Shown: positions 1 to 64,000 of the stretch, one piece after another
Numbering within the stretch: the first letter of the stretch is position 1
How the letters are laid out: each line of letters opens with the position of its first letter
Assembly: GCF_006345805.1 (NCBI RefSeq)
Contig: NC_043017.1
Coordinates: 7,998,001-8,062,000 of the forward strand
From: Octopus sinensis
Taxonomy: Eukaryota
Direction: 5' to 3'
Length of the DNA: 64,000 nucleotides
Notes under the pieces: model-generated
Seen by the model: only the letters and a program-made list of their open reading frames with translations
Told to the model about the DNA's origin: nothing
Database searches by the model: none
Position numbers and translations under genes: made by a program

Positions 1-856
1 GTTTTATTTATTTATTTATTTATTTATTTTTGTTCTCTGAAGTTGAAGGCAAAAAATAAATAAAATAAAAATAACGAAATTACGACAGGTTTCCAATATT
101 TTCATGGAATAACCAAAACAAGAAATAGCTGCTCTATAATACTTAATGACATACATACACCACATGCATACAAGAGAGCATCAACATAGCTGCTTGACCT
201 ACTAGAAAAAGAAGCTAAATCTTGCACAAGTCACACCTTAAGAAAAGAACGAAGAACACAATAGATAACGTAGTCATGTAGTCTTAGGTAATTCATGTTT
301 GGCTAAAAGACAGAATGATTTTGGCTGGAATGTTTTTGATCAAAAAGATTTTCTGAATCAGAACTGATGTGTGACTTAAACAGTAATAGACATACACATA
401 CAACACAACTCACACAGTAGGAGTCATTGTGAAACATTTTACTGTGTTTGTGTGAAATTTTGATGTTGTTGGTGGTGTCCTTTAGTCCCAGGTCAACTCT
501 GATTGACCAGATTTATAACCAAAGGCATCCTAACCATAACAATCCCTGTTTGAGACTACTATGCTTTGCTGATGAAATTTGATAAGACTGCAGTATGTCT
601 GTGTGTCATCATGTTTGATAACAAAGATCAGGGGTTTTTTTTTCTATAAGCATGAAAATAAATAATTTTCTATGAAATTAGGTGTTAATCTTTTGTGATT
701 GTTTCCTTTTTTGTTTTAAGAGTCACTAATTTTTCCTGCAAGGTTTTGTTTTCTTTCTCCAAATAAGAAGTAAATTTCAATGCATTTAGAAATATTTGCA
801 TACAACATTCAGTACATCACCTCCTTCCTTTGTTATAGAATAGAATTCTTTTAATC

Positions 857-1045
857 TTTTTTCTTGTTTCAGTCATTTGACTGCAATCATGCTGGAGCAC
901 TGCCTTGCGGGGTTTTAAAAATATGTTCTGATCCCAGAACTTACTTTTTAAAGCCTAGTACTTGGTCTCTTTTACCAAACTGCTAAGTTACAGGAATGTA
1001 AACACACCGATATTGGTTGTCAAGCAGTGATGGGGGGGACAAACA
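857..1045 (-). mobile_element. SINE family A, 3' half (degenerate)
   Basis: Reverse complement carries TAACTTAGCAGTTTGGTAAAAGAGACC...AAGTACTAGG...CCAGCATG...CAGTCAAATGACTGAAACAAG, shared with the + copy at 25850-26010. Confidence 0.75.
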
Positions 1046-1109
1046 CAGACACAAAAACACACACACATACATACATACATATGTGTGTGTGCGTGTACCC
1101 ACACACAAT

Positions 1110-1255
1110 GTTCTTCTTTCAGTTCCCATCTGCCAAATCTACTCACAAGGCTTTGGTTGGTCTCAGGCTATAGTAGATGACACTTGCCCAAGGTGCCATG
1201 CAGTGGGACTGAACCTGGAACCATGTGGTAGGGAAGCAAGCTTCCTATCACACCT
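1110..1255 (-). mobile_element. tRNA-derived SINE family B
   Basis: Minus strand reads GGTTCAGTCCCACTGCATGGCACCTTGGGCAAGTGTC...ACTATAGCC...AAAGCCTTGTGAGT. Further copies at about 6433(+), 8230(-), 24380(-), 25598(-), 26095(-), 35640(-), 38380(-), 46165(-) and 62325(+). Confidence 0.8.
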
Positions 1256-2439
1256 AATAACCTTTCCTTATTTAACATGGTAGAAAGAGATTTGAGGAAG
1301 ATTTGGCTGTTAATTCTAATTGGTCAAACAGCCACATAGAGGCTCCCAAAGGAGTGACTGGAATGCAAGTCTCATTGAAGCAGAGCAATGCTGTATTGTT
1401 CTATAGATTTGTTCTATAGATTTTTTAAAAGTAATCAATGTCCCATTTCGACCAACTTGTTGCTGCAGGGAAGGCAAAATTAAATAAATACAATTTATCG
1501 CAATATATAGCAACAAGTTTTGAGGATGCGGATTTTGTATCTATTTTGAAAATTTTACTTTGATTTTGGTTTTATTTTATTAGTTATCTTTTTTATTCCT
1601 GTTGAATTTTGTTTTCTTTCTTTCCTTAAAAAAAGAAAAATAAGAAAAATCAATTTAACAATATAAGATTTCTCACAGAAGAATGTACATACAAATGCAT
1701 TCTGCTGTGGTATTGGAAGTTTTAAGTCTATGGTTTTGTTATTACTCAAGTTTATAACCTAAATCCCACAAATGTATAAAAGTATATGGTGTGAGTATTG
1801 CTAATTTAATCAATATTTTTGTCTTTCTGGCCAGGATATATCTCAATCTCCTGAAAGTCTATTGACTTGGTTTATCCCACTGAGAACATTGCTAGCCTGT
1901 GTGATATCTCTTTGACCATCAGTGCTTATGGAAGTTGTACTTTTTTTGGTTCATTTTTTTCATTGCCTTTTTAGAAATTTTGGCATGCCTAATTAGTATA
2001 GGATTTTGCTGCTAAATGTAAGCATTTTAGATTGAAGTTAATTGATGATGATGATGAATAAATTATTTACATCATCAAAATATAGCTGCTCCCAACAGTA
2101 AAAGCATTACAACAGTGTTGAAGCCACCCTTCACTGTGTTTCAATACAAAATGTTTTCTGATTCCATCCATCTGAAACCATACAGCTAAGCATTCATTGA
2201 AGTAACATTTAAATAATTTTATACAAAACTACAAGACCCCACAAGCCTTGGGACCAAGAGTTCAAGCTGCACCCTACATACTGTATAATGTTGACCAGGC
2301 CAACAAGGCTCAACAATTAGAGGAAGACACCATGCTCCAACATCTGTTTTGGCATGGTTTCTGAGGCTGAGCTTCCTTCCTAATTCCAGTCACATTAAAG
2401 AGTGTACTAGGTGGATGTTTTTACCTGACATTAGTACTA

Positions 2440-2960
2440 GTAAAATATTCTTGCAAGAATAAAGGGCATCAAGGAGTTTCTGTAACAAATAGAAAGTAGG
2501 AATGAGAGAAAGTGTGGTGATTTAGGTAAGGTGATGAGAAACGAAGTTATAGTTGTTAAAGGGTGATAGAGGAGACAGTAATGGAGTAATAACTGTTGGA
2601 AGTGGGGGAGGAAGTAGATAATGAGGGGTAAGGATCCAGAGAGAGTTCTTGAAAGAAAGGTTTGGGGTAGGTTAGAGAGAGAGAGAGAAAGAGGAGGGTA
2701 TTGAAGTTGTAAAAAAGCTGTGGAGTGAAGGAAGTGAGACAGAGAAGGAGTAATGAATAGTAGTGAGCAAGCAACAGAGTGAGGTGGTGACATAAGAGAT
2801 ATTAATGAGAAAGTGATGGTTGAAGTGAGTGAAGAGATGGATAGATGAGTGAAGGTTGGCACAAACAGATTGATGGGAGCATGTGTGGGGTGGCCATTCA
2901 TTGTTTGCAAGGTTCATTGGTGGTAGGAAGGTAAAAGATGGAGGGGTATGAGTGATGGTG
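2440..2960 (-). mobile_element. Possible Penelope-like RT remnant
   Basis: Purine-rich + strand. Minus-strand peptides SFTF / ANL / SFTPQLF...PFFQELSL...LSTSSPTSNSY loosely echo PLE RT motifs across frameshifts. Confidence 0.4.
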
Positions 2961-3879
2961 TGTGTGTGTGTATGTGTATTTATATACATATATATATACA
3001 CTTACACATATATATATAGTTAGATATCTATTTATATATTACTCTACCTCTTCCATCGTGCATATAATGTATGTGTGTGTGTGTGTATGTATATATATAT
3101 GTATATATATATATATATATAAATATAAAGGTTAGTTGAGTTAAGGGTTAAAACAACCGGCTAAGGGATAGAAGTATCCATTACACTACCGATATATTAC
3201 CTATACTTAACCACATACTTAAATATGTGAACATATTATGCTCATAGGTTATAGTTAAAGACAAGGATAAACATGGGTTTATCAAGAATCAAAATTTAAA
3301 GAAAACAGAAAATGGAGAAGTACTGATGAAGAACAATTGACGTACATCAATTATTGTTTATTAATTCAATGCAAATAGACTGCAGTCCATCTAACAGCTG
3401 TTTCTGTTTCCAATGTTGTATGGTATTGCCATTGATATGCAAAAATATGTAAAAATATTTATCATATTTGGTAATAAGACCAATTTGAAACAAGGATATA
3501 TATATATATACATACACACACACACACTTTTTGTTGCGATTTATATATATATATATATATATATACACATACATATATTATAGGAGTCCTATGGTTACAC
3601 GTTCATAGGAACATGTTTGAACACTTAGAATATAAAACTGTATCTATAAATAGATGCAGTTTGTTCACAAGAATAACGATAATTATAGACTGTAGAAAAG
3701 AATTTCATGTATTAGCTACACAGTAAATAATAATGTTTAAAGAAATAATTGAATGTGACAAATATATATGTTGGTTTCTCTCCTCTGGGAATTCCTGAAG
3801 CTCTTCTTTGGGTTCTCCCAAATGAGAGAAAAATATATTTGTCTCATTTGATTATTTATCTACCTGTCTATCTAAAGAA

Positions 3880-3916
<37 letters not shown>

Positions 3917-4599
3917 CGCACACCTATCTGATTAGTGCTTTTTAAAATTGTATGATGTCATCATTATACATTAGTAATAGCTGTGTGTCTGCATGCATCT
4001 GGGTAAAGTCTTGGAGAAAGTCATTGTTATGCACCTTTTGTAATCTTACATATGCTTAAGTGAACTTTTAACCAAACATGCTTTTAATGAACAGGTGTTC
4101 TTAGCAGTATACCTTTGTGAATGTGTTTTGTGTTTGTACCATAAATTGTTATTGAGATTGGTCAAATCATTAGAGCATTCAACAAAATACCTTGCCATAT
4201 TTCTTCTGGCCTTTTAGGGCCTCATTTAAAATCTCACTCAATTCAATCTTTCATTTCATCCTTCTAGCACTCAATAAAATATTACCAATTGACTACTGGG
4301 ATGGCTCTAGTTTCTTTTCTGTAAATTTGAGGCCTTGTACCTGAGTTGGAGATTGTTGGATAAAATACCTTGTTTTATTTCATAACATCCCCTTACATTC
4401 TAATCTTAACTGTCACTGATGTCAACTTTGCCTTTCATCCTTCAGAGGTTGTAAAAGCAAAGTACCAGTCAAAAGCTGGGGTTGAATTTCAACTAACTAC
4501 TCTCAACAGTTTCTGAACTTACTGTTAGTTTTCCATTGCAAAATGTTTGAAATATTTCTCAATATTTGATAATGTAATTTGATCAAAATTATTTCATAT

Positions 4600-4910
4600 A
4601 AATCTTCTGTTGTGCTATGAATGTGAAGGACATGTGAAGACTACAAAGAAATGAAGCTAGCATGTTCCACTGGATGTGCACTGTTAGTATGCATATATGA
4701 CAAGTCAGTCAAGAGAAAAATTGGGTGTAAGAGGAATCGTTTATGCAAGAGAGAAGACTTGCTGGTATGATTATTGGATGGAACCTGTGGAAGAGTAAGA
4801 TCCAGAAAGGTGTGGGAGAAATTAGTGAAGACCAGCCTTGGGTATTGAGCCTCTTGGAGATGATAAAAATGATTGATTTGCTGTGCTCAAGAATACCAGT
4901 CTATCTCAGC
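4600..4910 (+). mobile_element. Degraded RTE-type LINE 3' end
   Basis: Decayed translation SREKLGVRGI / QERRL.W / GTCGR.KIQK.W resembles the RTE ORF2 C-terminus (RGRPRKTW region). Confidence 0.55.
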
Positions 4911-5199
4911 AAAAATGAGGCCCTAAAAGCATACCGTTTGTGTATATATGCCTCCACACTCAATCTGTTCTTGTCACACCTCCCCCCACAACTCATCTGT
5001 CTAACACCAATCCTTCCATCATTCTTCTAACAATGGCACTGCTCACTCAGGTGCTGTAATTTCATGTTATCGATTATCCCTTTCCTTTAAATCACTTTTG
5101 TCACCCATCCCACATTTTGTTTTCCATTAAACACTCCTTTCCCTTGAACACCCTCTTACATCTGCCTTTGATGAGCCCCCACACACATTTGTTCAACCC

Positions 5200-6398
5200 A
5201 CTAGAATAAAAATAATGAAGGGAGCCAGACTAAGCTTTGGGCAATGGAAATTTGACTTAAAAGTGCTACTGGAAATTTGAAAACATTGCTGAAGTACTTT
5301 AAACAAAAGAAAGTCTTTTGAAAGTACTACTGGAAGTTTGAAAATGTAGTTGAAGATAGAAGTATCAAACTGATCCACCTGCACAATTTACCATCAATTG
5401 AATTAGAGACAAGCTTGAAGCAGATGGAACTCTAGTTCAGAATGACTTCAAGAAATGTTCTGGAAGACTGCCATCATTGATGACTCCAAAAAAATAAAAG
5501 AGCACTAGAAACATATTGCCAAATTTCGAGAAAATGTGTAGCAAGTGTGTTGTGAGACAGGAATTATAAAATCAAGCATCCATTGCATTTTGAAGCTCTG
5601 TCATTGGAAGAGTTACATTCCAAGAAAAGTCCCAGATGTCAATGAAGATGATCTAGACTGAAGAGTGAAGTTTTGTGGGTTACACATGGCAAGATGTATA
5701 AAGAAGCACACCTTCCAATAAAGATTGTTTGGAGTGATGAGGCTACATTTAAATATAATTGGATCAGTTAAACACTACAGCTTGGGGACCTGAGAGTTCA
5801 CATATTACAGAGGAACATCATATTAATTTACTAGAGGTTAAGTATGGTGCAGCTTACCACCAAAAAGATTAATTAGACCACTCTTTTTTTAATGGTATTG
5901 TAACTGATCCCATTTACTTGAACTTGTTGTGATATGTCATGCCAAGCATTCAAGAAGACTTTGAAAATCTAGAGTTTATTTTCAGCCAGATGAGACACTT
6001 CAACACTACAATAGTAATATAAGGATGAAATTTGCAAAACAGGTGGATTGAACAAAGATGTTCTGTAGAATACTCTCCATGTTCTTCAAACTCCACCACC
6101 ACTAAACTATTTTTATGGAAATACTTTAAAAATTTAAAGTACAAACCAGCCACAGTTATGATCTAATGGCAGCCATTGAACAAAATGTTTTGTTGTTTGT
6201 GATTCCATTGTTTTGTATTACCACCAGTGCCAGGACCAGAACATTTATCATTTTGAAAACAGGCATTCATGAAAAAATTAATTTCTGTCTGTAAATTCTA
6301 TTAAGTTTTTAAAATGGAATGTATTTTAATAAACACTGATTTTATAATCATTCAATTTGTGTATATATTTTTTTTTGGGTGGGGGGAGGCACCCTGTA
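5200..6398 (+). mobile_element. Decayed IS630-Tc1-mariner DNA transposon (DUF4817-like N-terminus)
   Basis: Frameshifted KCYWKFENIAEV, IRDKLEADGT, IVWSDEATF, FQPD (FQQD-like) and LFLWKYFK (DFFLWGYLK-like). The right end CACCCTG+TA (6390-6398) is a Tc1/mariner TIR with a TA target; no left TIR recognised. Confidence 0.8.
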
Positions 6399-6780
6399 TA
6401 TACATCTGTATATGTATAGGCACTGAAGTAAGTATGTAGTTAAGAAGTCTACTTGCCAGCCTTATAGTTTCAGTTTTAGTCTCACTGTGTGGCACCTTGG
6501 GTAAGTGTCTTCTATTATGGATTGAGATTATTATGGGCAAAAAGATAGATTCCCTTTCATCATGTGTCAGCGATGAGAGAGTCAAGAAGGAAGAGTGAGA
6601 GAGAGGGAATGGTGAAGGAGAGGAGAAGAATATATATATACAAATATATACATATATACACATATATATATATACATATATATACATACATATATATACA
6701 TATATATATATATACACACATATATATACATATATACATACATATATATACATATTTATATACATATATATACACACACG

Positions 6781-7038
6781 TGGAGGCGCAATGGCCCAGT
6801 GGTTAGGGCAGCGGACTCGCGGTCGTAGGATTGCGGTTTCGATTCCCAGACCGGGCGTTGTGAGTGTTTATTGAGCGAAAACACCTAAAGCTCCACGAGG
6901 CTCCAGTGTACTCTTTCACCACTCTTTCTTCTGTTGGCCAGCGGGGTGGCGTCATTCGAAGGCTAAAGCAATGCAAACGCATTGTGACCAGCGATGTGTA
7001 ACAACATCTGATGTCTGGTTGGTCACGTGGTCACGTGA
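6781..7038 (+). mobile_element. Young, CpG-rich tRNA-derived SINE (family C)
   Basis: A box TGGCCCAGTGG (6792-6802), B box GGTTTCGATTCC (6835-6846). Body GCATTGTGACCAGCGATGT is shared with older copies at 35088-35370. Sits inside a TA/CA microsatellite. Confidence 0.85.
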
Positions 7039-7039
7039 T

Positions 7040-7321
7040 ATATACACACACACATATATATATAATACATATACATATAATATATATATATACATAACAT
7101 ATATACATATACATATATATACATATATATATATATACATATATATATATATTATATATATATTATATATATATACATATATATACATATATATATACAC
7201 ACATATATATTTACATATATATATATATATATTATATATATATATACACACATATATAATACACACATATATATATACACCACATATATATATACACATA
7301 TATAATATACAATATATATAT

Positions 7322-7368
<47 letters not shown>

Positions 7369-7400
7369 TATATATATACATATATATACACATATATATA
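7040..7400. repeat. Compound (TA)n/(CA)n microsatellite
   Basis: Direct inspection. Similar tracts at 6630-6780, 11330-11460, 11725-11866, 12140-13700, 43430-43495 and 44310-44460 explain the IY/YI-rich ORFs. Confidence 0.95.
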
Positions 7401-7404
7401 CATA

Positions 7405-7540
7405 TATATATATATACAGATATTGGAAGAGCGTAGGCTCAAAATGTTAAAGACTTTCACTTCCTGAGCGTTAAACTAATACATCTGTTTGTTGTCTACA
7501 CCACCTGTCTTCCTCTTGTTTTTTTTGTGAATTCTCCCCA
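7405..7540 (+). mobile_element. Penelope-like terminal repeat fragment
   Basis: GAAGAGCGTAGGCTCAAAATGTT reads as CpG-decayed GAGC-GTAG-GCTC-GAAACG, the stem + GAAAC motif typical of PLE termini. Confidence 0.4.
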
Positions 7541-8404
7541 TACACACACATACACATACATATATATACACACACACATATATACATATATATATACATA
7601 CACATACACACACAATATACATGCTCACACTTATGTACATATAAAAGCATGTGTATGTATATATGTGTGTGTGAGTGTCTATGTGTAATTCTTTCTCCTT
7701 GTCTTGACATTACGTGAGAGTTGTAAATGTGTGTAACTCTCATACAAACAATGTCAGTCATTTCTAAATATTCTGCAAACTAATGTCTGGCCATGGGTAA
7801 ATATTAGCTCACCAAGAAACTAGTGAGTGTTGGTGACAGGTGAGGGTTTTCTGGTTGTAGAAATTCTTCTGCAGTAAACTCTTCCTGCATGGAAAAGTGG
7901 ATGTTAAATGATTGTGTGTGTGTGTATTTAAATGTATATATAAGTATGTATGTAGATATGTATCATTGTCATCATCACTTTAGCATCAACTTTTGTATGC
8001 TTGCATGGGTCAAACAATGTTTATTTAGGTAGATGTTCTATGGTTGGATGCCCTACCTCTTACCAATGCTTTCCTGTTTCAAAACAGTGTAATATCTTCC
8101 CTCAGCCATTCATGTGTTTTTTCCTTCAGAATATTAGAAATGAATGACACAGATTGTATGACAGTGACAGCCTTTTACAAATATCATATGATGTCAAGAG
8201 AAGGGGACATACTCCCCCACCACACACACACAGTCGGCTTCTTTTAGTTTCCATGTACAACATCTACTCACAGGCTTTCATCAACTCTGGAGTTATACTT
8301 GAAGACACTTGGCCAAGGTGCTGCATAGTGGATTAAATCTGAAAACATGTAAACTTTGTAATCACACACATACATACGCCTGCTCTTTATGTATGTATGT
8401 ATGA

Positions 8405-8785
8405 ATACCCGATCACGCGGTTAAACCATTGGGAGTGAAGGTCTCCTAACCTTTGTTAGGGCATCCTTCTAGGAGAAGGTAACTGGGATAACTCCGACAT
8501 AAAACCTGTGGCTCAGTGGTTACCGATGATGTTGACTCGTTCTTCTTTTTGGATTATGGCTGCTGTTGCTTAGTGAGTGGGATTGACTCAGTGCATAGCC
8601 TTTCCTTACTTTAAAAGAAAATCTTCTTGCACAGGCATTGCACGATAACAACATTGTTCATGATTGTTGATGGTGCTGTGAGTCTCAACTGAATGGCAGG
8701 CTGTAGCATTAAAAAGCAAATAAAAGTCACATTCGATCACAGCACCAATAACAGTTAAGCTTCATGCAATGGCCATACTCGAGAA
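8405..8785 (+). mobile_element. Probable RTE-type LINE 5'UTR fragment
   Basis: GGGCATCCTTCTAGGAGAAGGTAACT resembles the motif recalled from RTE 5' ends; locally CpG-rich. Confidence 0.45.
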
Positions 8786-11638
8786 CGAGGGGGCAGCCAT
8801 CATGTATGTATGTACATGTGTATGTGTGTGTATGTTTATGTGTGTATGTGTGTGTGTGTGTATATATATATAATATATATATTTGCATATAAATATATGT
8901 GTAAACATGTAAATATGTATTTGGATATGTAGTATTCTCTTTTCAAACTACTTTCTTTTCTACTAACAACAACTACAGCTCCTAAATAATAAATATACAT
9001 TGGCTGTTAGCTTCAGACAGTATTTTTATCACCAGTTTTCATTTTGTTTTTGTTTATTTGTTTGTTCTCTCTCCTCTGTTTGTCATATGATAAATTTTAT
9101 AACATTTATGAAGGAGTCGTTATTATTATCCCAGCAAAAGTATGGAAGTTTGGAAAAAGAAAAGTAGTCTTTGTTTATAATGAATATCTAATGATATTTC
9201 GATGTAAATTTTTAAAATCATTCACAAAATGTTTAGCTCCTCTAAGAATACTAACTCAGTTTTCAACTCTGTCTTTATTGATTAGTTAAAACTTATGAAA
9301 TTTAATCTTGAACAATCCTGTATGTATGACACTTGTGAGATTAGTGTGTTGGACTATTGTCCATATGGCATAGGTACAAATTTTACTGTAGCCATTATGT
9401 CATGGGCTTGACCAAGATCCATAACTTTGCTAGTTTCAGTTTGGCTCAAATAGTTTGCTCGGGAATAGTGTAGGTTATGAATAAATAAATATACAGACTT
9501 ATATACATACTTATTTTGTCTCAGGAAATTAAGCCCAAGTAGCCTTGTCGATAGATTGGGGTGTGAGGGTTGAACTACTGGCTGGTTTCATTGTTATTGA
9601 ATAATTTATCAGGATTTGCTCACTTTTCATATATTTATTGAATGTAGAATAGATTCCATTGGTACTTTATGTTTGAGTGATTAGCAATATAGTGAGCATC
9701 TGATACCTGTAATAATAATATTGTAAAATAACCACTGATCTGTTACTGAAGTGCTAGTTCTCTATAACCTCTTTCATGAAGAGTAGTATATTATTATTAT
9801 AAAAATATCTTACTTCCAGCAGATTTATACATTGAAATACATTATAAATAATGTACTGTAGCCATATTTGAGTCAATGGGTCATGGCTGAAAAGAAAGAT
9901 TCATCTTAACAGACAACAGTTTCCTGATATCTTCTTTAGACCTAGGGTCTTATTTGAACTCTTACCCTTAGAAGCTAATAGAATGCCCATAAGTTACACA
10001 TAATCCTTTCTGCTTACAATAACAAACTGTAACTACCCTCTGTTACCTCAATGTGAAACTGGGCCCCTGGCAAGAACACAGCACAATGTTGATGTTGGTA
10101 CAGAAACTATTGATCCTTTAGTCAGTAGATTAATATGTACTAACAAGTTGACTAGTTCTAACCAACAAAGCTTTGTCAGAATATTCTTAAAGGGAAAGCC
10201 TCTGAGTAGTTATTGAACTTATTAGGAGTAGCAGCCAAGTCTTCCTTAAATTACTTCCTGTCATTTTAAAAACAGGACATATTAGAGAATGTCATCCTAG
10301 ATGCACCACATATGAATGAAAGAAAAGATGTTAACAGTTGATACACCTTTGAGTATAAGTCTGTTTGATTAGGGCTGACTTGATATCAAACATCAACAAC
10401 AGTTTGACTAGATGTATGAATTAATTGCAAATGATATTATACGTTACAAGAACCTATTCAAGGCAACTGACATTATACATTAGGATATTATAAATTATAA
10501 GAACCTATTCAAGACAACTTGTCAAAGCATGTATCTACCACTTGCATAGTGACTATGTCACCAATTACATTACAGAATATATACCTGCCATTCCATCTTC
10601 TCAAATTAGATACTATAAATTATTTCTGATATTATAACTGTGCTGTTTTATCTCCTCAAGATAATTGACATAATTGGTAAAATGGTTGCACAGCAAGTGA
10701 TAGACACATAGTTGTAGTTATATCAGCAAGTGTGTTTCATCTTCTGTCTCAAATAGGTGCCTATAATGCCTACTGTCAGACACTAGATGTAGTTGTTCAA
10801 GTATTAATTAAACTAAGCATCAGCATGAACTTTCAATAGTAATCGTTATCTGAAAGAACGTCCACTTCTTGAAGAAACTTTTAAAAATTGCAATGAAGAC
10901 CCCCTTAATTTCCTTTGGATATATTAATAACCTCACCTTCAATTAACTTCTCCTGTGTTTTTATATTTTGTTTTGTCTAATTTCATATTTCAGAATTGTG
11001 ACAATATTTTAATTCCGCTCTTATTCTTGTTTTATATATATGTATATATACATACGTATATATATATATTGTAAGCTAAAGGGCATATTTGATTACCTTC
11101 GATTTTTTTGAAAATTCTGTAATATTGAATTTATTGTTGATTATTCAAAAACTGTTATTAATTTGGGAAATTAGATATAGACTATATAAGAGAGTTCTTT
11201 TGTAGCTTTGTTTTATAGCAAAACTTAAATGAATTGACATTGAATACTGGCAGCATAGTAGTAAAATTGTGAAAGGAAAAAAAAAGGAATTTTTTTCTGT
11301 AAAGTTAATCAATTCTGCCTTTTATGCTGTTATATATGTATACGCATATATACATGTATATATATTTGTGTGTGTATATATATATTATATATATATATAT
11401 ATATATGCATGTATATGTATATCTATATATATATACTTATATATATATTTATATATAACCTATATCCTTACACCTCACTTGCACCCCTCCATGTCATGAT
11501 ATCACCTATATATATATATATTTATATATATATATCTACCATTATTTTTTTTCAAGTAAGCATTCGTTGTCACTATTTTTTTTTTCTTTATTTCTATTAT
11601 TTTTTTAAACCTTGCTATTGCTGCTTTGGTATCAACAG

Positions 11639-11653
11639 ACGTCACGCCGCCAG
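11639..11653 (+). other. Candidate 15-nt microexon of SCAI (ACGTCACGCCGCCAG)
   Basis: caacag|...CAG|gtaaga with a long upstream U-tract, TGC motifs, downstream TGCATG (11665-11670) and 3 CpGs in 15 nt. No transcript evidence. Confidence 0.55.
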
Positions 11654-11735
11654 GTAAGATATCATGCATGTTTTTGAACTCTTTCCATTGTTCCTCATCG
11701 TCGTACTGTTTTTGATATTCATTTATATATATATA

Positions 11736-11868
<133 letters not shown>

Positions 11869-12135
11869 AAGCTGGGGCCATCAGCATGGCTACAGCCAAA
11901 TGGCTGAAACCAGTGAAAGAGTATCTCTCTCAATGTTAATCACTGAATCAGTATTGATCTAGCTCTATATGCTAGCACCATTTCAATCTTTGCAATTCTT
12001 TCTTTCTTTTTCTTTGTCTTATGACATCTTCTCTCTTTATACTTCTCTGATATGACATCAAATAACACTTTGCTTCATCACATCATACAACAAATTAGAC
12101 CATATCATCATTTTTTTAAAACATTACATATTATG

Positions 12136-12139
<4 letters not shown>

Positions 12140-12179
<40 letters not shown>

Positions 12180-12304
12180 GTATATATGTATATATATATG
12201 TATATGTATATATATGTATATGTATATATATGTGTATATATATATATGTGTGTATATATATGTGTGTATATATATATTTATATGTATGTATATATGTATG
12301 TATA

Positions 12305-12350
<46 letters not shown>

Positions 12351-12651
12351 TGTATATAATATGTGTATATATATATGTATATATATATGTACATACATAC
12401 ACACGCATACACATATACACACTCATACACATACTACTATTCTGTCTTCAGTTTCTTTTCAGTTTTTTCTTTTTTTAGAAACATTTTTTAACCATTCTGT
12501 TTCTTTGAATGATTTCTGTATTCCAATAGGAAGAACAATCTTGTGCATTATAATTAAACTCACTCTGTTTCTACTTCTTATATTCTTCTGTTAACTAAAC
12601 AATAGTTTATCTCATTTCCCTTTTATTAGTTCTTCAATTAACAATGCATTC

Positions 12652-12715
<64 letters not shown>

Positions 12716-12754
12716 ATATATATATATGTATCTATATATATGTGTGTGTATATA

Positions 12755-12800
<46 letters not shown>

Positions 12801-12804
12801 ATAT

Positions 12805-12835
<31 letters not shown>

Positions 12836-12894
12836 GTGTGTGTATATATATGTGTGTATATATATATTTATATGTATGTATATATGTATGTATA

Positions 12895-12940
<46 letters not shown>

Positions 12941-13250
12941 TGTATATAATATGTGTATATATATATGTATATATATATGTACATACATACACACGCATAC
13001 ACATATACACACTCATACACATACTACTATTCTGTCTTCAGTTTCTTTTCAGTTTTTTCTTTTTTTAGAAACATTTTTTAACCATTCTGTTTCTTTGAAT
13101 GATTTCTGTATTCCAATAGGAAGAACAATCTTGTGCATTATAATTTAAACTCACTCTGTTTCTACTTCTTATATTCTTCTGTTAACTAAACAATAGTTTA
13201 TCTCATTTCCCTTTTATTAGTTCTTCAATTAACAATGCATTCATTTCTAT
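12140..13250. repeat. Tandem duplication, period 590 bp (microsatellite + ~230 bp unique tail)
   Basis: ATACTACTATTCTGTCTTCAG occurs at 12431 and 13021. The unique tails look identical apart from a 1-nt indel (taattaaact vs taatttaaact). Confidence 0.92.
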
Positions 13251-13341
13251 ATATATATATATATATATCTATATATATATATATTATATATATATATATA
13301 GTATATATATATATATGTATCTATATATATGTGTGTGTATA

Positions 13342-13382
<41 letters not shown>

Positions 13383-13508
13383 TATATATATATTATATAT
13401 ATATGTATGTATCTATATATATGTGTGTGTATATATATGTATATATGTATTTATATGTATATATATGTATATGTATTATATATATATATATATACACACA
13501 CACATGCA

Positions 13509-13544
<36 letters not shown>

Positions 13545-13605
13545 ATATATACACATATAGATATAGATGTGTAGTTCAATTAGTAGATAGCTTGAAACAC
13601 ATCTT

Positions 13606-13723
<118 letters not shown>

Positions 13724-15950
13724 TGGATGTGTGGTTCAGTTAGTAGATAGCTTGAAACACACATCTTCCTATATATATGTATATATACTTTATACACAAG
13801 CTTTTTCATCTGTATGTACAAGTAATTTGCTTGGATTTTTTTGAAGGGGAAATTTTCATGTTGACGAATTTTAATGTCAAATTCAAGTAGGAAAAGCAAA
13901 TTTTCAGACATAAGAAATGAGAATGCTAAACTTCTTATTAAGACAAATTTTAGAATATTGTAAAATATTTTACACGTTCAAATGTTATAAAAGTAACATC
14001 AAAGTGAAATAAATGTTTGTTCAGATGAAACCAGTTATTTGAATGTTGTAAAAAAATTGTCATACTTTGGTTCTAAAGTACAACTACTAAATTTGATGTG
14101 AAATTCTATTTCTCTGTTGTATCTATATATTTGCCAGCTTGTCATCAATGTCCTTATGTTTCTGTATACATGTATGTATATATGTTGTTGATATGTAGAC
14201 CCAAGTCAGTCTTGATTCAGTACTCTATGATCAAAGGCATTCCAACTATAACCATAAAGTTTAGGATCACATTATCCAATTTATTTTTCAACTTTCTGGA
14301 AGATTGTAGGATGTACTTTCATGGAATTTAGCAGCTATTTCTTCTACCAAATGGAGTGACTAAATAGAGGCTTCTTTGTTTATATGTTTATTCATACAAG
14401 CTTCTGCCATATTCTACCATTTCATTGTTAAGAACAGAGATGTCTAAGTTCTGTGAAGAACCATACTTTATGGAAGTATCCATCTCCTTGGATAAGTCCA
14501 GCTCATATATGTACTGTGGAATAGAGAGCCTGGAAGTCATACATTAGTTGAATGTCTTGTCTCAGGAGTCATACACATCTGTAGGGAAGTCTGTGGTTAT
14601 GATATAAATAAAATTAAATATTTCATGGTTTCAGAGGTCAGACCACTACACTTATTGTAGAAAGTGAACTCTATTTTGTTTATGTAAGTTAAGAGAGACA
14701 GGCAGTGCCTATGATCTTTTCATTCCTCTTCCCTAGACTGAGGAAAGCATTTGTAAGAAAAATGTGGCTCAAGAGGGAATTGAGTCCAAATACTTGCAAT
14801 AATACTCTAAAGGTACCCAAGGACTAAGTATAGAATCCAACAACATTATCCATCCCACTGCAAACTATAGCAATAAATAAAGTATAGTTATTAACATCAG
14901 ATACAGAACATTAGTGTAGTGATGATAGATCTACTAGGAAGCCAGCTATATGCTGGGTCCAGAACTTTGCTATAAGTACTGATGATAGACCTAGTTGGAG
15001 GCTACAGCTGTACAACTTGCAGCAATGATAAATTTGATCAGAGGTCAAAACTGTGCTGCTTATAGTGATGAGACATCTACTCAAAGGTCAGAGCTCTGTT
15101 TAATGATGATAGAACTGGTTGGAGGCCAGAACTACGTTATGTATATACGAGGACTTAAACTCAGCTCTGTAAGCTAATGAAAGATTTGTTTGTGATACAT
15201 TGCTCCTGTTGTTATTTAACTCCAAGTCAGCTTTAATTGAGCAGACTCATGATCAAAGCTGTCCCAGCTGAGTTCTTTTTATTTTTTTTAATGAAAAGTA
15301 CATTTAGGGACACATAATATATTCATCATTTTAGAAAATCATGTGCTGATTTGAATGAAATTTGGCTGCATTTCTAATAGTTCAAGGTACAATATAGGAG
15401 CTTTCATAGCTGTCTCATAAAGAGAACAAGCTCTCACATGGAGCAAATCTTCATGTTTCAGATGACCACATTATCAGCTGCAATGGTAACAGTGCTTGGA
15501 CTGAAACGTCATAGCACTGGTGATGCTATTCAAACTAGTAATCCTTACACAGTAACATCTTACATTTTCTTTATCTGACTACAAAAGAATATAACATATT
15601 TGTTTACATATACTTGAAATTCACTCATACTTATGTACACACATAGATAGAAGTTCTATCCCTGTCCCATCCATTAATTTCTCTCAGCATATATCTTTAT
15701 GGCTATTACCATTGTTCCACCACTGACAATTCTACTCACTTGAAGTTAGTAAAATAGATATATCTATTTTACTAGTAATTGTTGTATATGTTGTTTGTGT
15801 TGTGACTTTTTTCATTGTTGTCTTTGTCTTAATGTCAAGCTTTGCATAAGGTTGCTTTGCTCTGAATGTGTGCATTTGTGTTTATACACATGTGCATAGA
15901 CTTGAATATTCACCCCTCCCCCTACACACACGCTATTTATATTTGCACAT

Positions 15951-15985
<35 letters not shown>

Positions 15986-16882
15986 TTTATGTGATTATAA
16001 ATATTGTGTGTATTTATGTATGCATACACATACACAATGTATACATATATACAATATGTAAGTATTATAATCATTGTGTGCATATGTATATATTTACGCA
16101 TAAATACAAATGGGTTTTATGGTTGTGTGTGTTTATGTGTAAATGTATATATATAAGTGTTGTGTGCATATATATATATATATGTGTGTGTGTGTATTTA
16201 TAAATCTTTTGTATGTATGTGGTATGTACGTGTGTGAGAGATAGATAGTAGACATATGCACAAATACACAAATCAAGAACTGTTTTTGAGTTTTGATAAA
16301 ACTTAATATTCAACTGATTAACTGGACCTATGGTTATGTTGTCAATGCCATCAGTATCATTAAAACACTACTGCCAACTCCACAATTCACCACATAAACA
16401 CAGAAAAGTATGAATGAATCTAAATGTGTCTACCTGTTTTGCTAATATTTTGCCAATATATCAAATAATTATATAATACTATTGCCTTGACTGTTGAGAT
16501 ATATCATTGCATGTTGTTTAAGGGAACAGGCATGGCTTTGTGGTTAAGATGTTTGCTTTACAATGACAAGGTTTTAGGTTTAATTTCACAGCTTGAAGAT
16601 TTACCTAAACTGTAAGAATATATTTCTATGACAAGTTGCTCCATTTCACCAGTGTTAATTCTAGCCATACTATCTCATATATCAACATTCATCATCATAT
16701 GTACATAATACTCAAAGTCCTCAGGTACTGAGTGTTGTATACCACCACTTTCTAATTTGGTGATCTATGGTGGTCTTTTTATACCTTTCTATACACTCAG
16801 TTAGGTGAATTGAAAATAAAATAGCTCTTTATGTATTTGCATCTTTTAACCAAGTATAAATTCTATTTTGCTTTCCTTTTAA

Positions 16883-17101
16883 CCCTTTAGCATCTAAACC
16901 AGCAATATCCAGCCTAAATATTCTACTTGTTTTATGTTCAAACCAACCAAATCCAGCCCCTCATACTCATCCAACAATGTCATTATAAAAATATAACATC
17001 ATATCATCGAAATCCCAAAGCTACAAGATTAAACATGATTAATCCAAAACAGTGTAAATAAATAAACATTACATTTGACAGAGTAATATGAATGCTAACG
17101 G
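16883..17101. mobile_element. piggyBac-type MITE
   Basis: TTAA|CCCTTTAGCAT ... ATGCTAACGG|TTAA: TTAA at 16879-16882 and 17102-17105 with CCC/GG(G)-terminated inverted repeats. Confidence 0.8.
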
Positions 17102-18829
17102 TTAAGGCAGAAAAGTAAACTCGAAAGCATCACTGTAAGTATGTTACTGGTGCTTATGATATCCTTAAGTTTAAAAGTTATAGGTCAGTGCGGTTAGAAT
17201 TTGAAATCAGAACAGTGGAGTACCAAGCTAAATGGTACTATTCCCCCCACCCACGCACTCAATGGGGAAGTTTTTACATAATTGCTCAACATATTTGAAA
17301 AAGCAATCAGACCCTCTTCTCAAATTACACCCTACTGTGTTAATAAAAAGGAAAGATATATTGGATAATGTAGTTTTATATACACTGCGGCTGAGTGAAA
17401 ACAAGGTGGTTAAGATAGGAATGTTTTTGATGATAGGCCTATTCAATCAGGTTTGACCAAGGGACTAAATAACAATAACAGCAATAGTATATTTTATGTT
17501 ATAAGACATGTGCATGTTTGTCCAGATAAACCACAAACAATAATTAGTTGACCTGATCCATTTCCAATTGCATAACTGATTAATACTCTTATTTTAACTT
17601 GTAATGAAAGGCATTATCAATAGCAATAATATCAAAGAAAATAGAATATAGTTTGTATATACTGAATAGGAGCTAGCTTAGTCTATTCTAGTTGAACATT
17701 ATAATGTGTTTAAGATTCTCATACAGCTTTTATTGCAAAATCAATGACCATATTTTTTAATGAAATATTGTTTTCTAATCAATTCTCTATAAAAATACCT
17801 TTATCATGTTGTATCAATAATTAATTAACTACATTATTTAAAGCTTGTTGTTGCTGATAATCATAATATTAATTTCAGTGTGAAACATGTTACTTTGTTC
17901 TGCTATTTAAACATTATTATTGTTATATGCTGTGTGATACTATTTAACAACATTGCTTCATTGATAGGACTAGTTGTCAGGTAAATTATAATAGCTAATT
18001 ATTGGTTGATAAATTTTATTGATTAACAATTAGACTCAATAACTGGATGCAGCTTGTAATTCATGTTGTAAGAGAAACACTACAACATTTTGTATTTGTA
18101 GTGCAGTTTTTCATGTTTATCTTTTAGGAACAATTAATTGATTTGCTGTCAGTGAACAGGAGTGAGACATGTAGAAATTGTGGCTGTGAGACATATAGAA
18201 ATAATAATAGTAAGGCATATATATAGAAATAATGTTACTGAGACATATTGAAATAAGAACAGTAAGACATAGCAAAGTAATGGTATCATCATCATTTTAC
18301 ATTGACTTTTTATGTTGGCATGGATTGGACTGTAGTAGACATTGATATAAAGAAATAATGAGAGCAAGACAAGGCTATCAAGTCTATAGAAGCTATCAAG
18401 GAGTAAAAAGTTACAGGGCATTGTAATTATTTTGGATCTCTTTCAGTATCTTTCATTCCTCCTTTTCTCAATAAGGGCTTCAATATGAAATCTACTTGAA
18501 GTGTTTAGTGGCTTTCATGCAGAGAATTCTCCAATTACAATGATCGTCTGTTAAATCTTTGAAGAAAGTCATTACTTTGCTTATATGACACATCATCAGA
18601 TTTCACTTTAGAAATTTTTTATATAAACTTCAGTGGTGCTCATGTACAACACTTCTAGCAAGCTGGTTGTAAAAGACTGATTTGAGAATGCAATCATTTC
18701 TCATCTATGTTACCTGACTATATCGATGAAGTAGATGTTTCATTAGTAATGCCTGCCTATCACTGACTTTACATTGTGATAGGGTTTCTGTATTGGGTAT
18801 CATGTCCTATCACTTAATCTTAGAGATTT

Positions 18830-19130
18830 TGCAAAGACAACAAAGATGGAAACTTTCTAATTGCTTCATCTGTTTTGTTGAAATGATGGACTGAACATTT
18901 TAACAATGTTTTAAATCATCTTTCAACATTTGATGAAGTAGTCTTTGAACATCTACAACAACATGCAATAAATGAACAGTTGCTTGCAGAAATCTCTCTG
19001 AAGTAGAAACAGCTATTGCAAAGGCATCCAGAGCAGACTCTGTTCTTGATGAAAGGCTCAAATATGACAGAGTTCTGCTGTACCTCAAATTACAAAAGCT
19101 TTGCGTCATTAGTACATGGAATTGTATAAA
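18830..19130 (+). mobile_element. RTE-type LINE ORF2 remnant (linker before RT)
   Basis: KDGNFLI..K*WTEHFNNVLNH...EVETAIAK-ASRADSVLDERLKY resembles RWxEHFxxLLN...EVxxAIxxLKxxKAxGxDxIxAExLK. Confidence 0.65.
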
Positions 19131-19583
19131 CTTCTATTTAGCAATTTGACTGTTAGAAATAGCTTCTTGAAAACTTTGCATTTTCTCATGTCATATTTTC
19201 AAAGTGAATATGCATTGTAAAGCTTCTTTTAACTAGAGTTAATTAAGCCTTGTTGATTTTTTCATGCTTATGGAATATGAATGAAATGTAAAAACAATGG
19301 CAAAATAATCAAAGATATGGCTAAATTTTAGGCAGATTTAAACTTTAAATAAAAGTTTTTTTATGAATCTTTTAAGTTGCACTTTAGTGTAATTTAATAG
19401 CTATATGGTCATTTTGCATCCCTGTGTTTATGTATATTTCTTTTTTATGTACATCAAAATCTGTATCTGCATATATTTATATATAACATTCATGAATATA
19501 TGAGTATATGTGTGTGGAAATTGAATGGGTCTAGAATTGTTATGTAAGTATTTCTGTAGTGTATATGTCTCTCTCCTATCTTA

Positions 19584-19616
<33 letters not shown>

Positions 19617-19884
19617 CATCATATATATGTATATATTATGTCCAGGAATGTAATGTACGTATCATCTGAAGTTTGTGTATTTATGTATCTATGTGTGTAT
19701 ATAATATATATGCATATGTGTGTATGTATATACATGTGTATGTGTGTGTGTGTATATACATGTGTATGTGTTTAATCTTATATGTCTATACACATCTGTC
19801 TCAACCTCAATTACACAATTGTTTTTAATTTAATATATTTTTTCCCCAATAAAATATCCTCTGCCTGTTTGTCTTACTGTTTAG

Positions 19885-19981
19885 GCCAGATTTAATGGTG
19901 AAGAAACTCCGATACTATGCACGGTTCATTGTGGTGTGTTTATTATTGAAGAAGATGAAGCTGGTACGAGATCTTGTGAGA
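19885..19981 (+). CDS. SCAI: SCAI exon (first confident exon in window): (R)PDLMVKKLRYYARFIVVCLLLKKMKLVRDLVR
   Basis: ttag|G...AGA|gtaagt; 97 nt, phase 2 to 0. Matches the remembered human SCAI segment RPELVVKKLRYYARFIVVCLLLNKMDVVKDLVK. Confidence 0.97.
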
Positions 19982-21370
19982 GTAAGTAAGAATGCTATAT
20001 TGTTGCTATGTTCCTATGTATACCAGTGATGGTAAAACTAAATGGGAAATAAGTGAAGAATTTGCAACTCTGGGTTCATAAACCTTTCACCAGTCCTTCC
20101 CTTCCCAATCCTACCATAATAAAAATATCATTTGTAGTATTTGTTTGCAGGTTACTATTAAAAGCACCATCAACATTATTTGAATATCCAATTCTCTCTA
20201 TTTGACTCATCTGATAAACAGCTTCTTTTCATGTTTAATCCAGTGTTTGCTTTTCTAAAGCTTGGTACTCATGAGTCTGACCTAACTATTTCTTAATGTA
20301 TTTTTGATCTTTTTTTATCTCCTGTCATCTTATTGCCTCCTTTCATGTCCAGTACTTTTCATCCATTTAAAATAATTTTAAAAACAGTACCAATTAGTGT
20401 CACAACCTGTCTAAAAGTTTTTTTACAATGTTTTAGTTCAATTAATTTAGTAAAATTAATAAACTTGATCTTGTAACACCAGATTTTTCTCTCTGTGATA
20501 ATCAGTGAAAGATACTGTACTGTTCCTTACATGCCTGATACTGTTCTATTCCGGGCATGTTAAGAATGCTTGGTTTAAATAAATGTCCCTGTTTTTGTGG
20601 TATCTAGGACTACATTATCTAATGTATCCTTCTTCTTTTTAAAGATGGTGGTGCATGATTTGAAAGAGATTTGGTTGCTATTTCAAGTAACCCTTATTGG
20701 CTAGTGGTTAATGAAAGTAGTCAGTGCTAGAGTATCTGAAGATTTGGGGATCAATATTGCATCAGATGAAATATATCTCCACCAAAATATGAAATAACAA
20801 GAGATAAGAAAAATGAGTTTTAGAAATTAAAGAAAATAAATTTTTTAAATTAAAAAAAAATATGAAATAAAAGTCAAGATAGATGAGCCAGATAACTGAT
20901 AAGATTAAATGTTGGCCTAACTGGGCAGTGAGCTTAACTAGCCACCTGGTTCAAAACCCCGTCAAACAGACTTTGCATGCTTCTGGCAAAGTTTACTCTG
21001 TTGCAAGCATTCAAACTAGACTGTTCTGACTCATCTCTGCTAGCCCCCACCTCTCTCTCTCTCTCTTTCTCTCATTTACTTATAGGATGTTCAGGCTAGG
21101 TATCAGCCACATTCATCAATCTCACAAGTATGGCAGTGTGGCCTGCATAGGTCATGAACACTATACTGTATAACATACACTAAAAAAAATTTCAACTACA
21201 GTGATATTGAGCCAAGATGATTGGAGTTAATACAGAACACAAAAAACCAATTTTCAAGACAATCCGTTTTACCGCAATTGAAATGTACTTCAAATAATAG
21301 AAACTTGAAATGTCTTGTGGATTTTTTCCAAAAAAAAAAAGTTTCTGTTCCATTCATTCTTTTATTTCAG

Positions 21371-21469
21371 GAATTAGCCAAACAAATTGATGACTATACC
21401 ACCACATATGAACCAGATGATCAGATGGAATGGAATTTAGTTTTAGGTGAAATTAAATCCTTTATTGAG
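21371..21469 (+). CDS. SCAI: SCAI exon: ELAKQIDDYTTTYEPDDQMEWNLVLGEIKSFIE
   Basis: ttcag|GAA...GAG|gtaaac; 99 nt, phase 0-0. Compare human ELSDEIEDYTHRFNTEDQVEWNLVLQEVAAFIE. Confidence 0.96.
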
Positions 21470-23234
21470 GTAAACTATTCCTATTTTACAATATATTTAC
21501 AGTTGAAATGTTTGTGGTAATCTTCATATACAGATAAATGATTCACTGTTATCTCTGTTTATGTGTATCATTATAAACGCTATACACACTTGTTCATGCA
21601 CACACAAACACATTTTACACACACATATGCTTTTAACATTTAAAAAATATTTGTTCACATACATGCAATCCACAATCTCATGCTCTCTCTCTCTCACTTA
21701 TGTACACAGTATGTATGTGTGCATAAAAGCTCTCTTTTATACAAAGCCTCTCCATTCTCAAAAAAGGAGAAAGGAATAATTGAATACTGTTTTAATGTTT
21801 ATTAGTTGTGGCTAATAAACATTAGATGTTTATTAATTACAACACAATGTTCACATGAAGTGGTGAAATGTACATTTATATCTATATTAGTTGTTGTTAA
21901 CTAGATTTGATAGTTGTTAGAAGTCACAGAAGACTAGAGGGTTATTATAACTGGTATTGCAATGCTCCTATATAGAAATCTTTCGAGATCTAAGTAGGTA
22001 TTATGGAGCTATAACACCAATGTAAACATACCACAGCATTGATAATATTGATAATATTTGGCTTCCAAAGTTTGTTGCTCAGTTCTTTCCATGACAATGA
22101 TTACCTGTGATAGGCTAGCATCATCTTCAAGGGGAAATACTTCTTTCATTTTCTTAATACTACAGAAAACAGATCAACCAACCTTTTGATTTGGAAAAGT
22201 TTACATTTTATTGTTGTTCTTTAACATCTCCTATCATTTCTGTAAGTGATTGTCTCCATAAGAAATGTGTACTCAACCCTGGCCACTGTGCTGTCACCAT
22301 TGGTCCCCATCCTTAGCAATTTAAACTGTTTCAATAAATCTAATATTGTTTCCGATTAGCTCCTCATTAACTTGTGAAATGTGCATCTTTTGTAAAGCTT
22401 TCCCAACATAATAAGGCCCTATAGCTTAATTTTTGTGATTCAAAAGAGTGATTACTGGTATATTAGGTCTCAAAGCATGTCCAATCAGAATTAATCAAAA
22501 ATGCTATCAGCTGACAAAGTCTGTGCTCTTGCAATTAACCATTTATTATTTATTCTTTGTGGGAAATGAACTCCAATTGCAAATCATAAAAGAGAGAAAT
22601 GACTAGAGTTTATCTCTTCTGCAAATGTTTCTGATATTGTTCAAGCGTCACAACTATGGAACAAACGTGTTTCAATGCAAGCTTTGAAAGTAGTATTTTA
22701 ATTCTATCACCATCCGAACAATTTCAAATAAAGTAAACTTTGTGTATTACTACTCACATTATTTGTTGGTTTTGTTTTTGAATAACTCCAGTCATCTGAG
22801 GCTATTCAACATCAGTAATACAATTATGAAGAACTTCTATGCTATGCTTTCTTTGCTTACTTGATAACCATTTCATAGTGATCAGCATACTTATAGTTAA
22901 ACTACTTCTTGGTTCCCTTCATTGAAACATTTAGCAAAGTTAATATTATCTATCTGTCTGTCTCTCTATACAATTTTGATACATTAAAATTTTACTGCAG
23001 AAGTGTTTTTGAAAATGAAATTTAAAACGCAGTCAAACATTTACAACTGATGCAGGTAGTTTGTTACATGCTTCAACAAATCTGAGTGTTAAAAAATGTT
23101 TCCAAAAGTCATGGGAGCTGCACTGTTTTCTGACTTTGTAGGCATGCCCATGTTTTTTTAGACACATGGAGCTCAAAAGGTGCTCAAGGTGGTTGTTGGT
23201 GTAGTGGTTAATAATTTTGTGGGTGTTTACTAAG

Positions 23235-23440
23235 TCAGTTGCCAGATGTCAGAGCTTCAATGTATCTATGTCCAGGGAAGCAAGGCATAGTATGGTAGAT
23301 GGTGGGTATTTGCTTGGTTGCACATCTCTGAACAGTTTCCAGGAGGTCAATGTCCTGCGCAAGATGATTAGAGATAGGGAATGAGTTGGATACGGAGGAT
23401 ATCAGTTCAGTCCAGACACTTTTTTTATGAAGTAAACTTA
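23235..23440 (-). mobile_element. CR1/L2-type LINE fragment
   Basis: HLAQDIDLLETVQRCATKQIP matches the DIxxLExVQRRATKxIP motif. Confidence 0.7.
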
Positions 23441-25597
23441 AATTATCTTCTGAATTGCTTTGGTATAACAATTTTGAATGGATCAACATTTGTAAATGAG
23501 CAGAAGATTGTCAACACCTTTTCAAAGCAATTTATTTAATACAGTGACTTCATGTGATCATTTCTATTGTAATTATTAAACCCAGACAAGCTAGGTACTG
23601 TTGCTTGTGTCTATGGATAGTGTGTGTGTGTGTGTGTGCATGTGTGCATGCTCCTTTACATAAAGTTGTTTGTCTGTCTATGTGTATATACACAGACCCT
23701 TCTTACATGTTTGTGAAAATCTGATATCCTATAAAAAAATATACATGAAATAATTTAAATACAGTTTGTAAAGAATTCCTTTATTACTTTCATTGTTTTC
23801 TTACAACCTATAGTATTGTTTTCATGTGACAGAGTATTTGACTCCCATTATTATTATTCTGTGTTTCCTCATTGATCTTTTACACTTTTACTATAATGGA
23901 CCTCCATTCTTAGGACTGATACAATGTAATGGTCTTTACTGCTATGATCATTTCTAATATATTCAAACAGACACATGCACTCTCTCTATCTTTCTTTCTC
24001 ACTCTCAAATACACACACACACACCATACTTGCTCACTCACATACTAGCACACACTCACATGTTCACTTACACATTTATTAGCTCACATACACATTCTCA
24101 CTAATACACACACTTGCTTAATCCCAAACACACATACTTACTCACACCCAGTACTCATTCAATCATACACATGCACATACTTTACACACACTCAATCACT
24201 CACCCAAACACTCACTCAGTCACCCATATACATATTCAACTCTCACACATAAAAAATTGTAAATGGATCTCTGTCAGTTTTGACTGTGAGTATTCATATT
24301 CAAGTTGTACCATAAATGTAATTCTGGGGCACAATCAGCAGAGACTTGTGGGTTACAAAGCTGGGCCTTTATATAACACATACATCCCATCCAATGGGCT
24401 TCTATAGTTTCACTGTTCCCAGTTTCTTCCATGAGGCTTGGAATGACCTGAGGCTATGAGAAAAGATACTTGCTCCAAATGCCACATGATGGGATTGAAC
24501 CTGGCTCCCCATGATTAGAAAATGAATTTCTCAAATGTTCTACCATGTCTGCATCCATTTACACACATACTCACTCCATTACACATATTTATATACTTGC
24601 TTAATCACACACATACTGACTGACTCACTGACTCTCTCTCTCTCTCTCTCACTCACACACACACACAAACTTAATCAAATGTATACTCCTGCACTCACAC
24701 ACACATACATACACTGTGTATCCATTTGGCAGTGATTGCATAAATTAGAGTTTTCTTTGAACAGAATTTGTTTACCAAATGATCAATAATTTTGCTGATA
24801 GATTTCCAGATATCAATATTTGCTGATAACTATTGTGTCTGAAGAAAATAATCTATGTTTTGTATAACCTTAGTCTTAACCAAATTGGTTGAGTTGGTAA
24901 AGTATTGTATTATCAGTTTGTAGGTTACAAGTTCAAATCCAGTACAGACACTTTAGTATGTTTTCTGGAATTGAGATATTTAATTCTCCATACCTCTGAT
25001 TACCTCTCAATGAGAAACACAGTACTGTTAACTGTTTCAAGATGAAATTTATCTCACATCTCTATAAAAACAGGAGTTAAGCTACCATGACAACCAACAT
25101 TATTTCTCTTTTAAATATAAGTTTGAAAGCTGAGTCAACAAAGAAGAGTTACAACTAGATGAAATTGCCAAGCAGTTTAAATGCACAAGACTCTGATATC
25201 CAAGTTGCTAAAAAATGTCAGCTGAAAGGCATTCAAAAGTCATGACCTGGATGCGTCCCAGCTTACTTAGAGTGTAAGAAATTAAGGGCCAAAACATTTG
25301 CCTGAGGAGTGTTTCTGCTGTCCAGCTATCTCAAGAGTTAAAACATCAACTTTAACATCTTCACTTAATGAACGATAAGATTGATCTTTCTATACTCCAC
25401 CCTGAGAGTGCTATTCCAACTCTGATTACCACTGCAAGAAATTGTCATACCTGCAACACTAACAGATAACAGGTTGTAGAAGAGATGGATAAAATTAAAA
25501 TACATTGCTAAAAGTTTAAAATTTAATTTCCTATAGATTTTACAGATTAAAAATTTGGGGCACGCACGCACACACACATACACAGAGAAATATATAT

Positions 25598-26245
25598 GAC
25601 AGACTCCTTTCAGTTTCCATCCACCAAATCCGCTTATAAGGCTGTGATTAGCTGAAGGCTATAGTAGAAGACCCTTGCCCAAGGTGCCATGCAGTGAGAC
25701 TGAACCCAGAACCACGTAGTTGGGAAGCAAACTTTTTGTCACATATCCACACCTGCACCTAAATATGTTAATGTTAATGTTTTTTTCAAATTATTAATCA
25801 CGTCTTGAGAGATGAACATTCCATTTAATATACATACACTGCATATATAGTGTTTATGTCCCAGTAACTTAGTGGTTCAGCAAAAGAGACCAATAGAATA
25901 AGTACCAGGTTTAAAAAATACAAGTATTGGTGTCAATTCATTTGACTAAAATTCTTCAAGGCAGTGCCCCAGCATGGCCATAGTCTAAAGAGTGAAACAA
26001 GTAAAAGGCAAAAGATGAAAATAAACAAACAACAGTCATCAAGCAGTGGTGGAGGAGACACACACACGCACGGGGACACACACGCACACAAACACGACAA
26101 GCTTCTTTTAGTTTCTGTCTACCAAATCTATCCACAAGGCTATGGTTGGCTTGGGTCTATAGCAGAAGACACTTGTCCAAGATACCTGGAACCTGAAACC
26201 ATGTGGCTGGGAAACAAGCTTCTCAACCAAACAGCTACACCTGAT
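25598..26245. mobile_element. SINE cluster: family B (-) 25598-25759, family A (+) 25850-26010, family A fragment (-) and family B (-) 26035-26245
   Basis: Shares motifs with the 857-1255 copies. Confidence 0.75.
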
Positions 26246-27004
26246 ATATGATGCAATAAAATATATCCAGTGTAATCCAAAGTTTTCTGAAATGGTAATC
26301 CAGGTGAACCTGAGTTGTAAATCTGAAAGGTGATTCAGTATGGATGCAAGCTGGTCAGACTACATCAGCATGGAGTAGAATATATTCAAATATATAAGAA
26401 TACAAGCAATGAATAACAATATAAAATTATATTAGTTGATGTTGATTAAATGTGGAAAGCATGACCTCTGCATAAATGTACATGGATTAACTCCTCTCTT
26501 TTTCTTTTTCTCTCTTTGTTTCTTGTTTTTTTCTGATGAAGAACAAATAAGTCTGAAATTACAAACATTTTTTCCCTTCATTCATTCACTATCAAATTGA
26601 TACAATTTTTTTACCCTTATTTGTCTGTGTCATTAATATATATTCAGGTACATTGTATTCATGTGTGTGTGTGTGTCTACCAGTGCACTGAGTTAGGTCT
26701 CTTTATATTGAAAAGATAAAACTCAGTCATTCAATAGAGAGGTTAATAAAGTAAGTAGCAGACTAAAATAAGTTGGACTAATAAAATAAGTAACTGTGGG
26801 GTCCCATTATGGATGCATCCCAATGACTGACACCAATAAAAGGAAACCAAATCCTCTCATAATAGTGAGTATGTTGTCTTTGAAAGTAGACTTGAAACAT
26901 TCATTTAACTCTTTTCTTTGTTATAACCTCTCTTGCAGCACTTTTGCCAGTAGTATATATTTATACAGAATACTTATTGTTTTCTTTTGTTCCTTTTGTT
27001 GCAG

Positions 27005-27157
27005 GCTGATAATATAATAAGTGTCGTTGATGTTGACTCTTCCTCTATTGTCTTATCCCACCGACTGACTCCTCTCAACACCCCTCCTCTGGATAAGGGC
27101 ACTCCAGTATATTTAACACTTCAAGAGATTCTCATTGTAGGCAATTGTAATGAACAA
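27005..27157 (+). CDS. SCAI: SCAI exon: ADNIISVVDVDSSSIVLSHRLTPLNTPPLDKGTPVYLTLQEILIVGNCNEQ
   Basis: gcag|GCT...CAA|gtaagt; 153 nt, phase 0-0. Ends in the conserved LIxGNCNxQ motif. Confidence 0.96.
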
Positions 27158-27590
27158 GTAAGTGCATTGCTTCTGTTGTCATTGTTGTTGTTATTGTTTA
27201 ACCAAAGGTCACTGGTTTATCAACCGTGATCATCTTGTCTTTCTTCCAGACACAATATATCTAGGACTACATTATCCAAAGTAGTTTTTAAATTTCTTTT
27301 TTTTTTTTCTTATTAAGACAGTTGGGTTTGATTTCAAAGAGAATTCACTACTTTTTCCATCAGATCAAGTGATCATATGTATAGTTTGCAATTCTGTTTT
27401 GTGACAAGATGAGGTCAAGTGTCTTTGCTTTCCTTCCCTAAAGGTCATATCCACATAAACTATAGAAACTAATGAAACTTCTCAAAACTATGCTCAGGTA
27501 ATGTTAACTCATGTATGAGCATATACTAAAGATTTACTTGGATATGAATATTTTGACTTTGTTATCTATTAAGTACCACCCTATGGTCCA

Positions 27591-27594
<4 letters not shown>

Positions 27595-27659
<65 letters not shown>

Positions 27660-27660
27660 T
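27595..27660. repeat. (GT)n(GA)n compound microsatellite
   Basis: Direct inspection. Confidence 0.95.
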
Positions 27661-27759
27661 GAGTTAAGTACATTTGGCTTATATTTGTGAGTTAGAGGAA
27701 CTTGAGCCTGCTCAAGTAAGTAGTTGAGCTGAGAACTTGAACATCATTTTGGACATTGT

Positions 27760-27795
<36 letters not shown>

Positions 27796-27954
27796 GTAGT
27801 TAGTTATGGCTGTTAATTAAGAAACAGAGCCCTCAACTATGAATATCATTTATTAGTAAGATTGTTATTTGTGTGAGTGTGAGTGTGTGTGTGTGTTGTG
27901 TGTGTGTGTGTGTGTGTGTGCTTGCATGCATGTGTGTGTGTGCATGATGCAGAC

Positions 27955-28260
27955 ATATAATCATACACATTATATAATCCAAAACAACTAAGAAGAGGTA
28001 AGTTGCTTGTATGTCTCCCTGAAGTACATCTGAAAACATATCAAGTTTGTTGGTGTACAAGCACAAGTATTGATATTAGTGTACAAGGACATAATACTAT
28101 TCATGAATGAACTTGGCAGGTCATAGAAAGTTCCAAGATGGTGTTTTGTTGAGTGTCAGGTGTTGATGCATATTCTTAATGATAGTAAAACAATGTTTGT
28201 TGGCAACCTGAATCCCATGTTCATATATATTGTCTGAGGATTTCCATTGTAAACCTTATT
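27955..28260 (-). mobile_element. RTE-type LINE RT fragment
   Basis: Minus strand gives YDLPSSFMNSIMSLYTN and DVLQGDIQATYLFLVVLDYIM, matching YGIP..IMxLYxN and GVLQGDTLAPYLFIIVLDY. Confidence 0.75.
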
Positions 28261-28264
28261 TTAT

Positions 28265-28500
28265 TTGAAACTATGCAAATTATGCATTGAAATAGTTCAG
28301 TTCTTTAGTAGTGAGGCATGGACCATAACAGAATATATTGGCAAAAGAGATGAATGCTGGATATCACTTCCTTTTCCAATTTCCACAGGAAGTTCATTTT
28401 CACAAAGAAGAGATAGTGTATGGCTAATTGCAAAAGTACAGATTTTCTCAACATTCAGACAGACTTATTTTCAATCACAAAAGTGAAGCTGCAGGACCTT
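28265..28500 (+). mobile_element. RTE-type LINE post-RT fragment
   Basis: IEIVQFFSSEAWTITEYIGKRDEC resembles VESVLLYGSEAWTLTxxLEKRLDG. Confidence 0.55.
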
Positions 28501-28539
28501 ATTATAATAGGGTTGATTTGTAAAAGGGTATGTTTTACA

Positions 28540-29380
28540 AGTTAATGAGAATCTAACCAACACAATTTTAGAGAAGCTTCGATATGGTCAGTCAACCATT
28601 CATTGATACCTTTGTGCCATTGGAAAAGTCAGCAAATTGGGTCAATGGGTTCCTCACAGACTTTCCGAGTCTAATCACGCACAGAAAGTGAATGTGTGCT
28701 CTTCTTTGCTGTCATGTCTCACAAATTAACCTTTTTGGGATCGAATAGTGACTGGTGATGAGAAGTGGGTTCTCTATAAAAATGTCAAGCACCGAAGACA
28801 GTGGGTAGGGAAAGGAGAAACTCCAGCACCCACATAAGGAGGTCCTCCCCCACATAAGGTTTGGTGGGATATGAAAGGTTTAGTCCACTTTGACCTTTTA
28901 AACTCAAACTAAATGATAACAAAGGAGATCTACTGCAAGCAGCTTGAGTGGCTTAAGTCAGCACTAGAAGAAAAACGACCATCTTTGGTTTCAAGACGAA
29001 AGGTAGTCTTCCATCAGGATAATGCTTGGCAACATACAGCAAGGATGACATTCCAAAGGCTGGAGCAGTTTCAATGGGAAATGATACCCCACCATATTCG
29101 CCGGACATTGCCCCATCTGATTTTCATTTATTCTACAGTCTTCAAAATCATTTGGACAGAAAAAATATGAATTCTGTAAAGGAGATCAGGACAGTAGTTG
29201 AGGAGTATTTTTTGTCACGGACAAGTGAATTTTGGAAGAGGGGCCTTGCAAGTCTACCGGATTGATGGAAGAGCATTGTAGAAAATGAAGGGGAGTATAT
29301 TTTAGTTTAAAACATTATGTTAATTTTAAAAAATAAAAGAAGTATAAAAAAAAGCACATTATTTATGGGATGACCAAATA
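28540..29380 (+). mobile_element. 5'-truncated mariner (DD34D) transposase pseudo-copy in an SCAI intron
   Basis: KLGQWVPH, DRIVTGDEKWVLY, HQDNA and PYSPDIAPSDFHLF, with frameshifts and stops. Right TIR GCACATTATTTATGGGATGACCAAA+TA ends at 29380. Confidence 0.92.
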
Positions 29381-29838
29381 CTTTCTGTGCAGCATACTCA
29401 TCTCAATTCTTTCCAGTCTTTGAACATTCTGCACATCTTTATCACTCTTGTTTAGCTAGCACACAATATCGCAACTTCATAAACAAACACCTTACAATAT
29501 ACTTCTTATTCAACAAAAGATGCTCTTTGCTACCCCCAAAGGTTGTTGGTTCTCTGAAATTTTCCATTTAATCCTTACATTTGCTACTATGCTTTTGTAA
29601 TGCCCACCTCCACCTCCAGTTAGTTCGCCTAGGTAGCATAAGTTATACACCAATTCTTGCAAGCATTCTAGGCAGTTGAAAAATTAAATTTGTTGGGGTA
29701 ACCTTATTGGTAATTGCATAGGAAATCCTTCTTTTCTTTTATTCTACCTGAGATCCCACTGTACTCTTTCTATGCCCATTGTTACATAACAACAATAGAC
29801 TTGATTTAAATGAATGTAACACTGTATTGTATTTTCAG

Positions 29839-29961
29839 GTGAAATTTAGTGAATTAACTCTTGACATGTTCCGAATGCTACAGACATTAGAAAGAGAACC
29901 ACAAGAAGATTTAACAACTCAACTATATGATACGTCACCTGCCCCAGGAAGACAGCCATTT
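29839..29961 (+). CDS. SCAI: SCAI exon: VKFSELTLDMFRMLQTLEREPQEDLTTQLYDTSPAPGRQPF
   Basis: ttcag|GTG...TTT|gtgagc; 123 nt, phase 0-0. Contains the VKFSELTxDMFRMLQxLEREP SCAI hallmark. Confidence 0.96.
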
Positions 29962-32777
29962 GTGAGCAGCAAATGCTTTCTTTTTTAAATATCTGTCTTT
30001 TTATTCTGTTTTGCATTCCCTCCAGTTAAAACAATTATTTAAATATAAAATTCATAAGTAAAAATGAAGTTCAGTAGTTAGTTTGCCGTGAGTATTGAAA
30101 AATTCAACAAGTACCATTAGTACATTAAGAGACTGGGCTATCTGCTCTATGGAAATAAACTACAAACATTTGTTGTTTAGCTCCAGGCCAGCTATGATAA
30201 TTGTTTTTTTGTTTTTTTTCAGAAGTGATGTTTAGGTCTACATTATCAATTTTCTTTCTTTGTACATATTTTTTCAGCTGTTAAAGTATAGTTCAAGGGA
30301 GATTTGGCTGCTATATCTAGCATATTGAGCAACTATGTAAAAATTTCCTCATAAATTTGTGAGTGAATTTGTATAGATAAATAAATAGGAAGAAAGGAAA
30401 AGAAAATAATGAGTACTTCATTGCATGCATGTGTGTGCATGCACACACACACACACACACACACACACAATATGGAAGTACAGAAACTGTGAAAATATTT
30501 TATTAATCATTTTTTTGGCAGAACATAGTTATGTCATTTGTGGCCAAATGTTGATTGCCTTTGTCAAACTGTAGTTTATAGAGTTAGTCGTTCTGGCAAA
30601 CTAGTTATTAAGATCAATGGCCAATATTTTGTATCATCTATTGCTGCTTTATTAATGACACTAAATTCTCAAGTTTACAGTTAGGTAAGCTAGGAGTTCA
30701 TATAACTATAAATATGATGTGAGATGAAGTGCTTAATGCTGTGTACAATCCCTGGACAAAGTATTGATGGTTGATCTCTTGGTATAGCATTGCATCCTTG
30801 CAGAAGATGCAACATTCAATGACTTAATTGATTTAGCTGATCAGTTATTTGGTTTAAAACAGCATGACAAGACCCTTGCATATCTTTAAGTAGATTTCAC
30901 AGCAGTGCAAGCATTGCACTATTGTGAAATCCCCTCCTTCCTATCAATGAAAAAACTTGCCCCAGTAAGTCTTGTCTTAAACTTGTAGCATGGGAAAGTG
31001 AATGTTAAAAGGACAAGGGCGATGGTTATGATGATTTCAGTGTTATGATACTCAAGGATGGAAAACATTGATCTAGACAAAAGTATTTGTAAAAATCAAA
31101 ATTTCTGTCATATATTTCGTAATGTGAATAAATAGGGTAATTTCAACAATATAAACATTTATTAGTGAGTATAAAATCTTGTGGATAAAAAAGGAAATAT
31201 TGTTTTATTTCAATTATATTTTGGTATTTTTATCTAAACAAAACATTTTTCAGATTTCAAATAATTCTTGGCAAGTGTGTTTTTTGTTTTATCATTTTTC
31301 TCTAAAATTATTCTGTAGTATATAAGGGAGGTAACTTTTCCTGAACGACATTCTATAGTTATTTTACCACACTTTTTCGGTTGAATGCTAGCAACCAAAA
31401 TATTTATTGAATATACCATATATTTAAACATTGAGATACTTAAGCTTCCATTTATTTATTAACGGAGAAATCATATTGAATTTATTAAGTATAAGCTAAT
31501 GATATTCAATATAGAATTTAATGAACATTTTTACAATACACATGTACAACATTGCATACCTACTAAGTGATTTTCTCATCACTACTTTATCAAGTACAGT
31601 TCAGCTAAAATTATACTTTACTAATACGACTGAGACAAGTCTAGAGTTGCCTCCCAGATTTTCCAAAATATAATATTACTGATTCAGCTAATGTTATTTT
31701 TTTCCTTGGTATATGAATATTCTTAGTTAGATTTTAGTTTTAGTTCATTAAATATGTAAATGCCAGCTTAATTAGTATTTTTTATATGGATGGCATCACT
31801 AAGTATTTTATAGAAGTACTAAGTTCACTATTTTTATTTTCTACATCAGTAGTACTGCACTAAATTGTCTGTGTCTAACTCCCACTTTCTGTGCAGACAT
31901 ATATTTAATGTGTAAATAATTTGAGTATAGCAAATAACTTCAATAAACCCAGTAACATAAATGAAAACAGCCAATAGTAAGTGTTACTAGAGGAGAGTGT
32001 ATATATTTTAGGTAGAAAAAGTCAGTATAACACACAATTCTCTGAGCATACCTCTATGTGGTCCTAGTTGAACATGCTAGTTAAAGCAGGCAAATTTCCT
32101 TCAAATCACATCTTACCTTCTTATAAAATGGAACAGACATTAAACTATAAGGTCTTATATATATCAAAACAGTTTGATACAGACTCCTTGGTACTCTGAG
32201 TTTCAAGCATGTGGCTAGTCTTCAATCATTGGAATCTGAATCCAATGGCTGAAGACTAGCTAGATCAAGCTATTTTGATCTATACATGTAACTCCTGATA
32301 AATGTGTTGAATGCCCATCTTTCGTTTACCTACTCAGTCATATTATAAAAGCTACAGGTCTTGGACTATAATCAGAGGATTATAGGTTTACTTGGTCAGT
32401 GTTAAAGAGCTGCTTCTGGCTGTGAGATTCTAACTGGAAGTAGTTTTCAGATTAACAAAGTTTGAAGTAGCTATGTATCTGTATAGAATGAAAGCTAATG
32501 ATTTTAATGGTGTGATTGATTTTTTTTTGTTTTTTTAATGTTGACTGTCATATTACAGCCCAAGACAAGACAAGGCCCATTACTCTGTTTACTGTATATG
32601 TATATAAAAATTAGATCTATTATATACATTGTTAATATAGAGAAATGGATCTAAAAATATTAAAAATATAACAAATTAGTAGTTGTTGATGATAGGCATT
32701 TATACCTACTTTTCTTCATCTGGTGACCCTACAAATTCGTGGCATTGTGTCAATGTGAGAAATTATTATTATTTTTA

Positions 32778-32992
32778 ATAAGGTAGCAAACTGGTAGAAT
32801 TGTTAGCACACCAGGTAAAAAGCTTAGCAACATTTTGTCCATTTTTATGTTCTGAGTTCAAATCCCACTGAGGTTAACTTTGCCTTTCATCTTTTCAGGG
32901 TCAATAAATCAAGTATTAGCTGAGCACTGATGTCAATGTAATTGACCTACTCCCTCTCCCAAACTTGCTGGCCTTATGCCAAAATTTGAAAC
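32778..32992 (+). mobile_element. tRNA-derived SINE family D
   Basis: CTGGTAGAATTGTTAGCAC...TTCTGAGTTCAAATCCC...TTTGCCTTTCATC...GGCCTTATGCCAAAATTTGAAAC, preceded by (ATT)n. Other copies at about 4420, 37530, 39360, 42920, 48650 and 49200. Confidence 0.8.
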
Positions 32993-33309
32993 TGTTTTTA
33001 AATCTGTTCCTCTGATCATACTGTAAGATGTGATTTGAAGATGTTTGCTATTTCTAGCAGGTCATGTGACTGTATAGAGAGTCCTTTGATTTGTGAGTGT
33101 GTGAGGTGTTCAGGAGGTATGTGTAGGTATTGTGGTGATGTAATGGTGATGATGTTGATAGAAATCAACATTGATTTTTATTTTTCAATGCCTATCAGAA
33201 TATTCATCTTTCTTTGTAAATAATAAAATCATTCTTATTCTCTACAGAAATTATTTTCATCTTTAGGTTGTACCTAGCCTAACTAGTTGTGTTTATTTTA
33301 TCTTCCAAG

Positions 33310-33490
33310 GAAAATGGCGATCGTTCTATACGAAGAGATAACCCACACAAGTATCTGCTCTACAAACCCACATTCAGTCAACTGAATACATTCCTAGCGT
33401 CAGGTTTTAAAGAACTTCCTCCAAATGGAGCCCTTCTCTTGTATATATCTGCTGACGGTTGCTATGGGAATTCCAAACACACAGATGATG
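33310..33490 (+). CDS. SCAI: SCAI exon: ENGDRSIRRDNPHKYLLYKPTFSQLNTFLASGFKELPPNGALLLYISADGCYGNSKHTDD
   Basis: ttccaag|GAA...GAT G|gtaagt; 181 nt, phase 0-1. Contains NPHKYLLYKPTFSQL. The AAG acceptor is the nearest in-frame one. Confidence 0.95.
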
Positions 33491-34143
33491 GTAAGTTTAT
33501 GTGCCACTGTTTCAATACAGTTCAGTTATAACTATTCCTTTCTGTGTGTGCAAGTGTATGTGTTTACCTTGTAATTCTTTAATTGACCATACTTTATGTA
33601 AAATTCTTGCTCATTATACCAAGCCCTTATATAAGTCATTATTCTCTTTGCCTCAGTCTGCCTAGTTGCAAACAGGTACATTTATACATATAATGTCATG
33701 TATAAATTATAATGAAGAAAGTAACAGATACCAACTACTTCATTTGATTGTACACATTTTCTTAGTTAACATGGAGAAATGAACATAACATGTAATTAGG
33801 CTGAAATTTGTCTAAATTCTTCTGAAACTGTTTTAGATTACTGTGGCCTAAAATAAATTTGAATCAGAGATTCTACTTAATGAGAACTTGCATTCTACTA
33901 TATCTTTTTCCCAAGCCTTTGAAAGTTAAAAAGCAAATTAATAATCCCATTGGTTTGAGATGCTCTATAATTGGCAATACAGGTTTATAAGAATTCAGAA
34001 AGTAGTCTTTGCTATTTAGTATTATAATTCATTCCATAAAATTTACGTAAGTAATATATATGCAAATAAGTAATATATTGGTTTGAATAATTTTTAGAAA
34101 CTAAAAATTGATTGAACATGAACCTCTTTTTACCAATTTGCAG

Positions 34144-34240
34144 CTGCCTACGACCTTGGAGGTGTAGTGACCAACAGTCGGCGAGAAGGGGACATATTAA
34201 ATAAAAACAAAAGACCTGGAAGTTTGAAAGAAATGCATTG
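34144..34240 (+). CDS. SCAI: SCAI exon: (A)AYDLGGVVTNSRREGDILNKNKRPGSLKEMH(C)
   Basis: ttgcag|CT...TG|gtgagg; 97 nt, phase 1-2. Compare human PYDFGGVLTNSNRD...KEMHC. Confidence 0.95.
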
Positions 34241-35087
34241 GTGAGGCATTATATGTTTTTTCAATGGGAGCTCTCTTCCCTTCCTTTTTAGATATTATAT
34301 GTACCAACTGGATAAATAAAAAAGACAGAGGCTCAAAATTTACATTGAATGTGTGTGTGTCTGATGTCTGCTATTAAATAACACTCTATTTTATATGGCA
34401 TAAAATACCTGTCTACATTTCTCACTTTTTCCTTTCACCCTTATCTGTCATCTCTCTCTCTCTCTCCCTCTCTCTGCAATTTGGGTTTTTCCTCCTTGAC
34501 TTGATCTTTTATTTCTGTTTTATTGTTTGTCTCCTTGTTTTCTTTCATGATGTTAATCTCCCTACTGTCTCTCTCATACTGTTTTATTCATCAAACCACC
34601 ATTATCCATTCACGCACTTTTCATTTCTGTATGTTTGTTCTTTCTCTCTCTCATTACTTTTATAAAATATTGGGAAAACTATCTTAAAATTATGATCCCC
34701 TTCTTGTTTATTAAATTCAATGATCCACAGTTATGTTGATAATTGAAACTCTCAGATATCCACAGATCAAATGAAATTCTTCAGAATATGCCCAAAAGTC
34801 AGTTCTAATAAAGAATAGATCATTGTCATGTCTACATGAAAACACAACAGGGAAATAGTTTCTTGTACTGGTTTCAGTCATTGAACTACAGCCAAGCTGA
34901 AGTATTGCCTTTCACACTTTTTTTCTTTTTTAGTTGATCATATCCATTCCAGTCATTGTTGTCTGATACTTGTTTCATCAATCTTTATTAACGAAGTTAC
35001 CTTTAACACAATACCAGTTTTTAACTAGTGGTGTTGTGTCAAATATACACATACACACACACACATATGTGTGTGTGTGAGTGAGTG

Positions 35088-35560
35088 AAGGCATGTGGCT
35101 TAGTGGTTATGGGGCTGCACTCATGATTGGTAGATCATGGGTTTGATCCCCAGACTGGGTGACACATTGTGTTCTCAAGCAAGACACTTCATTTCACATT
35201 GGTCCAGTTCACTCAGCTGTAAATAGGTCACCCTGTAATACAATAGAATTCCTCTCAGGGGGAATATTGGCTTTGTCACCTAGCCAGCGAGATGGCATCA
35301 GTCAAAAGCTAAAAACATTCTAAATGCATTGTGACCAGTGATGTATAACATCTGGTAGTCTGGTTGATTATATGATATATATGGTTAGGTGTTGCACTCA
35401 CAATGTAGTAATCGTGATTTCAATTCCTAGACTGAGTGGTTCATTGTGTTCTTGAGCAAAACACTTCATCTCATGTTGCTCTGCAATCACTTCAACACCT
35501 GATGCATGACACACCATCCACCTGTTCAGATATTTGATCACTATAAACAAATCCTTTATG
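35088..35560 (+). mobile_element. Two older family C SINE copies in tandem
   Basis: TGGCTTAGTGGTT...GGGTTTGATCCCCAGAC head and GCATTGTGACCAGTGATGT body; a second head starts at ~35382. Confidence 0.7.
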
Positions 35561-35984
35561 CAGGTTGTTTGGTAAAAGCTGAACACTCAGACATCATCTT
35601 TGATGGGAGAGTCCATCATCATATCATATGTATACAAGTCTTTTGCACAGATCCTATCTACTAAATTTAGCTTACAAGGTATTGGTCAACCATACCCAAA
35701 GCTACAATAGATGATAAATGTGCTCAGTAATATTTAGTGGGTTTTTGAACCCAGAACCATGTGATTGTGAAGTGAACTTTTTAAGCAGATGTCTATGCCT
35801 GAGCTTTATATACTGTCTGGACTGCTTTCTGATTAAAATATTCCAAAAACAACTAACTAGGCACATTTTCTCCCCTTTTTATTCTTCAGTATCAGATTTG
35901 ACCTTCTTATTCTAATCATATTTATTATGTTTGTTAATAATCTATGCAAACCTTTGCTAATTAGTTGAACTATTTTAATTTCAG

Positions 35985-36066
35985 TCTACATCCAGGTGAT
36001 TTGTATCCTTACACTAGAAAGCCATTGTTTCTCATCTGCGATAGTGATAATAGTTCCGCATTTCAG
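35985..36066 (+). CDS. SCAI: SCAI exon: LHPGDLYPYTRKPLFLICDSDNSSAFQ
   Basis: ttcag|T CTA...CAG|gtatgt; 82 nt, phase 2-0. Compare human LHPGDLYPFTRKPLFIIVDSSNSVAYK. Confidence 0.96.
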
Positions 36067-36327
36067 GTATGTATACATTGTAAACACAATTACCATCATC
36101 ACTACAGCTACCACCATCATTATCATCATCATCATCATCTTATATCAGCTTTTAATACTGAGTCAATACAGTCTGAGTTAGTTCTGATACAATCATACAC
36201 TCCAACATGGGCTGGCAGACTATGTCTTGTTCATGATATATATATATATAAGCTATACAACCTTACCTGGTGTATATTCTTTCAAGTACCTGATTCTATC
36301 AAGAATCCTCATTATTATTATTATTAT

Positions 36328-37110
36328 TGTCTTTGCACAGCTTCTAATGCTGGAGAAGTATTACAGTGTCAGCTGTTCACTACCAGTGAACTAAGGTAAC
36401 ACCTCTTATTTTTCGTGTACCTTCCGGAATATTCAAGCAGTGCAGTTTTCTGCCCCTATTTGTTCCACATACTTCTCAAGATTTTTGCTCACTGTTCCCA
36501 GGGCTCCAACAATTATTGGTACTACTGCTACCTTTTTCATCAACCACAACTGCTTAACTTCCCAAGCTAACCTGTCATATCTCTCGACTTTTCTTCCTTA
36601 TCGCATACCTTGTTGTCAGCTGGGCATGCTATATCTATGATCCAGCATAGTTTGTTTCCTTTGTCAATTAAGACTATGTCCGGCTTCCTATTCTCTATCT
36701 CATGGTCGTACTGAATTATAAAATCCCATAGGATCTTTGCATTTCCATTTTCGATGATGCCTTCAGGTTTGTGGTCGTACCAATTTTTTGCTCTGTCAAG
36801 TCCATACTTGTTGCAAAGTGTCCAATGGACAAGCCTGGCTATATTGTCAAGGCGTCTCTTATATTCCTTCTGGGCTACTGGCATACATTGGCTGGTAATA
36901 TGCCATGCGGTTTCACCATTTTGTCCTCAGATTCTGCACTTATCACTTTCTGCTGTGTTGTCTATTCTGTATTTTATGTAGTTTGTTCTTAGTGCTTGCT
37001 CTTGGGCAGCACAGATTAGAGCCTCTGTTTCCAGTTTTAAATCACTTTTAGTCATCCACAGCCATTTTTTTTCTCTGTTTGTCTAATCTTCAACATCCCT
37101 TTGAAATGCA
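36328..37110 (-). mobile_element. 3' part of an RLE-bearing non-LTR retrotransposon (R4/Dong-like)
   Basis: KLETEALICAAQEQAL, zinc-knuckle CRI*GQNGETAWHITSQC, AQKEYKRRLDNIARLVHW, KILWDF, RKPDIVLIDK...IIDIACP and VPIIVGALG; ends in (AAT)n at 36311-36328. Confidence 0.85.
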
Positions 37111-37142
37111 TTCTTTTCTTTACCCACCTATTTTTAGTTTAG

Positions 37143-37263
37143 ATATTTTTGTCACTTTGAGACCGCGACCTATTCCCTGACAAAATTCCATGCTGACAAA
37201 ATTAGAGATGCAGCACAGAATTTTGACAGTGAACAGGTCGTGGTCTCAAAGCGACAAAAATAT
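37143..37263. repeat. Imperfect palindrome (53-bp arms, 15-nt loop), probable MITE remnant
   Basis: Arms 37143-37195 and 37211-37263 are complementary at 46 of 53 positions. Confidence 0.9.
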
Positions 37264-37728
37264 TTTGGCAAATTAAATTTAAATGTTGAATTGAATCTAA
37301 CGGTTTTTGTGTTTCATAAATAGCTTATAAACACCTTCCACACTGTAATTGTTTTAGTTATATTAACATTTTCTGATAATCTGTTCCCTATCCCTGGCAG
37401 CTATGACTGAGGCTTGTGTTGTATTCAACTCAAACAAACTGTAGCAGATTAACCAAACTGTTAACCTATTGAAGAAAATATCTTACAATATTTAGTTAAG
37501 TCCTTTTACACCCTGTATCAAAACTCAACTGTGGTCAACTTTGCCTTTCACCTTCCTTCCAGTGTCAATAAAATAATGAATCAGTCAAGTAATACTCCTA
37601 ATAAGGTATCTTCCATTATTGATTTTTTTAAAAAGTTATTTTTAAGTTTGCTTCTATGGACTTATGACACAGGGGTGTAACATTGACTACAAAGTTCTGT
37701 TTGAAAAGGAGGTTTCTTTAAATTGTAT

Positions 37729-38068
37729 GCCATTTGCCTTATATCTGGAACATTATTCTGCCATTTGCTTTATATCTGGGACATTGCTCTACCATTTGCC
37801 TTATATCTGGAATGTTACTTTGCTATTTGCCTTATATCTGGACCATTACTTTGCTAATTGCCTCACATCTGGAACATTACTATACTGTTTGCCTTATATC
37901 TGGGGCATTACTATACCATTTGTCTTATATCTGGAATATTGCTATGCCATTTGCCTTGTATCTGGATCATCGCTCTACCATTTGCTTTATATATGGAACA
38001 TTGCTATGCCATTTGCCTTAGGTTTGGAACATTACTCTACCATTTGCTTTATATCTTGAACATTACTA
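37729..38068. repeat. 31-bp minisatellite, ~11 units (CCATTTGCCTTATATCTGGAACATTACTCTA)
   Basis: The ATATCTGG-like core recurs at 37741, 37772, 37803 ... 38051 with exact 31-nt spacing. Confidence 0.95.
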
Positions 38069-38688
38069 TTATTGTATATTCATCAAATTCAGTTTTGTTT
38101 TGGTTGTTCAGTCAACAGAACTTGACTGGTTAACTTAGTCTATCGTCTGGTTTAACACTGCCTTCTGGCTATTTGATGTTTTTAGCTTAGTCTACTTTGT
38201 TGCAAGTATTTGAGCCAGTTATTGTGTCTAAAGATAACTTCTTCCTTCATCTCACAAGCACTGTAAGAAAGCAGCTGAATATTCAACAAATACTTAATGT
38301 AACCTTCATACAGAATCAGCATGATACCATGTGTTATAAAGTGGTGCTTCAGATTACAAACATAATCCATATGATGGGCTTCTACACAGTTTCAGTCTAC
38401 CTGATTTAATTCACAGAGCTTAGGTTAATTTGAGACTAAAGTAAAAGACACTTGTGAAAGGTACCACCGTGTGAGATCAAACCCTGAGTCACATGATTGC
38501 AAAGTGAACTTCTTAACTATTTGTTCATGTCTATACCCATAGAATACTCATTATTTCATCCATAAAACTGGTTATATTCATATATTATATACACTCATGA
38601 GTATATGATATATATATAGAACATTTTTTTTAAAAGATACAGAAAAGAAACAAGATAATTATGTGATTTGTTTGAATATATCTTTCAG

Positions 38689-38761
38689 TGTTTTCCTAAC
38701 CTTTTTGGTCAACCGCTTGTCTGCCTTTTGTCCCCTGAGCAGTTACCATCAACAATGCAAG
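38689..38761 (+). CDS. SCAI: SCAI exon: CFPNLFGQPLVCLLSPEQLPSTMQ
   Basis: ttcag|TGT...CAA G|gttagt; 73 nt, phase 0-1. Contains NLFGQPLVCLLSP. Confidence 0.96.
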
Positions 38762-39925
38762 GTTAGTATATGTGTGTTCAAGTATTTGTTCTCACAATTA
38801 GCCTTTGAATAATTATTTTCCTCCTGAATTCTTTTTTTAATGTTTTTAATGTTTATCTTAACTTTATAATGTCTATTGTTAATAATTCTTTTTATTTCAA
38901 CTGCCATGCTTTTATGGGAAGAAAATTGAAAGCTTAGGCAAGCTCTGAGGCTTCACTAAAGTATCAGACAAAATGTTTTGCCATATTTCCAAGTTAATAT
39001 GGTTATCAGTCAAGGATGATGGACTGCCAGAATGTTTAGTGTTGAACAGAATGCCTTACAATATTTGTTCAGGTGCTTTGAGTTCAAATCCTGTTGTGAC
39101 CTACTTGGGTAGTAGACTTAATCTGTCACCCAGTTTAACACACCACACAGTCCTTGGTGGCTTTAGCAGAGTTAAAACTATAGCAAACATTTTGGCCAAG
39201 TCTCCAGTTTAGGGATACCTTCTCTCCATCCCGTCAGTCTTGGAAGCCCTTTAGAAAATCATGGGCACTGACTTTCTTTTGATTAAAGTGAACAGACTAT
39301 CTTATCCCAGAGTTTTTGGCTTTGTACCAATGTTAGAAATTATTATTATGGATTGGAAGATTCAGTTAGGTGTTGAACGAAACACTTTGCAATATTTTGT
39401 TACAGCCTTTTGTATTCTGAGATGAAAACCTAATGAGATCAACTTTACCATTCTTCCTTCCAGGGTCAATAAAAAAAAAGAACAATTCAACTACTGGTGG
39501 TTAATATAGTTAACTATTCCTTCTCCAAAAATGTCTAACCTAGTTCTCAAATGAGAAGCCATTGCTGTTATTGGATGGTAGGATGGTAAAACATTGATGT
39601 TAAACAGTATTTAGTTGTGTTCTATGATTTGTCTTCAAATTATGAAGGTGTTTGATACTACAAGTACTACTAATACACTGGTGCCTTGTGCAAATTTTAA
39701 AAAATGTTCATTATTATTAGCAGTTAAGTTGCTGAAAACTGGATCTTTGGATATACCTGTACCACATTCCAGGCAATTATACCTGTTCTTTGCAGACCTC
39801 CTCTTAACTGTAATTAGATTAGACTATAAAGATGTTACGAATGAGAGGTGTCATCCAGTTCAACTAACTAGCTGTGTGTGTTTTAATTTCATCAATGTAT
39901 ATTTATTTTGCTTCTTATTTTACAG

Positions 39926-40099
39926 ATCAACATCTGAAAGGCAACCTGTTTACTCTCTTCTTACACTGTCCCCTAATGGCATTTTGCTATGTATGCAACA
40001 TTGGGGACATTCCTATCACAACCTGGGACAAGTGCCAGAGCCATGTAGATAAGTTTATGTCAGAAGCATCCAAGTTATTTACTCGTTCAAGGAAATTAG
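39926..40099 (+). CDS. SCAI: SCAI exon: (D)QHLKGNLFTLFLHCPLMAFCYVCNIGDIPITTWDKCQSHVDKFMSEASKLFTRSRKL
   Basis: tacag|AT...TTA G|gtaatc; 174 nt, phase 1-1. Compare human DQSQRGSLFTLFLNNPLMAF. Confidence 0.96.
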
Positions 40100-41376
40100 G
40101 TAATCATATCTCCATTCTTTATCCTTCATCTAAGGCATCTTAAGACATTTTATGTAGAAGATAGTAGTATACAGATAAATATGCAATATATACAATAAAG
40201 AATCTCATGCATTTATGCCAAAAGTCTGCCAATGTGTGATTTATAGATTTCACCACTGATCTACATTCAGTAAAGTAAATATTGGTAGTACAGTAAAATA
40301 CTTGAGAATTTGTGTTGTTACGGTCTGAATAGCCAGATTTCTGGTTTACAATGACTGTTCCCCAACCAAAGACAGGTTCTCTCTTCACATTCTAGTTTGT
40401 AGATTCTAAATAAATTAAACCAACAAAGGAGCTTCATTGAAGTCACTTGATCTGGTCAGTGTAGCCAGAAAAAACTTCATTAGTAAGCTTCCTAATGTCT
40501 TTATTTATTTTTAAAGAGATATGTTTAAATCCTAAAGCTTAAGAGTGCTTGAGGATGAGATGATCAAATCTAGAGCATCAATTATATGATGTCTGAACTA
40601 AACCAACATATTAAATATCTTACATCTGTATGGTGTACCAACACTTGTTCCTAAATGTTTGATCAGCAAACCAAGCAAAGCTGACACGGCATTTAATATC
40701 AACAATCTATAGAATGAGGAATATAAAACATACTGAACTGCAGCAGTTCCTAATCTAGAGGGTCCCAACCTAAATTGGTTTCCAGTATCACTCTGAAAAG
40801 GTTGCAAGAGAAAATCTTTTACATTTGAAATATTTGATAAAATGTAAAATGTTCATGAAATTATTATACATTAAACCACAGACTGAATGAGAGCCTCAAT
40901 ACATTTACCGTAGGAATATTTCCTCAAGATTATTAATTAATTTGAAGATTATTAATTTGACAAAATGGGTTGCAATGGTAATGAGAATTGTTACTATAAT
41001 GTAATATAGCTAGTATCCAGTCTATGCAAACAAACCTATTTGTATAAAATTATATTTGACATATTTTCATAATTAGAAGTATATAACTAAGAAGTGTTAG
41101 ATTTTAAAACAGGGCAGCTTATGCAATTGTTTCACAGTAAAAATTACATCTAAACTATAATTGATACTCTTTTCATTTTCTTTTATATGATATAGCAAGC
41201 TCGAAAACTTAATTGTATTAACAATGCAATTTTCTAGTTTATCAATAGAATATTAATGTCTTATATCTAAAAATATCAACTGAAAGACCTTATAAACAGC
41301 ATGTATTTTCAGTGTTTTTGAAATTATCTCATTATATATATTGATATAATTTTTTCTTTTTCTTTTTGGTCTTCAG

Positions 41377-41477
41377 ATCATTCCTTTATGCAGTTTTTTG
41401 GTGATGACTTTCTTCGTCTTCTACTGCTACGCTTTGTTTTCTGTTACATAGTCTTAATTCTACACCGTGGCTTCAAG
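41377..41477 (+). CDS. SCAI: SCAI exon: (D)HSFMQFFGDDFLRLLLLRFVFCYIVLILHRGFK
   Basis: cttcag|AT...AAG|gtagat; 101 nt, phase 1-0. Compare human DQAFLQFFGDEFLRLLLTRFIFC. Confidence 0.96.
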
Positions 41478-42322
41478 GTAGATATGTTATGTTTACTATG
41501 ATATTTTCAATTATAAAACTTAAATGTTCCATTAATTTCTTTTGAAATTAAAGAACAAATTCTTTATTGAGTAGAGATCATCTGATAGAGTGAAAATATT
41601 GTAGATAAAGAACAGATGTATTAGCTTCAGGTGCCATAGACAAGTTCTGTCAGAATCTCTTTAGTATCAATAAATAGAACTAGGGAAGAGATGGTTATTT
41701 GTGTATAAGTATATCACTAACTCTGTCAGTCAACAATTGTCTCCACAAAATTACAAAAATCACACTTACAACCATTACACTTATACCAAATAGTTACAAA
41801 AATCGGGGGAGCTTCAAATGTATTTCCTCAGTCCGCTCAATGCAGGAGGCAATAACTCTCAAAAGACTTACTGATGTCTTTAAAAATGGGAATTACTTGG
41901 GTCAATGAGGGAGTTTTAAATTGTCAGTCAACCTACTTCTTTTGAAATGAAACCTGCATGTTCAAGTTGCAAGGCTGAGGACGGCCTCTACAATAAAGAC
42001 TGAGTTGTCAAAATTTGATGGAATACTGCTGATCAACTCAGACAGCCTAGATATATCAACATACAAATTTACACATTGTTCTCAAGTATTCTCTTGGGTA
42101 CCACATCTTGGATGTAGCACTATCCCATCAGAGAAGACTAGAACAACTTAACAGCAACAATAACTGAAATGTGTGGTTTACTTTATGCTTATTCATCCAT
42201 CTCCACTCTAATATAAAAAGGTTATTATCTATTCTGTTATACATAGACATAGTTGTGTTGTTTTCTGTATTGTGGATTCAATGTATAGAATCTTAATTTA
42301 ATATTTTCCTCTTGGTTTGCAG

Positions 42323-42475
42323 GGTCCCAGCTATTTCCCTACCTCTCACCCATCGTTACCAACAGATGAAATTCTGGAACATCCTTTGCTCTACAAAAGC
42401 ATGCTGGATCTAGCCAACACTTTGGACGTACGTGGTCTGTTTGCTGAGCCAGGAGACGGCGACACTTCCAACTGA
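42323..42475 (+). CDS. SCAI: SCAI terminal coding exon: GPSYFPTSHPSLPTDEILEHPLLYKSMLDLANTLDVRGLFAEPGDGDTSN*
   Basis: tgcag|GGT...TGA; 153 nt including stop. Compare human RNYPESYPQLPRDE...LELASILDVRNVF. The 11 exons total 1333 nt = 1 + 444 codons, in frame throughout. Confidence 0.95.
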   Translation, partial: GPSYFPTSHPSLPTDEILEHPLLYKSMLDLANTLDVRGLFAEPGDGDTSN

Positions 42476-43423
42476 CATCAGTGGATCAGCTAGAGTAGTA
42501 ATTACTGCCACAAAACTTGTGTCAGACAGTAGGTTGCCACTGCCTGTCCACTCGCCACCATACTGCAACCTACTGCTACTACTCTGCTGAATTTATTACT
42601 TTCGAGTAATACTAATGACATTGATGATAATACTGCAGCAACTACAACAACTACTACTGCAATTACTATTACAATTACTACTAAGAATACTACTGTGTGA
42701 GTGCACGGGGATACACAACACACCCATACCCATTCTATGTCCCTTTTCTTCCATATCCAGTTCTTCTAATAATCCCTCCTCCACCAGCAATCTACATCAT
42801 ATTTTTGTCATGTCCACCCCATCCCAGTTCATTTAATTTTTAATGTTACACTTCTGTTCACCCCTCTTCTCTCAATCCCTTCAAATTTAGTCCCAAATCT
42901 CTTCATGACAGTGATGGATTGGCAGAAATGGTAGAGTTCGAGACTAAATGCCTTACAGTATTTAGTTCCATCCATCTATATTCCAAGTTCAAATTTTACT
43001 TGGATTGACTTTGCCATTCATCTCTCTAGGATTGATAAAATTAATACCAGTCATGTACTTGGTTTGATTCAATCCTTTATGTCCCAGTCCCATGATTTGT
43101 GGCCTTGTGCCAATATCTACATAATTAATTTAATTCCCCTTCCCATATCCCACTTTCCATTCTTGTGTGTTGAGTATTTGTTACATTGTGTATACATATG
43201 AGTAAAACACCAACATGTAAAACATGGGCTTACATATTCCACTGTTGACTTCTACCACCACTTCTCTATTTCCTTGCGAGGGGTGCCAACTGCATCTAAT
43301 CCAGGACAGTGGTTATATTGTAGTCTATTCTTTATGTGTGTCTGTGTTTTCTCTCCCCAACTTGGTGCACCAACAGCTGTTCAGCTGATGTCTACACACA
43401 GATACATAGGAGTGTGTATATGC

Positions 43424-43468
<45 letters not shown>

Positions 43469-44347
43469 ATATATACACACACACATATATATATAATGAA
43501 TATGTCACCAACAACCCAACAAGAGTTGCTGGTGACACAACTGAAGATTCTCTCTTCATGTAGTGTGTCGAGAGCAAGTCAGCTTGGTGGGCTAATTAAT
43601 CCCGATCCCGTCGATTGACTATGGCCGGAAAATTGCAGGTCCAAGGTATAAGTGAAGTGAAATGGCTCAACTGGAAATTGAAACTGGGGTTGTAGGTTCG
43701 GCTAGCAGGGAGCTTAGTGCCACTCTATGGAGCTTACCCACACATTACATATCAATCAATCAAAAATATCTATGCTTCATAAGTGTGATAAACAGCCAGT
43801 TTCTTGGCTTTTTCTAATCAGATGCATCTATCGATTGCTCTTTAGTGCTGTTGACTTATGCATCCACACATACACATACCTGTATATGTGTACACACAAA
43901 TACAGACACATATATCTTTAATATATGTGCATGCACACAAACACACATCTATGCCACTAGAAGCTCTTTAATACCAGTTATCAGCTATGTGACATTGACA
44001 TTGATGAATTGTCTTTATTTCCTCAAACCTCAGTCCTGGTATTTCAAATGATGACAAAAACAAATGCAACTGTGAAAAATGGAATTAAAAAAACAGAACA
44101 AAAAAAAATTATTGACCAGACCATCCTTAGCAGTAATGTCACTCTATGGAAATTGGTCTTCTGAAATTAGTATTCTAACTGACTGAACATGATCCACTCC
44201 TCTTCCATGTTTGCTAAATTCACATTTGAATTGTGAATCTAGTTTTTTCTGCAAGCACATACCTGTTATGTATGTCTGCCATGTCTCTCTTCTTCACACA
44301 CACATACTTATACTTATATATATATATATTATATATATATATATATA

Positions 44348-44382
<35 letters not shown>

Positions 44383-47300
44383 CACATATATGTACATACA
44401 TACACATACACATATATGTATGTGTGTTTGTGTCTGTACGTATATATGTATGTATATGTATATCTGAGTGTAAGAAAACAAAAGGTTGTACATACACAGC
44501 TATGTAAATTTGTATGTTTCCTTCTATTTAATTTTTTTTCAGTCTTGGCTCTCTCTCTCTTTCTCTATCTCTTCCATATATATATATATATATATATATA
44601 TTAAATACACACACATTTATTGTACCTGCCTGTCAAGAGATTTGAACTGAGATCCTGTGTAGAGAAAGAACTATGACAGTTGGAACTCGGTAGAATTACA
44701 CTGGATATTTAAATACACACATACACTGTTCTATTTACTTTTTAGGACTACTTTTACAACAGTATATATGATTACATATCAAAGATACAGTGGAATGGAA
44801 TATCTATGACCAGGTTGTAGATGGACACTGAAAGACTTTGATATCTAATGACCTGTACTATTGTGAAAATAATGATTAAAAGTGAATATTAAAACCAATG
44901 TGATTCTATCACAGGGCCACTGATCACACACACACAGAATAAAAGTGAAATAGTCAAGAGGATAAACTACTGGACTACCAAACTCATAATTATGAATTCA
45001 TATCTCATAGCAGGTGTTCAATTGTTTTTTAAACTGTGCACTTAACTCCACATGCTTCATTTCAAATAGCCATGGTGGGGAATGGGTGCCAGGTTTTTCT
45101 AGATAAAATATGTAATTGAGCAGCACTTTGAGGAGGAAAGATATTTTTTCCTATCCCCTTCTCCTTATTTTTACTTCTACAGAAACAAGAGCTAAGCACC
45201 AGCCCTATAGATAGGTCCCTAAAGGATTCAGAAAAAAAAAAAAGAATGAACAGCTATGTTATTATTCTCAATTATACATACAATGTGTGTGTACAACTTT
45301 TGTATATTGTTCCTAAGCTGCACACAACATAAAATACTGACTTTTTTTTTCTTTCAGCATGATTTTCATCTCTGAACTCCATTTATTTCGATCTCAAACA
45401 TTTTAATGAAATTTGCTATAAATCTTCAATATTTGATATCATGTAGGTTTACACTATTTCAATGTTTTTAATTTTTCACATGTAAAATTTCCTTCCAGTT
45501 TTGAGTGAATGCTCAGTGAAGCTTAGTCTTAAACTCATTAAATGCAATAAAGAGAAGTAAAAATAACAGATTTGATTGTTATAGGAATTGATAAAGTTGC
45601 TGAGGAAGAAAACTGCCCCTATGTTTCTATGTTCTGCCATTTTTTAAAATTTCTTTTTAAGCAATGGAAACTAGTTTAACTGTTGACATATGTTATGAAT
45701 TTATGATGACAGTATAATAAAATACACTCTCTGTAAGAATTTATTTGATAGCATGCAAACATGGCTAGTTTTCATAAAATGGCTGTATCGTAATATGTAA
45801 CATCAAAATGCTGTTTTATACAACTGAAGCCATAGTTTTACTTATAAAGCTACAGATGCATATTTGAATAACAATTTTAATTTGTTCATGTTTTGAATAT
45901 TTTTACAAATACTGTTTTATTTTTCTCTGTCCTTCCCTCTCTAAACCACTACCTTCTCATATGAAAATGTTTGAAAAATAATGATGGATCACCTATCATT
46001 TTTGACAATGAACAATTAGTCGTTCAATCACCTGAACAACCAACTCATTAAATTAATGTATGTATGTGGCTGAGTATTCCATAAACACATGTACCCTTAG
46101 GGTAATTCTCAGTATGAACCAGCATGACACAATATGCAACAAGACTGGTACTTTGAATTACAGGTACAATCCATCCAATGGGCTTCCACACAGTTTCTGT
46201 CTACCCAGTTTCATTCACAATGCTTGGGTTGACCCGAAGCTATGGTAAAAAAACACTTGCCCAAGATGCCACAAAGTGGGATCAATGCTGGGACTTCATG
46301 ACTGAGATTCAAGCTTCTTAACCACATGTCCCCATGCCTGTGTTGATACATTTCTAGGAAATATTAAATATTACCATTATGTCTGTGAAATTCATACCCG
46401 CTTTTCTTTTTTATTTTAACTATCTTTCTTAAATACCTGTAGATATTTCCATTAATGTTATTCTAATTGATATATTGCAGGGACAGCTAAGATTGTTGGT
46501 ATTGCCTCTTTAGCTTTTAACATCTCTTTCTGTAATGACTGATATTTACTCTATTAACATCTCATTAGTTAAAACATTTTCTGTTGATCTTTTTCTTCAT
46601 CTTTCTTTCCAGAAATACATTTCTAAATAGTTATATAAAAAAAAAACCAAGTTGCATGTTTGTATATTAAAACTTATCTACTATTTCACTTATAAGAAAG
46701 GCAAGCATTTTACCTATAGGATATCTATCTTTTATAATGTTTGTGGGGGAATTTGTTATGAATTTACTCTTCGGATAGATATCAAATAAATAAATAAATA
46801 GAATAATCTCACACAGACAGCAGTTCCAACATGATGTTTAGTTGTGATGGCAAAAACAAACTTAAGGACCATGAAACTCTGGTATTACCTACTACAAAAG
46901 TAAAACTATCACAATTTCATTGCTAGATATTTGTTTGGGCACTTAATTCTTTCAGCCTTTCTAACAACTTATATATAAACCAACAAGGTCTGGAAAAATC
47001 TTAACCTGATTAGAAACCTTCAACTTGGTTTGCATATATTATCAGTCTTGTTTTGACAGGAATATGCAGCTAACATTGTAGACTCAAGTATGTTTTCAAT
47101 GTGCTGGATATATACTTTGTGTTCAAATTCCTATCAGACCCATTTTAACATTATTAACACTTTTGAAAAGTCATGAATATCCCAATTTCTCATTTTCATC
47201 TCAGATTTTACAATAATAAATTTTAGTAGTTGTTTGTAAGAGAATATGTAACATTCTAGAATCATGAGAAGTCTGCAAAATTAGTGAAATGTATTTCTAG

Positions 47301-50300
47301 TTCATTTATTGTCATCCATATCTCTGTATACTTTTGTGAATACCTGAAAGTTGAAACAAAATCATTTTGTCATCAATGAAAACTGATCCATGCAGTGTAC
47401 ATTCTTGTACATTTATATAGTGGTCCCTTCTTCACTACTTCAGCAAGTATGGTGAAGTCTCTCCTTTGCTGAAAAGGTCTAATAAGACTGAAAAAAGTCC
47501 AGTTGTCTCCCATACTCACATAATTTTTACCATTTTTTAAAATATATTCCTTGTATTAAATGTTAACACTAACTTTAATAATAATAATAATGGTTCTTCA
47601 ACTTGATAAGTCAGCATAAGACAAATGCTACAAGTCTCCAACTTGAAAGTAAGTAGCTTCAAATACAGCTTGCAAACTTTACTGGTGAATTTGGGGCAGG
47701 GTGCAGGTAGTGGGTATCATATTACTCAGTTAATGACTTTCACTCTTTTGGATGTCAACACAGACATTTACGTGTATAGGCCTTTTTTTGTCTTGTCTAG
47801 TGACTGAAATCATACATGCAGAAAATATTATTTATTTTAGTGGTGGCAATGATAAACTGTTAAATAAAGCTAAATTGACTTCTGATTCAGAAATTTGAAT
47901 ACTTCAGTACATTTACAGAAAATCCAGGTGTTGATTCTCTTTAAAGGTTTGATAAGTTCTTGTAATAAATGTAATTTATACAGCTATACCTATATATATA
48001 TATATTACAGCAAGCATGAGCACTCCAAGAGATTTCATTACCTGGTGCCTTGAGGCAGTATCTCTGTAACTGGTCTTGTAATAATATTTCAGTGTTCAAA
48101 TTATGTCACTTGTCAAGATTAACTTTTATTGATGCAGTCATTTCAACAAAGTCTTATATGCACATTGGAATAAAGTGTCAAAAGAGTGATATCCACTTCA
48201 AAATAGGGTATGATCAATGAAAAGTGCAGTCTTTGTGTTCATTTGTATTGTAACAGATTCCTTAAATCACAGACCGCTCTCAAGTTTAATGGATGAATGT
48301 GTATATGCACAAGGAGTTTTGTCATTCATATTACTGTTCCCTGTTTATGTGGTAAAGGGTTTTCAAAAGATACCCATACCCTTCAGCACTTATATCAAAG
48401 GGTGGAAGAGAATTTCCTTAATTTGTTTTCTGGTTAAGTATCTCTTAAAAGTAGTAACTAAGTTTGTGTTGCTATTTCTAAAGAGGATACTGAACTATAT
48501 GTTGTTTATACCACAATAATTCCTTAACTCCTGCTCCACATATACTCCCCCTCCCACTCTTCCTCTCTATCCATAAACATTAAGACTGTTTGCAAAAAAA
48601 CAATTAATTTCTCCTTTTCTTTTTTAAATACTGTTAGTTCCATAGGCAAAAATACTTAGATTGTCAGACAAAAAGCTTTGTAGTATTTAGTTATGACTAT
48701 TTATGTTCTGAGTTCAAATCCTGCCAAGATCAAACTTTGCTTTTCATTCTTTTGGGTTGATAAAATAAAATATCAGTCAAATACAGCTGGATGTGAATGG
48801 AATTATAGAAGAAGAATGATTGTTAAAGCACTAGTGAATACTTAAGTTTTCATGTAATAAATCTAGGGCAAGGTCAGACCAGCACAAATAATCTATCCAC
48901 TTCTCCAAGATAAATCCATAGATTTGAACTTGGAACAAGAAGCTAATGAGATGCTTACATTAATTATACATTACTCTCACTGTTTACTGTGGTAAACTTT
49001 AACTCTTTATAGTGTCTGTTTAGATTTAAATGAACTGAGCATATCAGAATATAGTAGTCAATAGGTTGACAATATCATTCCAACCAGTTGTGCCTCAAGA
49101 AAATCTCTAAAGCTCTAACCATATTAATTTCAATTTGTATGAATTTATTCCATCAATTGGTAGTATTTGGTATTTTAAACCAAAGTTATTATCTATTGAA
49201 ACCTGGCAGAATGATTAGAGTTGGTAGAAATAGTAAAAGCATTAGATTGAATTTTTTTTTTTTTATTAACTCTCTCTTGCACATTCTGAGTTCAAATCTC
49301 TGTGAGGATTAATTTTTCTTCTTTTGCCTTTCATCTTTCTGAATTTGATAAAATGACTACTAGTAATACATAAACGATGATGATTATATCAACTCTATCC
49401 TCTCCCAGTGCAAATTGGCTGTGTGTCTAGTTAAAAGCATTTATTGAAACTTAAAGCAAATAATATCATTTGATGTAGTTTATATTACCAGTGTCATTTC
49501 CTGTTGCTAGGTGAATTCTGTCTTGAGAATATTTTGTAAAAGAAAAAGAATAACCTTGAAATTGTCTATTGTTGTTCCATCTCTTACAAAAACAATTTAA
49601 CTTTATTTTTCATTCTATTTGTGTTTACTGTGTCAATTATTTATGTATATTCCCCCTAAACTTCCTTTTATATAGCTTCAAGATAACAGAAATACAGACA
49701 TTTGATTGGAAATTAAAGGCAATGCTTGCTGCAGTTATACTTTCTGCCTGCTGCCTGCCTTCTTCAGCAAATGAATTAATTTTTATTTTTCTGCTCACCA
49801 AATCTACAAACCATTGGAAAGTGAAAGGGTATTGAACTATAGTGTTCATTCACCTTTTCTAATAGAATTTTAACAATTGATTTTATATTATTTTTTTTAA
49901 AATCCATCTTGCTCTACCTAGCCTTGCATACATTGTCAACTAAGTGCTTTGTGTGTGTGTGTGTTATATATTTGCTTCTCTGAGTTTATCTCAGTGAATA
50001 CTATTACAAACATATGTGTATGCCTTTCATCTATCATAAAGCAATGTTTGCATTTGTGTCTCTGTGTCAGTAGTGGAATTGCATTTCTGCTTCCATTTAC
50101 AGTTCAGTCTTTCGATCTAGCTACATTGTACTTTAAAAATCTGTCCCATTGAAATACCAAATAATTCCATTTTACCACAAGATGAAGCAAGAAAGTGACA
50201 ATTATTATCATTACATCACTATCATATCTGGTTGTTCATGGCACCCTAATTTTTGTGATGTTGGCAATATAAGGATGTCTCACTCTTGCAGAATTTCTCT

Positions 50301-51087
50301 ATTTCTCTAGTTTGGGATTGAGTGAACTGAATTTTGTTGAGTGTATGTAAAAGGTGGATAGATTATAGTAGATAATTTTTTTTTTATATTATAATTTAGT
50401 AATATTCATTTACACTTTCCTTGTTCTTCTCAATTAAATTCTGCAATAGATTTTCTGATTGTATTTTATTTATTTGAGGATGTTTAAATGCTATAAGAAG
50501 TTCTGTGTCACACAATAAGGGCTCTACCTGTGATAGAATCATTACCTGCTATAACATATAATATAATCAAATGCTGTAACACCACACATTGCAGCTGCTT
50601 GATAACATAATACTGCTGCATGGCACAGTCTCAGTTTTATGATATATAGCCACTAAGTGTTACCCATGCAGTGAAATCTGATACACATTTCCTCTGGGAT
50701 TGGTTCAGTGTATATAGACACACCTGTGAGGAAACTTGATAAATAAGTATTTGCCATAAATGTGTAATGCTGTGTCCGTGTTGTTTACACAAGAGTAGTC
50801 AATCAGATTGAAGTAGTTATCTTCAAAATTTAATGATTTTAGTTTTAAGATAATCATGTCAGAACTTGTGAATGCCATTTTAGTAACTCTAAAGTTAGGG
50901 TGCCATGGGAGATATTTCTAACACAACTTCTAACCCACTGCTTCCTTTCACTTGTTCAAAAGTGCTTAAGTAGTTAGTTTAAGGTTCGAGTAGATTAATT
51001 TCTTCAGCAATGTTGTTAAAAGTGATTGATTCAATCTAAGATTGGCAGCTAATACTTAAGACTGCTCCAAACATTAAATGATCATAC

Positions 51088-51135
<48 letters not shown>

Positions 51136-54100
51136 CATCATATTTGTTGTTGTTGATGTTGGATAAAAATTTAAACGACAACGTCCTCTTCATATTCCAA
51201 CAGGAAAATAAAACAAACAAATTGGTTTTTACCCTTTGGGTTCTTAACTGCAGCTAAATTAAGGCCTGAAGGGAGCTAATGGGTGTTATTGTCATGAATC
51301 TGGCATAAATGTATACAAAGACCTCAATCTTTAAGAACATCACAGTGATAATAATAATTTCTTTTGATGTACAGAAATGTTTACAGTATTCCTAAGGTGT
51401 TCTACATTTTGATTTTGGAAATAGGAAAATATGGAAACTTAAATGGAACAAGATTTACATATTTTTCACTTTTTCACAACAAAATACAAAACAAAAGAAA
51501 AAAAACTCTTTCTATTATACCGAATTTGTTTTTACTGGTACTGACATTCAATGAATTAGTCCAGTGTGAACTATTATTATACATGTTAAAACCTCTCATA
51601 AAGGGTTATATTACCACCCATGAATACTGGTGCTGCTAATAATTTTTGGTTTGGTGTGATTACTATTATATATTGTGACAGGAAACTACTGTAGACTAGA
51701 GGTAAGCTCTCAGCAAACCGAATCCTGCGACCCAGTTTCAATTCCTAGTTGGATCTGATTCACTTTACATTAGTCACTAATGCCTTTGAAAAAGGCATGA
51801 ACATCACACAGTTTCATTCCCTTTCCTCTTTAAATATGTGACTGTGTGATTCAGTAGAAACATTAACTCATTGTATACATGATGGCAGACAAGTGCCATA
51901 AACTAGAGGTAAACTCAAGTATACTCTGAACCTGGTTTCAATTCCCGGTTGCAGCTATTTCATCTATGTCACTAATACCTTTGGAAAAGCATGTAGAACT
52001 TATTTTCACCCCCACCCCTATAAAAATCTCAGGCTTCAAGCCCTCCTATGTTAAGAAACATATCGTAGCAGGCAGCACAGTACAGTGATAAGTTCTCCGA
52101 GAAACAAGCCAGTAACTCTGGTTTCCTTCTCATTTAGAACCATTTTATTTCACTTATGTCACTGATGCTCTTGAGAAAGGCATGATTGTCACAACTTTCC
52201 ATTGTTCCATCCTTAAAAATTTCAAACTTCATGCCGATGTGAGAAATTATTATTACTACTACTATTACTACTACTACTACTTTTAATAAAAGTATAGATA
52301 ATGCAGTCAAGATGGTTCTGACTATTCAGGTGTACCTGATAAAACAGTGTTAAGGTTTACTAATTAATTAAACCATCATGTGGCCTATTTCTAGAAAGTT
52401 AAAACCCCCGAAACTATACCTTTTTATTTTTTTCTTCTCTCTTGTTCTTTAAATGCCTAAATCAAATGATTCCAGCTTCATCTTGTTGAATATTCTCTGA
52501 GGTTTCACTGAAATTTCATTTGCTTCTTCTGATTTAGCTAATTATAACAGATTTTGACATTTATTCATATGCTACAAAAATTATGGGGGAACTTTATACA
52601 ACCATTAGAATTTGTTGTATTAATTGACTTTGATATTTTCAGAGTTTGTCTCTGAATAACAATATTAAAAAAATACGTTATTCATTGTGAATTTCTATAA
52701 TGAAACAATTTATTCATTAAATTTCTACAAAGTTTATCAAATTAAATTGACAGCTTCCTAAAATAGCTGTAGATTTTGACTATGAAGTAATACTAAGATT
52801 TTTTTTAAAGATCTAGATATTTCTGTTGACTGTTAAGTCGAATGTTAATGGTCAATATTTTTGTCAACGTCTGTTATTTCTGTGTTTATTGTTCACCTCC
52901 CATTAAAACTGTTATCTCAATTTTCTTTTGCTCATTATTCATGTTTGCTATTTTAGTGTTTTTGTGCCTCAACTTGCCGCTGTGCATTTCTCACTGATTA
53001 TAATAACTTCTGTTTTCTAACCCCCATCTCTCTCTCTCTTTCTATCTCTCTTTATGTATGTATGTATATATATATGTATGTATATATATATATATATATC
53101 TTACTCTTTACACTTGCTGCCCACAAATATATGTATCTGCAGAATTGAATAGTATGTCACAAAGACTGATATTTCAACTGAAATTCACAACTAAGAAAAC
53201 AAATAAAGGGGGGGAAGAGAGCTTCAAACAAAATGTTTTCAGTGTACAAAGTTGTTGTTTTTTTTACTTTCTAATATGTGTGTATGTGTGTTTTTATTTT
53301 ATTTATGTTTTTGTTATTGTTGAATTTTTTTAAATCTCAGTTATTTGACTGGATACAGCTTGTAAAAGGTGTGATTTAACTCTGTGGATAACTCACTCCA
53401 ATCAGAAAACTTGATGTACTAATTTATTAAATACTTTTACAATTAGTGAGCTCCATATATTTTGTTTGTAATGTCAGTTATTTGTTTAATGACCTCTTTG
53501 ATTTATTTCCAGTTCCATGCAGCAGCTAAAGACTTAACAGTAACATCCGTTATTTAATATTTTGTAAGTTATCTTCACTGGATGAATTAATACTTCAACC
53601 AGGTCATTGTGTGTGTGGTGGGGTGTCAATTAGTGTAGTTTCAGAAGAAAGTCCCTCCCCACCCTCCTCAGCATCTGAAACCTGTTGGCGACTTAATGGA
53701 ATTCAAATGCTTCCAATGGCTGCTAACCAACTTTATTGAAACCAAATTACATTTTACAACTGGAAGACAGACTGCCAAAATATCTTCCACTCTACCTAGC
53801 TCCCTCCCTTTTAGCATTAGTTTGATAATACAATTCTGTTGCCTCAAATATAACAAAAGAAAAAAGAAAGAAAAAAAAACAACCATTTCTTTGTGCCAAC
53901 AATAACACAATGTTTTGTTAGTCATATCAGTGACAAATTTTGGCCAATTAACATTATTAAAAACATTTTTTTTTTAACATTTGAGGGTAAATCAACCATT
54001 ATTATGGTTATCATCACATTTCCTCTCTCTCCCACCATTCTTGAAGTTAAAAGTATCAAATCATTTTAACATTGTCACATCACAGACTTGTTCAAGGCTG

Positions 54101-57100
54101 TGTCTAACTACATATTGATACTTTGCAAGTTTCCTTTGGAATTCCAAATTCTTCAAAACAACTTGAGTTGCAACATATTCCTCCATTTGAACTATTCTTA
54201 AAACTTCATATCACCAACCTTAGTGTTGTCAAAAGACTGCTTGGAGATGCACCATTCTTCAGACAACTGAAATATTGAGCTAAAAAGCACCAACCACTTC
54301 CAAGAAAAAAAGAAAAAGAAAAGAAAGAAAAATTCTGAGATGTTTTCTATCTAATAAGTTGTCTGTTTTGACTCCTTGAATAGTATAGGGTTGTAACTAT
54401 GACAGCAGCAGACTGCACGGTGCAACTAATTCAGACTGCAACATAAACAACTCTATGAGACCAAACAAAAAGAAAAAAAAAAGCACTCAGTTTTCGTTTT
54501 TTTTTCTAAAAAAAAATAATTTAAAAAAAACAGATAAAAGCAAATTATAATTGTTTTAACATTTTTATGAAGATCCTCTTTGTTGGCTGTGAGAAATTTT
54601 TCCACACTAAAATTATTTATTCTCATTGATCAAAAAAGTTTTCAAATCACTGACTGTAGTTGTGTTTTTCTGCAAGTGAAAGAATTGAGCTTTAGCACCC
54701 AGGACTGACAATTTCTTTTAGTTAGTCCTCCATATAAGCACAATAATTGACTGCTTTTTATCGTACTTTTCTCATCACTTGTTGACATGATTCAAAGTGT
54801 GTATGTAAAATGGTTGCTGCCTGCCTATAGAAGTGGATGATTGTCTGTATGTATGCATGTGAGGTGTGTGTGTGTGTGTGTGTGTGTATATGTATAGATG
54901 TACCTCTAAATTGAAACACAAAAAAAAATGAAAAAAGTGTGCTCATCACTGGTCTCCTCAGACATTCATCAGTGGCTGGTACATTAATGAATAACTTTGG
55001 GGAAACTTAATGTTGTGACAGAGTTGTAAATATTTTGATATGGCGTATTAGATTCTACGTACTGACCCCCACCAGAAGTTGTACTCTTAGTTTCTTCTCG
55101 CAAGCTCCTGTTTGCAAATTTCTCCATTGCCACTAGTCTTCAGTGGCACATATATATATATGGAGTGGGCCCTATTAATTAACTGTTATCTTCTATTGCT
55201 ACTTTCCTATATAGTATCTAGTTAGTACGGGTTGGTCATTCATGAGTAGCATTACTCTAATCACACTTCTGCAACTAGCAAAAACAAAAACAAAAAAAGA
55301 AAAACAACAAAAAATCAAAAACATCCACAATTGTTGTCTTCTATTTAATGATATTTATATTTTTAAAGTTTACTTTCATAATTGTTACTACATTTTTTTA
55401 AAAATTATTTTCAATCATCTTCAAAACTTTCAAGAAAAACATAAATTTGAGATTTTGCAGGGAGTTGATGTGTAGTCATAGCCATTCCTAAACCAATGTT
55501 CCCTGTTTTACATCACATCGATGTAAAGCAACTCAAATTATCTTTAATATTTTCACTATTTAGTCATTGTAAGTTGGTTCTGTTATTTTATCAATAACAA
55601 AGGTACTTTAGAAACTATTATTGTTGTTGTTCTTATTTACTTGTCAGCAGCTTAAAGCTGTCTTTGCTAAATTATTTTTTGACTTGAGTTTTATTGGAAA
55701 CTCTTAAATTTATTCTGGGAACCACTGAGAAGTTGGCTGATTTAATTAGGGGCATATTTTAGATTATTATTATTGTTAAAGAAAAAAGATAACATTGCTA
55801 CACATGATTTCCAAAACAACTGCAATAATAATAATAATAATAATAATAATAAACAAAAATAATTAACAAAAAGTAAGATTTTATCTACATTTTTACATTG
55901 AAATAATTGCTTAGCCTATCTGACTTTTATATTTTCAGAATTTGACAAATTTATGTAAGTTTGGAAATATATCTAAATCTGTTTTGCAACATAAATCTCT
56001 CTTGTCACTGCTATCTGATCTTACAATATAAGTTGTTCAAATGTTACACAAAGCTATCTTTGTTTTAAACATTTGCTTAACTACTTTTTTTGGGTTTGTA
56101 AAATACAAAGCATTTGGAAGAATTTTCTATCAAATTCTTTGAGTTGACTTTTAAAATAATTAGAACTGTTAAAACCATTTCATTATTTCATTTCTTTTAT
56201 CCTTTTGGCAATGAATTAATTGCTAACAGTATTTTGCTTTGTTTATATGTGTTTTTACTGGAATGTTTCAACAACTTTTTGCTTTCTTTGGCGAAAGTTT
56301 TTGTGTATTTCTTGTTGCAAATTTCTAATATTTCTTAGATAATGGTCTTGACAAATTATTTAGGTTGAAATGTATGTTAAACATATATGAATGAGATATT
56401 TTGTTTGTTAGCTCACTCTTCAAGAGAGAATGTCAGTGACATCATATCTGCATGGTATTTGGAGACTAAAAATACAGCTTGGTATAGCTAAAAAACGTGC
56501 AAGTATATTTGTAATCTAATCAAGATTAATTAGTGCCAACATTTTATAAAACTGTAACTATATCTAACATCAGTGTCTAATTTAGAAGAGTGGGAGATAG
56601 GTGATTGTAATAGACCCCCACTTTTTTTTTTTAACCAAGACAAATTACCAGTTACATCTATTCTGAGGGATCATTGAATAATATCAAATTAATCTGAAGG
56701 ATCAAGAGTAATCAAATGAAGAATTTTCTTGAACTTTCCACAGCTTACTTTTAATGGAGAGAAAAAATGGGAGGGAGGGAGGGAGGGACAACTATGTGCT
56801 GTCGTATGACATTGGTTTGTTCTTTGAATAAATTTATTAGAAATGAGAATGTCAGAAGAAAAACTTCACTCCAATCTCAATTGTCTACTAAATGTATAAT
56901 TTTGCTACTAGTGTTTTACCATATATTTTTTATTTATTAATTTTCTCTCATTTCACTTTAGATTTCTATTGTTATTTTTATTCTTATGTTCTTTTCATTT
57001 CAAGCCGATCCTTTGTTCAGCAATTCTGAAGATGCTGTGATTGTTAGATATCAATATTGAAACAATTAACTCTCAGCCTCTCTAATCACCATTTAACACC

Positions 57101-58824
57101 TGTATAAATGATCAGGCTTCCTCTTATGATGTTTCATTAAGCTATGTCTCTGTCTCTTTTTTGGCCAGATCTCAGTTTCATCATATCAGACATTTTCAAA
57201 GTAATGTATTGGCAAATAATCAATGCAATTAATAAAGTGTATGAAATGAAACCATGTCTCTCAATTGTCAGGAATATTTTAAACAGTTTCAATGGTCTCC
57301 ATCTTTTTAACTGGATTTTTAAGACAAACTTCCACGTTATTTTGATTATCAATTCTATGGAAGCTTAAAAAACTATACATGAGATATTTCAAACTATTCC
57401 ATGGAAAAGGTTTTAACTGTGGCATTTTAAAGTAATCTAGCAAGCATGATATTAGTTGTAGTTGGTCAGTTTATTAAAATACCTGTTTATTGGTCAGAAG
57501 TTCAATGATTTGTACCCAACAAACACAAGTCTTTATCAACAGCCAACAAGTATTTTACAATACTACTAGAAATGAGAATGATAATACAAGTAATATTCAC
57601 TTTTAAAATTTTGCCTTCCTAAAAACAAATAAAATCAATCTCAACAACTTCTGTAATTCCTCAAACAACAATACAGAAATAAGCAGAAATTCAAATCAAT
57701 GGCTACTCTTTTTGAATTTATAAGCTTGAGAATTAGTGTTTTTAGTAGTAGAGATTTTATTGTTGCAATCCTATTTTCCTTAATTAAAGATTCTTATATC
57801 AAACAACTTCCAAAAAATTTTGGAGACGCCTCATCATTGAACATCTTCAAAGCTTAAAGTTCAAGTTGCACAGAAGCTACACTAAATAAATATTACTCTT
57901 TGGTGAGTGGTTTTGGGTAGAAGGAAAGCTCCCTGATAGTCTATCAAAGGATTTTCTACTTCAACTATGTTGCTACTTTCAGAGTTGTACTTGTTTGGTG
58001 AGTAATTTGGTCTGAGACCAGGTATTGAAATTGAAAAAAATTACATCATGGAAAGCAGTGTCATGTTTGCTATTAAACACACACAAATGCTGACATTAAT
58101 TTTCATTCTTTTTTTAATAGTTCCATATTCCCAAAAATGTCAAAGTTTTATAGGAAATTGGCCTGACGCAATTCTACAGTCAGTAATACTTCACAAAAAA
58201 ACTTGAACAGTATTCAGTCTCATTTCAGCTTCTGTATAAATTTGATGCCATATGTTTAGTATAAGAAAATTTTTAATTATATGAAGACAAACAACTTTCA
58301 TAAATTTTGTAGGGAAGTACATGTAATGCACACTCAAGCACTGCACAATTCTTAAATGATATTTTATCCACAATGCTAATCTTACAAGAGATAAACAAAC
58401 AGAAAACTTTGGAAGCAGTCCTTATAAATCTGCCATCTATAACTGTCAACAAACAGGTATCAAAAACTGAGCACCATTTGTGTGTTATTTTATGACAACA
58501 GCTTACATGCATGCTCCAACATCTATCACATACACAGGCTAAATAAACAGAAATTCCTAGTTTTACATCCATGCTTCCATGCATCTATGGATAGGATAGG
58601 TTTCCTTTTTTTACGACAGTGCTGTAATTTTTAGCACTGGCATCTATCATTAACCAAAGTTGTATGAAGAAGGTACATACATCCATGAAGTAGAAGTGGA
58701 GCTCATTTTGCATTAACGAAATTGATACATGATTCACATTTGTTAGCATGATGTATCTTTGATAAGTGTAATGTGCATGGTTTTTAGAAATCTTGTGTGT
58801 GTGTGTGCATATATATATATATAA

Positions 58825-58855
<31 letters not shown>

Positions 58856-59077
58856 AAATATGCATGCACACACAAGCACATAAATGGAAAATAAGGTGGA
58901 AAAAAATAGTATTCGAATACCTAAAGTAGAGTAATATGCTTTTATCAAAGCTACAAAATCTTCATAAAACTGTTACTCAGAGTTTTGTGTTTCCATTCGA
59001 CAGACAGTTGACAACTGACCAATGAATGGACGCATGAAAGTGACTGTTTCATGAAGATTTTGCAGCTTTACTAAAAG

Positions 59078-59134
<57 letters not shown>

Positions 59135-59154
59135 TTTCATATATTGCCAATAAT

Positions 59155-60006
59155 TAAGGCTGTGAGCTGATAGAATCTTTATGTTCTGAGTTCTAATTCC
59201 ACCAAGGTTGACTTTCCCTTTCATTCTTTTGGGGATGATAAAATAACTACTGGGGTTGATGTAATTGACTTACCCTCTCCCTGAAATTGCTGGCCTTGTG
59301 CCAAAATCTGAAACCAATTATTAGAAACTGACAAAACTTCAACATCAATCAGATTTGTGTTAATCTCTTTAACTTTACATATTTAGATACATGTAGGATT
59401 CCAAGGCAATGCAACAGAGAAATCAAATCAATAGTATTTCCCTTTCTGTGCCATCATTCATTATATCAGCCTTCAATATTTCTAGTTAATCTCTGAGGCA
59501 ATGCACTGGCAAAATTGTTAGCACACTGGATAAAATGCTTAGCAGCATTTTGTCTGTCTTTACATTCTGAGTTCAAATTCTGTTATGGTCAACTTTAATT
59601 TTCATCCTTTCAAGTTCAATAAAATAAGTACCAGTTGAGTACTGGGATCCTCCCCTGAAATTACTGGCCTTGTGCCAAAATTTGAAACCAATATTTCTCG
59701 CAATCTCTTTGAAACTTTATACTTTCTGCTACACAAAGAGGCTTTGCTTTCTCAAACATATTTGATCACTGATATCCATAGCCATTTTTGGAAGGAAGTC
59801 AACTACCTGATAACAATACATCCTATCCAAGCCTTTTCTGTCGCATAAGAACTTGCTGGCTATACTCTGCTTCCAATTTGACATGACCCTCATCACTTAT
59901 ACTGTTTCCTCAAATCCTGAACCAAATACTAGTCAGTCAATCTTATGGAAATATGTTCTTTCCTATATGCACTAAATCTTACAAACTTCAAATTAATAAA
60001 ACCTAC

Positions 60007-60053
<47 letters not shown>

Positions 60054-61808
60054 CCTTTCTACTAAAGGCACAAGGTGTAAAATTTTCAGAGAGGGGACTT
60101 GTCAATTATGTTGGCCCCAGTGTTGCACTGATACTTAATTTATCAACTCCAAAAGGATGAAAGGCAAAGTCAACCTCGGCAGAATGTGAAGTTAGATGAA
60201 ATACTGCTAAGCATTTCACCTGGGGTGCTAATGATTCTGCCAGCTCGCTGCCTTAATAATAATAATAATAACAACAACAATTATATTTTAAAAGGATTCA
60301 TGTAACTCTTTACAAAGGTAAACAGACAAGAGCGTGATGCGATTACAATAGTTATTTTATTGGTTGAATGATATTTCAACAGCAAGCCCGTCTTTGTTGA
60401 GTTCAAAATAAAAAGTAATAAAAATTCAAAACTATAGTAATTCAAATCTAAAGTATGAATGAGAGCAACCAACATCCACACGTTGATGGAATGATATCAT
60501 CAGTCTTTAAGTTTCAATTTTATAACTGGCAAAAAGTAAAAGACAGAAATAAAAAGAGAGAAAAAAGGAAAGAAAAAAGAAAAGGAAAAAGAAGAATATT
60601 TAATCAAACAGTTTTGTATAAATTTGATGATATTCTCCCGTCATTTTATTCATTCCTCCAGGGTGTGAAGTTAACAACCCGTAAACACATTTCTCCTCAT
60701 GCATTTTGAGTATTGAAAGAATATCATCAAACTTATACAAAACTAATTAAATATTCTTCATTTTCCTTTTCTTTTTTCTTTCCTTTTTTTCTCTCTTTTT
60801 CTGTCTTTTTCTTTCACCAGTTATAAAATTGAAACTTAAAGATTGATGATGTCATTCGATCAATGTGTGGACACTGGTTGCTCTTGTTCATACTTTAGAT
60901 TTGAATTTTTATTACTTTTTATTTTGAACTCAACAAAGATAGGCTTGCTGTTGAAATACCATTCAACCAATAAAATATCTATTGCAATCGCATTGCGCTC
61001 TTCATCTTGTCTAATAATAATAATAACAATAACAATAATCGTTTCAAGTTTTGGCACAAGGCCAGCTAGTTTGGAGAAGCAGTTAAGTCAATTACATCAA
61101 CCACAGTGCACAATGGGTACCTATTTTATTGATCCCCAAAACGCAAAATAACCTTGGTGGAATTTGAACTCAGAACAAAAAGATAGATGAAATGTCACAA
61201 AACATTTTGCCTGGCATGCTAACAATTCTACCAGCTCATCACCTTAGGTTTCAAATTCAGGTACAAGGCCAGCAATTTCTGGGATGCAGGTAAGTAAATT
61301 ACATTGACTCCAGTGTTCAACTGGTACATATTTTGTCAACCCTGAAAGGAGGAAAAGCAAAGTTGGCCTTAGAGGAATTTGAACTCAGAATGTAATATGT
61401 CAGAAGAAATGCAGCTTACTGTAATAATAATAATGGTTTCAAATTAAGGCACAAGGCCAGTAATTTTGAGGAAGGGTTAGGTTAAGTCAATTACATCTAT
61501 CCCACTGCTCAACTGGTACTTTTACCAACCCCGAAAGGATGAAAAATGAAGTTAACTTTTACAAAATTTGAACTCAGAACATAAAAATGGATAAAATACT
61601 GCAAAGCATTTTGCTCAATGTGCTAACAATTCTGTGAGCTCATTGCCTTAATAATAATTCCTACTGGAAGCACAAGGCCTTAAATTTGGGGGAAGGGATT
61701 AAGTCGATTACATCGACCCCAAAAGGATGAAAGACAAAGTTGACCTCGGTGGAATTTGAACTCAGAATGTAGCAGCAGATGAAATACCGCTAAGCATGCT
61801 ATGCTAGC
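59155..61808. mobile_element. Array of seven family D SINEs (two +, five -)
   Basis: + copies at 59155-59320 and 59496-59692; - copies at 60051-60254, 61041-61245, 61247-61420, 61435-61649 and 61660-61808. All carry the GGCCTTGTGCC tail or its complement and most of the CTGAGTTCAAATT / TTTGCCTTTCATCC core. Confidence 0.85.
60324..61012. mobile_element. Foldback / long-TIR element: ~300-bp inverted arms, 81-bp spacer
   Basis: Arms ~60324-60636 and 60718-61012. For example, 60392-60430 is the exact reverse complement of 60900-60938, and mirror ORFs appear in the track (60281..60481 - and 60843..61151 +). Confidence 0.9.
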
Positions 61809-63379
61809 TCTTTTCAGTATTTAGCTTCATTCTGAAATTAAATCCCACTGGAGTTAACTTTACTTTTTATCTCTCTAGTCATACAGAAGGGTACAGTCTA
61901 TCAACAATAGCCTTTCTCTACAAATGTGTGGCTGTGTGCCAATATCAGATATATATACATATATATATATCTCAACAGACTGGACAACAAAAGTGATGCA
62001 TCATTATTATGATGATTATCAAGCTTTGTCATGTTGCCAAAGACTGATTGGTATACCAAAAGCTAACCAGTTTTTCTCAGTATTTATATCATATAAGAAA
62101 TCAATATTGGTTTCTTTTGTATGTGTCCAATGTGTTATAGAGAGAGGACACAAGATATTGTAATTTTCTTCCTTTCTCTCACTAGTCATGGCAGACCTGA
62201 AAAAAGAGCCATGGGTACTACTGTTTTACCTGTTTCCAACTCATCAGTCATACCTTAGACTCAGTTTACAAGGCATTTATTTCTTTAACTACAATATGCT
62301 AGGAGGCTAAAAAAGCTCACCCCATAATTACGCGGTTATATATTTGATCCCACTGTGTGACATCTTGACCGAGTGTCTTCTATCATAGGTTTGAGACAAC
62401 CAGAGCCTTGTGAGTGAAATTTGGCAATCAGAAATTATATGGAAATCCATAGGAGAGGGAGACCACTCCTGTTCTTAGGTGACAGACATAATCTGTCACC
62501 TAGTTTGATACCACCACCTAGCCCTTGGATGCTTTTAACAGAGTCCACTCTTTTGCAGGTCTCTGATATGAAGATAACTTTATCCCTTCTTCCCACAAGT
62601 CTTGGAAGACCTGCAACAAGGTCTTGGATGCAGCACTTCTTCCTCCAGCTAAATTATTTTAAAGAAATGATGCTAAGAACTCAAAATGTAAAGTTGGTGA
62701 TGGAATAGCAGACATGATAGAACAATCAGATTTATTGCTAGACAGTTTTATTTAGTTCTGTACTGATACTGCCTTAGATCAAATACTCCTAGGAGTCAAC
62801 TTTTAACTCTTTCAGGGTCAATAAAATAAGTAACTGTTATATGTTACTAGGATTCAGTAATTTAACTGTATCTTTCCTTTAAATTTTGTTATCTTGTGTC
62901 AATATAAGAGAATCAATTGTAAAAGTAGGTAAATTTTAGCATGGTGAACAGCAGTGAGCTAAATTTATGACAAAGTTTTGGTTCTTGTTGCAATTTCCCT
63001 TTCACTAAGGGAATTACTGATGCAAACAAAAAGACCCTATTCATAATCCAACCTCAGAAAATTAAAAATTTTAAGATCTGTGATATCATAATCAGATCAC
63101 AATCAGCCTGAAACAAATTACAAAAATTCTGATATTATAATCAGAATCTTTGATATGGTAGAATCAATTATTTAACTTTTTTTGATGGTCATCATAAGTA
63201 TTCTAAAATGAAAACCATTGTAAGCAGTGTATAGCTGCTGCTGGTGCTACTACTACTAGCAGGGTTACATTTAATTAGCATCCACCACCCATTCTTCTAA
63301 GCATTCTGAAGAAATATTTATCCCAATATTAACTCAAAAGTTAATACATAAAAATATTTTTCCCTAGATACAAATAGTT

Positions 63380-63575
63380 AGTATTTGAAAGCATTTTTGC
63401 ATCATTAGCTTTCGCTTTTACCATAATCACTACTATATAGCCAGATATACTAACTATTATATCCATTAATATCTGAAAGCATTTTGCATCGTTAACTATC
63501 TATCTGTTCTCACTGCAATCACTACCATACTGCCAGCTATACTAACTACTATATCTATTAATATCTGAAAGAAAT
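63380..63575. repeat. ~90-bp degenerate tandem repeat, ~2.3 units
   Basis: GAAAGCATTTT(T)GCATC...AATCACTAC...CCAG.TATACTAACTA.TATATC.ATTAATATCTGAAAG occurs twice. Confidence 0.8.
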
Positions 63576-64000
63576 TCTGTAACTATTTCTATTGCTTTTA
63601 TCACTTTCTGTGGAACTGATAATTTTTTATTGACCTGTAATCTGTCTAGTGTATAACACTGATAAGAGCTTGGGTCATGCATTTAAAATCTAAGTAACTT
63701 GTTAAAAGGGTAATTTTTGAAAAAAATCAACTATTTTGATTAACAATCATTAATGAAAATATATATACTTTGTAGCTTGAAAAGTGTCTAAGTTGTCAGA
63801 GTGGAGATTCAAACAAACATGAAAAAACAGCACAAAAACAAACAGCAGCTAAATTTTTGTAGTTGGAGATATCTGTGGCAATGATGGTACTACTCAGTCA
63901 TATAAATCCACCCTTTCACAGTACACAATTGCTAGAAGAATTACACAACGGATACTAAAATATACAAGTATTCTTAGTGCTAATCAATTGTGAGTAAAAG

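What the first reader, a model, noticed from the sequence alone, without database searches (positions are those of the whole stretch)
11560..11680. Candidate neural-type 15-nt microexon in a large SCAI intron
Seen: a long U-rich tract, then three TGC motifs (cttgctattgctgc) within 30 nt of an AG (11637-11638), the 15-mer ACGTCACGCCGCCAG, a strong CAG|GTAAGA donor, and TGCATG 12 nt downstream. The 15-mer holds 3 CpGs in CpG-depleted DNA. Established: bilaterian neural microexons are typically multiples of 3 nt, with UGC motifs near the 3' splice site bound by SRRM3/4-type eMIC proteins, and downstream UGCAUG is an RBFOX inclusion enhancer. Inference: it ends in AG, so read in phase 2 it joins the 19885 exon as AG|G = Arg and would insert ~5 residues (xRHAA) just before the conserved RPDLMVKKLRYY helix. 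That would be a possible brain-specific SCAI isoform in a cephalopod; I do not know of it from other SCAI proteins.
Basis: partly seen in the sequence, partly recalled or inferred. Interest (0 to 1): 0.8.

Follow-up and report, generated by a model that had tools for sequence, protein, structure and literature searches.

The report
Real, already annotated SCAI microexon
The 15-base segment is a genuine alternatively spliced microexon of the octopus SCAI gene; it is conserved in cuttlefish and already in public isoform annotations, but whether it is brain-specific is still untested.

Summary
Window exons 11639-11653, 19885-19981 and ten further exons, all with AG/GT borders, translate exactly to RefSeq "protein SCAI isoform X2" of Octopus bimaculoides/O. 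sinensis (..KED-RRHAA-RPDLMVKK..). Isoform X3 skips the 15-mer. Isoform X1 adds a second, 36-nt exon (IKWKENLCAQN) that lies upstream of the window. Assembled RNA-seq transcripts of the cuttlefish Sepia esculenta carry the same peptide; their 15-mer differs from the octopus one at two positions, both synonymous. So this is a coleoid-conserved cassette microexon that is already annotated, although I found no paper describing it. Its cis signals set it apart from the 11 other SCAI exons in the window: the best donor site, a weak proximal pyrimidine tract, a 76-nt AG-free zone, three UGC motifs at -15 to -26, and the only downstream UGCAUG. This matches the published code for eMIC/SRRM-dependent exons, but neural specificity could not be tested. 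The only run whose source I could trace is whole-hatchling RNA, and no skipping form appears among the assembled Sepia transcripts. A side result: the same phase-2 junction carries short, unrelated in-frame insertions in many protostome SCAI proteins.

The parts
11561..11636 (+). AG exclusion zone (76 nt) upstream of the microexon acceptor; contains the displaced U-rich tract (about 11576-11606)
   Evidence: This is the second-longest AG-free zone among the 12 SCAI exons in the window. Pyrimidine content at -22..-3 is only 0.60, tied for the lowest.
11613..11624 (+). Three UGC motifs (11613-15, 11619-21, 11622-24), 15 to 26 nt upstream of the exon
   Evidence: There are 3 TGC within 35 nt, against 0-1 for every other SCAI exon; the background probability is 0.0099. 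This position matches the published eMIC cis code (PMC8797185). Binding was not tested.
11637..11638 (+). 3' splice site AG (caacAG|A)
   Evidence: using this AG reproduces RefSeq isoform X2 exactly.
11639..11653 (+). 15-nt alternative cassette microexon ACGTCACGCCGCCAG, phase 2 to phase 2; adds RRHAA (residues 127-131 of isoform X2)
   Evidence: RefSeq X1/X2 include it, X3 skips it; the Sepia esculenta transcript 15-mer is ACGGCACGCTGCCAG, differing at 2 positions, both synonymous.
11654..11659 (+). 5' splice site CAG|GTAAGA
   Evidence: 11.7 bits, the highest of the 11 SCAI donor sites in the window (the others score 4.2-10.0).
11665..11670 (+). UGCAUG (RBFOX-type motif) at +12 to +17 of the downstream intron
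   Evidence: It is the only SCAI exon in the window with TGCATG within 100 nt downstream. There are 25 TGCATG in 64 kb, and the chance of one starting within 20 nt is 0.0075. Function is inferred.
19885..19981 (+). Next constitutive SCAI exon ((R)PDLMVKKLRYYARFIVVCLLLKKMKLVRDLVR)
21371..21469 (+). SCAI exon
27005..27157 (+). SCAI exon
29839..29961 (+). SCAI exon
33310..33490 (+). SCAI exon
34144..34240 (+). SCAI exon
35985..36066 (+). SCAI exon
38689..38761 (+). SCAI exon
39926..40099 (+). SCAI exon
41377..41477 (+). SCAI exon
42323..42472 (+). Last coding SCAI exon segment (the coding part ends at 42472; the stop codon follows)

Best explanation
Window 11639-11653 (+) is a genuine alternatively spliced 15-nt cassette microexon of the octopus SCAI gene. 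It sits in a very large intron: at least 11.6 kb upstream of it (running off the window) and 8.2 kb downstream. When included, it joins the upstream exon (which ends ..GAA GAC AG) and the 19885 exon in phase 2. It adds Arg-Arg-His-Ala-Ala to the linker directly N-terminal of the conserved PDLMVKKLRYYARF helix. These points are shown: the exon, its borders, its frame, its alternative use (isoforms with and without it) and its conservation at the peptide level between Octopus and Sepia. The following is inferred. The exon is too short and its proximal pyrimidine tract too weak for ordinary exon definition. Inclusion therefore probably depends on the very strong donor site plus an activator bound to the UGC cluster at -15 to -26 (the eMIC isoform of Srrm234), helped by an RBFOX protein on the UGCAUG at +12. 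That would make inclusion highest in neurons. I put about 0.5 on this regulatory part. The effect on SCAI function (a longer, more basic inter-helix linker) is unknown.
For: Exact gene model: 12 window exons with AG/GT borders translate to P0241 (XP_014777988.1 / XP_029649246.1, isoform X2) from RRHAARPDL to the C-terminus, and 11 exons translate to P0243 (isoform X3) when the 15-mer is skipped. Cluster members include X1, X2 and X3 of O. bimaculoides/O. sinensis and O. vulgaris CAI9738508.1. There is independent RNA evidence in another cephalopod order. Logan RNA-seq contigs L087 and L088 carry both alternative exons, and L089 and L090 carry the microexon alone. SRR19578103 is Sepia esculenta whole hatchlings. 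Octopus and Sepia 15-mers differ at 2 of 15 positions, both synonymous. Flanking constitutive exons are 82-90% identical at the DNA level, and the proteins are identical at 579 of 587 residues. The cis architecture is distinct from all other SCAI exons in the window and matches the eMIC code stated in PMC8797185: long AG exclusion zone and UGC close to the 3' splice site. The AlphaFold2 model places the insert in a low-confidence linker (residues 120-142, pLDDT below 50) between helices 100-115 and 140-164.
Against: No tissue-resolved data could be reached, so neural enrichment is not shown. In the Sepia cluster, 17 contigs carry both alternative exons, 2 carry the microexon only, and none is the skipping form. 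The one run whose source I traced is whole-hatchling RNA. This could mean inclusion is broad rather than neuron-restricted, although hatchling cuttlefish are rich in nervous tissue and an assembler keeps only the dominant path. Conservation of the UGC and UGCAUG motifs in other cephalopod genomes could not be checked: the O. vulgaris gene range is 271.5 kb and no DNA was returned. I found no clear yUnAy branch point in the AG-free zone by eye. RefSeq X1-X3 are 'PREDICTED' models.
Confidence: 0.9

Rival explanations
1. It is a real microexon, but broadly or near-constitutively included in cephalopods rather than neural-specific. The skipping isoform X3 would be the minor or tissue-restricted form, and the UGC/UGCAUG motifs would be incidental or serve general exon definition.
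For: All 19 assembled Sepia contigs covering the junction include the 15-mer. The one run traced to a source is whole hatchlings, not brain. The O. vulgaris annotation lists an including form.
Against: The UGC cluster (1% background) and the UGCAUG (0.75% background) occur together at the canonical positions, at the only exon in the gene that has either. A skipping isoform is annotated in Octopus. Assemblies report only the dominant path, and hatchlings contain much nervous tissue.
Confidence: 0.35
2. It is a chance juxtaposition of splice-like motifs in an AT-rich intron, and no exon exists.
For: Short AG..GT pairs are abundant: 5583 on the + strand and 6204 on the - strand at 3-30 nt spacing.
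Against: The exact peptide RRHAA is present in RefSeq isoforms and in Sepia transcripts. Only this site passes the filter chain.
Confidence: 0.01
3. It is a recursive splice site (ratchet point) used to remove the very long intron stepwise: CAG|GTAAGA at 11651-11659 acts as a combined 3'/5' site and leaves no trace in mRNA.
For: The intron is very long (gene range 271.5 kb in O. vulgaris). The sequence ..GCCGCCAG|GTAAGA resembles the ratchet consensus.
Against: The 15 nt are present in mature transcripts of two orders. The exon begins AG|AC, so no donor is regenerated at its own acceptor. An AG 15 nt upstream (11637-38) would be used first. The microexon could still help stepwise intron removal, but that is not its only role.
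Confidence: 0.03
4. The CpG-rich 15-mer is kept because it is a protein-binding DNA element: AGACGTCA matches the cAMP-response element TGACGTCA at 7 of 8 positions. It would act as an intronic enhancer, with the coding use secondary.
For: The 15-mer contains ACGTCA, and there are 3 CpGs in DNA with CpG observed/expected of 0.17.
Against: In Sepia the sequence is AGACGGCA, which destroys the ACGTCA core while keeping the peptide. The substitution pattern (2 of 2 synonymous) is that of a coding constraint.
Confidence: 0.02

Closest known systems
RefSeq/GenBank isoforms of cephalopod SCAI: O. bimaculoides/O. sinensis X1 (XP_014777914.1/XP_029649245.1), X2 (XP_014777988.1/XP_029649246.1), X3 (XP_014778064.1/XP_036367730.1); O. 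vulgaris CAI9738508.1
   Same: It is the same exon. Translation of the window exons is identical to X2, and to X3 when the 15-mer is skipped.
   Different: Nothing differs at the sequence level. These are automatic predicted models. No paper in the searched library discusses the exon, and no tissue profile or regulator is attached to it.
Vertebrate SRRM3/SRRM4 (eMIC)-dependent neural microexons
   Same: Length of 3-27 nt and a multiple of 3; frame-preserving; strong donor site; weak proximal pyrimidine tract; UGC motifs just upstream of the acceptor; long AG-free zone; conservation over hundreds of millions of years; location in a linker next to a structured element.
   Different: Neural restriction and dependence on an eMIC protein are not shown here. 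No vertebrate SCAI in my sample carries an insert at this junction.
Drosophila Srrm234-eMIC-dependent exons (PMC8797185)
   Same: It is a protostome and has the same cis features near the 3' splice site (UGC, long AG exclusion zone).
   Different: Fly eMIC exons tend to have weak donor sites. This exon has the strongest donor in the gene, which is more like the mammalian pattern.
RBFOX-enhanced cassette exons (downstream UGCAUG)
   Same: UGCAUG lies 12 nt into the downstream intron, the position from which RBFOX proteins are known to promote inclusion (established knowledge).
   Different: It is a single copy. Its conservation and binding are untested.
Short in-frame insertions at the same SCAI junction in other protostomes
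   Same: They use the same phase-2 junction (KE[ED] | R[PS]DLMVKK) and are often isoform-specific. Examples: Patella vulgata X1 +6 aa, Pomacea canaliculata X2 +7, Haliotis asinina X1 +15, scallops +2 (YG), the nemertean Tubulanus X2 +12, ticks +6, Tachypleus +5, decapod crustaceans +4, Macrosteles +7, Schistocerca americana X1 +6, and copepod-like sequences +5 (RSPHD, RYELQ).
   Different: The inserted peptides are unrelated in sequence. The mechanisms also differ: alternative 3' splice-site extension in annelid-like contigs, and a segment fused to the downstream exon (L003) or to the upstream exon (L085) in copepod-like genomes. Homology with the cephalopod microexon is not established.
Recursive splice sites / RS-exons in long introns
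   Same: A long host intron and a juxtaposed CAG|GTAAGA.
   Different: The 15 nt persist in mature mRNA, and the exon's own acceptor is followed by AC, not GT.

Membership tests
Alternative cassette microexon | Length of at most 27 nt (or at most 51 by looser use), flanked by AG and GT, and present in spliced mRNA | tested here: met
   15 nt with AG at 11637-38 and GT at 11654-55. It is present in RefSeq X1/X2 and in Sepia RNA-seq contigs.
Alternative cassette microexon | Both inclusion and skipping isoforms exist | tested here: met
   X2 (KEDRRHAARPDL) versus X3 (KEDRPDL) in Octopus. Only including forms were seen among the Sepia contigs.
Alternative cassette microexon | Frame-preserving | tested here: met
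   15 = 5 codons, phase 2 on both sides; the downstream protein is unchanged.
eMIC (SRRM3/4, Srrm234)-dependent neural microexon | [quoted passage not shown] | tested here: met
   3 UGC at -15 to -26, a 76-nt AG-free zone, a U-rich tract at -33 to -63 and a weak proximal tract. The code is as stated in PMC8797185.
eMIC (SRRM3/4, Srrm234)-dependent neural microexon | Inclusion enriched in neural tissue | not testable with these tools
   No tissue-resolved reads were reachable. The one run traced to a source is Sepia esculenta whole hatchlings.
eMIC (SRRM3/4, Srrm234)-dependent neural microexon | Inclusion depends on an eMIC-domain protein | not testable with these tools
   This needs knock-down or a minigene with SRRM4 or Srrm234-eMIC.
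eMIC (SRRM3/4, Srrm234)-dependent neural microexon | Deep conservation of the exon | tested here: met
   Octopus and Sepia have an identical peptide, and both of the 2 nucleotide differences are synonymous.
RBFOX-activated exon | (U)GCAUG in the proximal downstream intron | tested here: met
   TGCATG at 11665-70. It is the only SCAI exon in the window with one within 100 nt.
RBFOX-activated exon | Motif conserved in orthologous introns, and RBFOX-dependent inclusion | not testable with these tools
   No orthologous intron DNA was obtainable.
Recursive splice site | The acceptor AG is immediately followed by GTRAGT, so a donor is regenerated and no sequence is retained in mRNA | tested here: not met
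   The acceptor at 11637-38 is followed by ACGT, and the 15 nt are retained in mRNA.

The most novel reading that the evidence does not exclude
The phase-2 junction KE[ED]|R[PS]DLMVKK of SCAI may be a protostome-wide hotspot where short in-frame segments have arisen again and again, or may descend from an old microexon that was differentially fused to its neighbours. Two copepod-like lineages differ in intron position by exactly 15 nt, consistent with the second reading. In coleoid cephalopods it has become a two-step cassette (36 nt + 15 nt). The 15-nt unit would be switched on in neurons by eMIC-Srrm234 and RBFOX, tuning the activity of SCAI (a repressor of MRTF/SRF-dependent transcription) in the large cephalopod nervous system.
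Probability: 0.3. Interest if true: 0.5.

Novelty: already known. Interest (0 to 1): 0.3.

Why it matters
The finding matters mainly as a validation. A reader with no tools called a 15-nt exon, its frame and its inserted peptide correctly from raw sequence, and public annotation and cuttlefish transcripts bear this out. Biologically, it adds one well-defined exon, conserved between octopus and cuttlefish, to the short list of cephalopod microexons with a textbook eMIC/RBFOX motif layout. That makes it a convenient test case for whether the bilaterian neural microexon programme operates in cephalopods. The wider pattern fits recent claims that neural exons evolve recurrently at the same sites of the same ancestral genes (PMC8797185; bioRxiv 10.64898/2026.09.05.749416): many unrelated short insertions occur at the same SCAI junction across molluscs, annelids, nemerteans, chelicerates, crustaceans and insects. 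The exon itself is not new, so the finding does not change what is known about SCAI.

Tried and rejected
1. A protein search with the 66-aa two-exon query returned only short genomic ORF fragments. I wrongly concluded for a while that cephalopods were absent from the database. The tool appears to favour hits of similar length to the query: a 471-aa query found the full-length proteins, and a 207-aa query again found only mid-length fragments.
2. Exact look-ups of window ORFs found nothing.
3. An exact 20-mer scan of JGI metagenomes gave 0 hits.
4. I searched for the upstream SCAI exon and for the 36-nt exon in the window. Neither is present, so both lie upstream of position 1.
5. I tested whether the island 11455-11725 is a repeat. 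There is no second copy in the window.
6. I scanned annelid-like and other introns at the orthologous junction for a 15-nt microexon. No convincing candidate turned up; those lineages use an alternative acceptor instead.
7. I tried to fetch the O. vulgaris locus to compare flanking introns. The gene range of 271.5 kb is too long, and no DNA was returned.
8. I tried to trace tissues for the Logan runs. Only SRR19578103 could be traced, to Sepia esculenta whole hatchlings; the other accessions were not found in the library.
9. Rfam and tRNA scans of the window found nothing.
10. Rejected readings: chance motif, recursive splice site, and CRE-like enhancer (see rival explanations).
11. A literature search for 'SCAI' with 'microexon' gave 7 papers, none relevant. 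The 2026 bioRxiv paper that includes O. bimaculoides does not mention SCAI, and its supplements are not held.
Full report
OBSERVATION.
- a U-rich tract (about 11576-11606);
- TGC at 11613-15, 11619-21 and 11622-24;
- AG at 11637-38;
- the 15-mer ACGTCACGCCGCCAG at 11639-11653, with three CpGs;
- GTAAGA at 11654-59;
- TGCATG at 11665-70.

The exon at 19885 begins tttag|G CCA GAT TTA ATG GTG AAG, so its first base completes a codon and the intron is phase 2.

The arrangement is unusual for this DNA. The window has a CpG observed/expected ratio of 0.17, and only five places hold three or more CpGs within 15 nt. One is this 15-mer, one is inside SCAI exon 33310-33490, and one is a tRNA-derived SINE.

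I applied a filter chain for microexon-like sites to both strands: AG..GT pairs 3-30 nt apart, donor score at least 8 bits, length a multiple of 3, YAG, open in phase 2, and a pyrimidine window of at least 21/25. It left this one site. I set those thresholds after seeing the candidate, so I treat the result as illustrative only.

GENE CONTEXT. A tblastn probe with human SCAI recalled from memory (a lead only) located SCAI exons on the + strand from 19885 to about 42470. The exon that should precede 19885 encodes ..LRTSETNYLNE.F.FY.AIR.R.YYSKA.KE[ED]. It is not in the window, by motif search or by tblastn with five orthologous peptides. The candidate therefore lies inside an intron that runs off the 5' end of the window.

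IDENTIFICATION. My first protein search used a 66-aa query and returned only short genomic ORF fragments. Exact look-ups of window ORFs also failed. A 471-aa query built from the window exons then found full-length SCAI proteins.

The best hit was P0121, a 587-aa Logan transcript product that reads ..KANKED-R-IKWKENLCAQN-R-RHAA-R-PDLMVKK... Its 90% cluster contains:
- RefSeq 'protein SCAI isoform X1' of Octopus bimaculoides/O. sinensis (587 aa, with both inserts);
- isoform X2 (575 aa, ..KEDRRHAARPDL..);
- isoform X3 (570 aa, ..KEDRPDL..);
- Octopus vulgaris CAI9738508.1 (with RRHAA);
- a partial Sepia pharaonis protein;
- five more Logan products.

A spliced-model script showed the following. 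Window exons 11639-11653, 19885-19981, 21371-21469, 27005-27157, 29839-29961, 33310-33490, 34144-34240, 35985-36066, 38689-38761, 39926-40099, 41377-41477 and 42323-42472 all have AG/GT borders. Together they translate exactly to X2 from RRHAARPDL to the C-terminus. Without the first exon they translate exactly to X3.

The window is therefore an Octopus SCAI locus, and the 15-mer is the annotated alternative exon. The 36-nt exon (IKWKENLCAQN) is not in the window and must lie further upstream. The O. vulgaris gene spans 271.5 kb.

CONSERVATION. Logan contigs L087 and L088 read GAAGACAG|AATAAAATGGAAAGAAAACCTGTGTGCTCAAAACCG|ACGGCACGCTGCCAG|GCCAGAC. Contigs L089 and L090 read GAAGACAG|ACGGCACGCTGCCAG|GCCAGAC. 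Run SRR19578103 is poly(A) RNA from whole hatchling Sepia esculenta.

The Sepia 15-mer differs from the octopus one at two positions (CGT/CGG and GCC/GCT), both synonymous. Neighbouring constitutive exons are 82-90% identical at the DNA level. The two proteins are identical at 579 of 587 residues, including both inserts. This is the signature of selection on the peptide across the octopus-cuttlefish split.

The same comparison argues against the idea that the CpGs are kept as a cAMP-response-like DNA element. The ACGTCA core is lost in Sepia.

HOW IT PROBABLY WORKS. I compared this exon with the other 11 SCAI exons in the window. The microexon has:
- the strongest donor site (11.7 bits, against 4.2-10.0 for the others);
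- the joint-weakest proximal pyrimidine tract (0.60);
- a 76-nt AG-free zone;
- three UGC within 35 nt of the acceptor (the others have 0-1);
- the only UGCAUG within 100 nt downstream.

Background rates for the last two features are 0.0099 and 0.0075. Torres-Mendez et al. [quoted passage not shown] They place the origin of the eMIC domain in bilaterian ancestors. A downstream UGCAUG acting as an RBFOX enhancer is established knowledge.

My inference is that the 15-nt exon is recognised through its strong donor plus an eMIC-type activator on the UGC cluster, with RBFOX assistance, and is therefore most included in neurons. This step is not shown.

An AlphaFold2 model of the full-insert isoform (40-sequence alignment, mean pLDDT 75.7) puts residues 120-142 at pLDDT below 50. 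That segment lies between helix 100-115 and a helix modelled from residue 140 to 164. The insert therefore lengthens a flexible linker, makes it more basic, and may extend the conserved helix at its N-terminus.

CAUTION ON 'NEURAL'. Among the Sepia cluster members, 17 contigs carry both inserts, 2 carry the microexon alone, and none skips it. The one run whose source I could trace is whole-animal RNA. This fits either broad inclusion or dominance of neural SCAI mRNA in hatchlings, and I cannot tell which. I give the neural-regulated reading about 0.5 and the broad-inclusion reading about 0.35.

COMPARATIVE SIDE RESULT. JGI metagenome loci and the named proteins show that the same junction carries short insertions in many protostomes. 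Of 121 proteins surveyed, 50 have extra residues there, and these are often confined to particular RefSeq isoforms:
- Patella +6, Pomacea +7, Haliotis +15, scallops +2;
- the nemertean Tubulanus +12;
- ticks +6, horseshoe crab +5, decapods +4;
- leafhopper +7, locust +6;
- copepod-like sequences +5.

In my small sample, vertebrates show none.

In copepod-like genomes the 15 nt are fused to the downstream exon in one lineage (L003..GACAG|gt..48 nt..cag|GTCTCCACATGACAGGTCGGAT). They are fused to the upstream exon in another (L085..GATAGGTATGAATTGCAAAG|gtaagt). The intron position therefore differs by exactly 15 nt between the two. This is what differential loss of the two introns around an old microexon would produce, but intron sliding or independent origin are not excluded.

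In annelid-like contigs the extra residues come from an alternative acceptor 18-24 nt upstream, itself preceded by UGC-rich sequence. The inserted peptides are unrelated across phyla, so I do not claim homology. The pattern fits the 'hotspot' and 'recurrent neural exon' ideas in PMC8797185 and in bioRxiv 10.64898/2026.09.05.749416.

VERDICT. The exon is real, alternative, and conserved between octopus and cuttlefish. It is already in public annotation, so I rate novelty as 'already known' and interest as low to moderate. Its tissue specificity and regulators remain open and are directly testable.

Noticed in passing
outside the window (upstream of position 1); seen in P0242, P0121, L087, L088: A second alternative SCAI exon of 36 nt (IKWKENLCAQN) sits between the upstream exon and the 15-nt microexon. 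Together they give three annotated isoforms (+51, +15, +0 nt). Its peptide is identical in Octopus and Sepia esculenta.
   Followed up: partly
window 6781-6900: A tRNA-derived SINE-like element (GGAGGCGCAATGGCCCAGTGGTTAGGG...GGTTTCGATTCCC, with A- and B-box-like motifs) carries one of the five CpG clusters in the window. ARAGORN and Rfam do not call it, and there is only one copy in the window.
   Followed up: partly
window 8405-8424 and 43599-43617: Two further CpG clusters of unknown nature. The first lies near a tRNA-like stretch (ggctcagtggttac at about 8511). The second lies about 1.1 kb beyond the SCAI stop codon and may be in the 3' UTR.
   Followed up: no
window 12172-13148: Two ORFs about 530 nt apart end in the same 68-residue read-through peptide (..[38 protein letters not shown]). 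This indicates a tandem duplication embedded in TA/CA microsatellite DNA, in the lowest-GC stretch of the window (0.197).
   Followed up: no
window about 28600-29265 (+) and 36567-36884 (-): Transposon remnants inside SCAI introns. One is a mariner/Tc1-like transposase fragment (..HQDNAWQHTA.., ..DIAPSDFHLF..). The other is a retroelement-like ORF (..KILWDFIIQYDHEIENRKPDIVLIDK..). I identified both by eye only.
   Followed up: no
L003 (ENA ERZ17174923) 440-540 versus L085 (ENA ERZ17174865) 540-1110 and L084: Two copepod-like SCAI genes both encode a 5-residue insert at the same junction. In one the intron lies 15 nt further upstream than in the other, so the insert is fused to the downstream exon in one and to the upstream exon in the other.
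   Followed up: partly
L059, L061, L066-L069, L072, L074, L075, L077, L079, L080 (about 30 nt before the RPDL exon); transcript L007: Annelid-like SCAI genes have a pyrimidine tract and CAG followed by a 22-24-nt UGC-rich stretch (AGTTGCTGGTACTGTTCCTTGCAG) before the RPDL exon. One transcript uses an upstream acceptor and adds ISVPC(R). This is an alternative 3' splice site at the same junction.
   Followed up: partly
tool behaviour: the search for homologous proteins returned only hits of roughly the query's length. Short queries therefore hid all full-length SCAI proteins, including the decisive cephalopod cluster.
   Followed up: yes
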